Assembly (NCBI GenBank): GCA_964459145.1
Contig: CAYWKC010000001.1
Location: forward strand, 40,200-104,199
DNA from: an uncultured Candidatus Saccharibacteria bacterium
GTDB taxonomy: Bacteria; Patescibacteriota; Minisyncoccia; Phycocordibacterales; UBA12079
Direction of reading: 5' to 3'
DNA length: 64,000 nucleotides
Of this stretch, positions 1 to 64,000 are shown piece after piece. A program made the position numbers and the translations under genes. The notes below the pieces were generated by a model. That model was not told where the DNA came from and searched no databases. It worked only from the letters and a program-made list of their open reading frames with translations. Every line of letters begins with the position of its first letter. The first letter of the stretch is position 1.

Positions 1-368
1 CAGGAGAAAGAAAAATTGCTGTGTTAGGAGATATGTTAGAATTGGGTAAATATTCAACAGAAGAACATAAAAAATTAGGAAAAATTGTATCTACTAACTG
101 TGATTTTTTGATAGCTGTAGGGGTGAGAGCTAGAGAAATTGCAGAAGGAGCTTTATTAGGGGGGATGAGCGAAAAAAATATTTTACAATTTGAAACTTCT
201 GAAAGAGCAGGTAAATATTTACAAAATTTTATTGAAAAGGGAGACATTCTTCTAATAAAGGGTTCCCAATCTATTCGAACAGAAAAAGTGACAGAAGAAA
301 TCATGCTACACCCTGAAAATAAAGCAGATTTATTAGTACGTCAAGAAACGGAGTGGTTGAAAAGATAA
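1..368 (+). CDS. murF: UDP-MurNAc-tripeptide--D-Ala-D-Ala ligase MurF, C-terminal fragment (5' end outside window)
   Basis: C-terminal Mur ligase domain-like sequence (GDMLELGKYS...LIKGSQS). Lies with ftsW and murG nearby. Confidence 0.55.
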   Translation, partial: GERKIAVLGDMLELGKYSTEEHKKLGKIVSTNCDFLIAVGVRAREIAEGALLGGMSEKNILQFETSERAGKYLQNFIEKGDILLIKGSQSIRTEKVTEEIMLHPENKADLLVRQETEWLKR

Positions 369-376
369 ATACGATT

Positions 377-1249
377 TTAATTTAGGTAGATTTTGCCAAG
401 GGTTTCTTTGATGAAGCCCTTGATTTCCATAGCAGAAAGAATGATGTTAGTTTGACTGGCAGTTAATTGTGATTGTTGGATAAGGTCATTTTTATCTTTG
501 GGTTCTTTTAATAATTCCAAAATTTGTTGTTCTTCTTGAGAGCAGTCAGAAAAATTTATTTTTTTCTGATTTGATTTTTTATCAAAATTAAAACCCAAGG
601 TTTCCAAAAGTTCTTCGCTAGTATTAATGATAGTAGCTCCTTGTCGAATAAGTTTATTAGAACCAATTCCATAACGAGAAAAAATAGAGGCGGGGACTAC
701 ACAAACTTCTCGATTATAATCTAATGCCAAACGAGCCGTAATAAGTGTGCCTGATTTATCGGTGGCTTCTATTATTAAAGTGGCTTTAGATAAACCTGCC
801 ATGATTCTATTACGCTGAGGAAACATCCATGGGCTGGCCATTTCTAATGGATCAAATTCAGAAAGGAGAGTCCCCCCTGATTTTAAAATTTGTTTGGCTA
901 AATTTTCATTTGATTTCGGATAGAGCACCTTATTGTCTAAACCTGACCCGGGAACAGCAATTGTTTTTAGTTGATTAATTAGGGCAGTCTTGTGAGCAAT
1001 TCCATCAATACCTAAAGCTAAGCCAGAAACAATGGTGACATCATAACCTCTTAATCCTGAAATCAGTTTTTCACAGACCTCTTTTCCATATTGAGAATAC
1101 CTTCTAGAACCTACAACAGTGAGAAAAGTAGAACTCCAGTTAGGCTGTTGTCCACGATAGTTTAATTGTTGAGGAGGGTCATTTATTTCTAAAATTGCTT
1201 CTGGCCAGTCTTGTTTTTTTAGTTGTTTAATTTCCATCCTATTAGACAC
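377..1249 (-). CDS. dprA: DNA processing protein DprA (Smf)
   Basis: SGLALGIDGIAH, VPGSGLD and RNRIMAGLS motifs typical of the DprA Rossmann-like domain. Confidence 0.8.
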   Translation of the reverse strand: MSNRMEIKQLKKQDWPEAILEINDPPQQLNYRGQQPNWSSTFLTVVGSRRYSQYGKEVCEKLISGLRGYDVTIVSGLALGIDGIAHKTALINQLKTIAVPGSGLDNKVLYPKSNENLAKQILKSGGTLLSEFDPLEMASPWMFPQRNRIMAGLSKATLIIEATDKSGTLITARLALDYNREVCVVPASIFSRYGIGSNKLIRQGATIINTSEELLETLGFNFDKKSNQKKINFSDCSQEEQQILELLKEPKDKNDLIQQSQLTASQTNIILSAMEIKGFIKETLGKIYLN

Positions 1250-1368
1250 AATAAATTTTAAATAAATTTATTGTGTTTTAATTTAATTTGATAATATTTA
1301 ATCCCTGTTTGATTTATTTTAATTTTTAACAGGACAGGCTTTTTTAATTCTAACATTTTTGTTATTAT

Positions 1369-2697
1369 ATGGGTATTATGTTGGATATAAAATTTATAAG
1401 AGAAAATAAAAATTTAATTCAAGCTGGGGCCAAAAAGAAACATTTTGATTTTGATGTGGAAGATTTGTTAAAGATTGATGACGAAAGAAAAGCTCTTTTG
1501 GCAAAAGTTGAAAGGATGAGGAAAGAACAAAATATTTATACAGAGAAAATTACCAAGAGCTCTAGTGAAGCAGAAAAGTTTAAGTTGATAGAAGAAATGC
1601 AAATATTAAAAATAAAGTTGAAAGCAGATGAGGAGGACTTAAAGGAAATAATGAAAAGGTGGAGGTTGAGTATGTTGCAGGTGCCTAATATTCCAGATAT
1701 GTCTGTTCCAGAAGGGACTTCTGATGAAGAAAATCAAGAGATAAAAACTTGGGGAGAAAAACCAGTTTTTGATTTTGAACCGAAAGACCATGTTGAAATT
1801 ATGAATAATTTAGACATGGTTGATTTTGAAAGAGGAACAAAAGTTCATGGTTTTAGAGGTTATTATTTGAAAGGAGATGGAGCTAAATTATCTTGGGCAA
1901 TTTGGAATTATGCTAATGATTTTTTTAGTGAGAAAGGTTTCCTCCAGATAATTCCACCAACGATTGTCAGAAAGGAAAATCTTTATGGAACAGGTCATCT
2001 TCCTAATGAGGCTGATGATGTTTATTATACTCAGGATGGAGATTATTTAATTGGAACGGCTGAAATTCCTCTAACGGGTTATCACTCTGGAGAAATTTTG
2101 AAAAAAGAGGAATTACCCAAAAAGTATTTAGGGTTCTCGCCTTGTTTTAGAAGAGAGGCGGGGAGTTATGGTAAAGATACCAAAGGGCTTATTCGAGTAC
2201 ATGAATTTTTTAAGATAGAGCAGGTGATTTTATGTGAAGCTAGCCACGAAGAATCAGTTAAATGGCACGAGTGGATAAATCGTAATGCTGAAGAATTCAT
2301 TGAATCTTTAAAAATTCCTTATCACACTGTAATAAATTGTGGGGGGGATTTAGGACAAGGTCAAGTAAAAAAATATGATATTGAACTATGGGTGCCAGGG
2401 GAAAATAAATATCGGGAAATTTCTTCCGCTTCCTATTTTCACGATTTTCAATCTCGTCGGTTTAATATTCGCTATAAGGAAGGAGACACTAATCCTACTG
2501 AAGTCCGACCCGAAGGGAATAGAACGGATGGTCAAAGAGAAAAGACACATTATGTTCACACTCTAAACTCAACAGCCATTCCCACTCCAAGGATTTTAGT
2601 CTCTCTTGTCGAAAATTTTCAACAAGCAGATGGTTCGGTTAGAATTCCAGAAGTTCTTCAGAAGTATCTGGGGAAGGAAGTTATTTCTAAGAGTTAA
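1369..2697 (+). CDS. serS: seryl-tRNA synthetase
   Basis: N-terminal coiled-coil arm; class II motifs GFSPCFRREAGSYGKDTKGLIRVHEF and a C-terminal GSVRIPEVL-like tail. Confidence 0.9.
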   Translation: MGIMLDIKFIRENKNLIQAGAKKKHFDFDVEDLLKIDDERKALLAKVERMRKEQNIYTEKITKSSSEAEKFKLIEEMQILKIKLKADEEDLKEIMKRWRLSMLQVPNIPDMSVPEGTSDEENQEIKTWGEKPVFDFEPKDHVEIMNNLDMVDFERGTKVHGFRGYYLKGDGAKLSWAIWNYANDFFSEKGFLQIIPPTIVRKENLYGTGHLPNEADDVYYTQDGDYLIGTAEIPLTGYHSGEILKKEELPKKYLGFSPCFRREAGSYGKDTKGLIRVHEFFKIEQVILCEASHEESVKWHEWINRNAEEFIESLKIPYHTVINCGGDLGQGQVKKYDIELWVPGENKYREISSASYFHDFQSRRFNIRYKEGDTNPTEVRPEGNRTDGQREKTHYVHTLNSTAIPTPRILVSLVENFQQADGSVRIPEVLQKYLGKEVISKS

Positions 2698-2844
2698 TTT
2701 TTACCCTATTAAATAAATTTATTTTCCAAAATAAATTTAAAATTTGATGGAAAATGTGCTTAAAAATAGGTTAGATAGAAAAAATTATTAATTATAAAAT
2801 TTTTGTTAAATAAATAACCAAATTTTATTTAACAGGGTGAAATT

Positions 2845-3675
2845 ATGGCCAAGTATATTTCTCAAAGAGCCATACAAAGGCAAAGAAAAAGGTTTGGGAG
2901 AAGAGTAGTATTGTTAATATTAATTTTTTCCTTTTTACTTTTCCTTTTTTCATGGTTGTCTAAGCTAGAAAAATTTAATATTTCTAATATAGACATTAGT
3001 GGAAACTCTATTATTAAAGAAGAAGAAATTTTAGAAATAATAAACAAAAACATTACAGGTAAATATTTATGGTTGTTTTCTAAAAGTAATTTTTTAATTT
3101 ATCCTAAGTCAAAAATTAAAGAAGAGTTGTTAGAATCTTTTATCCAAATAAAAGAATTAAATATTACCTTCGGGGATTTCCAATCAATTGTTGTTGAGGT
3201 TATTGAAAGAAAACCCTATGCTCTTTGGTGTAACGGGATAGAGGAAAACGATTGTTATTTTATGGATAAGATGGCTTATCTTTATGATAAAGCTCCTCTT
3301 TTTTTGAATGATGTTTATTTTAAATATGTGGATGGTTTGTCGAGTGTTTCAACCTCAACTCCTTCTTCTGAGATTTTGCGACAAACTTATTTAGAGCAAA
3401 AGAAGGATGGTTATTTTGATAAAGTAAATTTATTTATTCGTTTATTGAAGGATATTAATATTAACGGTTATAGATTGGTTATCAAAGAAAATAATGATTA
3501 TGAATTATTTTTTAATGATGAAAATAAATTAATTTTTGATGGTAATCAAGATTTAGATGAAATTTTTGAAGATTTGCAAGCAGTACTGGTTGATTTAAAT
3601 GACTTAAAAGATCAGGAATTTGAGTATATTGATTTGAGATTTAAAAATAAAGTTTTATATAAGTTTAGAAATTAA
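2845..3675 (+). CDS. membrane-anchored FtsQ/DivIB-like (POTRA) protein
   Basis: Basic N-terminus, one TM helix, then a POTRA-like region (KPYALWCNG). Weak similarity only. Confidence 0.35.
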   Translation: MAKYISQRAIQRQRKRFGRRVVLLILIFSFLLFLFSWLSKLEKFNISNIDISGNSIIKEEEILEIINKNITGKYLWLFSKSNFLIYPKSKIKEELLESFIQIKELNITFGDFQSIVVEVIERKPYALWCNGIEENDCYFMDKMAYLYDKAPLFLNDVYFKYVDGLSSVSTSTPSSEILRQTYLEQKKDGYFDKVNLFIRLLKDININGYRLVIKENNDYELFFNDENKLIFDGNQDLDEIFEDLQAVLVDLNDLKDQEFEYIDLRFKNKVLYKFRN

Positions 3676-3707
3676 AAGAATAAAAGATTTTCAAAAGATA
3701 AAATTTA

Positions 3708-3839
3708 AGCAGTGAAAAATTTTTTCTTACAGAACACAAAACAATTACTTAAAAATTCCAAACTCCTCCCAGTAGGTCGTCAAACAGTGGAATTTTTTCT
3801 TGGCTAAAGCCAAGAACAGTAATTTTTTTGTTAAAAATT
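3708..3839 (-). repeat. repeat family copy A (inverted relative to copy B at 23534-23637)
   Basis: About 90 percent identity to 23534-23637 apart from a 30-bp hairpin insertion. Contains an AAAAATTCCA...TGGAATTTTT stem and a GGGAGGAG box. Confidence 0.65.
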
Positions 3840-3887
3840 TTAATGCTTAAATTTTATCTTTTGAAAATCTTTTAAAACAACATTGTA

Positions 3888-4898
3888 ATGGAAAATTTTT
3901 GGAAAAAATTAAGCAAAAAGAAAAAACCATTTTTTTGTTTGGCGCCGATGGCGGATGTAACCGACAGAGCTTTCCGACAAATTGTGGCTAAATATAGTAG
4001 ATTTATCTTACCCGACGGTAGCCAAGAAGGAGGGCCAGGTGTTTTCTTTACAGAGATGGTGGCCTGTGATGGTCTGTGTTCTCAGGGAAAGGAAAAATTA
4101 TTAGAACTTTTGAAATTTTCAAAAATTGAAAAACCAATTGTGGCGCAGTTATTTGGATCTCATCCAGAAAATTTTTATCAATCAGCTCAATTAGTAAAAA
4201 AATTGGGTTTTGATGGGATAGATATCAATATGGGTTGCCCTCAAAAAAATATTCTGAAACAAGGAGCAGGAGCCGATTTGATTAATCATCCTGAGTTAGC
4301 GAAGGAAATAATTCGTGCGACCAAACGGGGGGCAGGGGACTTACCTGTGTCTGTTAAGACACGGATTGGTTTCAATAAGAATGAGTTGAAAACATGGTTA
4401 CCAGTTTTGTTAGAAGAAAAACCGACCGTTATTACAATTCATGGTCGAACGAAGAAAGAAATGTCAAAAGTTCCAGCTCATTGGGATGTTATAAAAAGGG
4501 GAGTGGAAATGGCTAAAAATTCAGAGGTTCTAATTATTGGTAATGGTGATGTGCAAAATATTGAAGATGGACGACAAAAAGCCCAAGCAAGTGGGGTAGA
4601 TGGAATAATGGTAGGGCGAGCAATTTTAGGCAAACCGTGTTTATTTAATGACTTGGTAGTTGGATTGCCAAGTGAAAAAAAGAGATTAGAAATGTTGAAA
4701 AAACATCTGAAATTATTTGAAAAATTTTATGGAGGGAAAAAGAGAAGTAAGAATTTTGCTTTGATGAAAAAACATATGAAGGCCTATTTGTCTGGTTTTG
4801 AAAAGGCCAAAGAATTAAGAATTAAATTGATGAAATGTGGAAGCGAACAAGAAGCCATAGCAATAATTGATTTACTTAAAACTCCAAGCACTAAGTAA
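3888..4898 (+). CDS. dus: tRNA-dihydrouridine synthase
   Basis: CLAPMADVTDRAFR and DINMGCPQKN TIM-barrel Dus motifs. Confidence 0.8.
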   Translation: MENFWKKLSKKKKPFFCLAPMADVTDRAFRQIVAKYSRFILPDGSQEGGPGVFFTEMVACDGLCSQGKEKLLELLKFSKIEKPIVAQLFGSHPENFYQSAQLVKKLGFDGIDINMGCPQKNILKQGAGADLINHPELAKEIIRATKRGAGDLPVSVKTRIGFNKNELKTWLPVLLEEKPTVITIHGRTKKEMSKVPAHWDVIKRGVEMAKNSEVLIIGNGDVQNIEDGRQKAQASGVDGIMVGRAILGKPCLFNDLVVGLPSEKKRLEMLKKHLKLFEKFYGGKKRSKNFALMKKHMKAYLSGFEKAKELRIKLMKCGSEQEAIAIIDLLKTPSTK

Positions 4899-4912
4899 AA
4901 AAAATGGAATTA

Positions 4913-4948
4913 AAAACCACTTGGAAGCAAGGCCTCCAAGTGGTTTTT
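4913..4948. terminator. bidirectional intrinsic terminator (dus 3' end and RNase P RNA 3' end)
   Basis: AAAAACCACTTGGA-agcaaggcc-TCCAAGTGGTTTTT hairpin flanked by A and T runs. Confidence 0.6.
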
Positions 4949-4956
4949 AATGTGTT

Positions 4957-5470
4957 CTTTTATATCTATAAGCCGGATTCTGTTTACCCGACCATCGTAA
5001 AATGGTTTAGGGTTTGATAGCCATTTATCTAGGAAGATTGTTACCAATCTTCTCAAGCGGTACTTCCGGCACCACTTTTTTGAGAAGTTAAACTTCTCAA
5101 AAAAGTGGTGCCGGACACGACCTTGCACTTAGGTAAGGATTTAGCCGTTTCACCCCCTCACCCAGAACAGTGCCAACAAATTAAAATTTGTCAAAAATTA
5201 ACTAAATTTTAATTTACCATTAGGGACTGTTTTTGTGCTATTTTATGTTTGCAAAGCAAACAGCACTGTTCTGGGTGAGGGACTACACCCCCGAAAGGAT
5301 GCCTAAAATTCTTTCGAATTTTAGCGTCTCTGCTCGCACCTCTACAACCACAAAGTTGACGACGGGCGTTACCCGCTACCTTGCTCCGAGCACCAAAATA
5401 GTGCTGGAAGTGTCCGGACTTTCCTCCAAGCCTTATAAAAATAAGGCCCAGTAACTATCCGATATAAAAG
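4957..5470 (-). ncRNA. rnpB: RNase P RNA (bacterial type A) with large insertions
   Basis: Minus strand shows GGAGGAAAGTCCGGAC (P4 5' strand), GGTAACGCCCG (P10/11), ACAGAATCCGGCTTAT (P4 3' strand) and a P1 pairing CTTTTATATC/GATATAAAAG. A TAGTATAAT -10 box lies just upstream on the minus strand. Confidence 0.8.
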
Positions 5471-5636
5471 AACATTCTTATATTATACTATAAATCTAAT
5501 TTAGATGTAAAGAGTGGACAAACGATCTAAAAAGTGTTATTGCTCCTAATAGCAAGAGGAAAATGTATGTTTATATTCTAATCCCTTTGTCTGATGATGG
5601 GGGGAAAAAGGAGAAATGAGTTCATAAAGGTGAAAG

Positions 5637-5669
5637 GGTGGGATTGCGGAAGCAATTCCACCTTTTTTT
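5637..5669 (+). terminator. intrinsic terminator without an obvious upstream gene
   Basis: GGTGGGATTGC-ggaa-GCAATTCCACC followed by TTTTTTT. Confidence 0.45.
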
Positions 5670-5707
5670 GTTTTATTATCCAATAAAGATATAGTATAAT
5701 ATGCTAT

Positions 5708-6826
5708 ATGTCTCAAAAAAGAAGTTTTGATAAAGTTTTTGCAACGATAGTAATTGTCTTGATTTTGGCTGGCTTTTTTTTGTTTTTATCGGCTTCTCTA
5801 AGTTTATTGGCTAAAGAATCAGGGGCTCAATTTTCTTCAATTTTTTTTAGCCAATTTGTTTTTGGTTTAGGACTAGGTTTAGTTGCTTTATTTATTTTTT
5901 CAAAAATACATTATCGTAATTACAAAAAATACACTTTTTATCTATTCTTAATTTCTTTAGTTGTCTCTTTTTTGGTTTTTGTCCCCAATTTAGGGTTTGA
6001 ATATAATGGGGCTCATCGTTGGCTGTCTATTTTGGGAGTGTCTTTTCAACCAGCTGAACTGCTCAAGTTTAGCTTTGTTTTATATTTTGCCACTTTATTA
6101 TCTTCTTTTAAAGACAAAACTCACCAATGGAAATATCATATTTTGCCTATTTTAATTCTATTGGCAGTGGTCTCTGTTATTTCCTATTTACAACCAGATT
6201 ATGGAACTTTTATGATAATTGCTGTAACTGCTATGGCGATGTTTTTTGCTTCGGGAGTTCGTCTTAAGTATTTTTTTACGACTATTCTTATCGCAGGGGT
6301 CGGAGTAATTCCTATCATTTGTTCTAAACAATATATTTTGCAGAGATTTCTAACTTTTTTTAGTCCGGGGGAAGATGTTTTGGGAGCCGGTTATCAAATT
6401 AAACAATCACTAATTGCTATTGGTTCTGGTGGTTTCTGGGGAAATGGTTTTGGCAAAAGTATCCAAAAATTTGGAAGTTTACCTGAAGCAATTGGAGATT
6501 CAATTTTTTCTGTGACAGCTGAGGAATGGGGCTTTTTGGGAGCATCTTTTTTGGTGATACTTTTCTTCTTGTTTACTTATCGTGGTTTGAAAATTGCTTC
6601 TCGAGCAACAGATTCGTTTGGTGGACTATTAGTAGTGGGACTTGTTATACTAATAGCATCACAATCGTTTGTGAACATGGGTTCAATGTTGGGAATTTTC
6701 CCGATGATTGGAATGCCTCTTTTGTTTGTTAGTAAAGGAGGAACAGCTTTGTTATTTACTTTAGTAGAGGTGGGAATAATTTTGAATATTTCTAAATATC
6801 AAAAAAATAAAAATTATAAATTGTAG
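5708..6826 (+). CDS. ftsW: SEDS-family peptidoglycan glycosyltransferase FtsW/RodA
   Basis: About ten TM segments; C-terminal FtsW/RodA motifs. Lies immediately upstream of murG. Confidence 0.8.
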   Translation: MSQKRSFDKVFATIVIVLILAGFFLFLSASLSLLAKESGAQFSSIFFSQFVFGLGLGLVALFIFSKIHYRNYKKYTFYLFLISLVVSFLVFVPNLGFEYNGAHRWLSILGVSFQPAELLKFSFVLYFATLLSSFKDKTHQWKYHILPILILLAVVSVISYLQPDYGTFMIIAVTAMAMFFASGVRLKYFFTTILIAGVGVIPIICSKQYILQRFLTFFSPGEDVLGAGYQIKQSLIAIGSGGFWGNGFGKSIQKFGSLPEAIGDSIFSVTAEEWGFLGASFLVILFFLFTYRGLKIASRATDSFGGLLVVGLVILIASQSFVNMGSMLGIFPMIGMPLLFVSKGGTALLFTLVEVGIILNISKYQKNKNYKL

Positions 6827-6933
6827 ATTAAAAATCATGAGAAAAAACCATAACCCATAAAATTCACAGTTGTTTATTTATTTTTTGGACTATAAGTTTT
6901 TTAAAGTTTTAAATAAAGTTTAATTAATTATAT

Positions 6934-8067
6934 ATGAAAATAGTATTAGCAGGGGGGGGAACAGGGGGTCATTTTTATCCCTTGATAGCAGTGGCTGAAA
7001 AAATTAATAAATTGGTGGAAGAGAGGAAACTCTTAAAACCACAGATTTATTACTTATCCAATGCACCTTATGATAAAAAAATGTTATTTGAAAATGACAT
7101 TATTTTTAAAAAGGTGTCAGCGGGGAAATTAAGGCGGTATTTTTCTGTGCTAAATCTTTTCGGTTTGTTTAAAACGGGGTGGGGATTTATAAAATCATTC
7201 TTTTTGGTTTTCAGTATTTTTCCAGATGTTGTTTTTAGCAATGGTGGCAATGCAAGTTTCCCTGTCTTATTAAGTGCCAAAATTTTTAGGATTCCTGTTT
7301 TAATTCATATTTCTGATACAGTGCCTGGAAGAACCAATGCTTGGGCGGCTAAGTTTGCCAAGAAAGTCTCTTTAGGTTTTTCTGAAGCAGAAGAATTCCT
7401 ATCAATAAAAAAAGATAAAATAGCTGTTTTGGGGAATCCAGTCAGAAAAGAGTTAATGAAACCGCTTTCAGAAGGAGCGAGAGAATTTTTGGATTTAAGT
7501 GAGGGTATCCCAGTGATTTTGATTTTAGGGGGGTCAAGCGGTTCTCAAGCTATCAACGAAAGTATTGTTGATGCTTTACCTGAGTTAGTCCAAAAATACC
7601 AAATAATTCACCAGACAGGAAAACAAGGAATCACTGAAGTAGAAAATAGGGCAAGAGTCGTTTTAGAAAATAGTGAATATAAAGAGAGATATAAAGTTTT
7701 TGCTTATCTTAACACCTTGGCTTTGAGAATGTCAGCGGGCATAGCTGATTTAGTTATTTCCAGAGCGGGAGCTGGTTCTATTTCAGAAATAGCTCTTTGG
7801 GGATTACCAAGTATTGTTATTCCGATCCCTGAAGAAGTCAGTAGTGATCAAAGAAAAAATGCTTTTTCTTTTGCTCGAGCTGGGGCAACAGTTGTTATTG
7901 AGCAAGGAAATTTAACTACCCATATTCTCTTATCAGAAATAAAACATTTGATGGAAAATGAGACAAAAAGAAAGGAATTAGGAGAAAATGCTAAAAAGTT
8001 TGCAAAAGCAGATGCAGCTGAAAAAATTGCTCGAGGAATTCTTAATTTAGCTTTGGAACATGAATAA
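6934..8067 (+). CDS. murG: UDP-GlcNAc:lipid I GlcNAc transferase MurG
   Basis: MKIVLAGGGTGGHFYP N-terminal G-loop; GT28 C-terminal domain. Confidence 0.9.
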   Translation: MKIVLAGGGTGGHFYPLIAVAEKINKLVEERKLLKPQIYYLSNAPYDKKMLFENDIIFKKVSAGKLRRYFSVLNLFGLFKTGWGFIKSFFLVFSIFPDVVFSNGGNASFPVLLSAKIFRIPVLIHISDTVPGRTNAWAAKFAKKVSLGFSEAEEFLSIKKDKIAVLGNPVRKELMKPLSEGAREFLDLSEGIPVILILGGSSGSQAINESIVDALPELVQKYQIIHQTGKQGITEVENRARVVLENSEYKERYKVFAYLNTLALRMSAGIADLVISRAGAGSISEIALWGLPSIVIPIPEEVSSDQRKNAFSFARAGATVVIEQGNLTTHILLSEIKHLMENETKRKELGENAKKFAKADAAEKIARGILNLALEHE

Positions 8068-9400
8068 TTCAACAAAAATTATTACAAGATTTCCACCTTC
8101 TCCAACAGGATTTTTCCATATTGGAAGTGCTAGGACAGCTTTGTTTAATTATCTTTTTGCTACACAAAATAAGGGAGAAATGATAGTTCGGATTGAAGAT
8201 ACTGACCAAAGTAGGTCAAAAACAGAATATGAAAAAGATATTTTTGAAAGTTTGGTTTGGTTAGGTTTTAAATTTGATGAAAAGAAAATTCACAAACAGT
8301 CGGAAAAAAAAGAAATTTATAAAAAATACTTGAAAAAAATGATAGCAGAAGGGCGAGCTTTTGAAAGAGAGATTTCTCAAGAGGGAAGTGGAAAAGTGAT
8401 TCGCTTTAAAAATCCCAATAAAGAAATTATTTTTGATGACATTATCAGAGGAGAGATTAAATTTGATACTAGTGAATTGGGAGATTTTATTATTGCTAAA
8501 AGTTTAGAAGAACCACTTTATCACTTGGCAGTGGTAGTAGATGACGCGGAGAGCGGAGTAACCCATATTATCAGAGGAGAAGATGGAATTTCTAATACCC
8601 CACGGCAAATTTTAATTCAGGAAGCTCTTTGTTTTCCTCGGCCAGTTTATGCTCATTTACCCCTTATTTTGGTTTCTGATAAATCAAAAATGTCTAAAAG
8701 ACACGGGGCGGTTTCTTTGAATGAATATAAAGCACGAGGTTATTTACCCGAAGCATTGCTTAATTATTTAGCGTTGATAGGTTGGAATCCAGGGACAGAA
8801 CAAGAAATCTTTTCTCTTGATGAGTTGGTGAAAAAATTTAATTTAGGAAAGGTGCAAAAAGGAGGGGCTATTTTCAACCTAGAAAAATTAAATTGGATAA
8901 ATAGAGAACATCTTAAATTAATGTCTGACGAGAATTTTGGAAAAAGAGTGTTAGAATTTTTGCCAGACGAAATAAAAAAAATGGTTGTTGAAAATAAAGA
9001 AATGTTAATAAAAATTTTACCGGTATTACGAGAGAGAATAGAAAAATTTGGTGATGTTAAGACAATGGCAGAGACAGGGGAGTTAGCCTATTATTTTTCT
9101 CAACCAGAATATGCTGGAGAAAAATTATTATGGAAAGATGAAACTGATTTAATTAATGTTAAAAAACATTTAGAGAAAGTTATTAAGTTGCTTGATGGGG
9201 TTCAAGAATGGACAGCCGAAAATATTAAATTAGCACTTTGGGATTATGCAACGGAACAGGGAAGGGGGGTTGTTTTGTGGCCAATGAGATATGCTCTGTC
9301 AGGTAAGGAAAAATCGCCTGATCCATTTGTTTTAGCTGAAATTTTTGGTCAGCAGGAAACTCTTAGGCGTTTGCAATATGCAATTGGAAAAATTAATTAA
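8060..9400 (+). CDS. gltX: glutamyl-tRNA synthetase
   Basis: RFPPSPTGFFHIGSARTALFNY (HIGH region) and KMSKRHG (KMSKS). Confidence 0.9.
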   Translation: MNNSTKIITRFPPSPTGFFHIGSARTALFNYLFATQNKGEMIVRIEDTDQSRSKTEYEKDIFESLVWLGFKFDEKKIHKQSEKKEIYKKYLKKMIAEGRAFEREISQEGSGKVIRFKNPNKEIIFDDIIRGEIKFDTSELGDFIIAKSLEEPLYHLAVVVDDAESGVTHIIRGEDGISNTPRQILIQEALCFPRPVYAHLPLILVSDKSKMSKRHGAVSLNEYKARGYLPEALLNYLALIGWNPGTEQEIFSLDELVKKFNLGKVQKGGAIFNLEKLNWINREHLKLMSDENFGKRVLEFLPDEIKKMVVENKEMLIKILPVLRERIEKFGDVKTMAETGELAYYFSQPEYAGEKLLWKDETDLINVKKHLEKVIKLLDGVQEWTAENIKLALWDYATEQGRGVVLWPMRYALSGKEKSPDPFVLAEIFGQQETLRRLQYAIGKIN

Positions 9401-10712
9401 AATTAAAGCAAGGTTTTTTGCTTGGAAGAGTAATTTTCAAGTGGGGATTTTGTTGGTATTAGTGGCAGGAATAATTTGTCCAATCGGTATAAGGGCTGAC
9501 CAGATTGATGAATTGAAAGCAGAAATTTCTAAGAGAAGTGTAGAGATGAATGTCTTGGAAGAGGAAATTGCTACTTGGGAAAAAGAAATTGAAATTATTG
9601 GTCAAGAAAAGCAAAGTTTGGACAGAGATATTAAACAATTAGATACCACTCAAAAAAAATTAAATTCCAGTATTTACTTAACCAGTAACCAGATAAATAC
9701 CACCAGTTTAAAAATTGAAGAATTAGCCATTGGGATAGATGAAAAAAAAGACGAAATTGAAAAAAATTCGAGGGCTTTAGCGGAAGCTCTACGGTCAATT
9801 AATGAACAAGAAAGTTATTCTCTGCTGGAATCTATGTTGTCTAACGATAAGTTGTCAGAGTTTTGGAATGATTTAGAAGGTTTGCAAAAAGTGCAGACAG
9901 AAATAAGAAACAAGACCAGTGTTTTGAAAGAATTAAAAGAAGAATTGACTGTTGATAAACAACAGTCAGAAGAAGAGAAAGAAGATTTGTCTTCATATAA
10001 AATAAAATTGGCTGATCAGAAAGAAATCGTAGAAAATAATCAAGAAGAAAAAAGTAAATTACTTACGGAAACAAAAAACAAAGAATCAAATTATCAAACA
10101 ATTTTGGATGAGAAAAAAGCATTAAGGGACCAGTTTGAGGCAGAATTGATGGAGTATGAGAATCAGCTAAGATTGGTGATTGACCCTAATAGTATTCCTG
10201 TAGCGGGACATATTTTATCATGGCCAGTAGAGAATGTTTACATCACTCAATTTTTTGGCCATACACCTTTTGCTACTGCTAATCCGCAAGTATATGGAGA
10301 GGGGGGGCACAATGGAGTTGATTTTCGGGCGTCTATCGGGACAAATATAAAAACAGTACTGAGTGGAACTGTGACAGCGGTAGGAAACACAGATATTAAT
10401 TGTCCGGGAGCTTCTTATGGCAAGTGGGTTTTAGTAAGACATAATAATGGATTGTCTTCTTTGTATGCGCATTTATCTTTGATTAAAGTTTCAGTGGGGC
10501 AGGTGTTAGTGACAGGGGATACAGTTGGTTATAGCGGAAATACTGGATACTCCACTGGTCCTCATTTGCATTTAACTATTTATGCAACAGAAGGAGTTGA
10601 GGTAAAAGAATATCCTTTTAAGAGTTGTAAGGGAGCAACAACAATTATGCCTTTGGTTACTCGTCGAGACGCCTATTTAAATCCCTTGTCTTATTTACCA
10701 GAGTACAAGTAG
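9378..10712 (+). CDS. M23 (LytM-type) metallopeptidase with N-terminal coiled coil, EnvC-like
   Basis: Long coiled-coil N-terminus; C-terminal GHNGVDF...HLH M23 motifs. Start moved to the internal ATG at 9378 to avoid overlap with gltX. Confidence 0.75.
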   Translation: MQLEKLIKIKARFFAWKSNFQVGILLVLVAGIICPIGIRADQIDELKAEISKRSVEMNVLEEEIATWEKEIEIIGQEKQSLDRDIKQLDTTQKKLNSSIYLTSNQINTTSLKIEELAIGIDEKKDEIEKNSRALAEALRSINEQESYSLLESMLSNDKLSEFWNDLEGLQKVQTEIRNKTSVLKELKEELTVDKQQSEEEKEDLSSYKIKLADQKEIVENNQEEKSKLLTETKNKESNYQTILDEKKALRDQFEAELMEYENQLRLVIDPNSIPVAGHILSWPVENVYITQFFGHTPFATANPQVYGEGGHNGVDFRASIGTNIKTVLSGTVTAVGNTDINCPGASYGKWVLVRHNNGLSSLYAHLSLIKVSVGQVLVTGDTVGYSGNTGYSTGPHLHLTIYATEGVEVKEYPFKSCKGATTIMPLVTRRDAYLNPLSYLPEYK

Positions 10713-10839
10713 GTTTCTTGGTATCAGAATTGAAAAATAACGGAAGATTGACAATATCGTGAAGTTTTGATTGAATGAGAGAGGAAAAAGGGTAGTTCAT
10801 TTTAGATATATTGAGGGTGTTTTTTAAACCGTTAACTTT

Positions 10840-11367
10840 TTGAAAAAAAGGGGGGAAACGATGGCAAACGAGTGGGAAAAGTTATTAGAAGGAATCTATG
10901 GGGTTGAGACCGAAACAGCAGAAAAGGCGGAGAAATTCATGGAAGAGGCTGTCTTGGAGGCAACGAGGGTGAGCCACGAGGCTGAAGTGAAGTTTTATAT
11001 TAACACTTTAGCAGAGGTCAAAGCGGAACAAGTAGTTTGCCAGCAATCGCTGGCAAGAACAAGAGAAGACCTTGGAAAATCCCGAAAGGAGATAATTTTT
11101 CTCCTCAAGGAAAATTCCGAAAAAACTCAAAAAATTGAGATTCTAGAAACCCGGGTGGGGACAGAAGAAGGGTCTCGGGAATATTTTGAGAGGGAAGCGA
11201 GACATTGTCGCCATAAGAGTTCCCGTCAGAGAAGTATAATTGAGGGTTCTCTGGCACTTCTCAATTCTGTCCAAACGGTGGCAAGAACACCGCTTAAAGT
11301 GAAGGAAATGATAAAAAGAGTCTCGAAGATTTTGTGTGAGGCTCTCGATTACGAACCCCCGAAATAA
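10840..11367 (+). CDS. hypothetical alpha-helical protein, higher-GC region
   Basis: 175-aa ORF with GGGG-type RBS upstream and a terminator hairpin downstream (GGTCAGCTGGGAGGAGCTGACC + T-run). G+C visibly above the local average. Confidence 0.4.
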   Translation: MKKRGETMANEWEKLLEGIYGVETETAEKAEKFMEEAVLEATRVSHEAEVKFYINTLAEVKAEQVVCQQSLARTREDLGKSRKEIIFLLKENSEKTQKIEILETRVGTEEGSREYFEREARHCRHKSSRQRSIIEGSLALLNSVQTVARTPLKVKEMIKRVSKILCEALDYEPPK

Positions 11368-11576
11368 CACACAATAATACACAAGGAAAAGTGAAGGTCA
11401 GCTGGGAGGAGCTGACCTTTTTATTTTTTCATTTCTCTATTCTAACCGGAAAGAGTTGTTATGTTGATTGTTTGATGTCAGTACAAAAAACATTGACAAA
11501 ACCTATAAAATGGGGTATTTTGTGGTTAGGTAGGGGATTTGTATTTTTTTAAACACTTAAAAAAGGAGGAAGCGTT

Positions 11577-11807
11577 ATGTCTGAAAATATGGGTGATATT
11601 GATCGTTTGGAAGGAACTCTCCATAATGGGAGAGGGAAGGAGGAAAATGTAAAACTCCGGACAGTTATCGGGATAGCAGTTGATAAGCTCAAATTTTTGG
11701 TGTATCAAACCAATAACGGGATGATCGCCAATATTAAGGAGGTGGAGGAAGAGGTTAACTCTATTATAGCTGACCTCAGTCCTTTTGTTTTTGTTTCTAC
11801 TAAATAG
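11577..11807 (+). CDS. hypothetical small protein
   Basis: 76-aa ORF preceded by an AAAAAGGAGGA RBS. Confidence 0.35.
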   Translation: MSENMGDIDRLEGTLHNGRGKEENVKLRTVIGIAVDKLKFLVYQTNNGMIANIKEVEEEVNSIIADLSPFVFVSTK

Positions 11808-11869
11808 TGGTGAACCCTTTTTTAAAAAAATAGACGGGTCAGCTTTATGTTTATGAGTTGGCCTGTTTT

Positions 11870-12313
11870 TTATTTAAGAATGTAACGGACAGTGGGGCCG
11901 GCGGGGGAGGATTGAACGATTTTGTTTTCTGATTCTAATTCGTTAAGATACTTGAGGGCGGTCTTGTCGGAGACCTTTAATAAGTTTTCAACCTCTTCGC
12001 GGGGAATACCTACTGGTCTATTTTCAATACTACAATTTTTGAGGGCTTGTTGATGTTCGGTTTCTCTTTTTAAAAATTCTAAAATTTGGTTTTTGCGTTC
12101 CTCAGTTCGTTCGTCTAAAGCTTCTGTGGCTTTTTTTCTCAGATCTTGAAGTTCTGGGGGAGGAAGGGAACTAAAATTAGTAATGGATGCTTTTTTGGAA
12201 GCGCGGATTTTAGCAAATTTTTTACCTAAAATAAAACCGAGTATTCCTAAAAGAGCTAAACCTAAATAATAATACATATTTTTTGTTAGTAATAATGTTA
12301 ATAAAGAACTCAT
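11870..12313 (-). CDS. membrane-anchored putative winged-helix protein
   Basis: N-terminal TM helix, coiled-coil linker, C-terminal wHTH-like segment (VSDKTALKYLNELESENKIV...TVRYIL). Confidence 0.45.
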   Translation of the reverse strand: MSSLLTLLLTKNMYYYLGLALLGILGFILGKKFAKIRASKKASITNFSSLPPPELQDLRKKATEALDERTEERKNQILEFLKRETEHQQALKNCSIENRPVGIPREEVENLLKVSDKTALKYLNELESENKIVQSSPAGPTVRYILK

Positions 12314-12418
12314 TCCAGAAGAAGTAGGGCGGTTTGGGGTGAATAGGGTGGAATTATGGAGTTATTCGTTTCGGGAGGATTTGGGGAGGTCCGACCTCCC
12401 GAGATTGGTGGAGTAGGA

Positions 12419-13189
12419 TTATTCTTCTTTCTGGGTGGTTTGAAAAAAGACATTGTCGCAGGATGGGGATTTGGTGAAGCCGGCTGATTGAGCTTCTGCC
12501 TCGGTGCAGAAATAGGCCTCGCCTTTTTTGGGATCTATTTTTACTGATGAATAAGAAGGGCAATCGGGTAAAAAGTATAGGTTGCCAGCATCTATGGTAG
12601 AAATGTTACCTTTAATGATACAATCAGAGTTGTCTGGTTGTGCATCTATTGTCCCTTTAAAGTCTTTGGGTAATTTTTCGCAAGTCCCCCAAGCTCCTTT
12701 CTTGTATTGTTTGGCTTTGCCTTCGGCGTTAGATAGATAATCTTTATATCTAAAATCTGGTGGGGTGGGGAGAGCCACAGCAAAACCGTTGTCTATCATA
12801 TATTTACTAAGCATAATATCATCTTCCTTTTCTATGTTTGATGGAAGGAAAACATGGCGGAGCAGGCGACCGAAACGGTCTGTTCCTGAAGAATCTCTTT
12901 CTAAACGAACTTCTTTATCTAGAATCAAATCATTAAGGGCTTGGGTGGCTTCTGCAAAATAACATTCATTTTTTTCTGGTGCGGAGATATTTAGGATTCT
13001 GACTGTAACAACACCATCTTCTTCTTTAGCACCGGCAATTTCAAAAGTATCACCGTCAAGCACCCTTAAGACTTTGTGGAGATTGTCTGGTTGACCACTG
13101 TAATCTTTGGTTTTGATAATTTGGTAGCCGATTAGACCAGAACTGGCCAAGAGGGCAGTGATGGCTGAGAGAATGACTTTGGTTTTCAT
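12419..13189 (-). CDS. secreted thermonuclease (SNase-like) with C-terminal Cys-rich domain
   Basis: Signal or TM N-terminus; LRVLDGDTFEI...VRILNISAPE SNase motifs. C-terminal about 60 aa carry four Cys and an F.TEAEAQSAGF.K.PSC motif reminiscent of the Ada-type zinc-binding motif. Confidence 0.7.
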   Translation of the reverse strand: MKTKVILSAITALLASSGLIGYQIIKTKDYSGQPDNLHKVLRVLDGDTFEIAGAKEEDGVVTVRILNISAPEKNECYFAEATQALNDLILDKEVRLERDSSGTDRFGRLLRHVFLPSNIEKEDDIMLSKYMIDNGFAVALPTPPDFRYKDYLSNAEGKAKQYKKGAWGTCEKLPKDFKGTIDAQPDNSDCIIKGNISTIDAGNLYFLPDCPSYSSVKIDPKKGEAYFCTEAEAQSAGFTKSPSCDNVFFQTTQKEE

Positions 13190-13306
13190 ATTTAAATTAT
13201 ATCATAATTGGAAAAGAGAAGGGAATTAAATTTGTTTGGGTAGTGCATTTTTATATACACAGTTTAGTTTTGAAAAAAATAAAATTGTTATATAATTTAA
13301 ATAAGT

Positions 13307-13621
13307 ATGATGAAGTTTAAAAATGATAACAGGGGACTGATCAAATGGATTATTCTGATAGTGATAGCAGTGATTGTCTTGAGTTATTTTGGTTTTGACC
13401 TAAGGGCTATTATTGAGTCTGACAGAACTCAAAATAATTTGGGCTATTTATGGGGATTAGGAGTGACAGTTTGGAACGAATATTTATCACGCCCAGTTTT
13501 ATATTTTTGGAATAATATTTTTATTGATTTGCTATGGAATAGTTTTGTGGAAAATATGGAAAGAATTAAAGCTGGGCAAGCAACAACAATTGAAGAAATG
13601 GTGCCACAGTTACCAAGCTAA
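13307..13621 (+). CDS. hypothetical small membrane protein
   Basis: 104-aa ORF with one TM helix. Confidence 0.4.
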   Translation: MMKFKNDNRGLIKWIILIVIAVIVLSYFGFDLRAIIESDRTQNNLGYLWGLGVTVWNEYLSRPVLYFWNNIFIDLLWNSFVENMERIKAGQATTIEEMVPQLPS

Positions 13622-14020
13622 AGAAAAGAGTAGGGGATTAATAGTCAAAAGTCCATAAAGTCAGAAAAATTTGCAGAGCAAATTTTTCCCTTTTGACTTT
13701 TGACTTTATAAACCTTCGACTTAAAATAATTATGTGGGAAAAAATTTTGGTAATAGTTTTATTTGTTTTTGGTTTAGTTTTATATGCTTTTACTGTGCAT
13801 TTAGATAAGGTCTTAAATGATCCCATTATTCAGAATAATGTAGACTTTACTTATTAAGCATAGAATTTAAAAAACCCTCCGCCAAGCTTCCCCCAAACAG
13901 AACATAATATTTTTTTCTCCCTACGGGTCTGAAAAAAATTTATTCATTCCTTCTTCGCTCTGGCTCCGAAAGTCTGTTTGGTGGAACTTGGTTACGGGTT
14001 TCGAGAATTGGTAATTTCTT

Positions 14021-14452
14021 ATGAAAAATTGTAAATTAAAAATCAAAAAACTGGATAGGGAAGCTACCCTACCCGATTATGCTTATCTGGGAGATGCTGG
14101 TTTAGACTTATATTCTAATACTAACATTTTAATTAAATCTTTTGAGAGAAAAGTTATTCCTACTGGAGTGGCTATGGAAATTCCAGATGGCTATGTCGGT
14201 TTGATTTGGGATAAAAGTAGTTTAGGAATCAAAGAAATTTTAAAAACTTTGGGGGGAGTGGTTGATAGTGGTTATCGTGGAGAGATTAAAGTAGGATTGG
14301 TTAATCTTTCTAAAAAAGATTTTCAAATCTCTAAAGGGCAAAAAATTGCTCAGATGATTATTCAAAAGAAAGAGGAAGTTAAGGTAAAAGAGGTGGACGA
14401 TTTATCTGAAAGTGAGAGGGGAACTAAAAAGTTTGGGAGTAGTAATAGATAG
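14021..14452 (+). CDS. dut: dUTP diphosphatase
   Basis: GDAGLDLYS, IPDGYVGLIWDKSS and GGVVDSGYRGEI dUTPase motifs. Confidence 0.85.
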   Translation: MKNCKLKIKKLDREATLPDYAYLGDAGLDLYSNTNILIKSFERKVIPTGVAMEIPDGYVGLIWDKSSLGIKEILKTLGGVVDSGYRGEIKVGLVNLSKKDFQISKGQKIAQMIIQKKEEVKVKEVDDLSESERGTKKFGSSNR

Positions 14453-14496
14453 ATGATAGAGATTACATGTTAAAAGAAAAAACTGCTTAGAACTCA

Positions 14497-14525
14497 TTTT
14501 TAGCCCTTGTTTGAGGGCTAAAAAT
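14497..14525. terminator. bidirectional terminator after dut
   Basis: TTTTTAGCCC-ttgtttga-GGGCTAAAAA. Confidence 0.55.
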
Positions 14526-14551
14526 ATGAACATAGTTAAATGTCTATAAAG

Positions 14552-14572
14552 CCTGCCTGGCCGGCAGGCAGG
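14552..14572. repeat. 21-bp GC-rich palindrome flanked by 9-bp direct repeats
   Basis: CCTGCCTGGCCGGCAGGCAGG flanked on both sides by TCTATAAAG. Related copies at 20418-20438 and possibly 53883-53906. Confidence 0.5.
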
Positions 14573-14745
14573 TCTATAAAGTCGAAAGAAAATGCAGGGG
14601 AAGGGCTTTTTTAGAATACTATGTCGCAAAAGGTATATTGTGCGACGTAGTATTATTCTCCCCTTCTCCCTTTTTTAATATAAAAAATAAAAGCCACCAG
14701 ACACGAATGTCGGTGGCACCCCCTTTCTATTTTGGGAGATGTTTA

Positions 14746-14994
14746 TTAAGCTCTTTCCCAGTGGTTGGGGAAAAACTTACCTCTTTTCCCCTCCAGCCGA
14801 ATAAGACCGTCTAGGAGAACTTCACTAATAATTTCAATTTTGCCTCTTCTTCGCCCGGCGATAGCATCGCTCCGTCGAATAACCCTTTCCCCTATTTTGA
14901 ATTTTTGTAGAGGAATAGGTCTTCTGATAGTTATTTCTTCCATTCTTACCTCCTTAAAATTTCTTTTATTGTTTTTGTTTTTTTCTTTGGTCAA
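14746..14994 (-). CDS. hypothetical basic protein
   Basis: 82-aa ORF with its own downstream terminator (GCCACCGACATTCGTGTCTGGTGGC + T-run on the minus strand). Confidence 0.4.
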   Translation of the reverse strand: MTKEKNKNNKRNFKEVRMEEITIRRPIPLQKFKIGERVIRRSDAIAGRRRGKIEIISEVLLDGLIRLEGKRGKFFPNHWERA

Positions 14995-15246
14995 ATCAAT
15001 TTTATTTATCTTTTCTCTTAAAAAGGAAATTAAACATTAAGAACATTTCTATAAATAGAATAACATTATTTTGGATTTTTGTCCATATCTATGATTTTTT
15101 ATTTTTTGACTGGCATAACTAATCACAGAATAAATAATATAAGCCAAGATAGCTGAAAAGACTGCTGTAAAAATAGTCAAAAGAATTGTGGCTACTCTGA
15201 TAAGAACAAGGGAAATTTTTTATTAATTATTAATTGAAATTAAAGA

Positions 15247-15738
15247 TTAAAGATTATCGGGATTATCTAATATTTTTAATTTTTGTTTTAAGATAACATC
15301 ATTTTCTCCAAATAAAAACTTGCCTTTAAACTTTTTTCTTTCCAAAAATAAAGGTATCCAATGAATGTCGTCTGGCCACATCTCGGAATAAGGAATTTCA
15401 TCAATATGGAACCACTGGGGCTTCATTTCTTCACTTTCAATTGGTTGTCCATTAAATTTTTCTCCTCTAAAAATATGAACTTCTAAAATTTCTGGGTTGC
15501 CTTGAAATTCAAAATTTAAAATTCCAATTTTTTCTAGTTTCTGTTCAATTTCAATACCGGCTTCTTCTTTTATTTCTCTAACGGCAGCCTCTTCAATTGT
15601 TTCTCCTTTTTCTACTTTTCCCCCAAAACCATTCCATCTTCCCATTCCAAAACCACGTTTTTTCATTCCTAATAATATCTGAGAATGGTTATGAACAATA
15701 CAAAGTGTCATTTGTTTTTTCACTGTTTTTGCTTTCAA
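15247..15738 (-). CDS. NUDIX hydrolase
   Basis: Nudix box GGKVEKGETIEEAAVREIKEEAGIE. Confidence 0.8.
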   Translation of the reverse strand: MKAKTVKKQMTLCIVHNHSQILLGMKKRGFGMGRWNGFGGKVEKGETIEEAAVREIKEEAGIEIEQKLEKIGILNFEFQGNPEILEVHIFRGEKFNGQPIESEEMKPQWFHIDEIPYSEMWPDDIHWIPLFLERKKFKGKFLFGENDVILKQKLKILDNPDNL

Positions 15739-15792
15739 TTTTTAATTAATAATGACTTTTGACTTTATAAACTTTATGAACTTTTAACTCTT

Positions 15793-16194
15793 TTATATTC
15801 CTTTACAATTGCTAGCGGGGGTGTAGCCTGCCAATTCGGCTTCTTCTTTGCTATTAAACCAAATTTGATTGTCTGTTTTGATTCGTTGTGCTCCCGAACA
15901 CCACGGAGCATGATATTTATTGCTATTTTTTGAAGCCACGTACTTTCCTCCTAAAACCTGCGGGGGCTGAACTTCTTCTGTAGATTGGGATATTTGAGCT
16001 AAATTATTGTTTTCTAGGATTGAATTTTGAATTAAAATGGGTGTTTGATTTTTCTCTGTTTGAGATAATCTTCCTAAACCAAATGAGCAAAAGGCTGTCA
16101 TAATAATCAATATAATTATAAAAACGGCCTTATCTTTTGTGAGTGCATCAATTTTCTCCTTGATTTTATTGATAATTTCCTTTATACTTTTCAT
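15793..16194 (-). CDS. membrane-anchored protein with C-terminal Cys-motif domain
   Basis: N-terminal TM helix. C-terminus (YHAPWC...WFNSKEEAELAGYTPASNCKG) shares a motif with the C-terminus of the nuclease at 12419-13189. Confidence 0.5.
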   Translation of the reverse strand: MKSIKEIINKIKEKIDALTKDKAVFIIILIIMTAFCSFGLGRLSQTEKNQTPILIQNSILENNNLAQISQSTEEVQPPQVLGGKYVASKNSNKYHAPWCSGAQRIKTDNQIWFNSKEEAELAGYTPASNCKGI

Positions 16195-16255
16195 TAGTTT
16201 TAATATTAAGATATTAAAGCTATTTTAACAAAATTAATGAGTAAGTGGTAGTGGT

Positions 16256-16355
16256 TTTATTATCCGCCCAAGGCGGATGACATATTTACGACTATCAAAA
16301 TTCAATAATAACTGAGTGGTGGCTCCTGAAATTTTATCCGCCCAAGGCGGATGAC
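16256..16355 (+). promoter_or_regulatory. tandem hairpin repeats upstream of rpmA (putative leader)
   Basis: Two direct copies of TTATCCGCCCAAGGCGGATGAC (16256-16281 and 16332-16355), each a GC hairpin, about 30 nt before the L27 start. Confidence 0.4.
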
Positions 16356-16386
16356 TATTTTTGTAGTCGTTGCACTCCTCAAAAAT

Positions 16387-16659
16387 ATGTCACATAAAAA
16401 AGCGGGTGGATCAACCAAAAATTTAAGAGATTCAGGACCTCAATATTTGGGAACAAAGTTATATGATGGACAAAAGGCCAAAGTTGGTTCTATTGTGGTT
16501 CGCCAAAGAGGAACTAAAATTTTAGCTGGAAAAAATGTTCAAGTTGGTAAAGATCATACCCTTTTTGCTGTCAAGGAAGGCAAAGTAAAATTTACTAAAA
16601 AAAGAAAATTAAATTTTGATGGTTCTACTAGACGAAAAAAAGTAGCTAATATTATATAA
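16387..16659 (+). CDS. rpmA: 50S ribosomal protein L27
   Basis: [12 protein letters not shown]...[11 protein letters not shown]. Start placed at the internal ATG giving a canonical 90-aa L27. Confidence 0.9.
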
Positions 16660-16676
16660 AAAATAAGTAAAAATAA

Positions 16677-16706
16677 AAATTCCGAATTAATTAATTCGGA
16701 ATTTTT
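16677..16706 (+). terminator. terminator after rpmA
   Basis: AAATTCCGAATTAATTAATTCGGAATTTTT. Confidence 0.6.
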
Positions 16707-16738
16707 ATTTTTATATATAATTTTTTATTTATATAATT

Positions 16739-16793
16739 AATTTATGGCTATGCGATAGCCATAAATTATTATGGCTATCGCATAGCCATAATT
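16739..16793. repeat. two adjacent copies of a 29-bp REP-like perfect palindrome
   Basis: AATTTATGGCTATGCGATAGCCATAAATT then TTATGGCTATCGCATAGCCATAA (inverted centre). Same element at 25148-25176 and 53564-53592. Confidence 0.8.
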
Positions 16794-16875
16794 GGTTTTT
16801 AAAACCCAGACCCAAGCCCATACCATTTTAAAAACTAATATAGCCAAAGTTCCGGAATACTATAAAAACTTAAGT

Positions 16876-17319
16876 TTAGAGAGCTTTAATTTGGAGAGAG
16901 AATTTTCCTTCTTCCTGTTCTACCTTAATTTTTATTTCGTACTCCCCTACTTTCTTAAGAGGTTTCTCTAATTGTAGAATTTCTGGATCAATCTCTATCC
17001 CAGTTTTATCTTTAATAATTTTTGCAATTTCTTTTTTGTCTAGACCAGCAAACAGTTTTCCTTCCTGACTGGTTTTAACTTCTATGTCAATTACTTTTTC
17101 ATTTAGTTTCTTAATTAGTTCTTTTGAATTTTCAACCATTTTCTGCTGTTCCTGTTCGTGTTTTTCTTTCAAGTTAGTCAATTCTTTTATAACTTGATTG
17201 GTGGCTAATTTGGCTAACTTTTGTGGAAGCAAAAAATTAACAGCGTAACCATCTGAAATCGTCTTAATATCAAACTTTTTCCCCACTTTAGGAACATCTT
17301 GTAGTAAAATAACTTTCAT
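16876..17319 (-). CDS. rplI: 50S ribosomal protein L9
   Basis: MKVILLQDVPKVGKKFDIKTISDGYAVNFLLPQ. Confidence 0.85.
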   Translation of the reverse strand: MKVILLQDVPKVGKKFDIKTISDGYAVNFLLPQKLAKLATNQVIKELTNLKEKHEQEQQKMVENSKELIKKLNEKVIDIEVKTSQEGKLFAGLDKKEIAKIIKDKTGIEIDPEILQLEKPLKKVGEYEIKIKVEQEEGKFSLQIKAL

Positions 17320-17418
17320 ATTAGTTGTTTATTTAACTTTTTATATTTTATCTCTATTTGAAGAAAAAGCAATCAATAAAATACTTAGTTAATACTTAGT
17401 TATTTAGGCACCCGGTGC

Positions 17419-18714
17419 CTAAATGTTGTTGAGAGCTTCGATGGCTTTATCTAATTGGGGGTCTCCTCCACTTTTTATGTAGTCAACGTCGTCTTCAGTT
17501 ATCTCAATCTCAATATCAGGTTTTAATCCTTCATGGGAAAAAGAATTTCCATTGGGTGTCAACCAGCGTGCTACAGTTACTTTTAGAGAAGTTTCTGGGG
17601 TTATCTTAATTAATTCTTGAACAGAACCTTTTCCAAAGGTCTGAGTGCCAACCAAAATGGCTTTACCATATTCTTGTAAAGCTCCAGCTAAAATTTCAGA
17701 GGCGGAAGCCGAACCTTCGTTAACCAAAATAGCCATTTTTAAATTATCATTAAAAATATCGTAACCTTTGCTGTAATGAATTTTGTTTGCTTCTTTTCCG
17801 CCATAATCCTCAGTGACAACTACTTTTCCTATAGGGAGAAACCAACTGGCAATATCTGTAGCAGCTTCTAAATAACCACCTGGGTTTCCTCGCAAGTCCA
17901 GAATTAATTTATCAGTTTCTCCATTTTGAATGAATTTTCTTAAGGCCTCTCTAAAAAGATTAGGAGAAACAGCCGTAAAACTATAAAGACGAATAATAAA
18001 AACTCCATTTCTTATTTCAGACCCCTCTTTAACTTCAGTTTCAATCGTAGGAATATCAATAACATCTCGAGTGATAGAAACTTCAAAAGATTCTTTCTCC
18101 CCTTCTCTTGCTATCAACAGGACCACTGCTGTGCCTTTTTCTCCACGAATAAGTTTAACCGCATCAGTGGTGTCCATGTTTTTGGTTGATTTTCCGTCAA
18201 TTTCTAAAATTTTGTCTTTAGGTTGCATTCCAGCTCTTTCCGCTGGGGTATCTTTTAGAGGAGCAATGACGATTAAAGTATTGTCTTTAATTCCAATTTC
18301 CATACCGACTCCTTCAAAGTTGCCTTCAATGTCATCTTCAAACATTGCCGATTCCGACGGTGGCAAAAAAACAGTATAAGGGTCTCCAAAAGAATTAGTC
18401 AGGCCTTGGATTGCTCCCCAAATTTTATCTTGAGTGGTTATTTCTTTATCCTCGTCTTCTTTATCTTTAACGAACCTCTCATCTAAAATTTTCCATGTTT
18501 CCCAAAATGGTTTTAAACTAACTGCTTCAAATTCAGGGTTTTCTTTATCAAGAATGTTTGAAATTGATTCATTTTTAGAAAAATTAAATTGTGAGCCGAA
18601 GACAAAACTTCCAACCAAAAGAACTACAATGATTACACAGAAACCAATTTTTTTAGTTGTTTTTTTCTTAAAGATTTTCTTAATTTTTTTTAGAAAACGG
18701 TTGAATAATTCCAT
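17419..18714 (-). CDS. ctpA: C-terminal processing peptidase (S41, CtpA/Prc-like)
   Basis: N-terminal TM, PDZ domain, LDLRGNPGGYL and S41 catalytic region. Confidence 0.85.
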   Translation of the reverse strand: MELFNRFLKKIKKIFKKKTTKKIGFCVIIVVLLVGSFVFGSQFNFSKNESISNILDKENPEFEAVSLKPFWETWKILDERFVKDKEDEDKEITTQDKIWGAIQGLTNSFGDPYTVFLPPSESAMFEDDIEGNFEGVGMEIGIKDNTLIVIAPLKDTPAERAGMQPKDKILEIDGKSTKNMDTTDAVKLIRGEKGTAVVLLIAREGEKESFEVSITRDVIDIPTIETEVKEGSEIRNGVFIIRLYSFTAVSPNLFREALRKFIQNGETDKLILDLRGNPGGYLEAATDIASWFLPIGKVVVTEDYGGKEANKIHYSKGYDIFNDNLKMAILVNEGSASASEILAGALQEYGKAILVGTQTFGKGSVQELIKITPETSLKVTVARWLTPNGNSFSHEGLKPDIEIEITEDDVDYIKSGGDPQLDKAIEALNNI

Positions 18715-18836
18715 GTCCTTTCAATTAAATTTTTCGTATTTTTAATAAAGACTATAATAACACATTTATTTAACAATAAAAACTTGCTCCCTTTTTTAAT
18801 TTGTAATAACCAGAGATTATAGTAAAATAATACTTA

Positions 18837-19778
18837 TTGACATTAAATAAAATATTTATGATAAAAAAATATACTTCAAAAAATATCACTTGGATAGATA
18901 TGGAGGAACCTGACCGTCGAGAAATAAAATCCTTAATGAATGAATATAAAATTCATCCTTTAGTGGCCGAGGAACTTTTGATTTCTACCTTTCGACCAAC
19001 AGTTGATTTATATGATAATTTTATTTATCTTATCTTGCATTTTCCGATTTTAAGTCATTCTAATGGTGAGGTTAGTAGTTCTAACTTAGAAATTGATTTT
19101 ATTATTGGTAAAGATTTTTTCATTACAACTCGTTACAACGGAATAAACCCTTTACAAAAAACTTCCAAAATCTTTGAAATAGAAAATATTCTTAATGAAA
19201 AAAATCGTTGGGAACATGGGGGTTATCTTTTTTACTATGTGGCTCAACAATTATACAAAAATTTGATTGATGAATTGGATTATCTTGAAAATTTGCAGGA
19301 GGATATGGAAAGCGGTATTTTTGGTGGAAATGAAAAGAAAATGGTCAAGAAAATTTCGCAGGTTAGCCACAATTTGCTTGATTTTAGACAAGCTATTCTG
19401 CCACACAAAGAAGTTTTAGATTCATTAGAAAAAATCGGAGGTGAATTTTTCGGTAAAGATTTTTCTTATTATTTAAAGGATGTCAACAATAAATATCGTA
19501 AAGTGTCTCATATTATAGAAACGAATATAGAAAATTTAAAAGAATTAAGAATCACCAACGATTCTCTTTTGACAACCAAACAAAATGAAACCATGAAAAT
19601 TTTTACGATTTTAGCCTTCGTAACTTTTCCTCTGTCTTTGTTTGCTTCTCTTTTTGGTATGAATGCTGCCTTTATGCCAATTATTGGAATGAAATACGAT
19701 TTCTGGTACATTGTCGGGATTATGTTGTTTTTGACTGGATTAATGTTTACTTTTTTCAAATATAAAAAATGGTTCTAA
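18837..19778 (+). CDS. corA: CorA-family divalent cation transporter
   Basis: C-terminal two TM helices with the GMN motif (FGMNAAFMP). Confidence 0.75.
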   Translation: MTLNKIFMIKKYTSKNITWIDMEEPDRREIKSLMNEYKIHPLVAEELLISTFRPTVDLYDNFIYLILHFPILSHSNGEVSSSNLEIDFIIGKDFFITTRYNGINPLQKTSKIFEIENILNEKNRWEHGGYLFYYVAQQLYKNLIDELDYLENLQEDMESGIFGGNEKKMVKKISQVSHNLLDFRQAILPHKEVLDSLEKIGGEFFGKDFSYYLKDVNNKYRKVSHIIETNIENLKELRITNDSLLTTKQNETMKIFTILAFVTFPLSLFASLFGMNAAFMPIIGMKYDFWYIVGIMLFLTGLMFTFFKYKKWF

Positions 19779-21223
19779 AATTATTCAATACTTTAGGTAG
19801 AAAAAAACAAGAATTTAAACCACTAAAAGATGGACAAGTTTCTTTTTATTATTGTGGTCCGACTGTTTATTCTCAACAACATATTGGAAATTTAAGGGGG
19901 GCGGTCTGCGCTGATAGTATTCGTCGTTCTTTAGAATATTTGGGTTATTCAGTTAATTTTGTTTCTAATTATACTGATGTGGGACATTTAACTTCGGATG
20001 AAGATGAGGGTGAAGATAAAATTGAACAAGGAGCTAAAAAAGAAGGTCTCTCCCCTGCTGATATTACTAACAAATATATTAAAATTTATGAAAAAGACAC
20101 CGAAAAATTGAATATTCTTCCTCCCACTACTCGTTGTCGAGCCACTGACTATATCAAACCAATGGAAGAAATGGTGGCAACTCTTTTAAAAAAAGGTTTT
20201 GCTTATCAAACTGAATTAGCTATTTATTTTGATGTTTCTAAAGCAAATAATTATACTCAACTATCAGGACAAAATTTAGAAGATTTAAAAACGGGAGCGG
20301 GAACGGGCGATGTAGTTGACCCACAGAAAAAAAATCAAAATGATTTTGTTCTTTGGTTTTTCAAAACAGGCGTTCATGCTAAGGCCTTGCAGACATGGGA
20401 GTCCCCGTGGGGTGAAGCCTGCCTGCCGGCAAGGCAGGGTTTTCCAGGGTGGCATATTGAATGTTCGGTTATGGCAAAGAAACATCTGGGAGAAACCCTT
20501 GATATTCACATGGGAGGAATTGAACATATCCCTATTCATCACACTAACGAAATAGCTCAAAGTGAGTCAGCGAATGGAGTAAAATATGTTAATTATTGGT
20601 TGCATAATGAACATTTGGGAATTGATAATACCAAAATGAGCAAGTCGTTAGGTAATGTTGTTTATGTAAATAACATTGAAGAAAAAGGTTTCCACCCTTT
20701 AGCTTTAAGATTTTTCTTCTTGCAAGCTCATTACCGTTCTAAACAAAATTTTACTTGGAAGGCTATGGAAGCAGCTAAAAATGGATTAACTCATCTTGAT
20801 AACCAAAGGGCTGATTTAGGTGATGAAGTAGGAAAAATTTCAAAAGAATTTAAACAAAAATTTATAGAAAAAATTAGTGATGATTTTAATTTACCACAAG
20901 CCTTGGCTATTGTTTCAGAGGTTCTTAAATCTGACTTATCAAAAGCAGACAAACTAGCGACTATTTTGGATTTTGATAAAGTTTTGGGGTTAAATTTAAA
21001 ACAAAAAAGGTTTAATTTGTTCACAAAAACAACAAAGTTTATTACAAAAGGATATGATGTAGAAATGACCCTTAACAATAAAATTTCTAATTTGTTAAAA
21101 GAAAGAGATGCTGCTCGGAAAAATAAAGATTGGGCTGAGTCTGATAGGATTAGAGATGAAATAGAATCTCAAGGTTATACTGTTAAAGACACTCCAGACG
21201 GAACTCAAATCTTTAATCCTTGA
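19769..21223 (+). CDS. cysS: cysteinyl-tRNA synthetase
   Basis: YYCGPTVYSQQHIGNLRGA (HIGH) and KMSKSLGN. Carries a GC-rich in-frame insertion between SPWG and PGWHIEC. Confidence 0.9.
   Translation: MVLKLFNTLGRKKQEFKPLKDGQVSFYYCGPTVYSQQHIGNLRGAVCADSIRRSLEYLGYSVNFVSNYTDVGHLTSDEDEGEDKIEQGAKKEGLSPADITNKYIKIYEKDTEKLNILPPTTRCRATDYIKPMEEMVATLLKKGFAYQTELAIYFDVSKANNYTQLSGQNLEDLKTGAGTGDVVDPQKKNQNDFVLWFFKTGVHAKALQTWESPWGEACLPARQGFPGWHIECSVMAKKHLGETLDIHMGGIEHIPIHHTNEIAQSESANGVKYVNYWLHNEHLGIDNTKMSKSLGNVVYVNNIEEKGFHPLALRFFFLQAHYRSKQNFTWKAMEAAKNGLTHLDNQRADLGDEVGKISKEFKQKFIEKISDDFNLPQALAIVSEVLKSDLSKADKLATILDFDKVLGLNLKQKRFNLFTKTTKFITKGYDVEMTLNNKISNLLKERDAARKNKDWAESDRIRDEIESQGYTVKDTPDGTQIFNP
20418..20438. 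repeat. GC-rich palindrome embedded in-frame in cysS
   Basis: CCTGCCTGCCGGCAAGGCAGG encodes ACLPARQ between the conserved SPWG and PGWHIEC motifs. Near-identical to the intergenic palindrome at 14552-14572. Confidence 0.55.
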
Positions 21224-21274
21224 AAAATAAAAAACCTCTGATATATCAGAGGTTTTTTATTTTATAGGTTTTAT

Positions 21275-22972
21275 TTATTTTGTATAAGATAGACAAAAAC
21301 TGTCTTTGGAATTTGTTCCAATTCCTCGACACCACCATTGATAATGGTCTCCTCCTAGATTGCTAAAAGTTACAGCACTTGGCGTTCCAGAGTTACAAAG
21401 ATTGGTTGTGGGAGCAAAATCAACAGAAATCAAATTGGAAGAACCACAGGCCCCATCAGTTATACTTCCTAAAATATAAAAGAAATCATCGCTCAAATCT
21501 TGAATGGGCGAACCCTTGGTACTTAAGCCAATTTCTATTTTGAAAGTTCCTACTGTCGATAGAAAAACAAGACTATCTGGAATAGTCCATTGATAACTAC
21601 CATTGTTAGGAATTGAGCCAAAATCATAAACAGAATTGCCTTCTTCATCCAAAAGATTTATGAAAACATTTTTGCCTGAGAAATTAGTAGACTCCCATTT
21701 AATTTCGTAAGCGAAGCCTGCTTTCCAAGTTTCTCCTCCATTGGGTGATAAAATACTATGAGAAAATATTTCTGTTGAAAGACAAGCTCCCCCACGGCAA
21801 CCATTGGCACAAGAATAATTACTAACTCCAACCGCTAAGATATCTGTGTTGGAAGATTGACAAAAATATTCTTTAACAATAGCTTCTGTTGAACAATAAT
21901 CTTCCCAAATTTTTGTAGTAGGACCTTGAGCCAAAATTGTTCCGAAAGTTAAACCCTTAGTGAAAAAATCTTTTCCACCATCAGAATCAGAACAAGCGGT
22001 GGTTGTCTCTGACAAAATATCAAACAATTCACTTTTATCTTCAGAGGTTTTTAAATTAGTGGCGCTAAGTTGAAGCTGATAATTTGAAGCAACCATAACA
22101 TCAAATGGAATTGTCCATTCAAATTTGTTTTCGAAGCCATCCACTGTTCCAATATATCTAACGGTTGTTGGATCTAAATTACCTCCTATCAAATAAATTG
22201 AATAACTTTCCGCCTGGGGGTCATTATTTATCCAAGTAATATTGTAGGTCTGTCCTCGAATGAGTTGTTCATTGGCTTGAGGTGAAGTAACGGTGAAAGT
22301 GTTTGTTAAATTATTGTCATAAGCATAACAACTAACATTTTTCCCCCAGTTTAATCCTGTACAAATCCAAGTATAACGAATAATTCCTCCTGTTTGTTCT
22401 TCTGTGCTAACTGTGGAGGCCGTTCCTGTTGCGCAAAGATTTACTACTGGTTTGTAAGCAAAAGATTGCCCATGAGCAGAACCGCAAGAAGCATTAATTG
22501 TGGCTGATGATTGTGTTAAAGAATTTGTTTTTTCACAACCAGATAATTGGTTTAATTTTTTTCTTGTAGTAGCTCCTACATAACCAGAACCATAAGTAAG
22601 ACCCCAAGGAGCTAAAATTTCACTTTTGTATTTTTGTTGAAAACTAATTACTGCTGAAGAAGTATTTTCTCCAAAATAACCATCTTTGTCTTTTGAAATG
22701 CCAAAACCCTCTTTTTTTAAAACTTGTTGGAGAGCTTCTACTTCTTCCCCGCTATTTCCGTATTTTAAATTGGTATCAAAATCGTGGCACCATTCTTCTG
22801 AAGGAGTTTCTCCTGTTTGTTGAGCTATTTGTTGCTGTAGACTAGTAATTTGTGCCAACAGAGAATTTAACATCGCGGTTAACTCAGCAATGGTTGAGGC
22901 TGAAGATATATTAGGAAAAACCAATATTCCTAAAAATAGAATTGATAAGATAACTTCTTTTATTTTACTCAT
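21275..22972 (-). CDS. secreted protein with peptidoglycan-binding domain and Cys-rich repeats
   Basis: Signal peptide; PG_binding_1-like segment (YGNSGEEVEALQQVLKKEGF...FGENTSSAVISFQQKY); repeated C..C..C modules. Confidence 0.55.
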   Translation of the reverse strand: MSKIKEVILSILFLGILVFPNISSASTIAELTAMLNSLLAQITSLQQQIAQQTGETPSEEWCHDFDTNLKYGNSGEEVEALQQVLKKEGFGISKDKDGYFGENTSSAVISFQQKYKSEILAPWGLTYGSGYVGATTRKKLNQLSGCEKTNSLTQSSATINASCGSAHGQSFAYKPVVNLCATGTASTVSTEEQTGGIIRYTWICTGLNWGKNVSCYAYDNNLTNTFTVTSPQANEQLIRGQTYNITWINNDPQAESYSIYLIGGNLDPTTVRYIGTVDGFENKFEWTIPFDVMVASNYQLQLSATNLKTSEDKSELFDILSETTTACSDSDGGKDFFTKGLTFGTILAQGPTTKIWEDYCSTEAIVKEYFCQSSNTDILAVGVSNYSCANGCRGGACLSTEIFSHSILSPNGGETWKAGFAYEIKWESTNFSGKNVFINLLDEEGNSVYDFGSIPNNGSYQWTIPDSLVFLSTVGTFKIEIGLSTKGSPIQDLSDDFFYILGSITDGACGSSNLISVDFAPTTNLCNSGTPSAVTFSNLGGDHYQWWCRGIGTNSKDSFCLSYTK

Positions 22973-23077
22973 TATAGTTTTTATTGGGGATTAATAAATT
23001 ACTTAATTACTCATTGTAAATAATAACATACATATATGTATAAAGTTATCCATATAGAATTTTAAAATAAAAAAATC

Positions 23078-23441
23078 ACCGATACCCGCTTATGCGTTGG
23101 AGTATCGGTGATTACTTAAAGCGGCCATGGCTTAGGTTGATCCGGCGAGGGATATTGATACCCCAGAGGATTCGTCCGTAAACCAAACCTGACCGAGGGA
23201 CAAAAGTAGGTTGAGAGAATCTTCCTCTCTCTGGCTTATCCGATGTTCGCAATCGCGTTGCGAAGGATAGGAGGCGCTCTGAATTTGAGAGCCCATCCAT
23301 GCGCCTGAGCCGTCTTTATCTTGGACAGGCGTCGGTGGGGATTATTTCTCCCCAGAATAATGGGCTGCACCGTTGTAGTTACGGCGGAAGGCGGCCTTAT
23401 CGCCAGCCATAAGCCCGTGTCCTCAAAACATTCTCTCAACC
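23078..23441 (-). ncRNA. unclassified GC-rich structured RNA with own promoter and terminator
   Basis: Minus strand has TTGACA-17-TATCAT (plus 23449-23477) and a terminator hairpin at 23086-23111 plus T-run. 13-bp long-range pairing GGGTTGAGAGAAT/ATTCTCTCAACC; G+C far above flanks; no coherent ORF. Confidence 0.4.
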
Positions 23442-23533
23442 CACCTGTATGATAAGACACAGTTTAATTATTGTCAAGCATTTTTATTTTCTTCCACACA
23501 GAAATAAGGGGGAAAAGCCAATTTTGAGGATTA

Positions 23534-23637
23534 AAATTTTTAACAAAAAAATTCCACTGTTTAACGACCTATTGGGAGGAGTTTGAAATTTTTAAGGAAT
23601 TGTTTTGTGGTGTTTCAACAAAAAATTTTTTACTGCT
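23534..23637 (+). repeat. repeat family copy B upstream of dnaB
   Basis: AATTTTTAACAAAAAAATTCCACTGTTTAACGACCTATTGGGAGGAGTTTGAAATTTTTAAGGAATTGTTTTGTGG...TACTGCT. Confidence 0.65.
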
Positions 23638-23747
23638 CAAAAATTAGCTTCTTTCCTTATTTCTTTTACATTTATCCCCTCTCTATCCCCTCTTTTTTCC
23701 CTATTTTCCATCTTTTGAAATTTAACAATTATGATAAAATACAAAAT

Positions 23748-25148
23748 ATGGAAGTGATTAATAATAATCCTAATTTAAGAATTCCTCCTCAAAACATTGA
23801 TTCCGAAAAGGCCTTGTTGGGTTCTATTATGTTAAGACCAGAAGTCATCTATGATGTTTTAGATATTATTTCTGAAGATTGTTTCTATTCTGAAAAACAT
23901 CGCATTGTGTTCAAAGCAATGTTAGATTTATTTTCTAAAAAAGAACCGATTGATTTATTAACTTTATCTTCAATTCTGAAAGAACAAAAACAATTAGAAC
24001 AAATTGGTGGAACTACTTTTTTGACAGAATTAGTAGAAACAGTTCCCTCTTCAGCCAATGCTGAACACTACGCTAAAATTGTTCACAAAAAATATATGAT
24101 GCGACGATTGATTGGAGCGGGAGAAGAAATTTCCAATTTGGGTTATAACGAAACAGAAAATTTGGAGATAGCTTTAGACAAAGCGGAAAAAAGTATTTTT
24201 ACTGTAACGGGGTCTTTGATTTCCCGTTCTTTTATAAAAATAAAAGAGGCTTTAGGTGAAGCTTGGGAGAGATTGGATAGATTACATAAATCAGAAGGTA
24301 AATTAAGAGGAGTGCCAACTGGTTTTAAAGAATTAGATGATAAATTATCTGGTTTTCAAAATTCTGATTTAATTATTATCGCAGCTCGCCCTTCAATAGG
24401 AAAAACATCTTTGGCTCTTGATATTGCTAGAAAGGTGGCGATTAATTATAATTTGCCAGTCGCTATTTTTTCTTTAGAAATGAGTTCCCAACAATTAGTG
24501 GACAGAATGTTGGCGGCTGATTCTAATGTAGATGCTTGGAAATTAAGAACAGGACGGTTAACAAGAGATGAAGAATTCAATTCTATTAGGGAATCCCTGG
24601 ACCGTCTCTCTAAAGCCCCTATTTTTATAGATGACCAAGCTTCAAATAATATTTTGAATATGCGTTCGGTAGCCCGTAAGCTAAAAAGACAACATGGTTT
24701 GAAATTAATTATTGTTGATTATTTACAATTGATGGCACCGACTGAATCTAGAGGGTCTGATTCAATGGTACAACAGGTCACAGAAATTTCTCGCTCTCTT
24801 AAACATTTGGCTCGAGAATTAGATATACCAGTAATTGCTTTGTCCCAGTTAAGCCGAGCAGTAGAAAGTCGAGGGGGGCGTCCTCGATTGTCTGATTTGC
24901 GTGATTCTGGTTCTATTGAACAAGATGCTGATTTAGTAGCATTTATTCACAGAGAAAATAATGAAGATGGTTCGGGTAAATCATGTTTAGCCGAAATTTT
25001 GATAGAAAAACACAGAAATGGACCTACGGGAAAAGTAGAACTTAATTTTAATGAGAAGAAAGCTACCTTTCAGAGTGTAGAAAAAAATGATTTTAGTGAT
25101 TTTGCTATTAAAGAGGAAGAAGAAACTGAACAAAGCGATGATTTTTAA
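23748..25148 (+). CDS. dnaB: replicative DNA helicase DnaB
   Basis: N-terminal DnaB domain, Walker A (AARPSIGKTSLALDIA), H4 motif. Start set at MEVINNN; the upstream 55 codons of the ORF lie in the repeat element. Confidence 0.9.
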   Translation: MEVINNNPNLRIPPQNIDSEKALLGSIMLRPEVIYDVLDIISEDCFYSEKHRIVFKAMLDLFSKKEPIDLLTLSSILKEQKQLEQIGGTTFLTELVETVPSSANAEHYAKIVHKKYMMRRLIGAGEEISNLGYNETENLEIALDKAEKSIFTVTGSLISRSFIKIKEALGEAWERLDRLHKSEGKLRGVPTGFKELDDKLSGFQNSDLIIIAARPSIGKTSLALDIARKVAINYNLPVAIFSLEMSSQQLVDRMLAADSNVDAWKLRTGRLTRDEEFNSIRESLDRLSKAPIFIDDQASNNILNMRSVARKLKRQHGLKLIIVDYLQLMAPTESRGSDSMVQQVTEISRSLKHLARELDIPVIALSQLSRAVESRGGRPRLSDLRDSGSIEQDADLVAFIHRENNEDGSGKSCLAEILIEKHRNGPTGKVELNFNEKKATFQSVEKNDFSDFAIKEEEETEQSDDF

Positions 25149-25176
25149 ATTTATGGCTATGCGATAGCCATAAATT
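25148..25176. repeat. 29-bp REP-like palindrome overlapping the dnaB stop codon
   Basis: AATTTATGGCTATGCGATAGCCATAAATT. Confidence 0.8.
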
Positions 25177-25186
25177 AATTATATAA

Positions 25187-25807
25187 ATGATGAATTCAAT
25201 TGATAAATTAGCTGAATATTTTTCTAAGTTTCCAGGAATTGGAGCGAGGCAGTCCAAAAGATTTGTTTATTTTTTATTGACAAGAAATAATGGCTTCTTA
25301 TATGAGCTGACTGATTTAATCAAACAATTAAAGAAAGATGTTAAGATATGTGAAAATTGTTCTTGTTTTTATTCTTTGGATGATCATTCCAATTTGTGTC
25401 GTATCTGTAAAAATCCGAATAGAGACCAATCTTTGTTAATGGTAGTGGCCAAAGACGCTGATTTAGAAAATATAGAGAGGATTGGAAATTATAATGGAAT
25501 ATATTTTGTGTTAGGGGGTTTGTTGCCTATTTTAGAAAAACAACCTGAACAAAGAATTAGATTAAAAAAGCTTCTAGAGCTTATCCAGAAAAAAATTAAA
25601 ACTAAAGAATTAAAAGAAATTATTTTAGCTTTAAGTTTAAACCCCGAAGGAGAAAATACTCTTGATTTTCTTTCTCAACAGATTAAATCGTTGATTAAAA
25701 AATACCCATTAAAAATAACAACCTTGGGAAGAGGGTTATCTACTGGCACAGAGTTGGAATATTTAGATAACAATACTTTTGAGAATGCTTTTAAAAACCG
25801 CACTTAA
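25187..25807 (+). CDS. recR: recombination protein RecR
   Basis: C4 zinc finger (CENCSCF...CRIC) and Toprim domain. Confidence 0.9.
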   Translation: MMNSIDKLAEYFSKFPGIGARQSKRFVYFLLTRNNGFLYELTDLIKQLKKDVKICENCSCFYSLDDHSNLCRICKNPNRDQSLLMVVAKDADLENIERIGNYNGIYFVLGGLLPILEKQPEQRIRLKKLLELIQKKIKTKELKEIILALSLNPEGENTLDFLSQQIKSLIKKYPLKITTLGRGLSTGTELEYLDNNTFENAFKNRT

Positions 25808-25853
25808 AAATAAGTTCATCTGAGCCTATTTTTAATTGCGGTTTTGAATTATG

Positions 25854-26600
25854 CTATTCATCTTCTAAAATAGAAAATGAATATTGAATAGTTTCCCTGA
25901 TTGAAGAAGATAGAGAACAGAAAGGAGCTGGTGCTGGACAAGATTGTGGACTAAGTCCAAACACAAAAACATAATTATTATTTTCTCCTAAATAAGTACC
26001 GAAAGGATACCCGTCTTTTTGATCTTTTCCCCACACAATTCGATAATCTCTTCGTCCTATAATATTACATTCATTATAAACTTCTTCTATTTTAGTATTT
26101 TCATAAAACCAATTTTTTTCATAAATATCAATGGAAGCAAAACTAGAGTTTTTGAAGTCTTTAAAAGAAAAATATACTGTGGCCTCTCTTCCTTTTTCGG
26201 TTTTCGCATATTTAAATACGCTACTTTCTACAATATCACCATAGGCTTTTTGATATCCAGTACTAAATTCATATTCTTCATTTCTATATTTTTCAAAAGA
26301 ATATGTGTCGCCCCATGATATTCTCATCAATATAAGACAGTCTTCTGACGGGTCTGTTTCTTTTGTGCAAGTGATTAGTTCTGAATTTTCAATTGTTTCC
26401 TCTGGTGTATTAACATCATCAACAGATGTTGAATTTTTTACACCTAAAAAATAAAGTCCTCCTATAGCAATTACTAAAACAATAGTAGTAATTAAAACGA
26501 CGTTTTTTACCCACTTTTTCTTTGAAATGACCACATTATTGTTTTTTGATACAGGTTCTTGATTTTCCGGGTTGGAAGGATTATTTAGATTGTTTTCCAT
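25854..26600 (-). CDS. hypothetical membrane-anchored protein
   Basis: 248 aa, N-terminal TM helix, no recognised motifs. Confidence 0.45.
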   Translation of the reverse strand: MENNLNNPSNPENQEPVSKNNNVVISKKKWVKNVVLITTIVLVIAIGGLYFLGVKNSTSVDDVNTPEETIENSELITCTKETDPSEDCLILMRISWGDTYSFEKYRNEEYEFSTGYQKAYGDIVESSVFKYAKTEKGREATVYFSFKDFKNSSFASIDIYEKNWFYENTKIEEVYNECNIIGRRDYRIVWGKDQKDGYPFGTYLGENNNYVFVFGLSPQSCPAPAPFCSLSSSIRETIQYSFSILEDE

Positions 26601-26767
26601 ATTTTTTCTTGCTCGACCATTTTTGATGGTTTAGGATTGTTAATTAATATTAATTTGTATTTAAAATATAACTATTAACAATTATAGTATGAATAAACAA
26701 CTAAATCACTTTAAACTAGTGGATAAGGATTTTAATAAAAAAATTTAACACTGAGTGTTAAATTTTT

Positions 26768-27079
26768 TTAGATTTGAGTAATTTTGATTTGGGCGTAGGG
26801 TTGACGATGCCCCATTCTTTTCAGATAGTTACTTTTGGATTTGAATTGGCGGATTCTAATTTTTGGTCCCCTGCCCTCAGCTAAAAATTCAGCGGTCACT
26901 TTACCTGTCAAATAGGGAGTTCCAATTTTCGTGGTTTTTTCATCATCTAAAAGTAATACTTTATCAAGAGTGATTTTATCCCCAGCTTTATATTCGGCAG
27001 GAAATTTTTCAACCTTAAGAATGTCTCCTTCAGAGACCTTATATTGTTTTCCTCCTATTTCTACAACTGCAAATTTCAT
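26768..27079 (-). CDS. rplU: 50S ribosomal protein L21
   Basis: MKFAVVEIGGKQYKVSEGD. Confidence 0.9.
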   Translation of the reverse strand: MKFAVVEIGGKQYKVSEGDILKVEKFPAEYKAGDKITLDKVLLLDDEKTTKIGTPYLTGKVTAEFLAEGRGPKIRIRQFKSKSNYLKRMGHRQPYAQIKITQI

Positions 27080-27210
27080 GGTCTATATATTACATTATTT
27101 CTTGATAAAATCAAGAAAAAAGATTATGGAATGGGTAATTCTGTAAGAAATGGGGCGATTTGGGGTGGTTCAGCAGAAAAACATAAGATTTGTGGGCAAT
27201 TTGAGACCTA

Positions 27211-28245
27211 TTATTTTTTGTTTAGAAGTAAAAGAGTTAACCCGATTATTTTATCTTTGTCTTGTGATTTACTTTCCGCTACTAATAAAGTTAATGCTGT
27301 TAAAGCTTCAGGAGTTAAACTAATTCTAAGAAGACCTGTCTTTCTAAGAAACCACACAAAAGAAAAAGCTCCGCTTCTTTTGTTGCCGTCAGTAAATGGA
27401 TGATTTTTAACAATAAAATACAGAAGATGGGCAGCTTTTTCTTCGGTAGTCGGGTAAACATCTTTTTTACCAAAGGTCTGAAAAACATTACCAACAATTC
27501 CTCCAATCGCATCTTTATTTCTCTCTTGTCCAAATAATTCAGTGGTTTGTTTTTTAGTAAGCAAAGTTTTCTTTAGATCATGAAGAGCTTGATTTAATTC
27601 TTCTGCGGTAAAAATTATTTGTTTTTTAGTGATGCCTTTTTTGGGGAAACTTTCTTTATCATAAGCATCCAGAGAAAACCATGTGCTAGCAAACACGTTA
27701 ATCAACTCTAAGATGTTCTTGGTATCAACAATATTTCCAGCCGGTAATAAAGCTTTGATTTCTGAAACAGCTTGCAAGAATTTTTGATAATTAGCCCCGA
27801 CTCGCTGTTTATTAATGGTATAGCCATCAACTAAATGCTGTTTTAAAGTCTTGGTCGCCCAGATGCGGAAAGCGATTGCTTTTGAAGAATTCGTCCTATA
27901 ACCCACCGCTAAAATGATATCTAAAGAGTAAAATGTGACAGGCTTGTCTGAATTTGCAATATGCATTTTTTGCATATTGCTTTTTTCATCAATTTCGCCA
28001 TCTTTGAAAATGTTAGTAATATGACGAGAGACAACTGATTGGTCAATGCCAAAAATATTTATTATTTGTGCTTGTGTTGCCCAAATTGTTTCATTATCAA
28101 AATCACCACGCAGTTCAATGGCCCCGTTTTTGGCTTGGTAAATCATTAATTGTTTTTTTAATTCGGTCTTGGTCATCTTGGTGTTTGTATTATAACAGGT
28201 TTTTGGGGAAAAGTGTTCCAAGGTGATGTAATCAAGCACGGTCAC
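27211..28245 (-). CDS. RhuM-like N-terminal domain fused to Fic/DOC domain protein
   Basis: C-terminal Fic motif HPFTDGNKRSGA; N-terminal region resembles RhuM-family proteins. The N-terminal extent is uncertain. Confidence 0.65.
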   Translation of the reverse strand: MTVLDYITLEHFSPKTCYNTNTKMTKTELKKQLMIYQAKNGAIELRGDFDNETIWATQAQIINIFGIDQSVVSRHITNIFKDGEIDEKSNMQKMHIANSDKPVTFYSLDIILAVGYRTNSSKAIAFRIWATKTLKQHLVDGYTINKQRVGANYQKFLQAVSEIKALLPAGNIVDTKNILELINVFASTWFSLDAYDKESFPKKGITKKQIIFTAEELNQALHDLKKTLLTKKQTTELFGQERNKDAIGGIVGNVFQTFGKKDVYPTTEEKAAHLLYFIVKNHPFTDGNKRSGAFSFVWFLRKTGLLRISLTPEALTALTLLVAESKSQDKDKIIGLTLLLLNKK

Positions 28246-28539
28246 GCTTACAAAGGAACTGTGGCAACAGAAAGTGGCGAAGAGGTTGGCTTCAAAATCA
28301 TCTTTGTCATTCCTCTCTCAAAACTCCTTGATGAAAGGTACGCCAGTTCAGATGTAGAGTTGACAGAGAAAAAAAGCCCTGCGGAGATTCGCCGCTTTCT
28401 CTATCTCGAGATACGCAGGAAGGGAAAAGAAGAAGAAATTTCAGATGTTGAATATCTTTCGTTTATGGAGATAATATGCCCTGAAATTTTCAAAAATTTC
28501 CGTCGGTATAGTTGGTTGCATAAAATGGTTAAGAGCTAG
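28213..28539 (+). CDS. hypothetical protein
   Basis: 108-aa ORF followed by a strong terminator (CCGCTCAACG...CGTTGAGCGG TTTT). Confidence 0.25.
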   Translation: MFQGDVIKHGHAYKGTVATESGEEVGFKIIFVIPLSKLLDERYASSDVELTEKKSPAEIRRFLYLEIRRKGKEEEISDVEYLSFMEIICPEIFKNFRRYSWLHKMVKS

Positions 28540-28750
28540 GCGGAACACCCCCCGGCACCCGCTCAACGAAAATCGCTTAACAGCTATTGTCGTTGAGCGG
28601 TTTTCTTTTTGTCTTTTTTTTGATGGATCGGCATAGAATTGGGCTGGTTTTATGCTGAGTGGTGGTTAAAAATAGGAAATTTGTGGATAACTTGAGATTT
28701 TAATTGAGATTGTTGGTATAATTTTCTGTGTATTAGTTAATAATAAAATT

Positions 28751-29515
28751 ATGGAAAAAGGATTTGGGTTGAGGGGTGTTTTAATAGTTATTGGAATTAT
28801 TGCCCTTGCGGGTGTTGGTTATTATTATGTCAAAAATGATACTTCTCTACCTGAAGAAAATACAATTGGTGATAAAAAAGACACTGGTAATTTGTCTATC
28901 GATGATTGTAAAGATTTGGAAAATTATAAACAAGAAGTGTGGTATCCGAATTTTAAGGTCAAAATTGAAAATTTAGATTTCTTTAGCCAGGCTGATGCCG
29001 AATGGCTTTTCGAAATGAATAAACACTCCTATAATTCACCTCAAGATATAATTGACCAAAGAGGAAAATACACAATCGAAAATGTCGGTCAAGTTTGTTA
29101 CTCAAATAGTGGTTATCTTTTCGCTATAATTCCAAGTGAATATGGAGGAGGAGGTTTTAAATTCATCCTTTACGATACAAAACTCGATACAATTAATATA
29201 GCAAAAAGAGAGGATATTGATGGGGGTAAAAATACACCTTGGTATTCATACAATAAGAATATGGTCGAACAAAGAAACGAAATTATAAAAACAGGTGCCC
29301 CTGAGCAAGTAAAAGAGATATATAAATGGTTTGGAACTCCTAGTAAATTCCAAGAAATAAACCAAGAAAACATAAAATTATCTGGAAGTACAGGAGACGC
29401 AGGGTGTGGCTCGAAAAGTTTTTATAATTATTCTCTAAAAGAGAATTATATTACTATTAAAGAAATTTGTTTTTCTTGCGAAGGAGATGAAGAAGCGACT
29501 TGTTATTCATTTTAA
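28751..29515 (+). CDS. hypothetical membrane-anchored or secreted protein
   Basis: N-terminal TM helix, Cys-containing C-terminus, terminator at 29540-29563. Confidence 0.45.
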   Translation: MEKGFGLRGVLIVIGIIALAGVGYYYVKNDTSLPEENTIGDKKDTGNLSIDDCKDLENYKQEVWYPNFKVKIENLDFFSQADAEWLFEMNKHSYNSPQDIIDQRGKYTIENVGQVCYSNSGYLFAIIPSEYGGGGFKFILYDTKLDTINIAKREDIDGGKNTPWYSYNKNMVEQRNEIIKTGAPEQVKEIYKWFGTPSKFQEINQENIKLSGSTGDAGCGSKSFYNYSLKENYITIKEICFSCEGDEEATCYSF

Positions 29516-29578
29516 ATCGATCATAAATTGCTAAATATATTTTTTTAAAACAGCCCGTTGGGGCTGTTTTAATATTCT

Positions 29579-29784
29579 GGTGCGCCGGGCAGGATTCGGT
29601 CACTCTCGTGGATATTTTTGTTCGCTTCGCTCCAAAAATATCTCACTTCATTGACCTCCACTCACTCGTATTTTTTCTTCACTGCGTTACGAAAAAATAT
29701 ACTCGTTCGGTTCGAATCCTGACTGTACGAAGTACAGTAAGAAAAAAAGCCTATCCAAACTGGATAGACCTTTTTCTCTTAGGG
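29579..29784 (-). repeat. tRNA-linked element downstream of tRNA-Tyr, ending in a tRNA 3'-end copy
   Basis: Exact 20-nt copy of the tRNA-Tyr 3' end (29580-29599 matches 29783-29802). Contains a terminator hairpin (29742-29776), an inverted T-arm copy CAGGATTCGAACC, and a GAGCGAAGCGAA box. Confidence 0.6.
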
Positions 29785-29867
29785 TGCGCCGGGCAGGATT
29801 CGAACCTGCGTAGCCGTAAGGCGCGAGTTTTACAGACTCGTGTAATTGACCGCTCTACCACCGACGC
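29785..29867 (-). tRNA. tRNA-Tyr (GUA), long variable arm
   Basis: Cloverleaf: acceptor GCGTCGG/CCGGCGC, anticodon loop CTGTAAA, T-arm GCAGGTTCGAATCCTGC. Confidence 0.85.
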
Positions 29868-29876
29868 ATATTTTAT

Positions 29877-32600
29877 TTATACCAGCACTTTTGCTTTTCT
29901 CTTCTTGCTTTGAGAATGATTCGTTGGAGAAATATTTTTCTTAGGGCTTTTCTGTTCTTTCTTAACTACAGAGAAACCCTTCTTTTTTCTGACAGTAAAA
30001 GTTAATTTATTATTCTCTACACCAATAGTTACAGAACCTCCTTGCATCATTCCCTGAGAAATCATCTGAGTAGCAATTGGAGTTAACACTTCATTCTGAA
30101 TAACTCTCTTCAAAGGTCTAGCCCCATATTGCGGATTATAGCCCTTTTTAACTAGATAGGAAAGAGCTGAATTAGTAATGGATAATGAAATATCCTTTCC
30201 TTTTAATCTCTTTTTGATTGAAGCTATTTGGATGTCAACAATTTCTCTGAGGGAATCTTCTCTTAAAATATCAAAGACGACAATATCATCTAAACGGTTT
30301 AAGAACTCTGGTCGGAAATAATCTTTCAGAGAATCCAAAACTTTTTGTTTGGTCTCTTCATATTGTTCTTCATTAGAATTATTATTGAACCCAATGGTCT
30401 CCATTTCATTCACATATTTAGAACCGATATTAGAAGTTAAAATAAGAATAGTGTTTTTAAAATTAGTCACTTTCCCCTTGGCATCAGTTAAAATACCATC
30501 ATCTAAAACTTGTAACAAAAGATTAAAAACTTCTGGGTGGGCTTTTTCAATTTCATCAAAAAGAATGATAGAATAAGGTCTATGGCGAACTGTTTCAGTC
30601 AAAGTTCCCCCTTCTTCATGACCAACATAGCCAGGTGGAGCTCCAATTAATTTGGAAACACTATGTTTTTCCATAAACTCTGACATATCTATTCTTATCA
30701 AAGCTTTCTCGTCGTTGAACATAATTTCAGCTAAACGTTTAGTCAACTCTGTTTTTCCTACTCCTGTAGGACCCAAAAACATAAAGGAGCCAATCGGTCG
30801 GTTAGGGTCTGAAATTCCCACACGAGACCTTTTAATGGCATCCGTTATTTTTTTAATAGCAACATCTTGTCCAATAACAACTTTTTTTAAGCCGTCTTCT
30901 AAACGTTTTAGTTTTTCTGTTTCTTCTTCCAGCATTCTAGTGATAGGTACCCCTGTCCAACGGCTGACCACATCAGCAATGTCTTCTGCTGTAATTTCTT
31001 CATTTAAAATCCGCCCAGTTCTTTTCAACTTTTTAAGGTGGTTGGTTTTTTCTTTTAATTCTTTCTCAGCCTGAGGAATTTCGGAATAACGAATTTCCGC
31101 TGTTCGACCCAAATCAGTCATGGCTTCACTTTGGTCAGACTCAATTCTTAATTGTTCTAAACTTTCTTTGATGGTTTTTATTTCGGCCAAAAGTTTCTTT
31201 TCATTATTCCACTTAATAGATAATTCTGAATTTTTTTCTTTGAGATCAGCAATTATTTTATCTATTTCTTTTAGGCGATCATTGTTTTTTGTTTTGGCTT
31301 CTTTTTTAAGCGCCTCTTTCTCAATTTCTAATCGTCGGATATTTCTGTCAGCTTCTTCTAAAACTGGTGGTTTATTTTCTAAAGAAATTTTAAGCGAAGA
31401 AGCTGATTCATCAATTAAATCAATGGCCTTATCTGGTAAAAATCTATCTGTAATGTAACGACTGGATAAATTAACTGCAGCGACAATGGCTTCATCAATA
31501 ATTTTGACTCCATGATAAAGTTCATATTTTTCTTTTAATCCTCTCAAAATAGCAATGGCATCTTCAATTGAGGGCTCGCTAACATAAACTGGTTGAAAAC
31601 GTCTTGTTAGAGCAGGGTCTTTTTCAATGTATCTTTGATATTCTCGCAAAGTGGTAGCTCCAATTGCTTGCAATTCTCCTCTCGCTAAAGCTGGTTTTAA
31701 CATATTAGAGGCATCCATAGAGCCATCAGCAGCTCCCGCTCCGACAATCGTGTGGATTTCGTCTATAAACAAAATAATTTTCCCCTCAGCTTGTTGAATT
31801 TCTTTTATAATAGATTTCAAACGGTCTTCAAATTCTCCGCGATATTTAGTCCCAGCTACCAATAAACCTAAATCCAAAGACACTAGTTTTTTATCTTTGA
31901 GAGAGTCTGGGATGTCGCCTTGAACAATACGCAAAGCTAAACCTTCGGCAATTGCTGTTTTTCCTACTCCAGCGTCCCCAATCAAAATGGGATTGTTTTT
32001 TGTTCGGCGAGACAAAATTTGGACAATTCGTCTAACTTCATTATCTCTCCCAATGACTGGATCTAATTTATTTTCATTAGCTAACTGGGTTAAATTTCTT
32101 GTAAATCTTGTTAAAGTTTTGTATTTTTTGGGTTTTTTAATGTTGGTGATTTTACCTTCTTTGATTTCTTGGAGAATGGTTTGGACATCTTCTTTTTTGA
32201 TATTAAATCTTGTCATTATTTCGTGAGTGTCTCCTGGAATATCAAATAAAGCTAAAAATAAATGTTCTACTGAAACAAAATCATCATTTAAGTCCTGTGC
32301 AATTGTAACTGATTTTTGTAAGACCTGTGCTAATTCAGGTGTTAAAAAGATTTGGTAAGAAGGCGTTAGGGTAGTAGTTTTTTCGGGGATTTCAATTAAT
32401 TCTAATAAAGTATCTGCTAAAAGAATAACATCTACATTTAATTTTTCTAAGATAGATATAACCACATTTTCTTCCTGAGTTAAGATTGCTGTAAAAAGGT
32501 GTAAATGATTAACATGATTTTGCCCACGTTCAATAGCTAACTCGTGAGAAAGACGAATAACTTCTTTAGCTTTAGTTGTAAAATTTTGGAAAGGAGGCAT
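29877..32600 (-). CDS. clpB: ATP-dependent chaperone ClpB
   Basis: Clp_N repeats, two AAA+ modules (GDAGVGKT and GPTGVGKT), long coiled-coil middle domain, Lys-rich C-terminal tail. Confidence 0.9.
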
Positions 32601-32629
32601 AATTTAAAAATATTAGAGCAAAAGAAAAA

Positions 32630-33532
32630 TTATATTCCTTGACTGGAATTAATTGTTTCTGAATTGGTTTGATGAGGTTTGTCTAAATCTCGCTTGATTA
32701 GATTTACAGGAATGAAAAAACTTGATTTTGATTTGATTCCGATAACTTTTCCGTCCAAATCTATCAATAAACTCATGGGCAACTGCAAATCAAGGTTTGT
32801 TTCAATTTCAGTTGTCATAATTTTTAGCTCTGTTTTGGAACTTTCAATCGGTGGTTCACCAGTAGTTGCTACGAGTGATAATTTGTCTCTTTTTAAATTT
32901 GAAATAATCCCAGTTGAAGCAACATTGGATGTTTCTCCGCCCAAAGAAATAACTGATTGTCCTAATTTCAAAACATCAGAATCACCTAATTCAATGGGAG
33001 TAAAAATTAATTCTTCTTCTCCTAAAACTTCGGGACTAGGTGTTTGAATTTTTAATAAAGTTAGGTCATCATCCATTAAATTATTTTCAAAAGCTAACTT
33101 TAAATTTAAGTTACCGTCAGTAATAAAATAATTACCTTCTTTGGATAAACCTTTTCCATCTATTAGTATTTCATTCTCTTTAGAAATAATAACACCTAAG
33201 CTAATAAAATTAGCTTGGTCTTTTCCTTCTTTATCTTTGGTTAAACTAAAAACCCTGACCAATGAGCTTGAATTTTTTTCAATGGCTTTAATAACAAAGT
33301 CCTCATCACTAACAATAATAGTCTCTGTATTTTCAATAATAGTAGCTTTTTGCTCACCAGGGACAACTCGCTCCACTGTTTTTTCAATAACTTTGTGGAC
33401 TGTATCAGTTACAACTTTAGGAGCTTGGTTCATCAAGGAAACAGTCACAATACCCGTAGCAATAGAAGTGATAAAACTGATTAAGAGAGTTAAGAGGATT
33501 ATTTGAGTTTTGTTTAATTCTTCTATGTTCAT
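32630..33532 (-). CDS. membrane-anchored HtrA-like (S1C) domain protein, probably non-catalytic
   Basis: TM N-terminus; resembles the trypsin-like fold around GGETSNVASTGIISN, but the GNSGG serine motif is replaced by MSLLIDLDGKVIGI. Confidence 0.45.
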   Translation of the reverse strand: MNIEELNKTQIILLTLLISFITSIATGIVTVSLMNQAPKVVTDTVHKVIEKTVERVVPGEQKATIIENTETIIVSDEDFVIKAIEKNSSSLVRVFSLTKDKEGKDQANFISLGVIISKENEILIDGKGLSKEGNYFITDGNLNLKLAFENNLMDDDLTLLKIQTPSPEVLGEEELIFTPIELGDSDVLKLGQSVISLGGETSNVASTGIISNLKRDKLSLVATTGEPPIESSKTELKIMTTEIETNLDLQLPMSLLIDLDGKVIGIKSKSSFFIPVNLIKRDLDKPHQTNSETINSSQGI

Positions 33533-33661
33533 AAATTTAGTGATTAAGATTTAGGTGTTAGGAGTTAGGAGAGGAAAAATCGCTTTGCGATTTTTCCTCT
33601 AAAACCTAAATAACTAACCTCTGAATACCTACTTGATATTATAGACAAAAAAGTTATAAAA

Positions 33662-34831
33662 TCAAATTGAACAAATTTTAATTAAACATTTAATTAAATA
33701 ATCAATATTTTTTTTGGTAGTGGATTTTCCCATCGTAAAACGGATTGAACCTTTATCTCGATTTTCTCTATTTCCTAATGAGTTAACCACATAAGAAGTT
33801 TTCCCTGTTAAACAAGCTGATTTAGTAGAACAAGCAATTCCCAGTTGGTCTAATTGAATGATCATAAATTCATTATTCTTGTTAGGAAAAAAAATATTGG
33901 CATTATTAGCTAACCTTTGGTTAAGGTTGCCGTTTAGTTTGGTGCCTGGAATTTTTTCTAAAATTTTCTTAATAAAATAATTTCTCAATTTTATTAATCG
34001 TTGGCTTTCTCTTTTCTTGTCTTGTTCTGCCATTTCCAAAGCTTTAGCGAAACCAACAACGAGAGGTGTATTTTCGGTTCCCGGTCGAAGACCACTCTCT
34101 TGGCCTCCTCCCATAATCAAAGGATTAATTTCAATATTTTTTTTCACAAAAAGAATTCCTACTCCTTTCGGTCCATATATTTTTTGAGCATCAAAACTTA
34201 TCATATCGATATTTAATTTTTGAATATCAATAGGTAAAAACAATAAAGCTTGAGCTGCGTCGCTATGAAAAATTGGAAAGGCTGAGGATTGTGGTTGTCG
34301 TCTTTTAAAATTTTGTATGATTTTTACTATTTCTTCTATTGGCTGAATAGTCCCGATTTCATTATTTACGAACATAATTGAAATTAGAACTATCTTAGAT
34401 GTGATTATTTTTTTTAACTGTTCAAGATCAACTATCCCCTCTTGGTTAATGTCTAAATAATCAACCTGAGCGCCTTTTTCTTCAAAATATTTAAAACACT
34501 GTAAAACTGAAGGATGTTCAAAAACAGTGGTAATTAAGTGCATTTCTTTAACTTGTTGTCCTGCTTCAATTAATTTATTAAGAATACCAAAGATAGCTAG
34601 ATTATTTGCTTCTGTCCCCCCTGAAGTAAAAATCAATTCTTCGGATTGAGCATTTACAAGTTTGGCTATTTTTTTTCGAGATTCAGTCAAGGCCTGTTTT
34701 GCTATGATTCCTTCAGTATGATTGGCTCCTGCATTTCCGAAATCAACATTCCAAAATCTTTCCATGGCTTTTTTAACCTCTTTCCTCACAGGAGTGGCAG
34801 CAGCGTGGTCTAAATAGATTCTTTTTTTCAT
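33662..34831 (-). CDS. cysteine desulfurase / class V aminotransferase
   Basis: PLP lysine region SFDAQKIYGPKGVG; class V fold. Confidence 0.85.
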   Translation of the reverse strand: MKKRIYLDHAAATPVRKEVKKAMERFWNVDFGNAGANHTEGIIAKQALTESRKKIAKLVNAQSEELIFTSGGTEANNLAIFGILNKLIEAGQQVKEMHLITTVFEHPSVLQCFKYFEEKGAQVDYLDINQEGIVDLEQLKKIITSKIVLISIMFVNNEIGTIQPIEEIVKIIQNFKRRQPQSSAFPIFHSDAAQALLFLPIDIQKLNIDMISFDAQKIYGPKGVGILFVKKNIEINPLIMGGGQESGLRPGTENTPLVVGFAKALEMAEQDKKRESQRLIKLRNYFIKKILEKIPGTKLNGNLNQRLANNANIFFPNKNNEFMIIQLDQLGIACSTKSACLTGKTSYVVNSLGNRENRDKGSIRFTMGKSTTKKNIDYLIKCLIKICSI

Positions 34832-34899
34832 TAATCGTTATTTTACTATGGTTTTTCTAAATTGCAAAAAAGTGTTTGTAGTGTATAATTTTTGGTATT

Positions 34900-35367
34900 A
34901 TGACTTTTACTTTAGAAGAGCTAGCTTTATATGTTCTTGTCGGGGTTAACATCCTTTTTGTTCTGTGGTTAACAAGATTAGAAGTAAAAAGTAAAGATAT
35001 TAATTTAATTAGAGATAAGAAAGGATTACGAAATAAAATTGATTCTATTGAAAACAAGATTGAAGAATTACAACAATTTGGAAATGAAACTATAGATAAA
35101 CTGGATGTTTTAGAGAATAAGTTGAAAAATAGTATTCAAAATATAGAGATTGTAAGATTTAATCCTTTTAAAAAAGATGGAGTCGGTGGGGATCAAAGCT
35201 TTGCGACAACTTTTTTGAATAAAAAAGGAAAAGGAATAGTGATGTCTAGTTTATATACTAGAGATAAAGTTAGTATCTTTGCTAAACCCATTGAAAATTG
35301 GCAGTCAAAATATGAACTTTCTGAAGAGGAAACCAAAGTTCTAAATGAGACCAAAAATTCTCTTTAA
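34900..35367 (+). CDS. hypothetical membrane-anchored coiled-coil protein
   Basis: 155-aa ORF immediately upstream of infB. Confidence 0.4.
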   Translation: MTFTLEELALYVLVGVNILFVLWLTRLEVKSKDINLIRDKKGLRNKIDSIENKIEELQQFGNETIDKLDVLENKLKNSIQNIEIVRFNPFKKDGVGGDQSFATTFLNKKGKGIVMSSLYTRDKVSIFAKPIENWQSKYELSEEETKVLNETKNSL

Positions 35368-35371
35368 AATT

Positions 35372-36895
35372 ATGAGTAAAAAAATCAGGGAAAATTTAAT
35401 AGAAAGACCGCCAGTTGTTGTTGTCATGGGGCATATTGACCACGGAAAATCAACCTTGTTGGATTTCATCAGGAAAACCAATGTCGTTGAAAATGAGGCC
35501 GGGAGTATTACTCAGCATATTTCTGCTTATGAAGTTCTTTATGAAAAAAATAAAAAAGAAAAGAAAAAAATTACTTTTATTGATACTCCTGGACATGCTG
35601 CTTTTTCAAACGTCCGTGCTACTGGAGTCTGTTTGGCTGATATAGCCATTTTAATAATTTCAGCCGAAGATGGAGTTAAACCTCAAACAATTGAAGCCTA
35701 TAAAAGTATTCAGGAATCTAACATTCCAGTGGTGGTAGCTATCAATAAAATTGACAAACAAAATGCAAATGTTGAAAAAATTAAACAAGAATTATTAGAA
35801 AACGAAATTTTTCTTGAAGGGTTAGGTGGAAATATTCCGTTTAATATGATTTCAGCCAAAACAGGACAAGGTGTTTCTGAGCTTTTGGAGACAGTGCTTT
35901 TGGTAGCTGATATGGAGGAATTAACAGGTAATCAAGGCGAACCAGCAAGTGGTTTTGTCTTGGAATCAAAAATTAATACTCAAAAAGGAACAGAAATTAC
36001 GGCTATAATAAAAAATGGAAGAATGAAAAAAGGTGATTTTATTGTGATAAACAATAAAGTAAGTCCAATTAGAGGGTTAGAAAATGTTTTAGGAGAACCT
36101 ATTAATGAGGCTACTTTTTCAAATCCAATTAAATTGATTGGAATTAAAGCGGTTCCCGAAACAGGAACCAGTTTTGTAACTTTTCTATCAAAAAAAGAAG
36201 CCGAAAACTTTATTAGTAATCAAGTAAATAAATCAGATGTTTTAACCAAAAGATTTTCTCAAAAAATAAACACTTCTGACAATGAAGAAAAAACAAAAAT
36301 TTTAATAATAATTAAGGCTGATGTTTCTGGAACAATTGATGCCATTCAACAAGAAATAAAAAAGATTGAACAAGAAAGAGCTGACATTCAAATCATTTCA
36401 GCTGGAGTGGGAGATATAAACGAGAACGATATAAAATTAGCTGGGAATAAGGGAGATGTTTTAATCGTTGGTTTTAATGTAAAAATTAATCAACAAATAA
36501 AAAGTCTAGCGGAAAGATCAAATATTAAAATTGTTATTGTTGATGTCATTTATAAATTGACGGAATGGTTAGAAGAAAACATTAAAAACCTTATTCCTAA
36601 AATAAAAGTAGAGGAACAAACTGGTTCAGCTAAAATTATGAAACTCTTTAGTAAATCTAAAGACGGACAAATAATCGGAGGAAAGGTAAAAGAGGGTAAG
36701 ATAATATTATCTTCTGATGTAAAGATTTTGAGAAGAGATTATGAAATTGGAAAAGGGATAATTATTAATCTTCAAAAACAGAAAATTCAAGTTAAAGAAG
36801 TAAGTGAGGGAGATGAATTTGGAATGAATTTAAAATCAAAAATCGATGTTGCTTCTGGTGACGTTCTCTCAGCTTACAAAATTATTGAAAAATAA
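35372..36895 (+). CDS. infB: translation initiation factor IF-2 (short form)
   Basis: G-domain VVVVMGHIDHGKSTLLD, DTPGH, NKID. Start at MSKKIREN. Confidence 0.9.
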   Translation: MSKKIRENLIERPPVVVVMGHIDHGKSTLLDFIRKTNVVENEAGSITQHISAYEVLYEKNKKEKKKITFIDTPGHAAFSNVRATGVCLADIAILIISAEDGVKPQTIEAYKSIQESNIPVVVAINKIDKQNANVEKIKQELLENEIFLEGLGGNIPFNMISAKTGQGVSELLETVLLVADMEELTGNQGEPASGFVLESKINTQKGTEITAIIKNGRMKKGDFIVINNKVSPIRGLENVLGEPINEATFSNPIKLIGIKAVPETGTSFVTFLSKKEAENFISNQVNKSDVLTKRFSQKINTSDNEEKTKILIIIKADVSGTIDAIQQEIKKIEQERADIQIISAGVGDINENDIKLAGNKGDVLIVGFNVKINQQIKSLAERSNIKIVIVDVIYKLTEWLEENIKNLIPKIKVEEQTGSAKIMKLFSKSKDGQIIGGKVKEGKIILSSDVKILRRDYEIGKGIIINLQKQKIQVKEVSEGDEFGMNLKSKIDVASGDVLSAYKIIEK

Positions 36896-36900
36896 AAACA

Positions 36901-37224
36901 ATGACATTGAGACAAGAAAAAGTACGAGAAAATATTAAAAACTTAGCTGCTCAATTTTTGGAAAAAGAATCGAATAGAACTTCCCTAATTACAATAACTG
37001 ATGCTGATGTTTCTAAGGACCTTAAGCAGGCAACAATTTTTATAACAGTTTTGCCAACCTCAAACGAACAATCCGCTTTAGATTTTGTTAAACGACAAAG
37101 AAGCGATTTTAGACATTTCCTTCAATCTAAACTTAAAATGAAATTTACTCCTTTCCTTGATTTTGCAATAGATGAAGGTGAAAAAAATCGCCAAAGAATT
37201 GACGAATTGTCTCAAGATTTGTAG
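36901..37224 (+). CDS. rbfA: ribosome-binding factor A
   Basis: Typical RbfA N-terminal region; follows infB. Confidence 0.85.
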   Translation: MTLRQEKVRENIKNLAAQFLEKESNRTSLITITDADVSKDLKQATIFITVLPTSNEQSALDFVKRQRSDFRHFLQSKLKMKFTPFLDFAIDEGEKNRQRIDELSQDL

Positions 37225-37244
37225 ACTATAAGAAGTTTAAAAAA

Positions 37245-37316
37245 GGCCTGGTGGCGAAGTAGAAACGCTTCGGTCTGCAAAACCGACATGCGCGGGTGCG
37301 ATTCCCGCCCAGGCCT
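37245..37316 (+). tRNA. tRNA-Cys (GCA)
   Basis: Acceptor GGCCTGG/CCAGGCC, anticodon loop CTGCAAA, T-arm GCGGGTGCGATTCCCGC. Confidence 0.85.
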
Positions 37317-37511
37317 CAAGTAAAATAATTAGGAAATTCTTTTCTTCATTATTTTACTTTGGAGGTTCTGGTAGGAATCGCACGGTGGTAGGAAAAAGTC
37401 CCGTGGACTTTTTCCGAGTCGCGACCAGCAGTACTTTAGTTTTTCAAGTTTGAGTTTACGAAAACTAAGAAAAACTTTAGTAACTGTGGATCGATTCCCG
37501 CCCAGGCCTCA
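37317..37511 (+). repeat. tRNA-linked element after tRNA-Cys, ending in a 20-nt copy of the tRNA-Cys 3' end
   Basis: 37492-37511 (CGATTCCCGCCCAGGCCTCA) matches the tRNA 3' end. Hairpin GGAAAAAGTCC-cgt-GGACTTTTTCC at 37391-37415. Inverted T-arm copy GGAATCGCAC at 37374-37383. Confidence 0.6.
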
Positions 37512-37524
37512 GGAAAAATAAAAT

Positions 37525-37606
37525 GCCTGGGTGGCGGAATTGGTATACGCGCACGACTTAAAATCGTGTCTTTCACGAGATGCGGGTTCGACTCCCGCCC
37601 CAGGCA
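37525..37606 (+). tRNA. tRNA-Leu (UAA), long variable arm
   Basis: Acceptor GCCTGGG/CCCAGGC, anticodon loop CTTAAAA, T-arm GCGGGTTCGACTCCCGC. Confidence 0.85.
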
Positions 37607-37627
37607 CAAAAAAGAAATAAACGATAT

Positions 37628-37700
37628 CCGCCCATAGCTTAGCTGGTAAAGCAGTCGGCTCTTAACCGAAAGACCGTAGGTTCGAATCCTACTGGGCGGA
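37628..37700 (+). tRNA. tRNA-Lys (CUU)
   Basis: Acceptor CCGCCCA/TGGGCGG (C1-G72), anticodon loop CTCTTAA, T-arm GTAGGTTCGAATCCTAC, A73. Confidence 0.7.
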
Positions 37701-37704
37701 CAAA

Positions 37705-37764
37705 TGTAGCGAAGCGGAATTTGTTAACCTAAGGCAAAAAAGATATTTAGTATTTAGTAATAGC
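37705..37764 (+). repeat. partial tRNA-linked element after tRNA-Lys (GCGAAG box only)
   Basis: TAGCGAAGCGGAA...AAAAAAGATATTTAGTA resembles the 3' half of the Trp element but has no hairpin and no tRNA-end copy. Confidence 0.35.
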
Positions 37765-37871
37765 AAAACAAACCTAACAGATAGGACCATTTGTTGATAA
37801 TATTTTACCATTGTTATATACTTTTAGTAGTTTGTAAATATTGAAAACCTAAAAAACAAAAGGAGGTTGTT

Positions 37872-38342
37872 ATGGAAATACCCACTAATATTAAAAAGGA
37901 AATTTCCTTAATTGAAAAGGGTAAGAGGCTGAAAAAGAGAAGGGTTGAACAGAAAATCCCCTATTCTCAATTGCTTTCCCTCGCGAAAAATAATTTAACA
38001 TTTCTTGATAGAATTGCTAATGCCGAGCCCATCCTCTCTTTTCTTCGCAAAAATTCAAGACGAATATTAATTGTTAACTGGTTTAACTCTACTTACCCAC
38101 AGCATAATTCACGAGATAACTTAGGGCGGCTGATTCTAACAGTTATAAACGAAAAGGCATCCCTCTATGATTGGATTGACGCTGACTACCCTGCGAATAG
38201 AAGTAATCGAGACTATACATTGGTTACCGAGAAGGAATTAGAAAAATGGCACCCCAAGAGTCTTGAACGATTTGCTCTTCTTACAGAAAAAGCCGTCTGG
38301 AAAAATATTTTTCAAAAGCTAAGGATTATGAGAAGTTATTAA
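37872..38342 (+). CDS. hypothetical protein
   Basis: 156-aa ORF with AAAAGGAGG RBS and a downstream terminator (AAATCCCCTGTT...AACAGGGGATTT). Confidence 0.4.
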   Translation: MEIPTNIKKEISLIEKGKRLKKRRVEQKIPYSQLLSLAKNNLTFLDRIANAEPILSFLRKNSRRILIVNWFNSTYPQHNSRDNLGRLILTVINEKASLYDWIDADYPANRSNRDYTLVTEKELEKWHPKSLERFALLTEKAVWKNIFQKLRIMRSY

Positions 38343-38500
38343 ATTTTAGTTTTCAAAAATCCCCTGTTTTGCCCCTTTGGGGCTTAACAGGGGATTTTCA
38401 TTAAAAACCTCTTGATTATAATCAGAATATTCTATATAATACTCACATGTCACCACAGCCCTATTTTTTTGTCAGATAATTTAATTAGGGTTTCAAAAAT

Positions 38501-38659
38501 ATGTCACAAGATAATTTAATTAAAATGACTTGCCAAGATTGTAAAAGAAACAATTACTGGACAAGAAAAAACAAAAAAGGAGTAGAACGAAAATTGGAAT
38601 TCAAGAAATTTTGTAAGTGGTGCAGAAAGCACGTTATGCATAAAGAAACCAAGAAATAA
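38501..38659 (+). CDS. rpmG: 50S ribosomal protein L33 (below the ORF-track size cutoff)
   Basis: MSQDNLIKMTCQDCKRNNYWTRKNKKGVERKLEFKKFCKWCRKHVMHKETKK. C..C/C..C zinc-ribbon and KNK...LE.KK.C..C..H pattern of L33. Terminator at 38665-38690. Confidence 0.75.
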   Translation: MSQDNLIKMTCQDCKRNNYWTRKNKKGVERKLEFKKFCKWCRKHVMHKETKK

Positions 38660-38739
38660 AAGTTAAAAAAGTCGCCATGCGACTTTTTTTAGTGCTTTTA
38701 GCTTTTAATTTGGATATAATTAACTTATACTATTTTTAT

Positions 38740-38811
38740 GGGTCTATAGTTTAGTTGGTAAAACAGCGGTCTCCAAAACCGCCATCCGAGGTTCGAGTCC
38801 TCGTGGACCCG
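38740..38811 (+). tRNA. tRNA-Trp (CCA)
   Basis: Acceptor GGGTCTA/TGGACCC, anticodon loop CTCCAAA, T-arm CGAGGTTCGAGTCCTCG. Confidence 0.85.
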
Positions 38812-38999
38812 CAATAATAAAAATCATTAAATTTTATATTGGGTGATTTTTGTTATTTATGATTTTGACAGGGCTCGAACGGTAATAGGAAAAGTGCTAA
38901 ACGCACTTTTCCGAGCCACGGCCAGCAGTACTTAGCAGATTTTGAGCGAAGCGAAAAAAGATGTTTAGTAATTGTGGGTCGAATTCTCGTGGACCCGCA
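38812..38999 (+). repeat. tRNA-linked element after tRNA-Trp, ending in a 14-nt copy of the tRNA-Trp 3' end
   Basis: 38986-38999 CTCGTGGACCCGCA matches the tRNA 3' end. Hairpin GGAAAAGTGC-taaac-GCACTTTTCC at 38888-38912. GAGCGAAGCGAA box. Terminal GTGGGTCGAATTC T-arm-like segment. Confidence 0.6.
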
Positions 39000-39000
39000 T

Positions 39001-39930
39001 ATGAATACCCAAACTAAATTACTTGATAAAAATTTTCACCCTTGTGTAATAAATGCTTCAGGAGTAAAGGATACTACTTTTGAAGAATTAGAATCTTTAG
39101 CAAAAAGTGATTCTGGTGCGATTGTGATGAAAACTTGCACTCTTGAACCAAGAAAAGGTAACTCCGAACCTCGTTGCTCCACTACCCCCTTTGGTTTAAT
39201 TCAAAGTATGGGTTGGCCTAATTTAGGTTATAAAAAATATATTGAATTTGCAGAAAAAATAAAAGAAAAATATGATAAACCAATAATTGCTAGTATTGGT
39301 GGATTTTCAACAGAGGATTATAAAAAGATGACGTTAGCTTTTCAAAACAGCAAGGTCGATCTGATTGAAATTAGTCTCTCCTGTCCTAACTTAGAAGGAC
39401 ACCCTCAAATTGGATATGACTTTGGTGAAACAGAAAAATTATTATCACAATTAATTAATTTAGGAAAAAAGCCAATCGGTCTAAAATTACCTGCTTATCT
39501 TGATTCAATTTTGCAAGAAAAAATGGCGAGGATAATTCTAAAATATAAGATCTCTTTCATCACCTGTATCAATTCTTTGGGTAATAGCTTAATCATTGAC
39601 TCCCAGTCAGAAAAACCACTAATTAAACCAAGAAATGGAAGTGGTGGGTTGTCTGGAGATTATATAAAACCAGTAGCCTTAGGTAATATTTGTGGTTTTT
39701 ATAATCTTCTGAAAGACAAAGTATTTATTTTTGGAGTAGGAGGAATTAAAACAGGAAAAGACGCTTTTGAATTTTTTTTAGCTGGGGCAAATGCCGTTCA
39801 AATTGGAACTACTTTTGAAAAAGAAGGGGTTTCTTGCTTTGGGAGAATTAATAAAGAGCTAAAAGAAATTTTAGAAAGAAAGGGATATAAAAATATTCAA
39901 GAGGCAATAGGCAATCTAAAATTTCTTTAA
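39001..39930 (+). CDS. pyrD: dihydroorotate dehydrogenase (class 1)
   Basis: NASGVKDTT, SIGGFS and C-terminal TIM-barrel motifs. Start set at MNTQ; upstream in-frame codons belong to the tRNA-end copy. Confidence 0.85.
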   Translation: MNTQTKLLDKNFHPCVINASGVKDTTFEELESLAKSDSGAIVMKTCTLEPRKGNSEPRCSTTPFGLIQSMGWPNLGYKKYIEFAEKIKEKYDKPIIASIGGFSTEDYKKMTLAFQNSKVDLIEISLSCPNLEGHPQIGYDFGETEKLLSQLINLGKKPIGLKLPAYLDSILQEKMARIILKYKISFITCINSLGNSLIIDSQSEKPLIKPRNGSGGLSGDYIKPVALGNICGFYNLLKDKVFIFGVGGIKTGKDAFEFFLAGANAVQIGTTFEKEGVSCFGRINKELKEILERKGYKNIQEAIGNLKFL

Positions 39931-39933
39931 TTT

Positions 39934-41574
39934 TCAAATCAATAATCTTACCACCCTTATTTCATCAAAAGAATATTTATCACCTAAAATTCTTTTTACA
40001 GGGGTTAATTTGTCTCCCTTGATTTTCTGCCAAGCTTGTTTAATCTTTTCAAAATCTTTAATATCGTTTTTCAAATAATCTAGATTCACTTTATTAGTCC
40101 CCTGTTCCCCTACTAATTTTTCTAAGTGATTGATAATAGTTGCTATTGTCATTTTTCTCTCTCGAGCCATATCTTCAATTGTCATTTCTTGAACAACTAA
40201 TTGTTTGGTCAAATCATAAGTTGAGATTTTTTCTCCCACCGGCACATCTACCACAGCTTTATTTAAAAATTCTTTTTGTAAATTATTTTTTCTTTCTTTG
40301 GGAGTTATTTTTAATTGACGGGCTGTTTGTTCAGATTTTTTCTTCAATTCTTCATCAAAACTCAAAATATCTTTATTTATAGATAAGGCCATTTTGTTAA
40401 TTCCTTTCAAATATAAACCATCAAGAGACCTCACGCGAGACAATGCCACATAACCCATTCCAGCCACGAAAGACCTTGAAAGGTCAATTTCAGCCGCATC
40501 CAAGCTCATTCCTTGGCTCTTATGAACAGTAATCGCCCAAGCTAACCGAAGCGGGATTTGAGTGATTTTAGCCTTAATTACTCCGTCTTCTTCTATGTGC
40601 CATGATTCATAATTTACGATTATCTCTTTTCCCCCATAAGTTCTAATCACTGGCAAGTTTCCGTCAAAATCAACTACCACTCCTAAGGTCCCATTAACAT
40701 AACCAACTTCAAAATTATTTTTTACAAACATTACCACTGCATCTTTTTTTAATTGCAGTTCTTCCATTGCCAAACAACTTTTTTTCAAAGTTTCAGATAA
40801 CTTTTTTGTTCCGCTACATTGCATTTGGTAAATCTGAGGAAAGCCTTTAATTTTTTCTAATTGTTCAAAATTTAAGCGATCCACTTCCTTATTATGTGTG
40901 TAAAGTTTCGTTGGGACAATTTTCTCCTGTTTAATTTTTTGCCTTTTCCGTAAAAGCTCTTGAGTTTTTTTGCTGATTTCATTTTGCCGAATATCTTTCA
41001 AAATACTTAATAAGTCATCTTCTAAATCTTGTCGATATTGATCGCTTAAATAACAAATCTGTAAATCCATATTTTTCCAGATCTCAGCTTGATAAGCAAA
41101 ATCTACATTCATCCCCTTTTTATTAATTGGCGGAAGTTGAAAAAAATCTCCACATAAAACAATTTGTATTCCCCCAAAAGGTTCCGAGGATTGTTTGAAA
41201 GCTCGACAAATTTTATCTACAGTATCTAATTGCCAACCACTTAACATTGAAATTTCATCAATTACCAACACTTGAGTATATTTAAATTTTTTCTTGAGAT
41301 AATTTTTACTTGATAATTTTTCAATTTCAATATCAGACAAACTGTCCTTAATTCCTAAACCTGACCAAGAATGAATAGTAATTCCATTTAAGTGAGTCGC
41401 CGCAATTCCTGTAGAGGCAGTTATCCCCACTGGAACTTTTTTTGCTTTAAGAAAATCAATATATTGATTTAAAACATAGGTTTTCCCACTCCCCGCTGGA
41501 CCAGTCAAGAAAACATTTTTCCCCATCTTTAAAATTTCTAAAGTTTCTTGTTGTCGCATATTACATTTCCTCAA
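39934..41574 (-). CDS. Pif1/RecD-like SF1 DNA helicase with C-terminal HTH-like region
   Basis: Walker A GPAGSGKTYVL, motif II VLVIDEISMLS, C-terminal helical or HTH segment. Confidence 0.65.
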   Translation of the reverse strand: MRKCNMRQQETLEILKMGKNVFLTGPAGSGKTYVLNQYIDFLKAKKVPVGITASTGIAATHLNGITIHSWSGLGIKDSLSDIEIEKLSSKNYLKKKFKYTQVLVIDEISMLSGWQLDTVDKICRAFKQSSEPFGGIQIVLCGDFFQLPPINKKGMNVDFAYQAEIWKNMDLQICYLSDQYRQDLEDDLLSILKDIRQNEISKKTQELLRKRQKIKQEKIVPTKLYTHNKEVDRLNFEQLEKIKGFPQIYQMQCSGTKKLSETLKKSCLAMEELQLKKDAVVMFVKNNFEVGYVNGTLGVVVDFDGNLPVIRTYGGKEIIVNYESWHIEEDGVIKAKITQIPLRLAWAITVHKSQGMSLDAAEIDLSRSFVAGMGYVALSRVRSLDGLYLKGINKMALSINKDILSFDEELKKKSEQTARQLKITPKERKNNLQKEFLNKAVVDVPVGEKISTYDLTKQLVVQEMTIEDMARERKMTIATIINHLEKLVGEQGTNKVNLDYLKNDIKDFEKIKQAWQKIKGDKLTPVKRILGDKYSFDEIRVVRLLI

Positions 41575-43348
41575 TGGTTTCTATCCCTAACAAGCCCAAA
41601 CCATTTTTGAGAACTTGAGCTACTCCTTCTGTAATGGCTAAACGAAACTCTTTCTCTCTATCTGAAGCATCCAAAACTGGGCAATGAGCATAAAATGAAT
41701 TAAACCTTTGAGCTAATTCAAATAGATAAACACATAATAAGTGAGGAGCTACTTCTACCCCTGCCCGATAAGTTACTTGGGGATAGTGAGCTAACCATTT
41801 TAACAAACTTTTCTCAAATCCCCCTCTACTTCCAACCTTGCTAACTTCGGGAGGTTGGATCTCCCGAAGTTGTGATTTTTTAAGAATAGTTTTAGCTCGC
41901 ACGTAGGCATAGAGAATATAAGGGCCAGAATAGCCTTCAAAATTAACAAATCTTTCTGGATCGTAATTTACATTCTTATTAAATTCATGAGACAAAATTA
42001 AAAATTTTAATCCAGCTAAAGACACCACTCGGGCTATCTTCTCCCTTTTACTTTCGTCATAATCTTTCAATTCAACAATTTTTGTCTTAGCAATTCTTAA
42101 CGACTCTTCCAAAATATCAGTCCCTTTTATATTCTTTCCACTACGTGAACTGGTTTTTTTCCCATCCATTAACAACCAACCAAAAGATAGATGAAAATAT
42201 TTATTTTTGAATTTATTATCTAATCTTTCTAAGATTTTGATAATTGCTCTGAAATAATTCTCTTGCTCTATTGCAGTTAAAGTTAGGTTCAAATATAAAT
42301 CTGGGTAATCTTCAAATTTTTGAAATCCTAAAGCAATGTCTTTAGCAGAATAAGTCGGGTTTTCTTCACTTGTTTGCATCACCCAAGTAGCCAAACCATC
42401 TTTTTCCCCATCATAAACAATGGCTCCTTGACTCTTTTTAAAGATTCCTTTTTCATCTTTATCTATAATTTTTTTAGCCTCTGCAAAAACCTGACTTTCT
42501 GAATATTGTTTATCATAAACTACTCCCAAATCTGAAAAAATAATTGTCTGATGTTCTAAACTCCATTCTTTAATTTTTTCATACAAATCAGTTGCTTCAT
42601 TTTTTACTCCATCATAAATATCCTGATTTATCTGTTTGATAGCTTTTTCATTGGTGTCAAAATTATCAGAAGCATAAACATAGGCATCAGCAATAAAATC
42701 CATCTTTTTGTGTTTGTTCCAAGATTTAAAATTGTCTGGCAACCCTTTTTGCATTACTCCCCATGTGCATTTAGCAGTGTGCATTCCAATATCACCATAA
42801 TAATTAGTTTTTATCACCTTATAACCTAAGTTTTCAATTAATTTACAGACAGCTAATCCTGAAATTGCTCCTTTAATATGTCCTACCGTAAAAGCTTTAT
42901 GGGTATTAGGTTGACCAAACTCTACCATTATTTTTTTGTTGTTCTCCTTAAATCTTCCATAATTTTCCTTTTCAGCTAAAATATTTTTTAATTCACTCTC
43001 AAAATAATTCTGTTTAATTGTAAAATTAATAAATCCTGGAGTCGCTATTTCCACTTTTTCTAATAAATCAGGGAGGTCTATTTTTTCAACTATTTCTCGA
43101 GCTATCTTTAAAGGATTTTTTTTCAAAACTCCCGCCAAAGCCATGGCTACATTAGTAGCATAATCCCCGTGAGATTCTTCAGTGGAATTTTCCACCGTAA
43201 AATCAACCTCTTTTTCAGTTTTCTGCCTTGAGAAATATTCCTTTATTGATTCAGAGATCTTTGTCTCAAGAATCTCTTTGGCTGAAAAATTTGCCTTATC
43301 AAGAAAATTTCCAATAATATTATTTTTTAAAATTTCTGAGAGTTCCAT
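41561..43348 (-). CDS. argS: arginyl-tRNA synthetase
   Basis: N-terminal Arg add-1 domain (HGDYATNVAMA), HIGH-like FTVGHIKG, DALR anticodon-binding C-terminus. Confidence 0.85.
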   Translation of the reverse strand: MELSEILKNNIIGNFLDKANFSAKEILETKISESIKEYFSRQKTEKEVDFTVENSTEESHGDYATNVAMALAGVLKKNPLKIAREIVEKIDLPDLLEKVEIATPGFINFTIKQNYFESELKNILAEKENYGRFKENNKKIMVEFGQPNTHKAFTVGHIKGAISGLAVCKLIENLGYKVIKTNYYGDIGMHTAKCTWGVMQKGLPDNFKSWNKHKKMDFIADAYVYASDNFDTNEKAIKQINQDIYDGVKNEATDLYEKIKEWSLEHQTIIFSDLGVVYDKQYSESQVFAEAKKIIDKDEKGIFKKSQGAIVYDGEKDGLATWVMQTSEENPTYSAKDIALGFQKFEDYPDLYLNLTLTAIEQENYFRAIIKILERLDNKFKNKYFHLSFGWLLMDGKKTSSRSGKNIKGTDILEESLRIAKTKIVELKDYDESKREKIARVVSLAGLKFLILSHEFNKNVNYDPERFVNFEGYSGPYILYAYVRAKTILKKSQLREIQPPEVSKVGSRGGFEKSLLKWLAHYPQVTYRAGVEVAPHLLCVYLFELAQRFNSFYAHCPVLDASDREKEFRLAITEGVAQVLKNGLGLLGIETIEEM

Positions 43349-43407
43349 TAAATTAATAATAACATATTATTAGTGTATAAAAAATTTTAAACCTAATTAT
43401 CATTAAT

Positions 43408-43899
43408 TTATTCAAACAAAATAGGTATTTCTAGAGCATTATCGTTTTCTGGTAAATCTGAGGGATTATCTTTTTTAAGAATTAAAAAACCTTTCTCTCC
43501 ATAATCTGGCTTATCAAATTGTAATTCACCTTCAAACTGAACAAGGTCTTCTGTCATCCAATCACTCTGAGCCATTGCATATCCCTCAGCAATAATTAAA
43601 CCATCCCAATTAGTTAAAATTACAGGAAAATCACCTTCAAAATACCAAGTTCCTCTTGCTTGTCCTTTTAACAACAATGGGCTAGAAATTTTATCATTAG
43701 GTTGAATTGAATCTAATTTAATTAAATCTTTTAAATTTTTTTCCTCTTCACAAAGTTGTTCTGGTTTTTCAGCAGAGGGGCTCCCATGTTTAACCCATTC
43801 CCCTTTTTGACAAATCCAAATATCTTCATCTCCTCTAAGAATTAAAAGCAAAAAAACAATCCCCATTAAAACTAAAATTATTATGCCTATTTTCTTCAT
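43408..43899 (-). CDS. hypothetical membrane-anchored protein
   Basis: 163 aa, N-terminal TM helix. Confidence 0.4.
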   Translation of the reverse strand: MKKIGIIILVLMGIVFLLLILRGDEDIWICQKGEWVKHGSPSAEKPEQLCEEEKNLKDLIKLDSIQPNDKISSPLLLKGQARGTWYFEGDFPVILTNWDGLIIAEGYAMAQSDWMTEDLVQFEGELQFDKPDYGEKGFLILKKDNPSDLPENDNALEIPILFE

Positions 43900-43906
43900 A
43901 AATTCT

Positions 43907-44254
43907 TTATTCTTTAATTAATGGTAGCTTATTCTTTTTCCATTCTAGAAGACCTCCTTGCATATCTTTAACATTTTTAAAACCCAAAGTTTTTAAAACA
44001 TTGAAAATAATTTGGCTTCGAACTCCATTCCGACAATAAGCAATGATAGAATTCTTTTTTTTGTCAATCAAACCAATTTTTTTTAAATCCTTTAAAAAAT
44101 CTTCTGAAAGATTTAACAAAATAGCATTTTTTATGTGTCCTGCTTTATATTCCATCAAAGTTCGCACATCTAATAAAGTAAAATCACTTCCTTTTTGAGT
44201 TTTTTTATATAAATCATTAACCGAAATAATATCCCGATTTTCCTTTGTTTTCAT
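43907..44254 (-). CDS. rhodanese-domain protein
   Basis: Active-site loop CRNGVRS. Confidence 0.75.
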   Translation of the reverse strand: MKTKENRDIISVNDLYKKTQKGSDFTLLDVRTLMEYKAGHIKNAILLNLSEDFLKDLKKIGLIDKKKNSIIAYCRNGVRSQIIFNVLKTLGFKNVKDMQGGLLEWKKNKLPLIKE

Positions 44255-44370
44255 GAATTTATTATACCATAGATTTTCTTTTTTGTTTCCGCCTATTCGA
44301 CGAGTTGTTGGAGAGGTAATTTCCGTTTTAATTTCACCAAATATAGAATTAGTGGTATAATCATATTAAT

Positions 44371-45303
44371 ATGAAATCATTTTTTACAAAAATAGAAGGT
44401 GTTTATATAACAATCTTATCAGTTTTTGTTATTTCCGCTGGCACTTTTAGTTATTTGGTTTGGTCAGGAAATAATCATTTAAAATCTATAGATGAAAAAT
44501 TTTCTTTAATTAATTCAAATTTAGAACTTTTGGAAAGAAAACTGGCTTCTACCACAGCAGAATTACAAGGAGATATTGTCCAAACTTATACAAATTTATC
44601 TCAAGCCTTAAGCAATGAAAAAGAAAACGTTGGAAAAATAGAAAATTTGTTGGGTACTTATAAAGAGGAGGTTGGAAATATAACTGGTACAGTAACGAAT
44701 CTTGAAAAATTAAGTAAAACCGATCCAGAATTATTACAAAAATATTCCAAAGTTTTCTTTTTAAATGAACATTATGCCCCAGCTCGTCTGTCAGAAATAC
44801 CAAATAACTACGAATACTTTGAAGCCAAATATTCTAAAATAGATTCACAAGTCTGGCCTTATTTAGAAAAGATGTTAAAAGCTTCTCTTAATGCTGATTT
44901 AGAAATTTATGTCTATTCGGCTTATCGCTCTTTTAATGAGCAAACTGCTCTCAAAAATCAATATGCTATTATCTACGGAGATGGCACTGCTAATCAATTT
45001 TCAGCCGACCAAGGTTATTCTGAACACCAATTAGGCACAGCCGTTGATTTAATCACGACTGGAATTGGAGGAACGCTGGAAGGATTTGAACAAACAATAG
45101 CTTATCAGTGGTTGCTTAATAATGCTTACAAATACGGTTTTATAATGTCCTATCCCGACGATAATAGTTATTATGTTTTTGAACCATGGCATTGGCGTTT
45201 TGTCGGTGTTAAATTGGCAACGGACTTGCACACCAGTGGAAAAAATTTTTACGATTTAGACCAACGAGAAATTGACGAATATTTAGTTAATTTATTTGAA
45301 TAG
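44371..45303 (+). CDS. VanY/M15-family D-Ala-D-Ala carboxypeptidase, membrane anchored
   Basis: SEHQLGTAVDL and EPWHWRFVG LAS-fold motifs; N-terminal TM plus coiled coil. Confidence 0.75.
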   Translation: MKSFFTKIEGVYITILSVFVISAGTFSYLVWSGNNHLKSIDEKFSLINSNLELLERKLASTTAELQGDIVQTYTNLSQALSNEKENVGKIENLLGTYKEEVGNITGTVTNLEKLSKTDPELLQKYSKVFFLNEHYAPARLSEIPNNYEYFEAKYSKIDSQVWPYLEKMLKASLNADLEIYVYSAYRSFNEQTALKNQYAIIYGDGTANQFSADQGYSEHQLGTAVDLITTGIGGTLEGFEQTIAYQWLLNNAYKYGFIMSYPDDNSYYVFEPWHWRFVGVKLATDLHTSGKNFYDLDQREIDEYLVNLFE

Positions 45304-45543
45304 TTTAAAATCTGCCTATTAAGAAACAAATTTAAAACAACAACCAACTCGGTAACGAGTTAGTTGTTGTTTTGGTCGAGAAAAAGATTGCTCCTTTTTA
45401 GGCTTTTTAGAGCCATTTGTTAAAAAACACTTTAAAATCACCCCTACTTCTTGGTCATTAAACCAAAAAAACCATTTTTCGTAAAAAAAGCGAAAAAACA
45501 ATTTCCACTTTTTTATTAAAATTTTTCTCTCAGTATTTTATAA

Positions 45544-46146
45544 CTAAACTAATTTCTCCGAAATAAAATTTAAATAATTTTTTGTGTTTGGTCTGAATTC
45601 TTTAAAATATATAATCCTAAACTTATATTGCCTAAGTAGATCTTCTACTTCATTCTTCGTGTAAAAGCTAAACCAACGTGGTTCACCCACTTTCTTAGTC
45701 TCACGATACTCTTCATTTATCCCTTCAATAAGTCCTAATCCAAAAATACCATCGGGCTTTAACACCCGCTTAATTTCCTGCATTGGTTTACTAATCTCAT
45801 TTTTGGGAACGTGGAGCAAGGAAGTATATGCCCATATTCCATCAAAAAAATTATCTTCAAAAGGAAGTTGGTTAAAATCAGCTTTAATAGAGGTTAATCC
45901 TTTTGATTGTGACAGTTTAATCATTGCTTCTGAAGCATCTAAACAAACAACTTGCATTCCCGCTTGTTGCAAAATAAGTCCATCTCTTCCTGGGCCACTT
46001 CCAATGTCTAAGATTTTTTTCTCGTTCTTGATTGATCCAATAAATTTTTTTAAAAAAGTTTGTGGGAATTTACTCCAAAAATCAAAAGTTTCTTCATCAT
46101 ATTTTTGAGCAAAATTATTGTAGGCATCAATAGTTTTTTTATTCAT
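45544..46146 (-). CDS. class I SAM-dependent methyltransferase
   Basis: Motif I ILDIGSGPGRDG. Confidence 0.75.
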   Translation of the reverse strand: MNKKTIDAYNNFAQKYDEETFDFWSKFPQTFLKKFIGSIKNEKKILDIGSGPGRDGLILQQAGMQVVCLDASEAMIKLSQSKGLTSIKADFNQLPFEDNFFDGIWAYTSLLHVPKNEISKPMQEIKRVLKPDGIFGLGLIEGINEEYRETKKVGEPRWFSFYTKNEVEDLLRQYKFRIIYFKEFRPNTKNYLNFISEKLV

Positions 46147-46163
46147 ATTTTATTCAAGAAACA

Positions 46164-46364
46164 CAATTTTGTTGCCAGACTAGGATTCGTCCTGACGGTC
46201 TCTAAATAAAATTCTTCGCTAACCACTTGAATTTTATTAAGAGCCACGGGACACGGCTCGTTGTTGCTCCCCACGGTCGCAACATACTCCGTTGTTCGAA
46301 TCCTATCCAAAATGTGCGTAGGCACATTTCTTCTGGCAATAAAATTTCGTCGCTCTCAATTTTG
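46164..46364 (-). repeat. tRNA-linked element downstream of tRNA-Gln, ending in a 26-nt copy of the tRNA-Gln 3' end plus flank
   Basis: 46164-46189 matches 46357-46382. Hairpin AAAATGTGC-gtag-GCACATTT at 46309-46329. Inverted T-arm copy TAGGATTCGAAC. GAGAGCGACGAA and TAGCGAAGAA boxes. Confidence 0.6.
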
Positions 46365-46436
46365 TTGCCAGACTAGGATTCGAACCTAGATAACCAGCTC
46401 CAAAAGCTGATGTCCTACCATTAGACGATCTGGCAA
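46365..46436 (-). tRNA. tRNA-Gln (UUG)
   Basis: Acceptor TGCCAGA/TCTGGCA, anticodon loop TTTTGGA, T-arm CTAGGTTCGAATCCTAG. Confidence 0.8.
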
Positions 46437-46446
46437 TATTTCTTTA

Positions 46447-47496
46447 TTATTTTACATTTTTTGCTAAGTTTATCAATAATAATTCTAGCGGAAGTTGAGG
46501 AATATAGGAGAGCTTTATTTGAGCAAATACATCAATTAACTCATCTATTAGCCCTGCATTTATACCTGAATCGGCCTTTTTGCTCAATTTTTGTAAGAAT
46601 TTGAAATCAACTTCAGAAAATTCTTCTTTAAACATTTTTTCTGCCTCTTGAGAAAATCTTAGTAACAAAATAGCTCTAATTTTATGTAAAATTAATTTTA
46701 CAAAAATTTGCATATCAATATTATTTTCTAAGGCAATTTTTATCTTTTCTAATCCTATTCCTATATTTTTTTCTGCAAGAGCCAAAATAAACTGATTAAC
46801 CAGTTCCCCACTCGGAGCTCCAGTGATTCTTTCTACTTCCTTCAAAGAGATTTTTTTATCAGCCGAAGCACTAATAACTTTTTGCAAAATTCCCAAAGTA
46901 TCACGAAAAGAACCGTCTCCTAACAAAGCAATTAATTCCTCTGTCCCTTTTTCTAATTTGATTTTTTCTTTTTTAGCAATATCTAAAATAATTTCTGTCA
47001 AAATTTGTTGTGACGGTTTTTTAAACACAAATGTCTGGCAACGAGAAACTATGGTGTCAGGAATTTTTTCTACTTCCGTTGTAGCTAACACAAAGACTAC
47101 ATGTTGGGGTGGTTCTTCTAACGTTTTCAAAAGAGCATTAAAAGCATCTTTGGTTAACATATGGACCTCATCAATAATATAAACTTTATAAGGAGATTCA
47201 AAAGGTAAAACATTCACTGCTTCCCGCAATTCTCTAATAGCATCAATTCCCCGATTAGAAGCAGCGTCTATTTCATTCAAATCATTAACAGAACATTTTA
47301 TCTCTTGCGCTAAAATTCTCGCCACAGTAGTTTTTCCCGTTCCTCTTGTTCCTGAAAATAAATAGGCATGGGAAATATTTCCTAATTTGATAGCTTTTTT
47401 AAGAGTGGCTGTAATATGATTTTGTCCCAAAACTTCGTTGAAACTTTGAGGCCGATATTTACGATAAAGTACTAAATTGTCATTCATTAAAATCAT
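46447..47496 (-). CDS. dnaX: DNA polymerase III gamma/tau subunit (short)
   Basis: AAA+ clamp-loader N-terminus YRPQSFNEVLGQ...GTRGTGKTT, sensor motifs. Confidence 0.8.
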   Translation of the reverse strand: MILMNDNLVLYRKYRPQSFNEVLGQNHITATLKKAIKLGNISHAYLFSGTRGTGKTTVARILAQEIKCSVNDLNEIDAASNRGIDAIRELREAVNVLPFESPYKVYIIDEVHMLTKDAFNALLKTLEEPPQHVVFVLATTEVEKIPDTIVSRCQTFVFKKPSQQILTEIILDIAKKEKIKLEKGTEELIALLGDGSFRDTLGILQKVISASADKKISLKEVERITGAPSGELVNQFILALAEKNIGIGLEKIKIALENNIDMQIFVKLILHKIRAILLLRFSQEAEKMFKEEFSEVDFKFLQKLSKKADSGINAGLIDELIDVFAQIKLSYIPQLPLELLLINLAKNVK

Positions 47497-47682
47497 TATA
47501 ACAAAATTAACCCAACTGAGACAATAGATCTATAATTTTCAATTCCCAATTTACAATTTTCAATGAATTTCCAATGATTGAATTTTAAATAAAGACGAAT
47601 TTTGGCAAAACCAAAATTCGTCTTTGAAAATTGAAAATTTTTACATTGTTTGAAAATTGAAAATTAGAAATTAAAGATTCTC

Positions 47683-48375
47683 TTAACCCCATTGTTTGGC
47701 TTTGAGAGCTTCCTCGGCCGCTGATTGTTCTGCTTCTTGTTTAGAAACCCCTTCTCCCTCTGCCACTAATTTATTGTTTAAAAATACTCCCACTCTAAAT
47801 CTTTTATCATGGTCAGGTCCAGTCTCTTCTAAAACTTGATAATTGGGTGTTATTTTCACAATTTCTTGAGCTTTTTCTTGAAAATTACTTTTGGCATCTT
47901 GCCACAAATTATTTTTAACCACTTCATTTATCTTTCCAAAAAAGTTATCAGCAATAAATTTTTGAACAATGACATAACCTTGGTCTAAATAAATTGCCCC
48001 AATAATCGCTTCTACTGCATTGGCCATAATAAAAGTCCGTGCTCTGCCTGTATCTTTAGCTTCACCCTTTGATAATTGTAAAAAATTATTTATTTCTAAT
48101 TTCTCTGCTACTTGAGATAAAGAAGTAGTATTGACTAAAGCTGACCGGTAAGCTGTTAAAGCTCCTTCATTCTCTTGTGAAAATTTTTCATAGAGATAAT
48201 GAGTAGTCACCAACTCCAAAACAGCATCACCTAAATACTCTAATCTTTCGTTATGTTCAGAAACTTCATTTTGATGTTCATTAACATAAGAACGATGAGT
48301 TAGAGCTGTTTTTAGTAATTCTTTATTCTTAAATTTTAATCCAATTTTTTCTTCAAATTTTGTAAAATCAATCAT
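47683..48375 (-). CDS. rnc: ribonuclease III
   Basis: ERLEYLGDAVL signature; C-terminal dsRBD. Confidence 0.9.
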   Translation of the reverse strand: MIDFTKFEEKIGLKFKNKELLKTALTHRSYVNEHQNEVSEHNERLEYLGDAVLELVTTHYLYEKFSQENEGALTAYRSALVNTTSLSQVAEKLEINNFLQLSKGEAKDTGRARTFIMANAVEAIIGAIYLDQGYVIVQKFIADNFFGKINEVVKNNLWQDAKSNFQEKAQEIVKITPNYQVLEETGPDHDKRFRVGVFLNNKLVAEGEGVSKQEAEQSAAEEALKAKQWG

Positions 48376-48517
48376 ATTTTTCTTATAAACGAAGCGAATT
48401 AGAAAAATATGACCCTACTAAACCAAATTTTGTAGAAATTTGAGTCATTTGATTTTTTGTTAAAAAATCAAATGATATTTAGTATGGGTGATTTTAATAA
48501 TTCCACACTATTAATAA

Positions 48518-49471
48518 TTATTTTCTTTGGACTTGAGACTTTATTAGCTCAACTCCTTTGTTAATTATTGGTCTTAAATCTTCATAAGTTCCAATTTCAT
48601 CAATTTTAGATAATTCAAACCACCTGACATCATCCAGAGTTCCTCGCTCTCCCCCATTCTCTTCTAACTCAAGAATATTAAAATCAGCTTTAGCCAAAAA
48701 ATAAGTAACTTTCCTTCTTGTGCGTGAACCACCTTCTTGGGTGCTATCTTCTTCATAAAGAGTGGCCACATATTCATTACTATTTACTTTGCCTTCTACC
48801 ACTACATCTAAACCTGTTCCTTCTTTGGCTTCTCTTCTTACACATTCTTCAAGAGTTTCGCCTTTTTCTTTTGTCCCCTTAACCAATGTCCAAAAACCAA
48901 AAACATTATGAACAAAAACTAAAAGAGTTTTTCCTTCCTTTTCTGTATAAATAATTGCCCCCCCTAATTCTTGAAGGGGCAAATTTTTTATATCCTCATC
49001 ATCTTTAAAATCTTTTTTAGGTTTATCCTTGGTTGTTTCATATTTTCTTGGTTCACCTAATTCTTTATAAATAGTTCCTAAAACACCACTTACAAATTTT
49101 CCACTATTTTCTCCTCCAAAGGCTTTGGCCAATTCTATGGCCTCATTGATAGCTACTTTAGGCGGAACTTCTTGTTTATCAGAAAACAATAATTCGTAAA
49201 TTCCAATACGTAAAATATTTCTATCTACAATAGAAATCTTATCTATCGGCCATTGTGGAGCAGCTTGTTGAATAATATTATCAAGATTTTCTTTTTCTTT
49301 TAGAATTCCTGTGATTAAAGATTTAGCAAAAAGATTTTCCTCTGAAATAATAGCAAATTCCTTTAGATTATAATCTAAAATATCAAATATGTTTGTTTTC
49401 TCTTCCTCCTTGAAATCCCATTCAAAAAGAGTTTGTAAAACTATTGATCTTGAAAGGTGCCTATTCAACAT
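48518..49471 (-). CDS. nusB: NusB antitermination factor fused to a C-terminal NUDIX hydrolase domain
   Basis: NusB motifs (RHLSRSIVLQTLFEWDF, DRNILRIGIYEL) in the N-terminal about 140 aa. Nudix box GTKEKGETLEECVRREAKEGTGL in the C-terminal half. Confidence 0.65.
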   Translation of the reverse strand: MLNRHLSRSIVLQTLFEWDFKEEEKTNIFDILDYNLKEFAIISEENLFAKSLITGILKEKENLDNIIQQAAPQWPIDKISIVDRNILRIGIYELLFSDKQEVPPKVAINEAIELAKAFGGENSGKFVSGVLGTIYKELGEPRKYETTKDKPKKDFKDDEDIKNLPLQELGGAIIYTEKEGKTLLVFVHNVFGFWTLVKGTKEKGETLEECVRREAKEGTGLDVVVEGKVNSNEYVATLYEEDSTQEGGSRTRRKVTYFLAKADFNILELEENGGERGTLDDVRWFELSKIDEIGTYEDLRPIINKGVELIKSQVQRK

Positions 49472-49518
49472 AAACCTAAATTGTTGAAGGTTGTCAAACC
49501 CGATAAATTTTTAAAAAA

Positions 49519-49818
49519 CTATTTTGTTTTCTTAGATAACTTTTTAGCATCTAAGACCTTTTCTTTTTCTTCTGATTTTGTGCTGGAATCTTTACCCAAT
49601 TCTTTCATCTTCGCTTTTTTTCTCTCAGTTTTCTTTTCTATTTGTGTTTGAACATCAATTACCTGCCTACTCCTATATTCACCACAAACTCCACAAACAC
49701 GATGACGCAAATGAAAGGAACCACACTTTGAACATTTAGAAAGTCGTGGTTCTGTTAAGCTATGATGTGATCGCCTATTTTTAGTATGACCACTAGTGTG
49801 CCGCATTCTGACTGACAT
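49519..49818 (-). CDS. rpmF: 50S ribosomal protein L32 with Lys-rich C-terminal extension
   Basis: MSVRMRHTSGHTKNRRSHHSLT...CSKCGSFHLRHRVCGVCGEY L32 zinc-ribbon core plus a 45-aa K/E-rich tail. Confidence 0.8.
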   Translation of the reverse strand: MSVRMRHTSGHTKNRRSHHSLTEPRLSKCSKCGSFHLRHRVCGVCGEYRSRQVIDVQTQIEKKTERKKAKMKELGKDSSTKSEEKEKVLDAKKLSKKTK

Positions 49819-49929
49819 ATTAAGAATTATTATAGCTAATTTTGTAAAAAAAGCAAATTAAAGAAATAAAACAAAAACAGGTTTCGCCTCCGGCGAAACC
49901 TGCTGTCAAACTGTAAGATTTTCTCTCTA

Positions 49930-50265
49930 CTACCAAATAGTATACCGTGGGCCAAGATCAAAAACGAACAAACAACCAAGACAGAGACTGATGACTATGA
50001 AAAGTAATCTCTTTCTTTGTTCTTTCCCCATGACGATAAAAAAGTCAAGGACGGCACCAAAGAATATGATTAGGCTAATGATATAAGCAACTATTGGGCT
50101 TACTAAAGAAAAAAATATTAGTAAGCCACAGCTGATAAAGAGAAATGCCCAAGCGAAAGAGAATGCAGAGAACTTTTCTTCTGCAAAGGCTTTCACTAAA
50201 AAATAAGCAAGACACATTCCCCCTATCGCCAAGCAACCACCAGAAACTCTGCTTAAATTTTCCAT
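49930..50265 (-). CDS. hypothetical small membrane protein
   Basis: 111 aa, about three TM helices, terminator downstream (CAGGTTTCGCC...GGCGAAACCTG). Confidence 0.35.
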   Translation of the reverse strand: MENLSRVSGGCLAIGGMCLAYFLVKAFAEEKFSAFSFAWAFLFISCGLLIFFSLVSPIVAYIISLIIFFGAVLDFFIVMGKEQRKRLLFIVISLCLGCLFVFDLGPRYTIW

Positions 50266-50387
50266 TTTTAATACCCCCCATTTTTGGTTTAATTTAAGTT
50301 ATCTCACTCAAAGGACCACTGATTGTTTTATACCACAAAGTAGGATTTTGTCAATCATTCTGAAATATTTTTAAGTTCTGCTATAAT

Positions 50388-53300
50388 ATGACTATGTCTG
50401 AATTTTCTCACCTACACACCCACAGCCACTATAGCCTATTAAATGCTTTACCTAGAATTAAGGAGTTGGTAGCTCGTGCTAAAGAAAATACGATGCCTGC
50501 TTTAGCCTTAACTGATAATGGAAATATGTATGGCACCATTGAGTTTTACCAAGAATGTTTAAAACAAGATATTAAACCAATTTTGGGTGTAGATTTTTAT
50601 GTCGCTCTTAAAACCCGTCATGATAGACGGTCAGGAATTGATAATCGCAACAATCGTTTAGTCCTCTTGGCTAAAAACGAACAGGGTTATAAAAATTTAA
50701 TCAAATTAGTCAGTCAATCATTTTTAGAGGGATTTTATTACAGACCCAGAATTGATAAAGAACTCATTGAGCAATACAAAGAAGGATTAATCTGTATTAT
50801 GCCCCAGTTTAGTGGAGAAATCTCCAAAGCTCTTCAAATTAATGATAAAGAAAAAGCTAAAGAAGTCGCCGAATGGTACAAACAAAATTTCGGAAGTTTT
50901 TTTCTAGAAATAACTCATCACCCTGAAATTGAAGGCCAATTAAAATTAAAAGAACAAATTATAAATTTTGCTAATGACGAAGACCTTCCTTTGGTGGCTT
51001 GCCAAGATGTTTATTATTTAAATCCTGAAGATAAAAAAGCTCGCGATATTTTAATGTCTATCCAAAATTCAATTCCCCACCGCCGGAATGAACAAGAAGA
51101 TTTTTCTTTTATCAATCAAGAAACCGCTAATGAGTATTTCAAAAACACCCCTGAAGCATTAAAAAATATCCAAAAAATAGTAGATAAATGCAATATTAAG
51201 TTAGATATTGATAGTTGGTATTTCCCTGATATTGAAATCCCTGAAGGAGAAACTTACGATTCTCAATTAAGAAAAACTACCTACGCTGGAATAAAAGAAC
51301 GGGGTTTAGAAAAAACTAAAGAAATTGAAGACCGCATTGAATATGAATTAGAAATTATCAGAAATAAGGGATATTCTTCTTATTTTTTGATTGTCTCTGA
51401 CTTAATCAAACATGCTCGGAGTGAAGGAATTTTAACTAACACCCGAGGTTCTGCCGCCGGTTCTTTAGTTTCTTACTTAAATTTTATTACTAAAATTAAT
51501 CCGCTGGAATTAAAACTCCCTTTTGAAAGATTTATGAACCCAGAACGCCCTGGTATCCCTGATATTGATGTAGATATTGCTGATAACCGTCGAGATGATG
51601 TCATTGACTATATGAGAAGCAAGTATGGAGAAGAAGCTGTGGCACAAATTGGAACTTTTGGAACTATGGCTGCTCGTGGGTCTGTCCGCGATGTTACCAG
51701 AGCTTTAGGTCACCCTTATGAACTGGGCGATAAGATTGCTAAATTAATTCCTATTGGTTCTCAAGGATTCCCCATGACCATATCAAGAGCTCTTGATATG
51801 GAAGAAGAACTTAGAAAACTCCAAGAAGATAATCCCGATGTTCGGGAAATAATAAAATATGCTCAAAAGATTGAGGGTTGTGCTCGACATATTTCCACTC
51901 ACGCTGCAGGAGTTCTAATTTCTCCCACCCGAATTGATGATTATACCCCTGTTCAACTGGATAAAGATGGGAAAATTATTACTCAATATGATATGTATAC
52001 AGGAGGACAAGACGGCGTAGTTAATTTACCTAAATTTGATATCTTGGGAATTAAAAATTTATCAATTCTTTCTAATGCCATTCAATTAGCCAAAAAATTG
52101 AGGAGGATAGAAGTTGATTTAGATAATATTGATTTAAAAAATAAAAAAACTTATGAAATGTTAGCTCGCGGAGAAACTTTGGGAACTTTTCAATTAAATG
52201 GACAAGGGATGACCCAATACTTAAAAGAACTAAAACCAAAATCAATTTGGGATATTATGGCGATGGTAGCTCTTTATCGTCCAGGACCAATGGCCTTTAT
52301 CCCAGATTATATTAAAAGAAAAGAAAATCCTCGTTTAGTCACTTATCTTCATCCTGAGCTAAAAAATATTTTGGAACCAACTTATGGAATTATCATTTAC
52401 CAAGATGATGTTATGCTTATCGCTGTAAACTTGGCTGGCTATACATGGGCAGAAGCTGATAAATTTAGGAAAGCCATGGGGAAAAAAATTCCAGAAATGA
52501 TGCAAGAACAAAAAGACAAGTTTTTTAAGGGATGTTCAGAACATGGGATAGAACAAAAAATCATACAAAAACTGTGGGAGACCATAGAGACCTTTGCCGC
52601 TTATGGTTTTAACAAAGCTCATTCAGCTTCTTATGGACGAGTAGCTTATGAGACCTCTTATATGAAAGCTAACTTCCCTATTGAATATATGACCGCTTTG
52701 TTAATGGCCGACTCTGGCGACACAGAAAAAATAGCTGAAATTATTACTGAATGTAAAAGATTAGACATTGAAGTGCTCCCACCCGATATCAATGAATCTT
52801 TCACAGATTTTACAATAGTTCTTGATAAAAAGACCAAAAAAGAAGCTATTCGTTTTGGTTTACAAACTATTAAAAATTTTGGAGAAGGAATCGCCAATTC
52901 TATAATTTCTGAAAGAAAGAAAAACGGACCTTTTAAATCTTTAATTGATTTTTTAGAACGAGTTCAAGATAGAAATTTAAATAAAAAATCCTTAGAAGCT
53001 CTAACTATGTGTGGGGCCATGGATAAGTTAGGCGAAAGAAAACAAATTGTAGAAAATATGCCTGATTTATTAAAATACAATAAAGATTTTGGATTAAAAC
53101 CAAAAGAACAAGATTCTTTATTTGGGAATAATTTTCAGACTCCTCAAATCACTTTGAGAAAAGTAACCCCTGCTACTACTGAAGAAAAACTTGTTTGGGA
53201 AAAAGAACTTTTGGGTTTATATATCTCTGGTCACCCCTTGGACAAATTTAGCCAACAATTATTAAAAAGCAAAACAAATTTAAGTAGGATTAAAAAAAGA

Positions 53301-53558
53301 GCATCAGAAGGAGTCACCACTGTTGTGGCTGGTTTAATTGAGGATTGTAGACCAATTTTAACCAGAAAGGGAGATAAAATGGTCTTCCTCAAATTATCAG
53401 ATTTTAGTGATAGCATAGAGGTAGTCGTCTTTCCTAAAATTTATTCAGACTTTGTTGAATTATTACAAAATGAAAAATGTGTTTTAATTAAAGGTAGAAT
53501 TTCAAAAAGAAATGAAGACACTTCTCTTATTGCCGAAAGCATCCGAGAATTGAAATAA
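50388..53558 (+). CDS. dnaE: DNA polymerase III alpha subunit
   Basis: N-terminal PHP domain (HLHTHSHYSLL), polymerase core and OB fold. Confidence 0.9.
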   Translation: MTMSEFSHLHTHSHYSLLNALPRIKELVARAKENTMPALALTDNGNMYGTIEFYQECLKQDIKPILGVDFYVALKTRHDRRSGIDNRNNRLVLLAKNEQGYKNLIKLVSQSFLEGFYYRPRIDKELIEQYKEGLICIMPQFSGEISKALQINDKEKAKEVAEWYKQNFGSFFLEITHHPEIEGQLKLKEQIINFANDEDLPLVACQDVYYLNPEDKKARDILMSIQNSIPHRRNEQEDFSFINQETANEYFKNTPEALKNIQKIVDKCNIKLDIDSWYFPDIEIPEGETYDSQLRKTTYAGIKERGLEKTKEIEDRIEYELEIIRNKGYSSYFLIVSDLIKHARSEGILTNTRGSAAGSLVSYLNFITKINPLELKLPFERFMNPERPGIPDIDVDIADNRRDDVIDYMRSKYGEEAVAQIGTFGTMAARGSVRDVTRALGHPYELGDKIAKLIPIGSQGFPMTISRALDMEEELRKLQEDNPDVREIIKYAQKIEGCARHISTHAAGVLISPTRIDDYTPVQLDKDGKIITQYDMYTGGQDGVVNLPKFDILGIKNLSILSNAIQLAKKLRRIEVDLDNIDLKNKKTYEMLARGETLGTFQLNGQGMTQYLKELKPKSIWDIMAMVALYRPGPMAFIPDYIKRKENPRLVTYLHPELKNILEPTYGIIIYQDDVMLIAVNLAGYTWAEADKFRKAMGKKIPEMMQEQKDKFFKGCSEHGIEQKIIQKLWETIETFAAYGFNKAHSASYGRVAYETSYMKANFPIEYMTALLMADSGDTEKIAEIITECKRLDIEVLPPDINESFTDFTIVLDKKTKKEAIRFGLQTIKNFGEGIANSIISERKKNGPFKSLIDFLERVQDRNLNKKSLEALTMCGAMDKLGERKQIVENMPDLLKYNKDFGLKPKEQDSLFGNNFQTPQITLRKVTPATTEEKLVWEKELLGLYISGHPLDKFSQQLLKSKTNLSRIKKRASEGVTTVVAGLIEDCRPILTRKGDKMVFLKLSDFSDSIEVVVFPKIYSDFVELLQNEKCVLIKGRISKRNEDTSLIAESIRELK

Positions 53559-53563
53559 ATCAA

Positions 53564-53592
53564 AATTTATGGCTATGCGATAGCCGTAAATT
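53564..53592. repeat. 29-bp REP-like palindrome after dnaE (one mismatch)
   Basis: AATTTATGGCTATGCGATAGCCGTAAATT. Confidence 0.75.
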
Positions 53593-53599
53593 TTGATTG

Positions 53600-53632
53600 A
53601 ACCCCCAAGAATCAGGGCCGGTTGGGGGGGGT
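53600..53632. terminator. bidirectional terminator (dnaE and tRNA-Glu)
   Basis: AACCCCCAAGAATCAGGGCCGGTTGGGGGGGTT with flanking T and A runs. Confidence 0.55.
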
Positions 53633-53657
53633 TAGGGTGTTTTTAGTACCAAAAGAG

Positions 53658-53729
53658 TAGCTCTACCGGGAATTGAACCCGGATTTCCGCCTTGAGAAGG
53701 CGATGTCCTAACCGTTAGACGATAGAGCC
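53658..53729 (-). tRNA. tRNA-Glu (CUC)
   Basis: Acceptor GGCTCTA/TAGAGCT, D-arm TCGTCTAACGGTTAGGAC, anticodon loop TTCTCAA, T-arm CCGGGTTCAATTCCCGG. Confidence 0.8.
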
Positions 53730-53951
53730 AAATATTATTTAAAAATTAAACTTGTTACTATATTAACATTTTTCTTAGAACATCGCCTTCTATGATGCTC
53801 TCTCTATTTTCTATCTCACTATCGTTCAATAAAGAAAATTTTTTCTTTCAGAAAAACCGGATGAAAAGCCAAGTAGCCTGTCTGCCGACAGAGGCAGGTT
53901 GGCTTTTCATTCCAATACCCATTAGACGATAGAGCCAAATACTCCTATATG
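53730..53951 (+). repeat. tRNA-Glu 5'-side element ending in a 20-nt copy of the tRNA 5' end plus flank
   Basis: 53932-53951 TTAGACGATAGAGCCAAATA matches 53715-53734. Hairpin GAAAAGCCAA...TTGGCTTTTC at 53873-53918 encloses a GC palindrome related to that at 14552. Confidence 0.45.
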
Positions 53952-54143
53952 TTACTGTTTTTCTACTAAAAATCAAAGTTATTTACATGAACCCCCCCCC
54001 AATCACCCCCAATCACCCCAAAACCGCCCTACTTCTTAGGGGTTTAACCTTATTTATGAAGTATCTGTGAAGGTTATCCGCAAAGGTTCAACCTCCGCGA
54101 ACCAAAAAAACAACTCGGCAATTAAAAATATGTCATTTCTATT

Positions 54144-54392
54144 TTATAAATCATTTAAAGCTGTTAATTCAGCATTATTATATTCTTCTTCCGTAATCTC
54201 TTCGCCACTCGTTAAAACTTCAAACACAACTTTATTACCATACGGAACTTCAGATTCTCCCTGAGTAGTTTTTATAAACCCGACATAAGGAGCGTCAACT
54301 CCTGTTGTTGGAACAGTCCGAATAAACTCCCCCAAACCTTTGGCAAACACCTTCTCTCTAAACGCCTTCATTGTTAAATGATTTTCTGACAT
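54144..54392 (-). CDS. hypothetical protein, last gene of the restriction-modification operon
   Basis: 82-aa ORF co-oriented with and downstream of the nuclease gene. Confidence 0.35.
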   Translation of the reverse strand: MSENHLTMKAFREKVFAKGLGEFIRTVPTTGVDAPYVGFIKTTQGESEVPYGNKVVFEVLTSGEEITEEEYNNAELTALNDL

Positions 54393-54491
54393 AATTTTTA
54401 TTTTCCCTCATAACCCAATCTCGCGTTAAAATAATCACAAAATTCACAATCTTTTCCTGACTCTGGCATCTGTTCACTGTCTAAACATTTT

Positions 54492-55151
54492 TTAATTTCT
54501 CCAATCATCCCCCCCCACCCAACTGTCATCCCCTTCATAGGCAATCAGCTTGACATCAAAATCAATCTTCCCATCAAACGCTTCCCGATCTAACTTCCCC
54601 GTGCAATAAACAAAGTAGCCCGTCTTAGAAACTTTCAACCCAGTCTTTCTCAATAACCACTGATAAACTTCCATTTGTCTTTTATAGCCGTCTTGCCATT
54701 CTTTATCTAATTCTACCACTGGTTCATCTTTCGCGGTCGCTTTATAATCAACGACAATATATTCCCCCTGACTATTTATCCAAAGATCATCAATCGCCCC
54801 GGTGATGACCAAACCAGTTTTTTTGTCCTCGTAACGAACACCTTTAAAATTCTCCCTCCAAATATCCAACTCCTCATGAGCGACCGGCCGAGCATCTACC
54901 CCATATTGCTCCTGTAAAGGATGTTGTTCCCCTTTCGCCCGATGAATATCAAATTCTTTTTTAAGTAGAGTATCAACCGCACTGTTGATAGCAAAAGGAA
55001 ACCCCGGCGGTCTCTTCGTTCCCAATTTATTATCAATATAAAAACAACGAGGACATTGCCGAAACAAATCTATCTTAGACCGACTCAGTTTCCATTGCTT
55101 TCCTCCGTAATTCCACGAAGCTTTTCTGTTGGAGTTATAATAATCTGACAT
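54492..55151 (-). CDS. PD-(D/E)xK nuclease, Cas4/RecB-like
   Basis: N-terminal LSRSKIDLFRQCPRCFY motif, GAIDDL and IVVDYKAT nuclease motifs. Confidence 0.6.
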   Translation of the reverse strand: MSDYYNSNRKASWNYGGKQWKLSRSKIDLFRQCPRCFYIDNKLGTKRPPGFPFAINSAVDTLLKKEFDIHRAKGEQHPLQEQYGVDARPVAHEELDIWRENFKGVRYEDKKTGLVITGAIDDLWINSQGEYIVVDYKATAKDEPVVELDKEWQDGYKRQMEVYQWLLRKTGLKVSKTGYFVYCTGKLDREAFDGKIDFDVKLIAYEGDDSWVGGDDWRN

Positions 55152-55181
55152 GGTTTTAATTTAAAATTTATAATTTTTAAT

Positions 55182-57419
55182 CTACAAGTTTAAATTTTTC
55201 CATTCTTTTAAATCCGAATCTTTTGCAATCTTCCACAAACCAGATACTTCTTTTATCAAACCCCCTTTAAATTTTTTATTTTCTTTTAACCAATTTTCTA
55301 ACGCTCTTGCTCTCATTCTTGCACCTTCTCCCTCCGCAGTAAAGCCACTTTTTGTATCCACAATCCAAATATTATTTTTGGTTTTTATAAACCAATCAGG
55401 AAAAAATAACCTTCCGTCCTCCCTTTTCACAGAAAAATTATCTGACCCATTATCCCCATTCTTATACCACCAAATAACACTTTTATTTTTCTCCAAATAA
55501 TCCACAAAACTTTTTTCATTTTTATTTTCTTTTTCTAAGTAACAAGGCTCTAAAGCACATTTTTTGCTTTCTATTTCTTTATACAAAGAATTATATCTAA
55601 CTTCTGACAAAGGAATTTTTATCGGTTTCGTTTCATCTATCCTTTTTTCTTTTTCATTTTCTTCTATTTTTCGTACCTCTTTATATTTCAAAAGGGCTTC
55701 ATTTATTATAGGAACCAGAGTACTATTTGATCCTTTCATTAAATCATTAACAATATAATGATAATATTCTTTCTTCTCCCCTATTTTTAAAATATCTTCA
55801 AAAAATACATTCAAAGCTGATTTTAATACTCCATAGGAACGAATTATTCCACCATATTTTGATTCTTCTTCCTGTTTAGACAATACTTCAATACAAAGTT
55901 TCTTATATAGTTTTTCTACATCTGGATAAGACATTTCTTGTCCAAAATCTTTTGCTTCTTTTAATCGTTTTATAAACTTATCATAATCAGTAATTTTTTG
56001 GTCAACTATTAAATTCAAATCTAAATGATTATTAAAATAAAAACCAGCTTTTTTTAAGGCTTCTTTGTTTTTAAAATATTTTTTTGCAACCTCAATAAAA
56101 GTGAATTGAAAAGTTTTTCCTAAATCATTATAACTAGTTCTTTGAGAGACAAAAGTTTTTAAATCAATTTGTTCTACATCTTTTTTTATTTTTGCTACAA
56201 GAAGTTTTGTTTCATTTGGTCCTATTCCTTGAAAATTTTTATAACTGTCTATAATTTCATTTTTTGTGTAAGTCGTATATAAATAAGAATGATTAAGGAT
56301 AGACTCTAAATATTTTTTTGCTTCTGGCATTCTCAAAACTCTTCCTAAAAGCTGAATTTGAAAGACTGGGCTCTTGGTTTCCCTATACATCAACATCACT
56401 TGGGCTCTAGGGCAATCCCATCCAGTCGCTGGGGCTTGTTTAAAAAGTAAAACATCAACTTTATTATTATGTTTTGTTATATTTTCTAAGTTTTCTTTAT
56501 CAGAACCAGTCAACCACACTGCTATTTTATTTTTTTCAACACCTTTTTCTTCTAAATACCCCAAAACAATATCTTTTTGTTTTCTCTCTTCTTGATCTTT
56601 CTTTTCATCATTAGGAAGTTGAATCATCAAAAGAGGATTAACATCAATATTATTTTTTTCATAAACTTTTTTTAATTCTTCTCTTTTTTTAAGAGCCAGA
56701 TCTAAAACATACCTATCTAAATCTTCTTCTTTTTTATCTTTAAAATCTTCTTTTGTTTGTGATAAAATACCCTCTTTAATAAGTCCTGCATTAACAACAT
56801 CTTCATAAGGTATATCTACATCAACATTCTCACTATCATGAGTAGCCGTTATTTTTAAAATGATTCTAGGGTTTATTTCTTTTATAACTTCATCAGCTAA
56901 TTGAGTTCTCACTTCCCTATGGGCTTCATCAATTATTAAAATAATATTTCTATCTTCTAATTTGGTTCTTTCTATCATTCCATCCCAAGTAATCTCTGTT
57001 TCTCCCTCTCTTCTTAATTTTCTTCCCTCTTTGTTCGCAGTTTTTATCTTAGACCAATTAAAAAACAAAATTTCATTTTGTTCTAAAATTTTACCTCTAC
57101 TTAAATCATTCAAATCAGTAATATCTATGGCAACATTTCCATCATAGTATTGCATAAATTTATTTTTACTTTGGGAAGCAAGATCTCCGTCTTTTGACCC
57201 TCCAATACTAACCCACAAAAAAGTTAAATCAGCCTCAACAAGTCTTGGGTCATTTGTAAGGTCTTTTATAAATTGAGCCATCATCACAGTTTTCCCCGAT
57301 CCTGTTGGAGCTTGAAATCTTATAGATTGCATTGATTCTTTTTTCCACTTATGAAGAAACTCGTCCATCAACTTTTCTGTAGCTTCTATTTGAAATGGTT
57401 TCAATATTATTTGTTTCAT
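55182..57419 (-). CDS. res: Type III restriction enzyme Res subunit (SF2 helicase plus PD-(D/E)xK)
   Basis: Motif I FQAPTGSGKT, DEAH box IIDEAHR, C-terminal FPD...IVDTK endonuclease motif. Confidence 0.8.
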   Translation of the reverse strand: MKQIILKPFQIEATEKLMDEFLHKWKKESMQSIRFQAPTGSGKTVMMAQFIKDLTNDPRLVEADLTFLWVSIGGSKDGDLASQSKNKFMQYYDGNVAIDITDLNDLSRGKILEQNEILFFNWSKIKTANKEGRKLRREGETEITWDGMIERTKLEDRNIILIIDEAHREVRTQLADEVIKEINPRIILKITATHDSENVDVDIPYEDVVNAGLIKEGILSQTKEDFKDKKEEDLDRYVLDLALKKREELKKVYEKNNIDVNPLLMIQLPNDEKKDQEERKQKDIVLGYLEEKGVEKNKIAVWLTGSDKENLENITKHNNKVDVLLFKQAPATGWDCPRAQVMLMYRETKSPVFQIQLLGRVLRMPEAKKYLESILNHSYLYTTYTKNEIIDSYKNFQGIGPNETKLLVAKIKKDVEQIDLKTFVSQRTSYNDLGKTFQFTFIEVAKKYFKNKEALKKAGFYFNNHLDLNLIVDQKITDYDKFIKRLKEAKDFGQEMSYPDVEKLYKKLCIEVLSKQEEESKYGGIIRSYGVLKSALNVFFEDILKIGEKKEYYHYIVNDLMKGSNSTLVPIINEALLKYKEVRKIEENEKEKRIDETKPIKIPLSEVRYNSLYKEIESKKCALEPCYLEKENKNEKSFVDYLEKNKSVIWWYKNGDNGSDNFSVKREDGRLFFPDWFIKTKNNIWIVDTKSGFTAEGEGARMRARALENWLKENKKFKGGLIKEVSGLWKIAKDSDLKEWKNLNL

Positions 57420-57420
57420 A

Positions 57421-59316
57421 TTAGTTGTTCAAACTCTTATATATTTTTAATATCGGTTCCGGAATATGTTCTACTTTAACATTTTTATATTCTGCATAAT
57501 CATTTTTAAAATCATTCCCCCCATAAGAAAAAATATAAATTTTCACTTCTTTCTTATCTAATATTTTTTTCTCCATTTCTGGTAAATTATCCAAATTCTC
57601 TCTAAAATAGATTCCCACAAATTTATCTTTTTCGTCAGTAAAAATTTGATAATACTTATTTTTAACGATTTCCTTAAATGTATCTTCCTTTAAAGCTATC
57701 ATTTGCCCAGCTTCGTGAGTAAACTCTAATTTCTTTTTATCAGAAACATTTTTAATATTTTCTACATCTACAAATTCAGTTTTAAAATATTCTAAAGCTC
57801 CTCCCAATCCCCCCACTTTTTCCCCATTGGGTTTTGTATACCCTTTTATAACTTTTTTAATTCTTGGTTGAGTTATCCTCCTACAAATTCCATACTCTTG
57901 AATTTCTTTTGCACTCATACCTTTTTCTTGCAATTCTTTTTCAAACCCATTCAATTCATTGTTGGTACACAAAATAAATCTCCTATTTCCTCCGTCTTCT
58001 TTGTTTAAATCTAAAACCGCATGTCCTGTTGTTCCAGAACCAGCCATAAAATCAAGAATTACTGAATTTTTCTTCTCAGAGATTTTTATTAACAATTTTA
58101 TTAAACCAATTGGTTTTGGTGATGTAAAATATGAATTTGAACCAAAAAGTTCCTCTATTTCTTTTGAAGCATTTTCATTTGTTGCCACATTATCAAACCA
58201 AGTATCTACTATCTGACCTTGAATCTCTGATAAAAATAATTTTCTATTAGGAACACCATTTTTTGAAACAACAAGTCTCCCGTCTTTTATATATTTATCA
58301 AATGTACTTTTTGAACATCTCCATTTTCCTTTTATAATCCTACCATCTGGCATCTTTATAGAAAATTCTTTGTTTTTAGAACTATCAGGTTGCAATAATG
58401 GAACCAAACGCCAATCACCCCGAGGATCATTATCAGGGTTTTTATATGTTTTTTTAACGTAATCTTCGTTTAAAGGAATATTATTTAGTTGACTCAAATC
58501 AATATTTTTTGTGTAGCAAAATATGTAATCATGAACACGAGCAACATTTTTAGATAATCTTGGTGGAGTTTTTGTTCTACGCCATAAAAAATTAGCTATA
58601 AAATTTTCTCCCCCAAAAATTCCATCGCAAAGAATTTTTAATTGGGCCATCTCATTATCATCAATAGATATAAAAATAACCCCATCATTTTTTAATATTT
58701 TTTTTGCCAACACTAACCTTTTTTCCATAAAAGAAAGCCACTTTGAATGTCTAAAAGTATCTTCTCTATCTACGAAAGAATCATTATAAATAAAATCTTT
58801 ATTGCCTGTATTATATGGGGGATCAATATAAATAACATCAATTTTATTTTTATGAGTATAATTTAAAACTTGCAAAGCATGATAATTATCTCCCTCAATT
58901 AAAATATTTTTAGGTTTATTTAAGTCTTTATCTTTAATTCGTTTATCTTCTTTAGAAACTAAAATTGGGGCTTCTGTTTTACATCTTTCAACGACTTCTT
59001 CCTTGTGGTCTTCCCAAACAAGTCCGTACTTTTTCTGCTTTTTTAAAAGTTGCAATTCTTTGATAAGTTCGTCTTTTGTATATTCTTCAAAATCTTTTTT
59101 ACTTACAGGACTTTTTTTGGCTAAATCAGAAACTAAACCCTTTTCTTTAATCTCTCTAATATGAGCCACTGTATATCTTCTGTCTTTTCTCTTCCCAATT
59201 CTATCAGGCACAATAAAACCCTCCTTTTCCCAATTCCGCAAAGTGTCCTCATGCACACCCAAAAGCTCCGCCACCTCCCCAATCTTATATAATTTTTCCC
59301 TATTTTCTTTTTTCAT
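57421..59316 (-). CDS. mod: Type III Mod-like DNA methyltransferase with N-terminal MerR-type HTH
   Basis: Beta-class order: motif IV IYIDPPYNTGN precedes motif I FMAGSGTTGHA. N-terminal LYKIGEVAELLGVHEDTLRNWEKEGF HTH. Stop and start overlap with res. Confidence 0.8.
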   Translation of the reverse strand: MKKENREKLYKIGEVAELLGVHEDTLRNWEKEGFIVPDRIGKRKDRRYTVAHIREIKEKGLVSDLAKKSPVSKKDFEEYTKDELIKELQLLKKQKKYGLVWEDHKEEVVERCKTEAPILVSKEDKRIKDKDLNKPKNILIEGDNYHALQVLNYTHKNKIDVIYIDPPYNTGNKDFIYNDSFVDREDTFRHSKWLSFMEKRLVLAKKILKNDGVIFISIDDNEMAQLKILCDGIFGGENFIANFLWRRTKTPPRLSKNVARVHDYIFCYTKNIDLSQLNNIPLNEDYVKKTYKNPDNDPRGDWRLVPLLQPDSSKNKEFSIKMPDGRIIKGKWRCSKSTFDKYIKDGRLVVSKNGVPNRKLFLSEIQGQIVDTWFDNVATNENASKEIEELFGSNSYFTSPKPIGLIKLLIKISEKKNSVILDFMAGSGTTGHAVLDLNKEDGGNRRFILCTNNELNGFEKELQEKGMSAKEIQEYGICRRITQPRIKKVIKGYTKPNGEKVGGLGGALEYFKTEFVDVENIKNVSDKKKLEFTHEAGQMIALKEDTFKEIVKNKYYQIFTDEKDKFVGIYFRENLDNLPEMEKKILDKKEVKIYIFSYGGNDFKNDYAEYKNVKVEHIPEPILKIYKSLNN

Positions 59317-59328
59317 TGTTTTGTTTTA

Positions 59329-59565
59329 TTAAAAAATTACAGCCAAAAGGGTTGTTATCAAAATAAGACCAATTCCTACCAACCAAGGATTATTCCAGTT
59401 AACTTTCCTAAATTTTATATTATCATAATACCAATTTTTAAAAAATAATTTTCTATGACAGACTGGATTAAATCTATATTCCCATATTTTCCTTTTTTCC
59501 CATTTACTACTGGAATCTTCAGGATTTTTATATTTAATGAATATTGTTTTTCCTTTATTATTCAT
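59329..59565 (-). CDS. hypothetical small membrane protein
   Basis: 78 aa with a C-terminal TM helix; in the operon upstream of mod. Confidence 0.35.
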   Translation of the reverse strand: MNNKGKTIFIKYKNPEDSSSKWEKRKIWEYRFNPVCHRKLFFKNWYYDNIKFRKVNWNNPWLVGIGLILITTLLAVIF

Positions 59566-59569
59566 TTTT

Positions 59570-60418
59570 TTATTTTTTGATATTATTTTTCTTTTTATCT
59601 AATATTTTTTTCATACTATCAGTAAATTCTTTATTTTCATCCTTTTCCCTTAAAACTTTTTTAAATAAAAAAGTTAATGATTTTTTTATTGCATCAGATA
59701 ATTCTAAACACTCATCATCATTTTCAGCATGCAAACCTTGACTTAACGAAGAATGTAAAATACCTAAAGGATTCACTCCATTAGGACAAAGAGAACTTGG
59801 AATTAAATCTTTAACTAAATCAATTTTTTCTTGAGCAACTCTTGTGGTTTTTGTTTTTTCAAAAGCTTCTTTATATTTCTCTAAATCTTCTCCTTTTAAT
59901 AAATCACTCGTGAACTTAAGAAGTTCATCAATGACACCTTCTACTATTCTACGAAAATAAGCAAAAGCACCTACACCATAGCCCTGAGATTCACAAATTA
60001 ACCCATTTTTATAATATTCAGTATATTCTTCTAAATTTTTCTCTAACTCTTTATCTATATCAATACTCCATGCTGGAATTTGCCCAACCTTCTCCATATA
60101 AATAATTTCTTCTGTTTCTTCTTCATTTTCTTTTTTTATCTCCGCCAAGCCAAAATTAACAAAAAATATTCTAAAGGAATTATTACACGCCGAACATTTA
60201 TATTTTAATCTAACTATCTTATTAGGAATCTTTTCCCATTCATCATAATCAACTTCGTCATATTTATTTATCATGTTAAAAGTCTGATCTGAATCACAAT
60301 TATCACAATGCATATGTATTGCTGGTTTAGGTAATTGACTTAATTCGTCCGACTTATAAAAATCTGTAGTAAATTTTTTATACAAAGGATATTCTTCTAA
60401 AAACTTTTTATTTGCCAT
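59570..60418 (-). CDS. hypothetical protein with N-terminal C4 zinc ribbon
   Basis: HCDNCDS...CSACNN four-Cys motif; otherwise helical, no recognised motifs. Confidence 0.45.
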   Translation of the reverse strand: MANKKFLEEYPLYKKFTTDFYKSDELSQLPKPAIHMHCDNCDSDQTFNMINKYDEVDYDEWEKIPNKIVRLKYKCSACNNSFRIFFVNFGLAEIKKENEEETEEIIYMEKVGQIPAWSIDIDKELEKNLEEYTEYYKNGLICESQGYGVGAFAYFRRIVEGVIDELLKFTSDLLKGEDLEKYKEAFEKTKTTRVAQEKIDLVKDLIPSSLCPNGVNPLGILHSSLSQGLHAENDDECLELSDAIKKSLTFLFKKVLREKDENKEFTDSMKKILDKKKNNIKK

Positions 60419-60432
60419 AATTTTATTTTTTA

Positions 60433-60675
60433 CTATCTAATTTTTCCATTTATATTATCTAATAAATATGTCATATTTTTTACTTTATCTTCTAAACTTT
60501 TTACTTCTTTGTGTAAATCATCAATTTTAGCCCAAGCTTGATAATATTCTGTAACTCCCACAACTCCACCACATGAAGAACATTGTATAAAGAAAAATTT
60601 ATATCTAGAATAATTAGGTGAATTTTCGGCTAACTCAAATCGAGTATTCCCACATTTTGTGCATTTTGAAACCAT
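60433..60675 (-). CDS. small zinc-ribbon protein with C-terminal coiled coil
   Basis: CTKCGN...CSSCGG; first gene of the operon. Extended -10 TGTGATATACT on the minus strand around plus 60735-60750. Confidence 0.4.
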   Translation of the reverse strand: MVSKCTKCGNTRFELAENSPNYSRYKFFFIQCSSCGGVVGVTEYYQAWAKIDDLHKEVKSLEDKVKNMTYLLDNINGKIR

Positions 60676-60977
60676 ATTTTTATTTAAATTAACTTCCTAA
60701 TAATCTCTTATTTATTAAAGAATTTTTATCACTACTGCTAGTATATCACAAAGCACCCCGAAATGCAAGCATTCTCTGAATTTTCATAACTTATCGAGGT
60801 CAAATCCATTTCCACCTCTTCGATGGGTCGCCGATGAGACAACTACCCCAAAAAACCTCACCTCACAAACCCCCTAAAACAAAATCTTCGATTTTGTTCG
60901 GGCGAACATCAAAGATGTTTTAGCCCCACCCAACTTGGTACCTTTTTCAAACGGTCGTTCAAAAAGGGTACCTATTA

Positions 60978-61006
60978 AAAATAGGAGTGCTTCAAGCACT
61001 CCTATT
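60978..61006. terminator. perfect hairpin terminator after murJ
   Basis: AAATAGGAGTGCTT-caa-GCACTCCTATTT. Confidence 0.55.
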
Positions 61007-61045
61007 TAAAACTATCAACTTCCCCATCCATCCAACCTCCTCACA

Positions 61046-61091
61046 ATTCAGTACTCTGACTACTAAATTTACAGTAGTCGGAGTACTGAAT
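61046..61091. repeat. 19-bp-arm inverted repeat directly 3' of murJ
   Basis: ATTCAGTACTCTGACTACT-aaattt-ACAGTAGTCGGAGTACTGAAT. Confidence 0.5.
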
Positions 61092-61146
61092 CTAGGTCAT
61101 TCGGCATAACTATCGGCATAAAACTATCCACAAAAACCTAGCTTTA

Positions 61147-62784
61147 TTAACCTAAATGAAGTTTGCGTTTTAGGGTTAAGGTGACTTCATCAATCTCTCT
61201 GTTTTTTAATAATTTTAAGACCAAAACTAAAACAACTAAACCAATAATTCCAGAAAAAAGACCCTGCAAAAATATTCCCCCAAAAGTAGTAATGTCAAGA
61301 ATAAAACTCCACAGGTTTAAAGAGAAATAAGCAAAAATACCCATTATAAAAGAAGCCAAGAGAGTTTGGAAAAATGACTTTTTGAGAGAAGAGGAAAAAC
61401 GATTAAAATCTTTCTGAAAAAAGAACCACAACAAACTCGCATTAACAAATGTCCCTAAAGAATAACTCATCGGTAAAACAAGCACATTGATATTTTGAAT
61501 ATCACTAATCCGAAAAATCAATCCTATAATTTCTTTAATAAATTCTACATTTATAAACAACCATTTAAAAAAGAAAGCTGAAATAATAATAACAATAGCC
61601 GAAAAAATGCTGATTAAAACTGGCTTGATTGTTTTCCCCGCAGCATAATAGCCACGAAGAAATAATAAAACTAAACTTTGTGCTGTTACCGATAAAGCAA
61701 AAGCTGCTAAACAAGCTGCCGTCAAACGAGTATCCACCCAGTCAAATTTTCCAGACCCTAAAATAGTTCTAACTATTTGGGCTCTCAAAACAATAAATAA
61801 AACCAAAACAACTGTTGTCCAAAAAACAATATGTCGAGCAGCAGTGGTAATTTGTTGGAAAAAAACATCAACTTGATTGTTTGAAAAAAGTTTAGCTAAA
61901 ACTGGGAAAGCGGCAATAGAATAACTAACTCCAATAATACTTAGAGGGACCGATTGCAAACTAAAAGAAAAAGTAAAAATAGAAACAGCTCCCTCTCCAA
62001 GTGTGGAAGCTAAACCAACCAGAAAAATCAAGGCCAAATTACTTGTGGAAAGAGCTAAAGTTCTTGGTAAGGACAAAATAATTATTTCCTTTATTTTTTT
62101 AAAATTAAAAGTATAAACAAATTTTGGTAAAGACCCTAAGCGATAAATAGAAGGTAATTGGATAATAAGATGGAAAAAAGCTCCCAAAATTACACCGAAA
62201 ACCAAACCTTTTAATCCCCAAATTGGATAAAAAAAGACAATACCAATTATTATTCCAATATTGTAAAGAAGAGGACTCAGAGCATAGATAAAGAATTTTT
62301 GATTAATTTGAATAATACTGGTAAAAAAATTAGATAAACCAAGGAGAACAGGAGATAACAAAAGAATTCTAGATAAATTAATAACTTGATTAATGGCTTC
62401 TTGAGAAAAACCAACCAAAATAAGTGGTGTGACCTTAGGAATTAAGAAAAAGGCGAAAGAACAGACAATTATAATTAGCAAAAGAAAAACTGAAAAGACT
62501 TCACTCATAAACCGTTTCCCCTGTTCCCTATTTATTTCTTCTGCTAAAAATGGAACTAAGACTGAAATGGAAACAATAGAAGCCACCATTATAAAAATGA
62601 AATCTGGAATACGAAAAGAAGCATAATAGATATCCAAAATTCCCCCCGCCCCAAATGAATGAGCCAAAAGACGATCCCTGAGCAAAGCTAATAGTTGAGA
62701 AAGTAAAGCAAAAAATGCCAAAAGATAAGCGGTCTGATGAAGACCGCTTATATTATTCAATAAATTAAAAGCCTTTTTAATCAT
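61147..62784 (-). CDS. murJ: lipid II flippase MurJ (MviN)
   Basis: 14-TM MOP-family topology; N-terminal MurJ motifs (RDRLLAHSFGAG...YYASFRIPD). Confidence 0.85.
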   Translation of the reverse strand: MIKKAFNLLNNISGLHQTAYLLAFFALLSQLLALLRDRLLAHSFGAGGILDIYYASFRIPDFIFIMVASIVSISVLVPFLAEEINREQGKRFMSEVFSVFLLLIIIVCSFAFFLIPKVTPLILVGFSQEAINQVINLSRILLLSPVLLGLSNFFTSIIQINQKFFIYALSPLLYNIGIIIGIVFFYPIWGLKGLVFGVILGAFFHLIIQLPSIYRLGSLPKFVYTFNFKKIKEIIILSLPRTLALSTSNLALIFLVGLASTLGEGAVSIFTFSFSLQSVPLSIIGVSYSIAAFPVLAKLFSNNQVDVFFQQITTAARHIVFWTTVVLVLFIVLRAQIVRTILGSGKFDWVDTRLTAACLAAFALSVTAQSLVLLFLRGYYAAGKTIKPVLISIFSAIVIIISAFFFKWLFINVEFIKEIIGLIFRISDIQNINVLVLPMSYSLGTFVNASLLWFFFQKDFNRFSSSLKKSFFQTLLASFIMGIFAYFSLNLWSFILDITTFGGIFLQGLFSGIIGLVVLVLVLKLLKNREIDEVTLTLKRKLHLG

Positions 62785-62826
62785 CTTATTTAATTTCTAC
62801 TGTATTTTATTCTTCCTGAACCCTTG

Positions 62827-64000
62827 TTATATTTCAGTCGCCGATTCAGTTATATTATTTTCAATTGATTGTCCAGTTAAACCAGAAAGCGGAGCTTTCC
62901 CATTTCTAAGATTTTCTAAAATTGAGGAAATTGAAGTATCATTTGGAAGCAAACTTTGTAGATAATCAAAAACCTTAACAGCTTCTTCTCTCTCTCCAGT
63001 TTCACTATAACTTAACCCTAAAAGATAAATAGTATCAACTGAGTAAGGATTTAGATTAAAAGACTGCTCCAAAGAAGCAATGGCTTCTTTATAATCCCTT
63101 GTATTATATTCTAAAGCCCCCAACTGTAAAAAAGCTTGTGAATCGTTGGGAGTTACTTGGGTTAAGGTCTTAAGAATGTTAACTGCTCCTTCTTGATTTC
63201 CTCCATTTAATTCTATTTGAGATAATAAGTAATAAGCATCCGAATAATTGTTTTTCATTTGAATAGAGGTGTTTAAATATCCCTTAGCTTTTTCTACATC
63301 ACCATTAGCAATTTCTAAATTAGCCAGAGACAAAGCAATTAAGGGATTATATGGGTTAAAAATGATAGCATTACTGTAAGATTTCAACGCATTATCATAA
63401 GCCCCTTCAATTTTTAAGGGAACAACCGATCTATAAACATTTCCTAAAGACAACCAATTTTGATAATTTTTTGAATCTTTACTTATAGCAGTATTCGCAT
63501 TAGTAATAGCGCTATCAAGAGCTGTTTGAAATTGTTTTGCCACTGTCTCCTCGGCAACATCTGTTTGGTTCAAAACCGCTTGTAATTGAAATATATTAAT
63601 ATTGGATAATAGCCGATAATATAAATCATAACCTGAATTTTTGGCAGCTTTTTCCATTAATTCAACAGATTTTCCTAAATCTCCTTCTGAGTTTAGAGCC
63701 AAAAAACTTTTTTGTGCTTGAAAAGAGGCATTGGTTTTATTGATAAATAAAAACATCCCAAACATAGATAACAAAAGAAACCCTGCCATAACAACGAGAA
63801 AAATAAAACCTTTTCCTCTATTTTTTAATAATGAAATAACTTCTACTTTGACTATTTTTTCTTGATAAAACAAAGATAACAACAAACCAGAAAATAAGAA
63901 ACTTAAACTTAGAACGACAATTCCTGGAACATAAATAAATGAAAATACCCATAAGTAAATAGTGGCTGAAAAAACTGACCAAGCAATATATCGGTCAAAT
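62827..64000 (-). CDS. polytopic membrane protein with C-terminal TPR repeats (N-terminus outside window)
   Basis: Reading frame stays open to the window edge upstream of the listed TTG start; the extra N-terminal segment is hydrophobic. The C-terminal 300 aa are TPR repeats. Confidence 0.55.
   Translation of the reverse strand, partial: FDRYIAWSVFSATIYLWVFSFIYVPGIVVLSLSFLFSGLLLSLFYQEKIVKVEVISLLKNRGKGFIFLVVMAGFLLLSMFGMFLFINKTNASFQAQKSFLALNSEGDLGKSVELMEKAAKNSGYDLYYRLLSNINIFQLQAVLNQTDVAEETVAKQFQTALDSAITNANTAISKDSKNYQNWLSLGNVYRSVVPLKIEGAYDNALKSYSNAIIFNPYNPLIALSLANLEIANGDVEKAKGYLNTSIQMKNNYSDAYYLLSQIELNGGNQEGAVNILKTLTQVTPNDSQAFLQLGALEYNTRDYKEAIASLEQSFNLNPYSVDTIYLLGLSYSETGEREEAVKVFDYLQSLLPNDTSISSILENLRNGKAPLSGLTGQSIENNITESATEI

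What the first reader, a model, noticed from the sequence alone, without database searches (positions are those of the whole stretch)
57421..59316. Type III Mod methyltransferase with an N-terminal MerR-like HTH
The first about 60 aa (LYKIGEVAELLGVHEDTLRNWEKEGFIVPDRIGKRKDRRYTVAHIREIKEKGL) form a MerR-type helix-turn-helix ahead of the beta-class methyltransferase core (DPPY then FxGxG). Canonical Type III Mod proteins lack a DNA-binding regulatory domain. A fused HTH could provide autoregulation that a separate controller protein supplies in other restriction-modification systems.
Basis: inference. Interest (0 to 1): 0.5.

Follow-up and report, generated by a model that had tools for sequence, protein, structure and literature searches.

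The report
Type III methylase with fused regulator domain
A restriction-modification methyltransferase carries a small MerR-like DNA-binding domain at its front end. Comparison with about 100 related loci shows this domain travels with a conserved repeat sequence in the operon's promoter, so the enzyme most likely controls its own operon.

Summary
ORF 57421-59316 (-) encodes a 631-aa Type III Mod. Residues 9-58 form a MerR-type winged HTH that scores above the Pfam cut-offs for MerR_1, MerR and HTH_17. A roughly 20-aa flexible linker joins it to a normal beta-class methyltransferase, and a Res gene follows directly.

The fusion is recurrent: dozens of relatives have it, while sister Mods at 55-59% identity lack it. 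The HTH is as conserved as the catalytic core (70% vs 73%), whereas the target-recognition domain is shuffled (21%). So the HTH does not read the methylation site.

The same HTH module also heads Type I HsdM proteins in many Patescibacteria. Their promoters carry a strongly enriched tandem direct repeat, ACCTATGAnnACCTATGA, next to the -35. Fused Type III operons carry a diverged relative, with core TAAVYTAKGAAA: 10 of 14 fused loci have it against 0 of 33 unfused loci. It occurs exactly once in this 64-kb window, at 60782-60793, 13 nt upstream of the operon's -35. A second, similar copy lies at the transcription start.

Best reading: a 'regulatory methyltransferase' that autoregulates, probably represses, the operon by BldC-like binding to direct repeats. 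This is not a classical MerR palindrome. The evidence is comparative only; no binding has been shown. It is a new variant of a known principle.

The parts
57421..59316 (-). mod: Type III modification methyltransferase (631 aa) with an N-terminal MerR-type wHTH
   Evidence: ORF. Pfam N6_N4_Mtase plus MerR_1/MerR/HTH_17. PADLOC MTase_III E 2.5e-102. PDB Mod homologues 6k0w, 7dsu, 4zcf.
59143..59292 (-). Winged helix-turn-helix (aa 9-58): beta-alpha1-alpha2-beta-hairpin wing-alpha3
   Evidence: Pfam. AlphaFold model with pLDDT about 84 in this stretch. Foldseek: MerR-family DNA-binding domains; BldC at rmsd 2.3-2.6 A over about 51 aa and 29-32% identity. PADLOC mad1 E 9.7e-12. 70% mean pairwise identity across fused Mods.
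59083..59142 (-). Flexible linker (aa 59-78) between the HTH and the Mod N-terminal helix
   Evidence: Low pLDDT (61-63), no secondary structure. Lower conservation (51%). Unfused Mods begin just after it.
58132..58608 (-). Target-recognition domain (aa 237-395), a shuffled module
   Evidence: 21% mean identity among fused Mods. 73-79% identical to the TRDs of unfused P0027, P0029, P0036 and P0051.
55182..57419 (-). res: Type III restriction subunit (745 aa), start 1 nt after the mod stop
   Evidence: Pfam ResIII, SWI2_SNF2, Helicase_C. PADLOC REase_III E 1.1e-20. Motifs GSGKT 40-44, DEAH 164-167, TAT, QLLGR, and C-terminal PD...VDTK 674-690.
60778..60800 (-). Candidate operator O1: ACCTCGATAAGTTATGAAAATTC. 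The core TAAGTTATGAAA (60782-60793) lies 13 nt upstream of the -35.
   Evidence: Only match to TAAVYTAKGAAA in the 64-kb window. The 16-mer GATAAGTTATGAAAAT is identical in L002, L081 and L163. Core present in 10 of 14 fused and 0 of 33 unfused Mod loci. Top shared 12-mer family. Coordinates.
60720..60733 (-). Candidate operator O2: AGTGATAAAAATTC, a 12/14 copy of O1 located just downstream of the -10, around the expected transcription start
   Evidence: Direct repeat D1. Coordinates. -10/TSS-proximal box-like sites also occur in L001, L002, L081, L160, L163 and L166 (permissive pattern, suggestive only).
60740..60768 (-). Predicted operon promoter: -35 TTGCAT (60763-60768), 17-nt spacer, extended -10 TGaTATACT (60740-60748)
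   Evidence: Read from the sequence. It is not listed by the consensus scan because the -35 matches only 3 of 6 positions. L163 has a homologous layout.
60433..60675 (-). First operon gene: 80-aa zinc-ribbon and coiled-coil protein, function unknown
   Evidence: ORF. Only weak zinc-ribbon or Lar-like hits below cut-off.
59570..60418 (-). Second operon gene: 282-aa protein with CxxC pairs, no family match
   Evidence: Not detectably related to the DUF4145 proteins that hold this position in L161 and L166.
59329..59565 (-). Third operon gene: 78-aa protein with a C-terminal hydrophobic helix; its stop lies 12 nt before the mod ATG
54492..55151 (-). Cas4-like PD-(D/E)XK nuclease gene downstream of res, apparently frameshifted at a G-run near its 3' end
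   Evidence: Pfam PDDEXK_1 E 3e-11. PADLOC Cas4 E 7.7e-8. An alternative frame continues to 54398 and holds the C-terminal Cys cluster.

Best explanation
The gene encodes a Type III Mod subunit that also acts as the transcription regulator of its own operon, a 'regulatory methyltransferase'.

A short MerR-type winged HTH (aa 9-58) lacks the MerR dimerisation coiled coil. It is tethered by a flexible linker of about 20 aa to an otherwise ordinary beta-class adenine methyltransferase.

Inferred mechanism. Mod works as a dimer, so each complex carries two tethered HTHs. These bind head-to-tail, in the manner of BldC, to a direct-repeat-type operator at the operon-leading promoter. O1 lies at 60778-60800, just upstream of the -35. 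O2 lies at 60720-60733, at the transcription start.

Occupancy rises as Mod accumulates and feeds back on transcription of the whole unit: three small upstream genes, mod, res and a Cas4-like nuclease. I consider repression more likely than activation, for three reasons. The related promoters have perfect TTGACA -35 boxes that directly abut the box. Second sites overlap the -10 or TSS. The two experimentally studied analogues, the SsoII-type MTases and RptR, are both repressors.

What is shown: domain identity, recurrence of the fusion, conservation, independence from the TRD, and the statistical association of the box family with HTH-bearing methyltransferase operons and with their promoters.

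What is inferred: that the HTH binds the box, the stoichiometry, and the sign of regulation.
For: (1) Domain. MerR_1, MerR and HTH_17 all score above cut-off. A profile matches the MerR, CueR, TipA, TnrA, CarH and BldC DNA-binding domains over about 47 aa only. The model is a confident wHTH followed by a disordered linker, and superposes best on BldC-DNA structures.

(2) Accessory, selected module. Dozens of fused relatives exist, sister Mods lack it, and one relative carries a decayed remnant. HTH identity is 70%, against 73% and 64% for the catalytic core and 21% for the TRD. The window's TRD is shared with unfused Mods.

(3) The same module is fused to Type I HsdM. 77 of the 80 best genome loci are HsdM fusions, and 10 of 10 scanned have HsdM_N plus N6_Mtase.

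(4) HsdM operator. Exact ACCTATGA occurs at 6.85 per kb in -200..0 against 0.036 per kb elsewhere, always on the gene strand and mostly as pairs 10 bp apart. De novo EM converges on TAACCTATGAAAACCTATGAA at 28.7 bits. 68 of 77 loci have the 8-mer, and 56 of 77 have a phased pair, against 2 pairs in 1.8 Mb elsewhere. The pair-to-(-35) distance falls in two classes, 4-5 nt and 14-15 nt. In a held-out set, 16 of 16 loci have it. Where a small gene precedes hsdM, the pair moves to the operon start.

(5) Type III. The core TAAVYTAKGAAA occurs once per locus on the operon strand in 10 of 14 fused loci, and 7 of those are followed within 6 nt or less by TTGAC[AT]. It occurs in 0 of 33 unfused loci. 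Composition predicts 0.16 and 0.25 hits respectively. Seed-free 12-mer enumeration ranks this box family first.

(6) The window as a held-out case. There is a single match in 64 kb, at the operon promoter, spaced 15 nt from '..GA' to the -35, as in the second HsdM class. A second copy lies at the TSS.

(7) The box and promoter are retained while the first genes of the operon differ between loci.

(8) Precedents. BldC binds direct repeats head-to-tail (PMC5859096). N-terminal-HTH regulatory MTases exist in Type II systems (PMC3874152, PMC12707154). RptR represses a Type I island through direct repeats (PMC12255303). mad1 is a stand-alone relative at the head of the MADS operon (10.1101/2023.03.30.534895).
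Against: There is no experimental or structural evidence that this HTH binds the box.

The HsdM-trained two-box PWM does not score any Type III promoter above background. The HsdM-trained single-box model transfers only weakly (MWU p = 0.005; promoter box is the top hit in 6 of 14), and the pair model does not transfer (p = 0.1). The kinship of the two box families therefore rests on a shared 12-nt core that I defined after seeing the data.

The Type III core pattern was derived from the fused loci themselves. Individual k-mer p-values of about 1e-4 would not survive correction over all k-mers.

Fused Mods may form one clade, so part of the fused/unfused contrast could reflect shared ancestry of the promoters.

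Two fused loci (L085, L164) show no box, and two (L003, L165) have only one-mismatch versions.

No unfused HsdM control was available.

In the window the -35 is weak (TTGCAT) and O1 sits 13 nt upstream of it, a position that also suits activators. O2 differs from the core consensus.

Unsupervised EM with random seeds failed to recover the Type III box.
Confidence: 0.62

Rival explanations
1. The HTH is an auxiliary DNA-handling domain of the enzyme rather than a regulator. It would act as a non-specific or weakly specific DNA clamp that raises affinity, helps loading or sliding of the Mod2Res complex, or extends target recognition.
For: MerR-type and BldC-type domains make few base-specific contacts (PMC5859096). 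The wing is rich in invariant arginines: R39, R43, R46, R47. The module sits on the DNA-binding subunit of two ATP-dependent translocating enzyme types. It is also attached to many unrelated large proteins.
Against: The HTH stays constant while TRDs are swapped, and the window's TRD works without an HTH in other Mods. Most Mods and HsdMs do without it. This view does not explain the box family found specifically at the promoters of HTH-bearing operons.
Confidence: 0.15
2. The promoter box is real but is bound by something else, such as a host factor, a sigma or UP-type promoter element, or one of the small co-transcribed proteins. Its link to the HTH would then be phylogenetic coincidence, and the HTH would serve another purpose such as protein-protein contacts or anchoring to another locus.
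For: Cross-family PWM transfer is poor. Fused Type III Mods are closely related to each other. The window's operon begins with an uncharacterised zinc-ribbon protein that could itself bind DNA.
Against: The first operon genes differ between loci while the box persists. In most HsdM loci the HTH-MTase is itself the first gene. The box occurs only once in the 64-kb window, so it is not a general promoter element. Two unrelated MTase lineages share only the HTH and a related box.
Confidence: 0.13
3. The HTH is an activator. Mod would bind upstream of the -35 and recruit RNA polymerase, giving positive feedback like the low-concentration mode of C proteins. Sites at the TSS would add repression only at high levels.
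For: O1 in the window, and the 14-15-nt class of HsdM loci, lie upstream of the -35, a classical activator position. The window's -35 is poor at 3 of 6. Classical MerR proteins are activators.
Against: Most related promoters have perfect TTGACA boxes abutted by the box at 1-6 nt, which predicts steric competition with sigma. Classical MerR activation needs a site between -35 and -10 with a 19-20-bp spacer. Here the spacer is 17 bp and no site lies inside it.
Confidence: 0.1

Closest known systems
Regulatory Type II methyltransferases with an N-terminal HTH (M.SsoII, M.Ecl18kI, M.EcoRII, M.MspI class)
   Same: The modification enzyme carries a fused N-terminal HTH, binds an operator at its own promoter and autoregulates (PMC3874152; PMC12707154). 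This is the same logic: the 'antitoxin' enzyme senses its own level.
   Different: Those are Type II C5-cytosine MTases with divergent M and R promoters. Their HTH is not of the MerR/BldC winged type, and their operators are described as sites between overlapping promoters. Here the host is a Type III Mod (and Type I HsdM in relatives), the whole system is one co-directional operon, and the candidate operator is a direct-repeat box. I found no Type III or Type I precedent in the reviews searched.
BldC (Streptomyces), PDB 6AMA/6AMK
   Same: A MerR-like wHTH without the coiled coil or effector domain that binds tandem direct repeats head-to-tail (PMC5859096). It gives the tightest structural superposition and highest identity to the model: rmsd 2.3-2.6 A, 29-32% identity. 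It is also found by the sequence profile.
   Different: BldC is a free-standing 68-aa developmental regulator. Here the domain is fused to an enzyme that is itself dimeric. BldC repeats and the boxes found here are unrelated in sequence.
RptR, repressor of Type I RM defence islands (PMC12255303)
   Same: It regulates a Type I RM operon with embedded defence cargo and a terminal metallopeptidase, through direct repeats in the promoter. L028 has the same island layout.
   Different: RptR is a separate small all-helical dimer with no close structural homologue, so it is not a MerR-type wHTH. It recognises TAGCTA inside 9-bp repeats. It is analogous, not homologous.
Mad1 of the MADS methylation-associated defence system
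   Same: Best defence-database match to aa 7-61 (PADLOC mads_1, E 9.7e-12). It is a small protein encoded first in an operon containing a methyltransferase. It is dispensable for defence and classed with 'widespread regulators' (10.1101/2023.03.30.534895).
   Different: It is stand-alone rather than fused. Its DNA target and role have not been tested. MADS is a different eight-gene system.
Canonical Type III Mod (EcoP15I 4ZCF; 6K0W; Mbo45V 7DSU)
   Same: Homologous methyltransferase core with DPPY before motif I and a central TRD. It is partnered by a Res helicase-nuclease.
   Different: The canonical Mods have no N-terminal HTH. Alignments start at query residue about 88 or later.
Controller (C) proteins of Type II RM systems
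   Same: A dedicated HTH feedback regulator of RM gene expression acting at operators near the -35 (PMC3874152).
   Different: C proteins are separate Xre-type dimers that bind palindromic C-boxes.

Membership tests
Type III restriction-modification system (Mod subunit) | Beta-class amino-methyltransferase: motif IV (DPPY) N-terminal to motif I (FxGxG-type), with the TRD between them | tested here: met
   DPPY at 165-168; motif I DFMAGSGT at 422-429; variable region 237-395 between them. Pfam N6_N4_Mtase E 1.9e-40.
Type III restriction-modification system (Mod subunit) | Sequence homology to characterised or solved Type III Mod proteins | tested here: met
   6k0w Mod E 6.7e-61, Mbo45V 2.3e-45, EcoP15I Mod 2.6e-39. 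PADLOC MTase_III E 2.5e-102.
Type III restriction-modification system (Mod subunit) | Adjacent co-directional res gene encoding an SF2 helicase-type ATPase with a PD-(D/E)XK nuclease motif | tested here: met
   res at 55182-57419 starts 1 nt after the mod stop. ResIII and Helicase_C; REase_III E 1.1e-20; GSGKT, DEAH, PD...VDTK. Caveats: it has no PDB sequence match at E <= 0.01, and at 745 aa it is shorter than EcoP15I Res.
Type III restriction-modification system (Mod subunit) | Hemi-methylation of an asymmetric site and ATP-dependent cleavage needing two inversely oriented sites | not testable with these tools
   Needs methylome data or biochemistry.
MerR family transcription regulators (classical) | N-terminal winged HTH (alpha1-alpha2-wing-alpha3) matching the MerR models | tested here: met
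   MerR_1 at 48.7 bits against 21.6; MerR at 40.9 against 28.2. Profile hits to MerR, CueR, TipA and BmrR. Fold confirmed.
MerR family transcription regulators (classical) | Long C-terminal coiled-coil dimerisation helix and effector-binding region | tested here: not met
   The Pfam match covers profile positions 1-47 of 69 only. After alpha3 comes a disordered linker and then the Mod N-terminal helix, which unfused Mods share.
MerR family transcription regulators (classical) | Palindromic operator inside a -35/-10 spacer of 19-20 bp | tested here: not met
   The spacer is 17 bp, and no palindrome lies at 60700-60770.
BldC-like / Xis-like monomeric MerR-type wHTH | wHTH alone, without a dimerisation or effector domain | tested here: met
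   Best superpositions are to BldC, with rmsd 2.3-2.6 A and TM-score 0.67-0.78 normalised to the target.
BldC-like / Xis-like monomeric MerR-type wHTH | Binds tandem direct repeats head-to-tail | tested here: inconclusive
   10-bp-phased direct repeats are associated with the module at HsdM promoters, and a two-part box at Type III promoters. Proteins with 2-14 tandem copies of the module exist. Binding itself has not been shown.
Regulatory methyltransferase (HTH-MTase autoregulator) | HTH fused to the N-terminus of the modification enzyme | tested here: met
Regulatory methyltransferase (HTH-MTase autoregulator) | Cognate operator at the system's own promoter | tested here: inconclusive
   A candidate box at 60778-60800 is unique in the window and shared with 9 other fused loci but with no unfused locus. 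The pattern was defined post hoc and binding is untested.
Regulatory methyltransferase (HTH-MTase autoregulator) | MTase-dependent change in promoter activity | not testable with these tools
   Needs reporter assays.

The most novel reading that the evidence does not exclude
A portable pair, consisting of a BldC-like wHTH and its 10-bp-phased direct-repeat operator, acts as a common regulatory plug-in. It has been grafted onto the methyltransferase subunits of both Type I and Type III restriction systems, mainly in Patescibacteria.

Because the DNA-binding domain is tethered to the enzyme, operator occupancy would report the pool of free methyltransferase complex. When incoming unmodified phage DNA titrates the complexes away, the operon would be derepressed together with the variable defence cargo embedded in it (TIR/8xMP, SMODS, AAA_15, DUF4145, and this window's three small genes).

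In other words, the restriction enzyme would double as the infection sensor for a co-transcribed second line of defence.
Probability: 0.12. Interest if true: 0.8.

Novelty: new variant of a known kind. Interest (0 to 1): 0.55.

Why it matters
Little is known about transcriptional control of Type I and Type III restriction systems. Textbook control of these systems is post-translational, or works by phase variation of mod. The first dedicated Type I regulator, RptR, was described only in 2025.

If confirmed, this would extend the 'regulatory methyltransferase' principle from Type II enzymes to the ATP-dependent restriction systems. It would define a concrete operator: ACCTATGA pairs for HsdM, and a TAAVYTAKGAAA-type box for Mod. 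That operator can be used to predict promoters and regulons in uncultured Patescibacteria. It would also explain why variable defence genes sit inside these operons.

There is a practical annotation point as well. Databases name some of these enzymes 'MerR family transcriptional regulator'. Many HsdM gene models carry a spurious 'MKTYEHLTLYL' extension that is really the operator and the -35 box read as protein.

Tried and rejected
1. None is present apart from a trivial AT-rich one at the RBS.

2. A classical MerR mechanism with the site inside an over-long spacer. Rejected: the spacer is 17 bp and there is no coiled coil.

3. The HsdM operator is identical in Type III loci. Rejected: the window has no exact ACCTATGA, and the 24-nt HsdM PWM scores all Type III promoters below zero.

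4. Random-seed EM on 3-kb upstream regions of fused Type III loci. Uninformative, because it converged on neighbouring tRNA genes and A-rich sequence. I replaced it with exhaustive k-mer enumeration.

5. The window's 282-aa protein is a DUF4145 protein like those in the same position in L161 and L166. No detectable similarity.

6. An unfused hsdM control within the fetched loci. None was found, only 16 further fused ones.

7. The fused architecture in cultured phage or plasmid records. Absent: only stand-alone MerR-like regulators and IS607-type transposase HTHs match.

8. A known RNA in the hairpin-rich leader. None was found; only the tRNA-Glu downstream.

9. RptR as a homologue. Rejected, because it has a different all-helical fold.

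10. A residue-to-base specificity covariation between HTH variants and box variants. Inspected by eye only; no clean pattern, so nothing is claimed.
Full report
**1. The observation**

The - strand ORF 57421-59316 encodes 631 aa.

Pfam places three overlapping HTH models on residues 9-59, all above their curated cut-offs. These are MerR_1 at 48.7 bits against 21.6, MerR at 40.9 against 28.2, and HTH_17 at 34.4 against 27. N6_N4_Mtase falls on 159-448 with E 1.9e-40. NCBIfam shows the same picture: HspR, ZntR and CueR N-termini, plus adenine MTases.

DPPY (165-168) precedes motif I (422-429). Motif I is DFMAGSGT here, not a literal FxGxG, but it lies in the invariant column of the family. Solved Type III Mods align only from residue about 88.

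**2. It is a Type III system**

PADLOC gives MTase_III at E 2.5e-102. The next gene, 55182-57419, starts 1 nt after the mod stop. It has ResIII, SWI2_SNF2 and Helicase_C domains, matches REase_III at E 1.1e-20, and carries GSGKT, DEAH and a C-terminal PD...VDTK motif. It has no PDB sequence match.

A Cas4-like PD-(D/E)XK gene follows at 54492-55151. Three small uncharacterised genes precede mod on the same strand, at 60433-60675, 59570-60418 and 59329-59565. The intergenic gaps are 4-14 nt, so mod is the fourth gene of the unit.

**3. The HTH is a selected, modular add-on**

A search of 5.8 billion proteins returns dozens of relatives with the MerR + N6_N4_Mtase architecture at 44-69% identity. 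Sister proteins at 55-59% identity lack the first 70 or so residues. One source names a fused protein 'MerR family transcriptional regulator'.

The alignment shows the HTH joined to a helix (YTKEELIKELQLLKKQKKYGLVWE) that unfused Mods also possess. One relative, P0046, carries a decayed remnant of the HTH.

Mean pairwise identity among 21 fused proteins, by region:
- HTH: 0.70
- Linker: 0.51
- MTase N-lobe: 0.73
- TRD: 0.21
- Motif-I lobe: 0.64
- C-terminal domain: 0.67

The window's TRD is 73-79% identical to the TRDs of unfused Mods but about 30% identical to those of its nearest fused relatives. The HTH is therefore under constraint as strong as the catalytic core, and it is independent of the methylation specificity.

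**4. Fold**

An AlphaFold model of residues 1-119 gives beta(9-11)-alpha1(12-19)-alpha2(23-32)-beta-hairpin(39-49)-alpha3(50-58) at pLDDT about 84. A low-confidence linker follows (59-75), then the helix 81-96.

Foldseek returns only MerR-family DNA-binding domains. The tightest superpositions and highest identities are to BldC on DNA: 6AMA and 6AMK, rmsd 2.3-2.6 A over about 51 residues, 29-32% identity. E-values are weak, as expected for a 50-residue domain. The sequence profile hits MerR, CueR, BrlR, TipA, TnrA, CarH and BldC over the same 47 or so residues and never the coiled coil.

BldC is a MerR-like protein without a coiled coil that binds direct repeats head-to-tail (PMC5859096).

**5. 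The same module heads Type I methyltransferases**

I scanned one genome per species with the HTH + linker alignment. This gave 303 confirmed relatives. Among the 80 kept, only three are Type III fusions. The other 77, almost all from Patescibacteria, match only the HTH at 45-68% identity.

Their host ORFs are uniformly about 560-580 aa. All 10 that I scanned are HsdM_N + N6_Mtase preceded by MerR_1, MerR and HTH_17. L028 is a complete hsdM-hsdS-hsdR system. Two unrelated methyltransferase classes, gamma and beta, have therefore recruited the same domain.

**6. An operator for the Type I fusions**

Upstream of these hsdM genes lies a conspicuous tandem repeat, ACCTATGAwAACCTATGAA, abutting a TTGACA -35 box.

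- The exact 8-mer is about 190-fold enriched in -200..0: 6.85 per kb against 0.036 per kb. It is always on the gene strand and is mostly present as pairs 10 bp apart.
- Where a small gene precedes hsdM, the pair sits about 410 bp upstream, at the head of the operon.
- EM from random seeds converges on this motif at 28.7 bits.
- 68 of 77 loci have the 8-mer. 56 of 77 have a phased pair, against 2 pairs in 1.8 Mb elsewhere.
- The distance from the pair to the -35 falls into two classes one helical turn apart: 4-5 nt in 35 loci and 14-15 nt in 10 loci.
- Sixteen further fused loci, not used to define the motif, all carry it.
- Some loci have a second pair between the -10 and the start codon.

The conserved 'MKTYEHLTLYL' extension in many gene models is this element read as protein.

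**7. The Type III fusions carry a related but distinct box**

I state the negative result first. The window has no ACCTATGA. The 24-nt HsdM PWM scores every fused Type III promoter below zero. A de-replicated single-box HsdM model separates fused from unfused Type III loci only weakly: medians 8.6 against 6.0 bits, MWU p = 0.005, and the pair model gives p = 0.1.

I then collected 14 fused Type III loci. In these, mod is usually not the first gene. Variable genes precede it, including AAA_15, DUF4145, ThsB-TIR + 8xMP, and unknowns.

At the operon-leading promoters there is a shared element:
- ACCTCGCTAAATTAGGAAAcTTGACA in L161 and L167.
- tCTAAATTAGATAAGTTATGAAAAT in L002 and L081.
- ACCTCGATAAGTTATGAAAAT in the window.

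Its 12-nt core, TAAVYTAKGAAA, also fits box 1 of the HsdM operator (TAACCTATGAAA).

The core occurs exactly once on the operon strand within 3 kb upstream of mod in 10 of 14 fused loci, and never on the other strand. In 7 of those 10 it is followed within 6 nt or less by TTGAC[AT]. Two more loci have one-mismatch versions. None of 33 unfused Mod loci has it; restricted to loci with at least 1 kb of upstream sequence the count is 0 of 22. Composition predicts 0.16 and 0.25 hits for the two sets.

Because I defined the pattern on the fused loci, I added two less circular tests.
- The window as a held-out case: there is one match in 64 kb (0.71 expected anywhere), and it lies at 60782-60793 on the operon strand in the promoter. 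The 16-mer around it is identical in three other loci whose first genes differ.
- Seed-free enumeration of all 12-mers with up to one mismatch: the most widely shared 12-mers among fused loci are variants of this box. TAAGTTAGGAAA scores 8 of 14 against 0 of 22, and TAAATTAGGAAA scores 7 against 0. These p-values would not survive correction on their own.

Random-seed EM failed.

**8. Promoter anatomy in the window**

On the - strand, the order is as follows:
- The murJ stop.
- A series of strong hairpins at 60878-61091, one of which (60979-61007) has a T-run.
- O1 at 60778-60800.
- 13 nt of spacer.
- -35 TTGCAT at 60763-60768.
- A 17-nt spacer.
- Extended -10 TGaTATACT at 60740-60748.
- O2, AGTGATAAAAATTC, at 60720-60733. 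This is a 12/14 copy of O1 around the expected start site.
- AGGAAGT.
- ATG at 60675.

The consensus scanner does not list this promoter, because the -35 matches only 3 of 6 positions. The spacing from O1 to the -35 (15 nt counted from '..GA') matches the second spacing class of the HsdM loci.

**9. Mechanism**

*Shown:* a MerR-type wHTH without a dimerisation helix is fused through a flexible linker to Mod. The module is conserved and independent of the TRD. Operons whose methyltransferase carries it have a box family at their leading promoter.

*Inferred:* the HTH binds those boxes. Both Mod (in Mod2Res) and HsdM (in M2S) are present as two copies per complex, which is established knowledge of these enzymes. 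Two tethered HTHs could therefore occupy two 10-bp-phased half-sites head-to-tail, as BldC does. Occupancy would feed back on the operon.

I favour repression, for three reasons. Most related promoters have perfect -35 boxes directly abutted by the box. Secondary sites overlap the -10 or the TSS. The characterised analogues, the SsoII-type MTases (PMC3874152, PMC12707154) and RptR (PMC12255303), are repressors. Activation is not excluded, especially in the window, where the -35 is poor.

Negative autoregulation would let the operon fire on entry into a naive cell and then hold the potentially toxic complex at a low level.

**10. Relation to what is known**

Regulatory MTases with an N-terminal HTH are established for Type II systems. 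I found no description of such a fusion for Type III or Type I in the literature I could search. That library lacks most subscription journals, so absence is not proof.

RptR (2025) is a functional analogue for Type I islands, but it has a different fold. PADLOC matches the HTH to mad1, the dispensable first gene of MADS, which its authors class with widespread regulators.

The module is widespread. 7,343 representative proteins match it, including stand-alone 58-90-aa forms and proteins with 2-14 tandem copies. The fused architecture is absent from the cultured phage and plasmid collections.

**11. Verdict**

The new elements are the candidate operator, its direct-repeat (BldC-like) nature, and the sharing of the module between Type I and Type III systems. 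I classify it as a new variant of a known kind. Interest is 0.55, and confidence in autoregulation is about 0.6, pending a binding or reporter experiment.

Noticed in passing
window 54398-54562 (- strand): The Cas4-like PD-(D/E)XK ORF (54492-55151) stops just after a G-run (GGGTGGGGGGGG). Another frame continues to 54398 and encodes ...KKCLDSEQMPESGKDCEFCDYFNARLGYEGK*, which supplies the C-terminal cysteine cluster expected of Cas4. This is a homopolymer frameshift, due either to assembly error or to phase variation.
   Followed up: partly
window 53657-53939: tRNA-Glu (53657-53729, -) lies just downstream of the operon. An exact 18-nt copy of its 5' end sits 207 nt away at 53922-53939 (0.05 expected). 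The operon core has 26-31% GC against 32-38% in the flanks. Both suggest an island inserted beside a tRNA gene. tRNA genes also adjoin fused operons in L162, L163, L166 and L167.
   Followed up: partly
window 60878-61091: A series of strong inverted repeats lies between murJ and the operon promoter: a 19-bp stem at 61046-61091, a perfect 14-bp stem plus T-run at 60979-61007, a 17-bp stem at 60937-60972, and a 9-bp stem at 60878-60898. They are probably terminators or insulators. There is no Rfam match.
   Followed up: partly
L001, L028, L160-L166: HTH-methyltransferase operons hold variable defence-type genes inside the transcription unit. L001 has ThsB-like TIR + 8xMP. L160 has an AAA_15 ATPase. 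L161 and L166 have DUF4145. L162 and L165 have a Bac_DnaA_C protein between mod and res. L028 has SMODS between hsdM and hsdS plus a YgjP peptidase, with a serine recombinase next door.
   Followed up: partly
L021, L026, L028, L031-L035 and many others, about 100 nt upstream of the HTH: Many HsdM ORFs can be extended by a conserved 'MKTYEHLTLYLESDR...' peptide. This is the operator (ACCTATGAAAACCTATGAA) plus the -35 box (CTTGAC) read as protein. It is a gene-model artefact that may be present in public annotations.
   Followed up: yes
P0121, P0122, P0140, P0156, P0206 and others: The HTH module occurs as 2-14 tandem copies in single proteins. It also occurs as twin N-terminal copies on 800-960-aa proteins with tail-fibre-like parts (Peptidase_S74 or G2) and no other recognisable domains.
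   Followed up: partly
L164:5400-5560: The long uncalled region upstream of this fused mod contains two copies of GCTCGGTATCTGCAAGAGACCCGAAAC and a purine-rich run (GGAGGAAGTGGAGGAAGTGAAAGAAGTGAAGG). This locus has no recognisable box.
   Followed up: no
window 54144-54392 (- strand): An 82-aa ORF at the end of the operon has a weak, sub-threshold match to the Tis1 immunity protein family (E 0.0011, 19.5 bits against a cut-off of 27).
   Followed up: no
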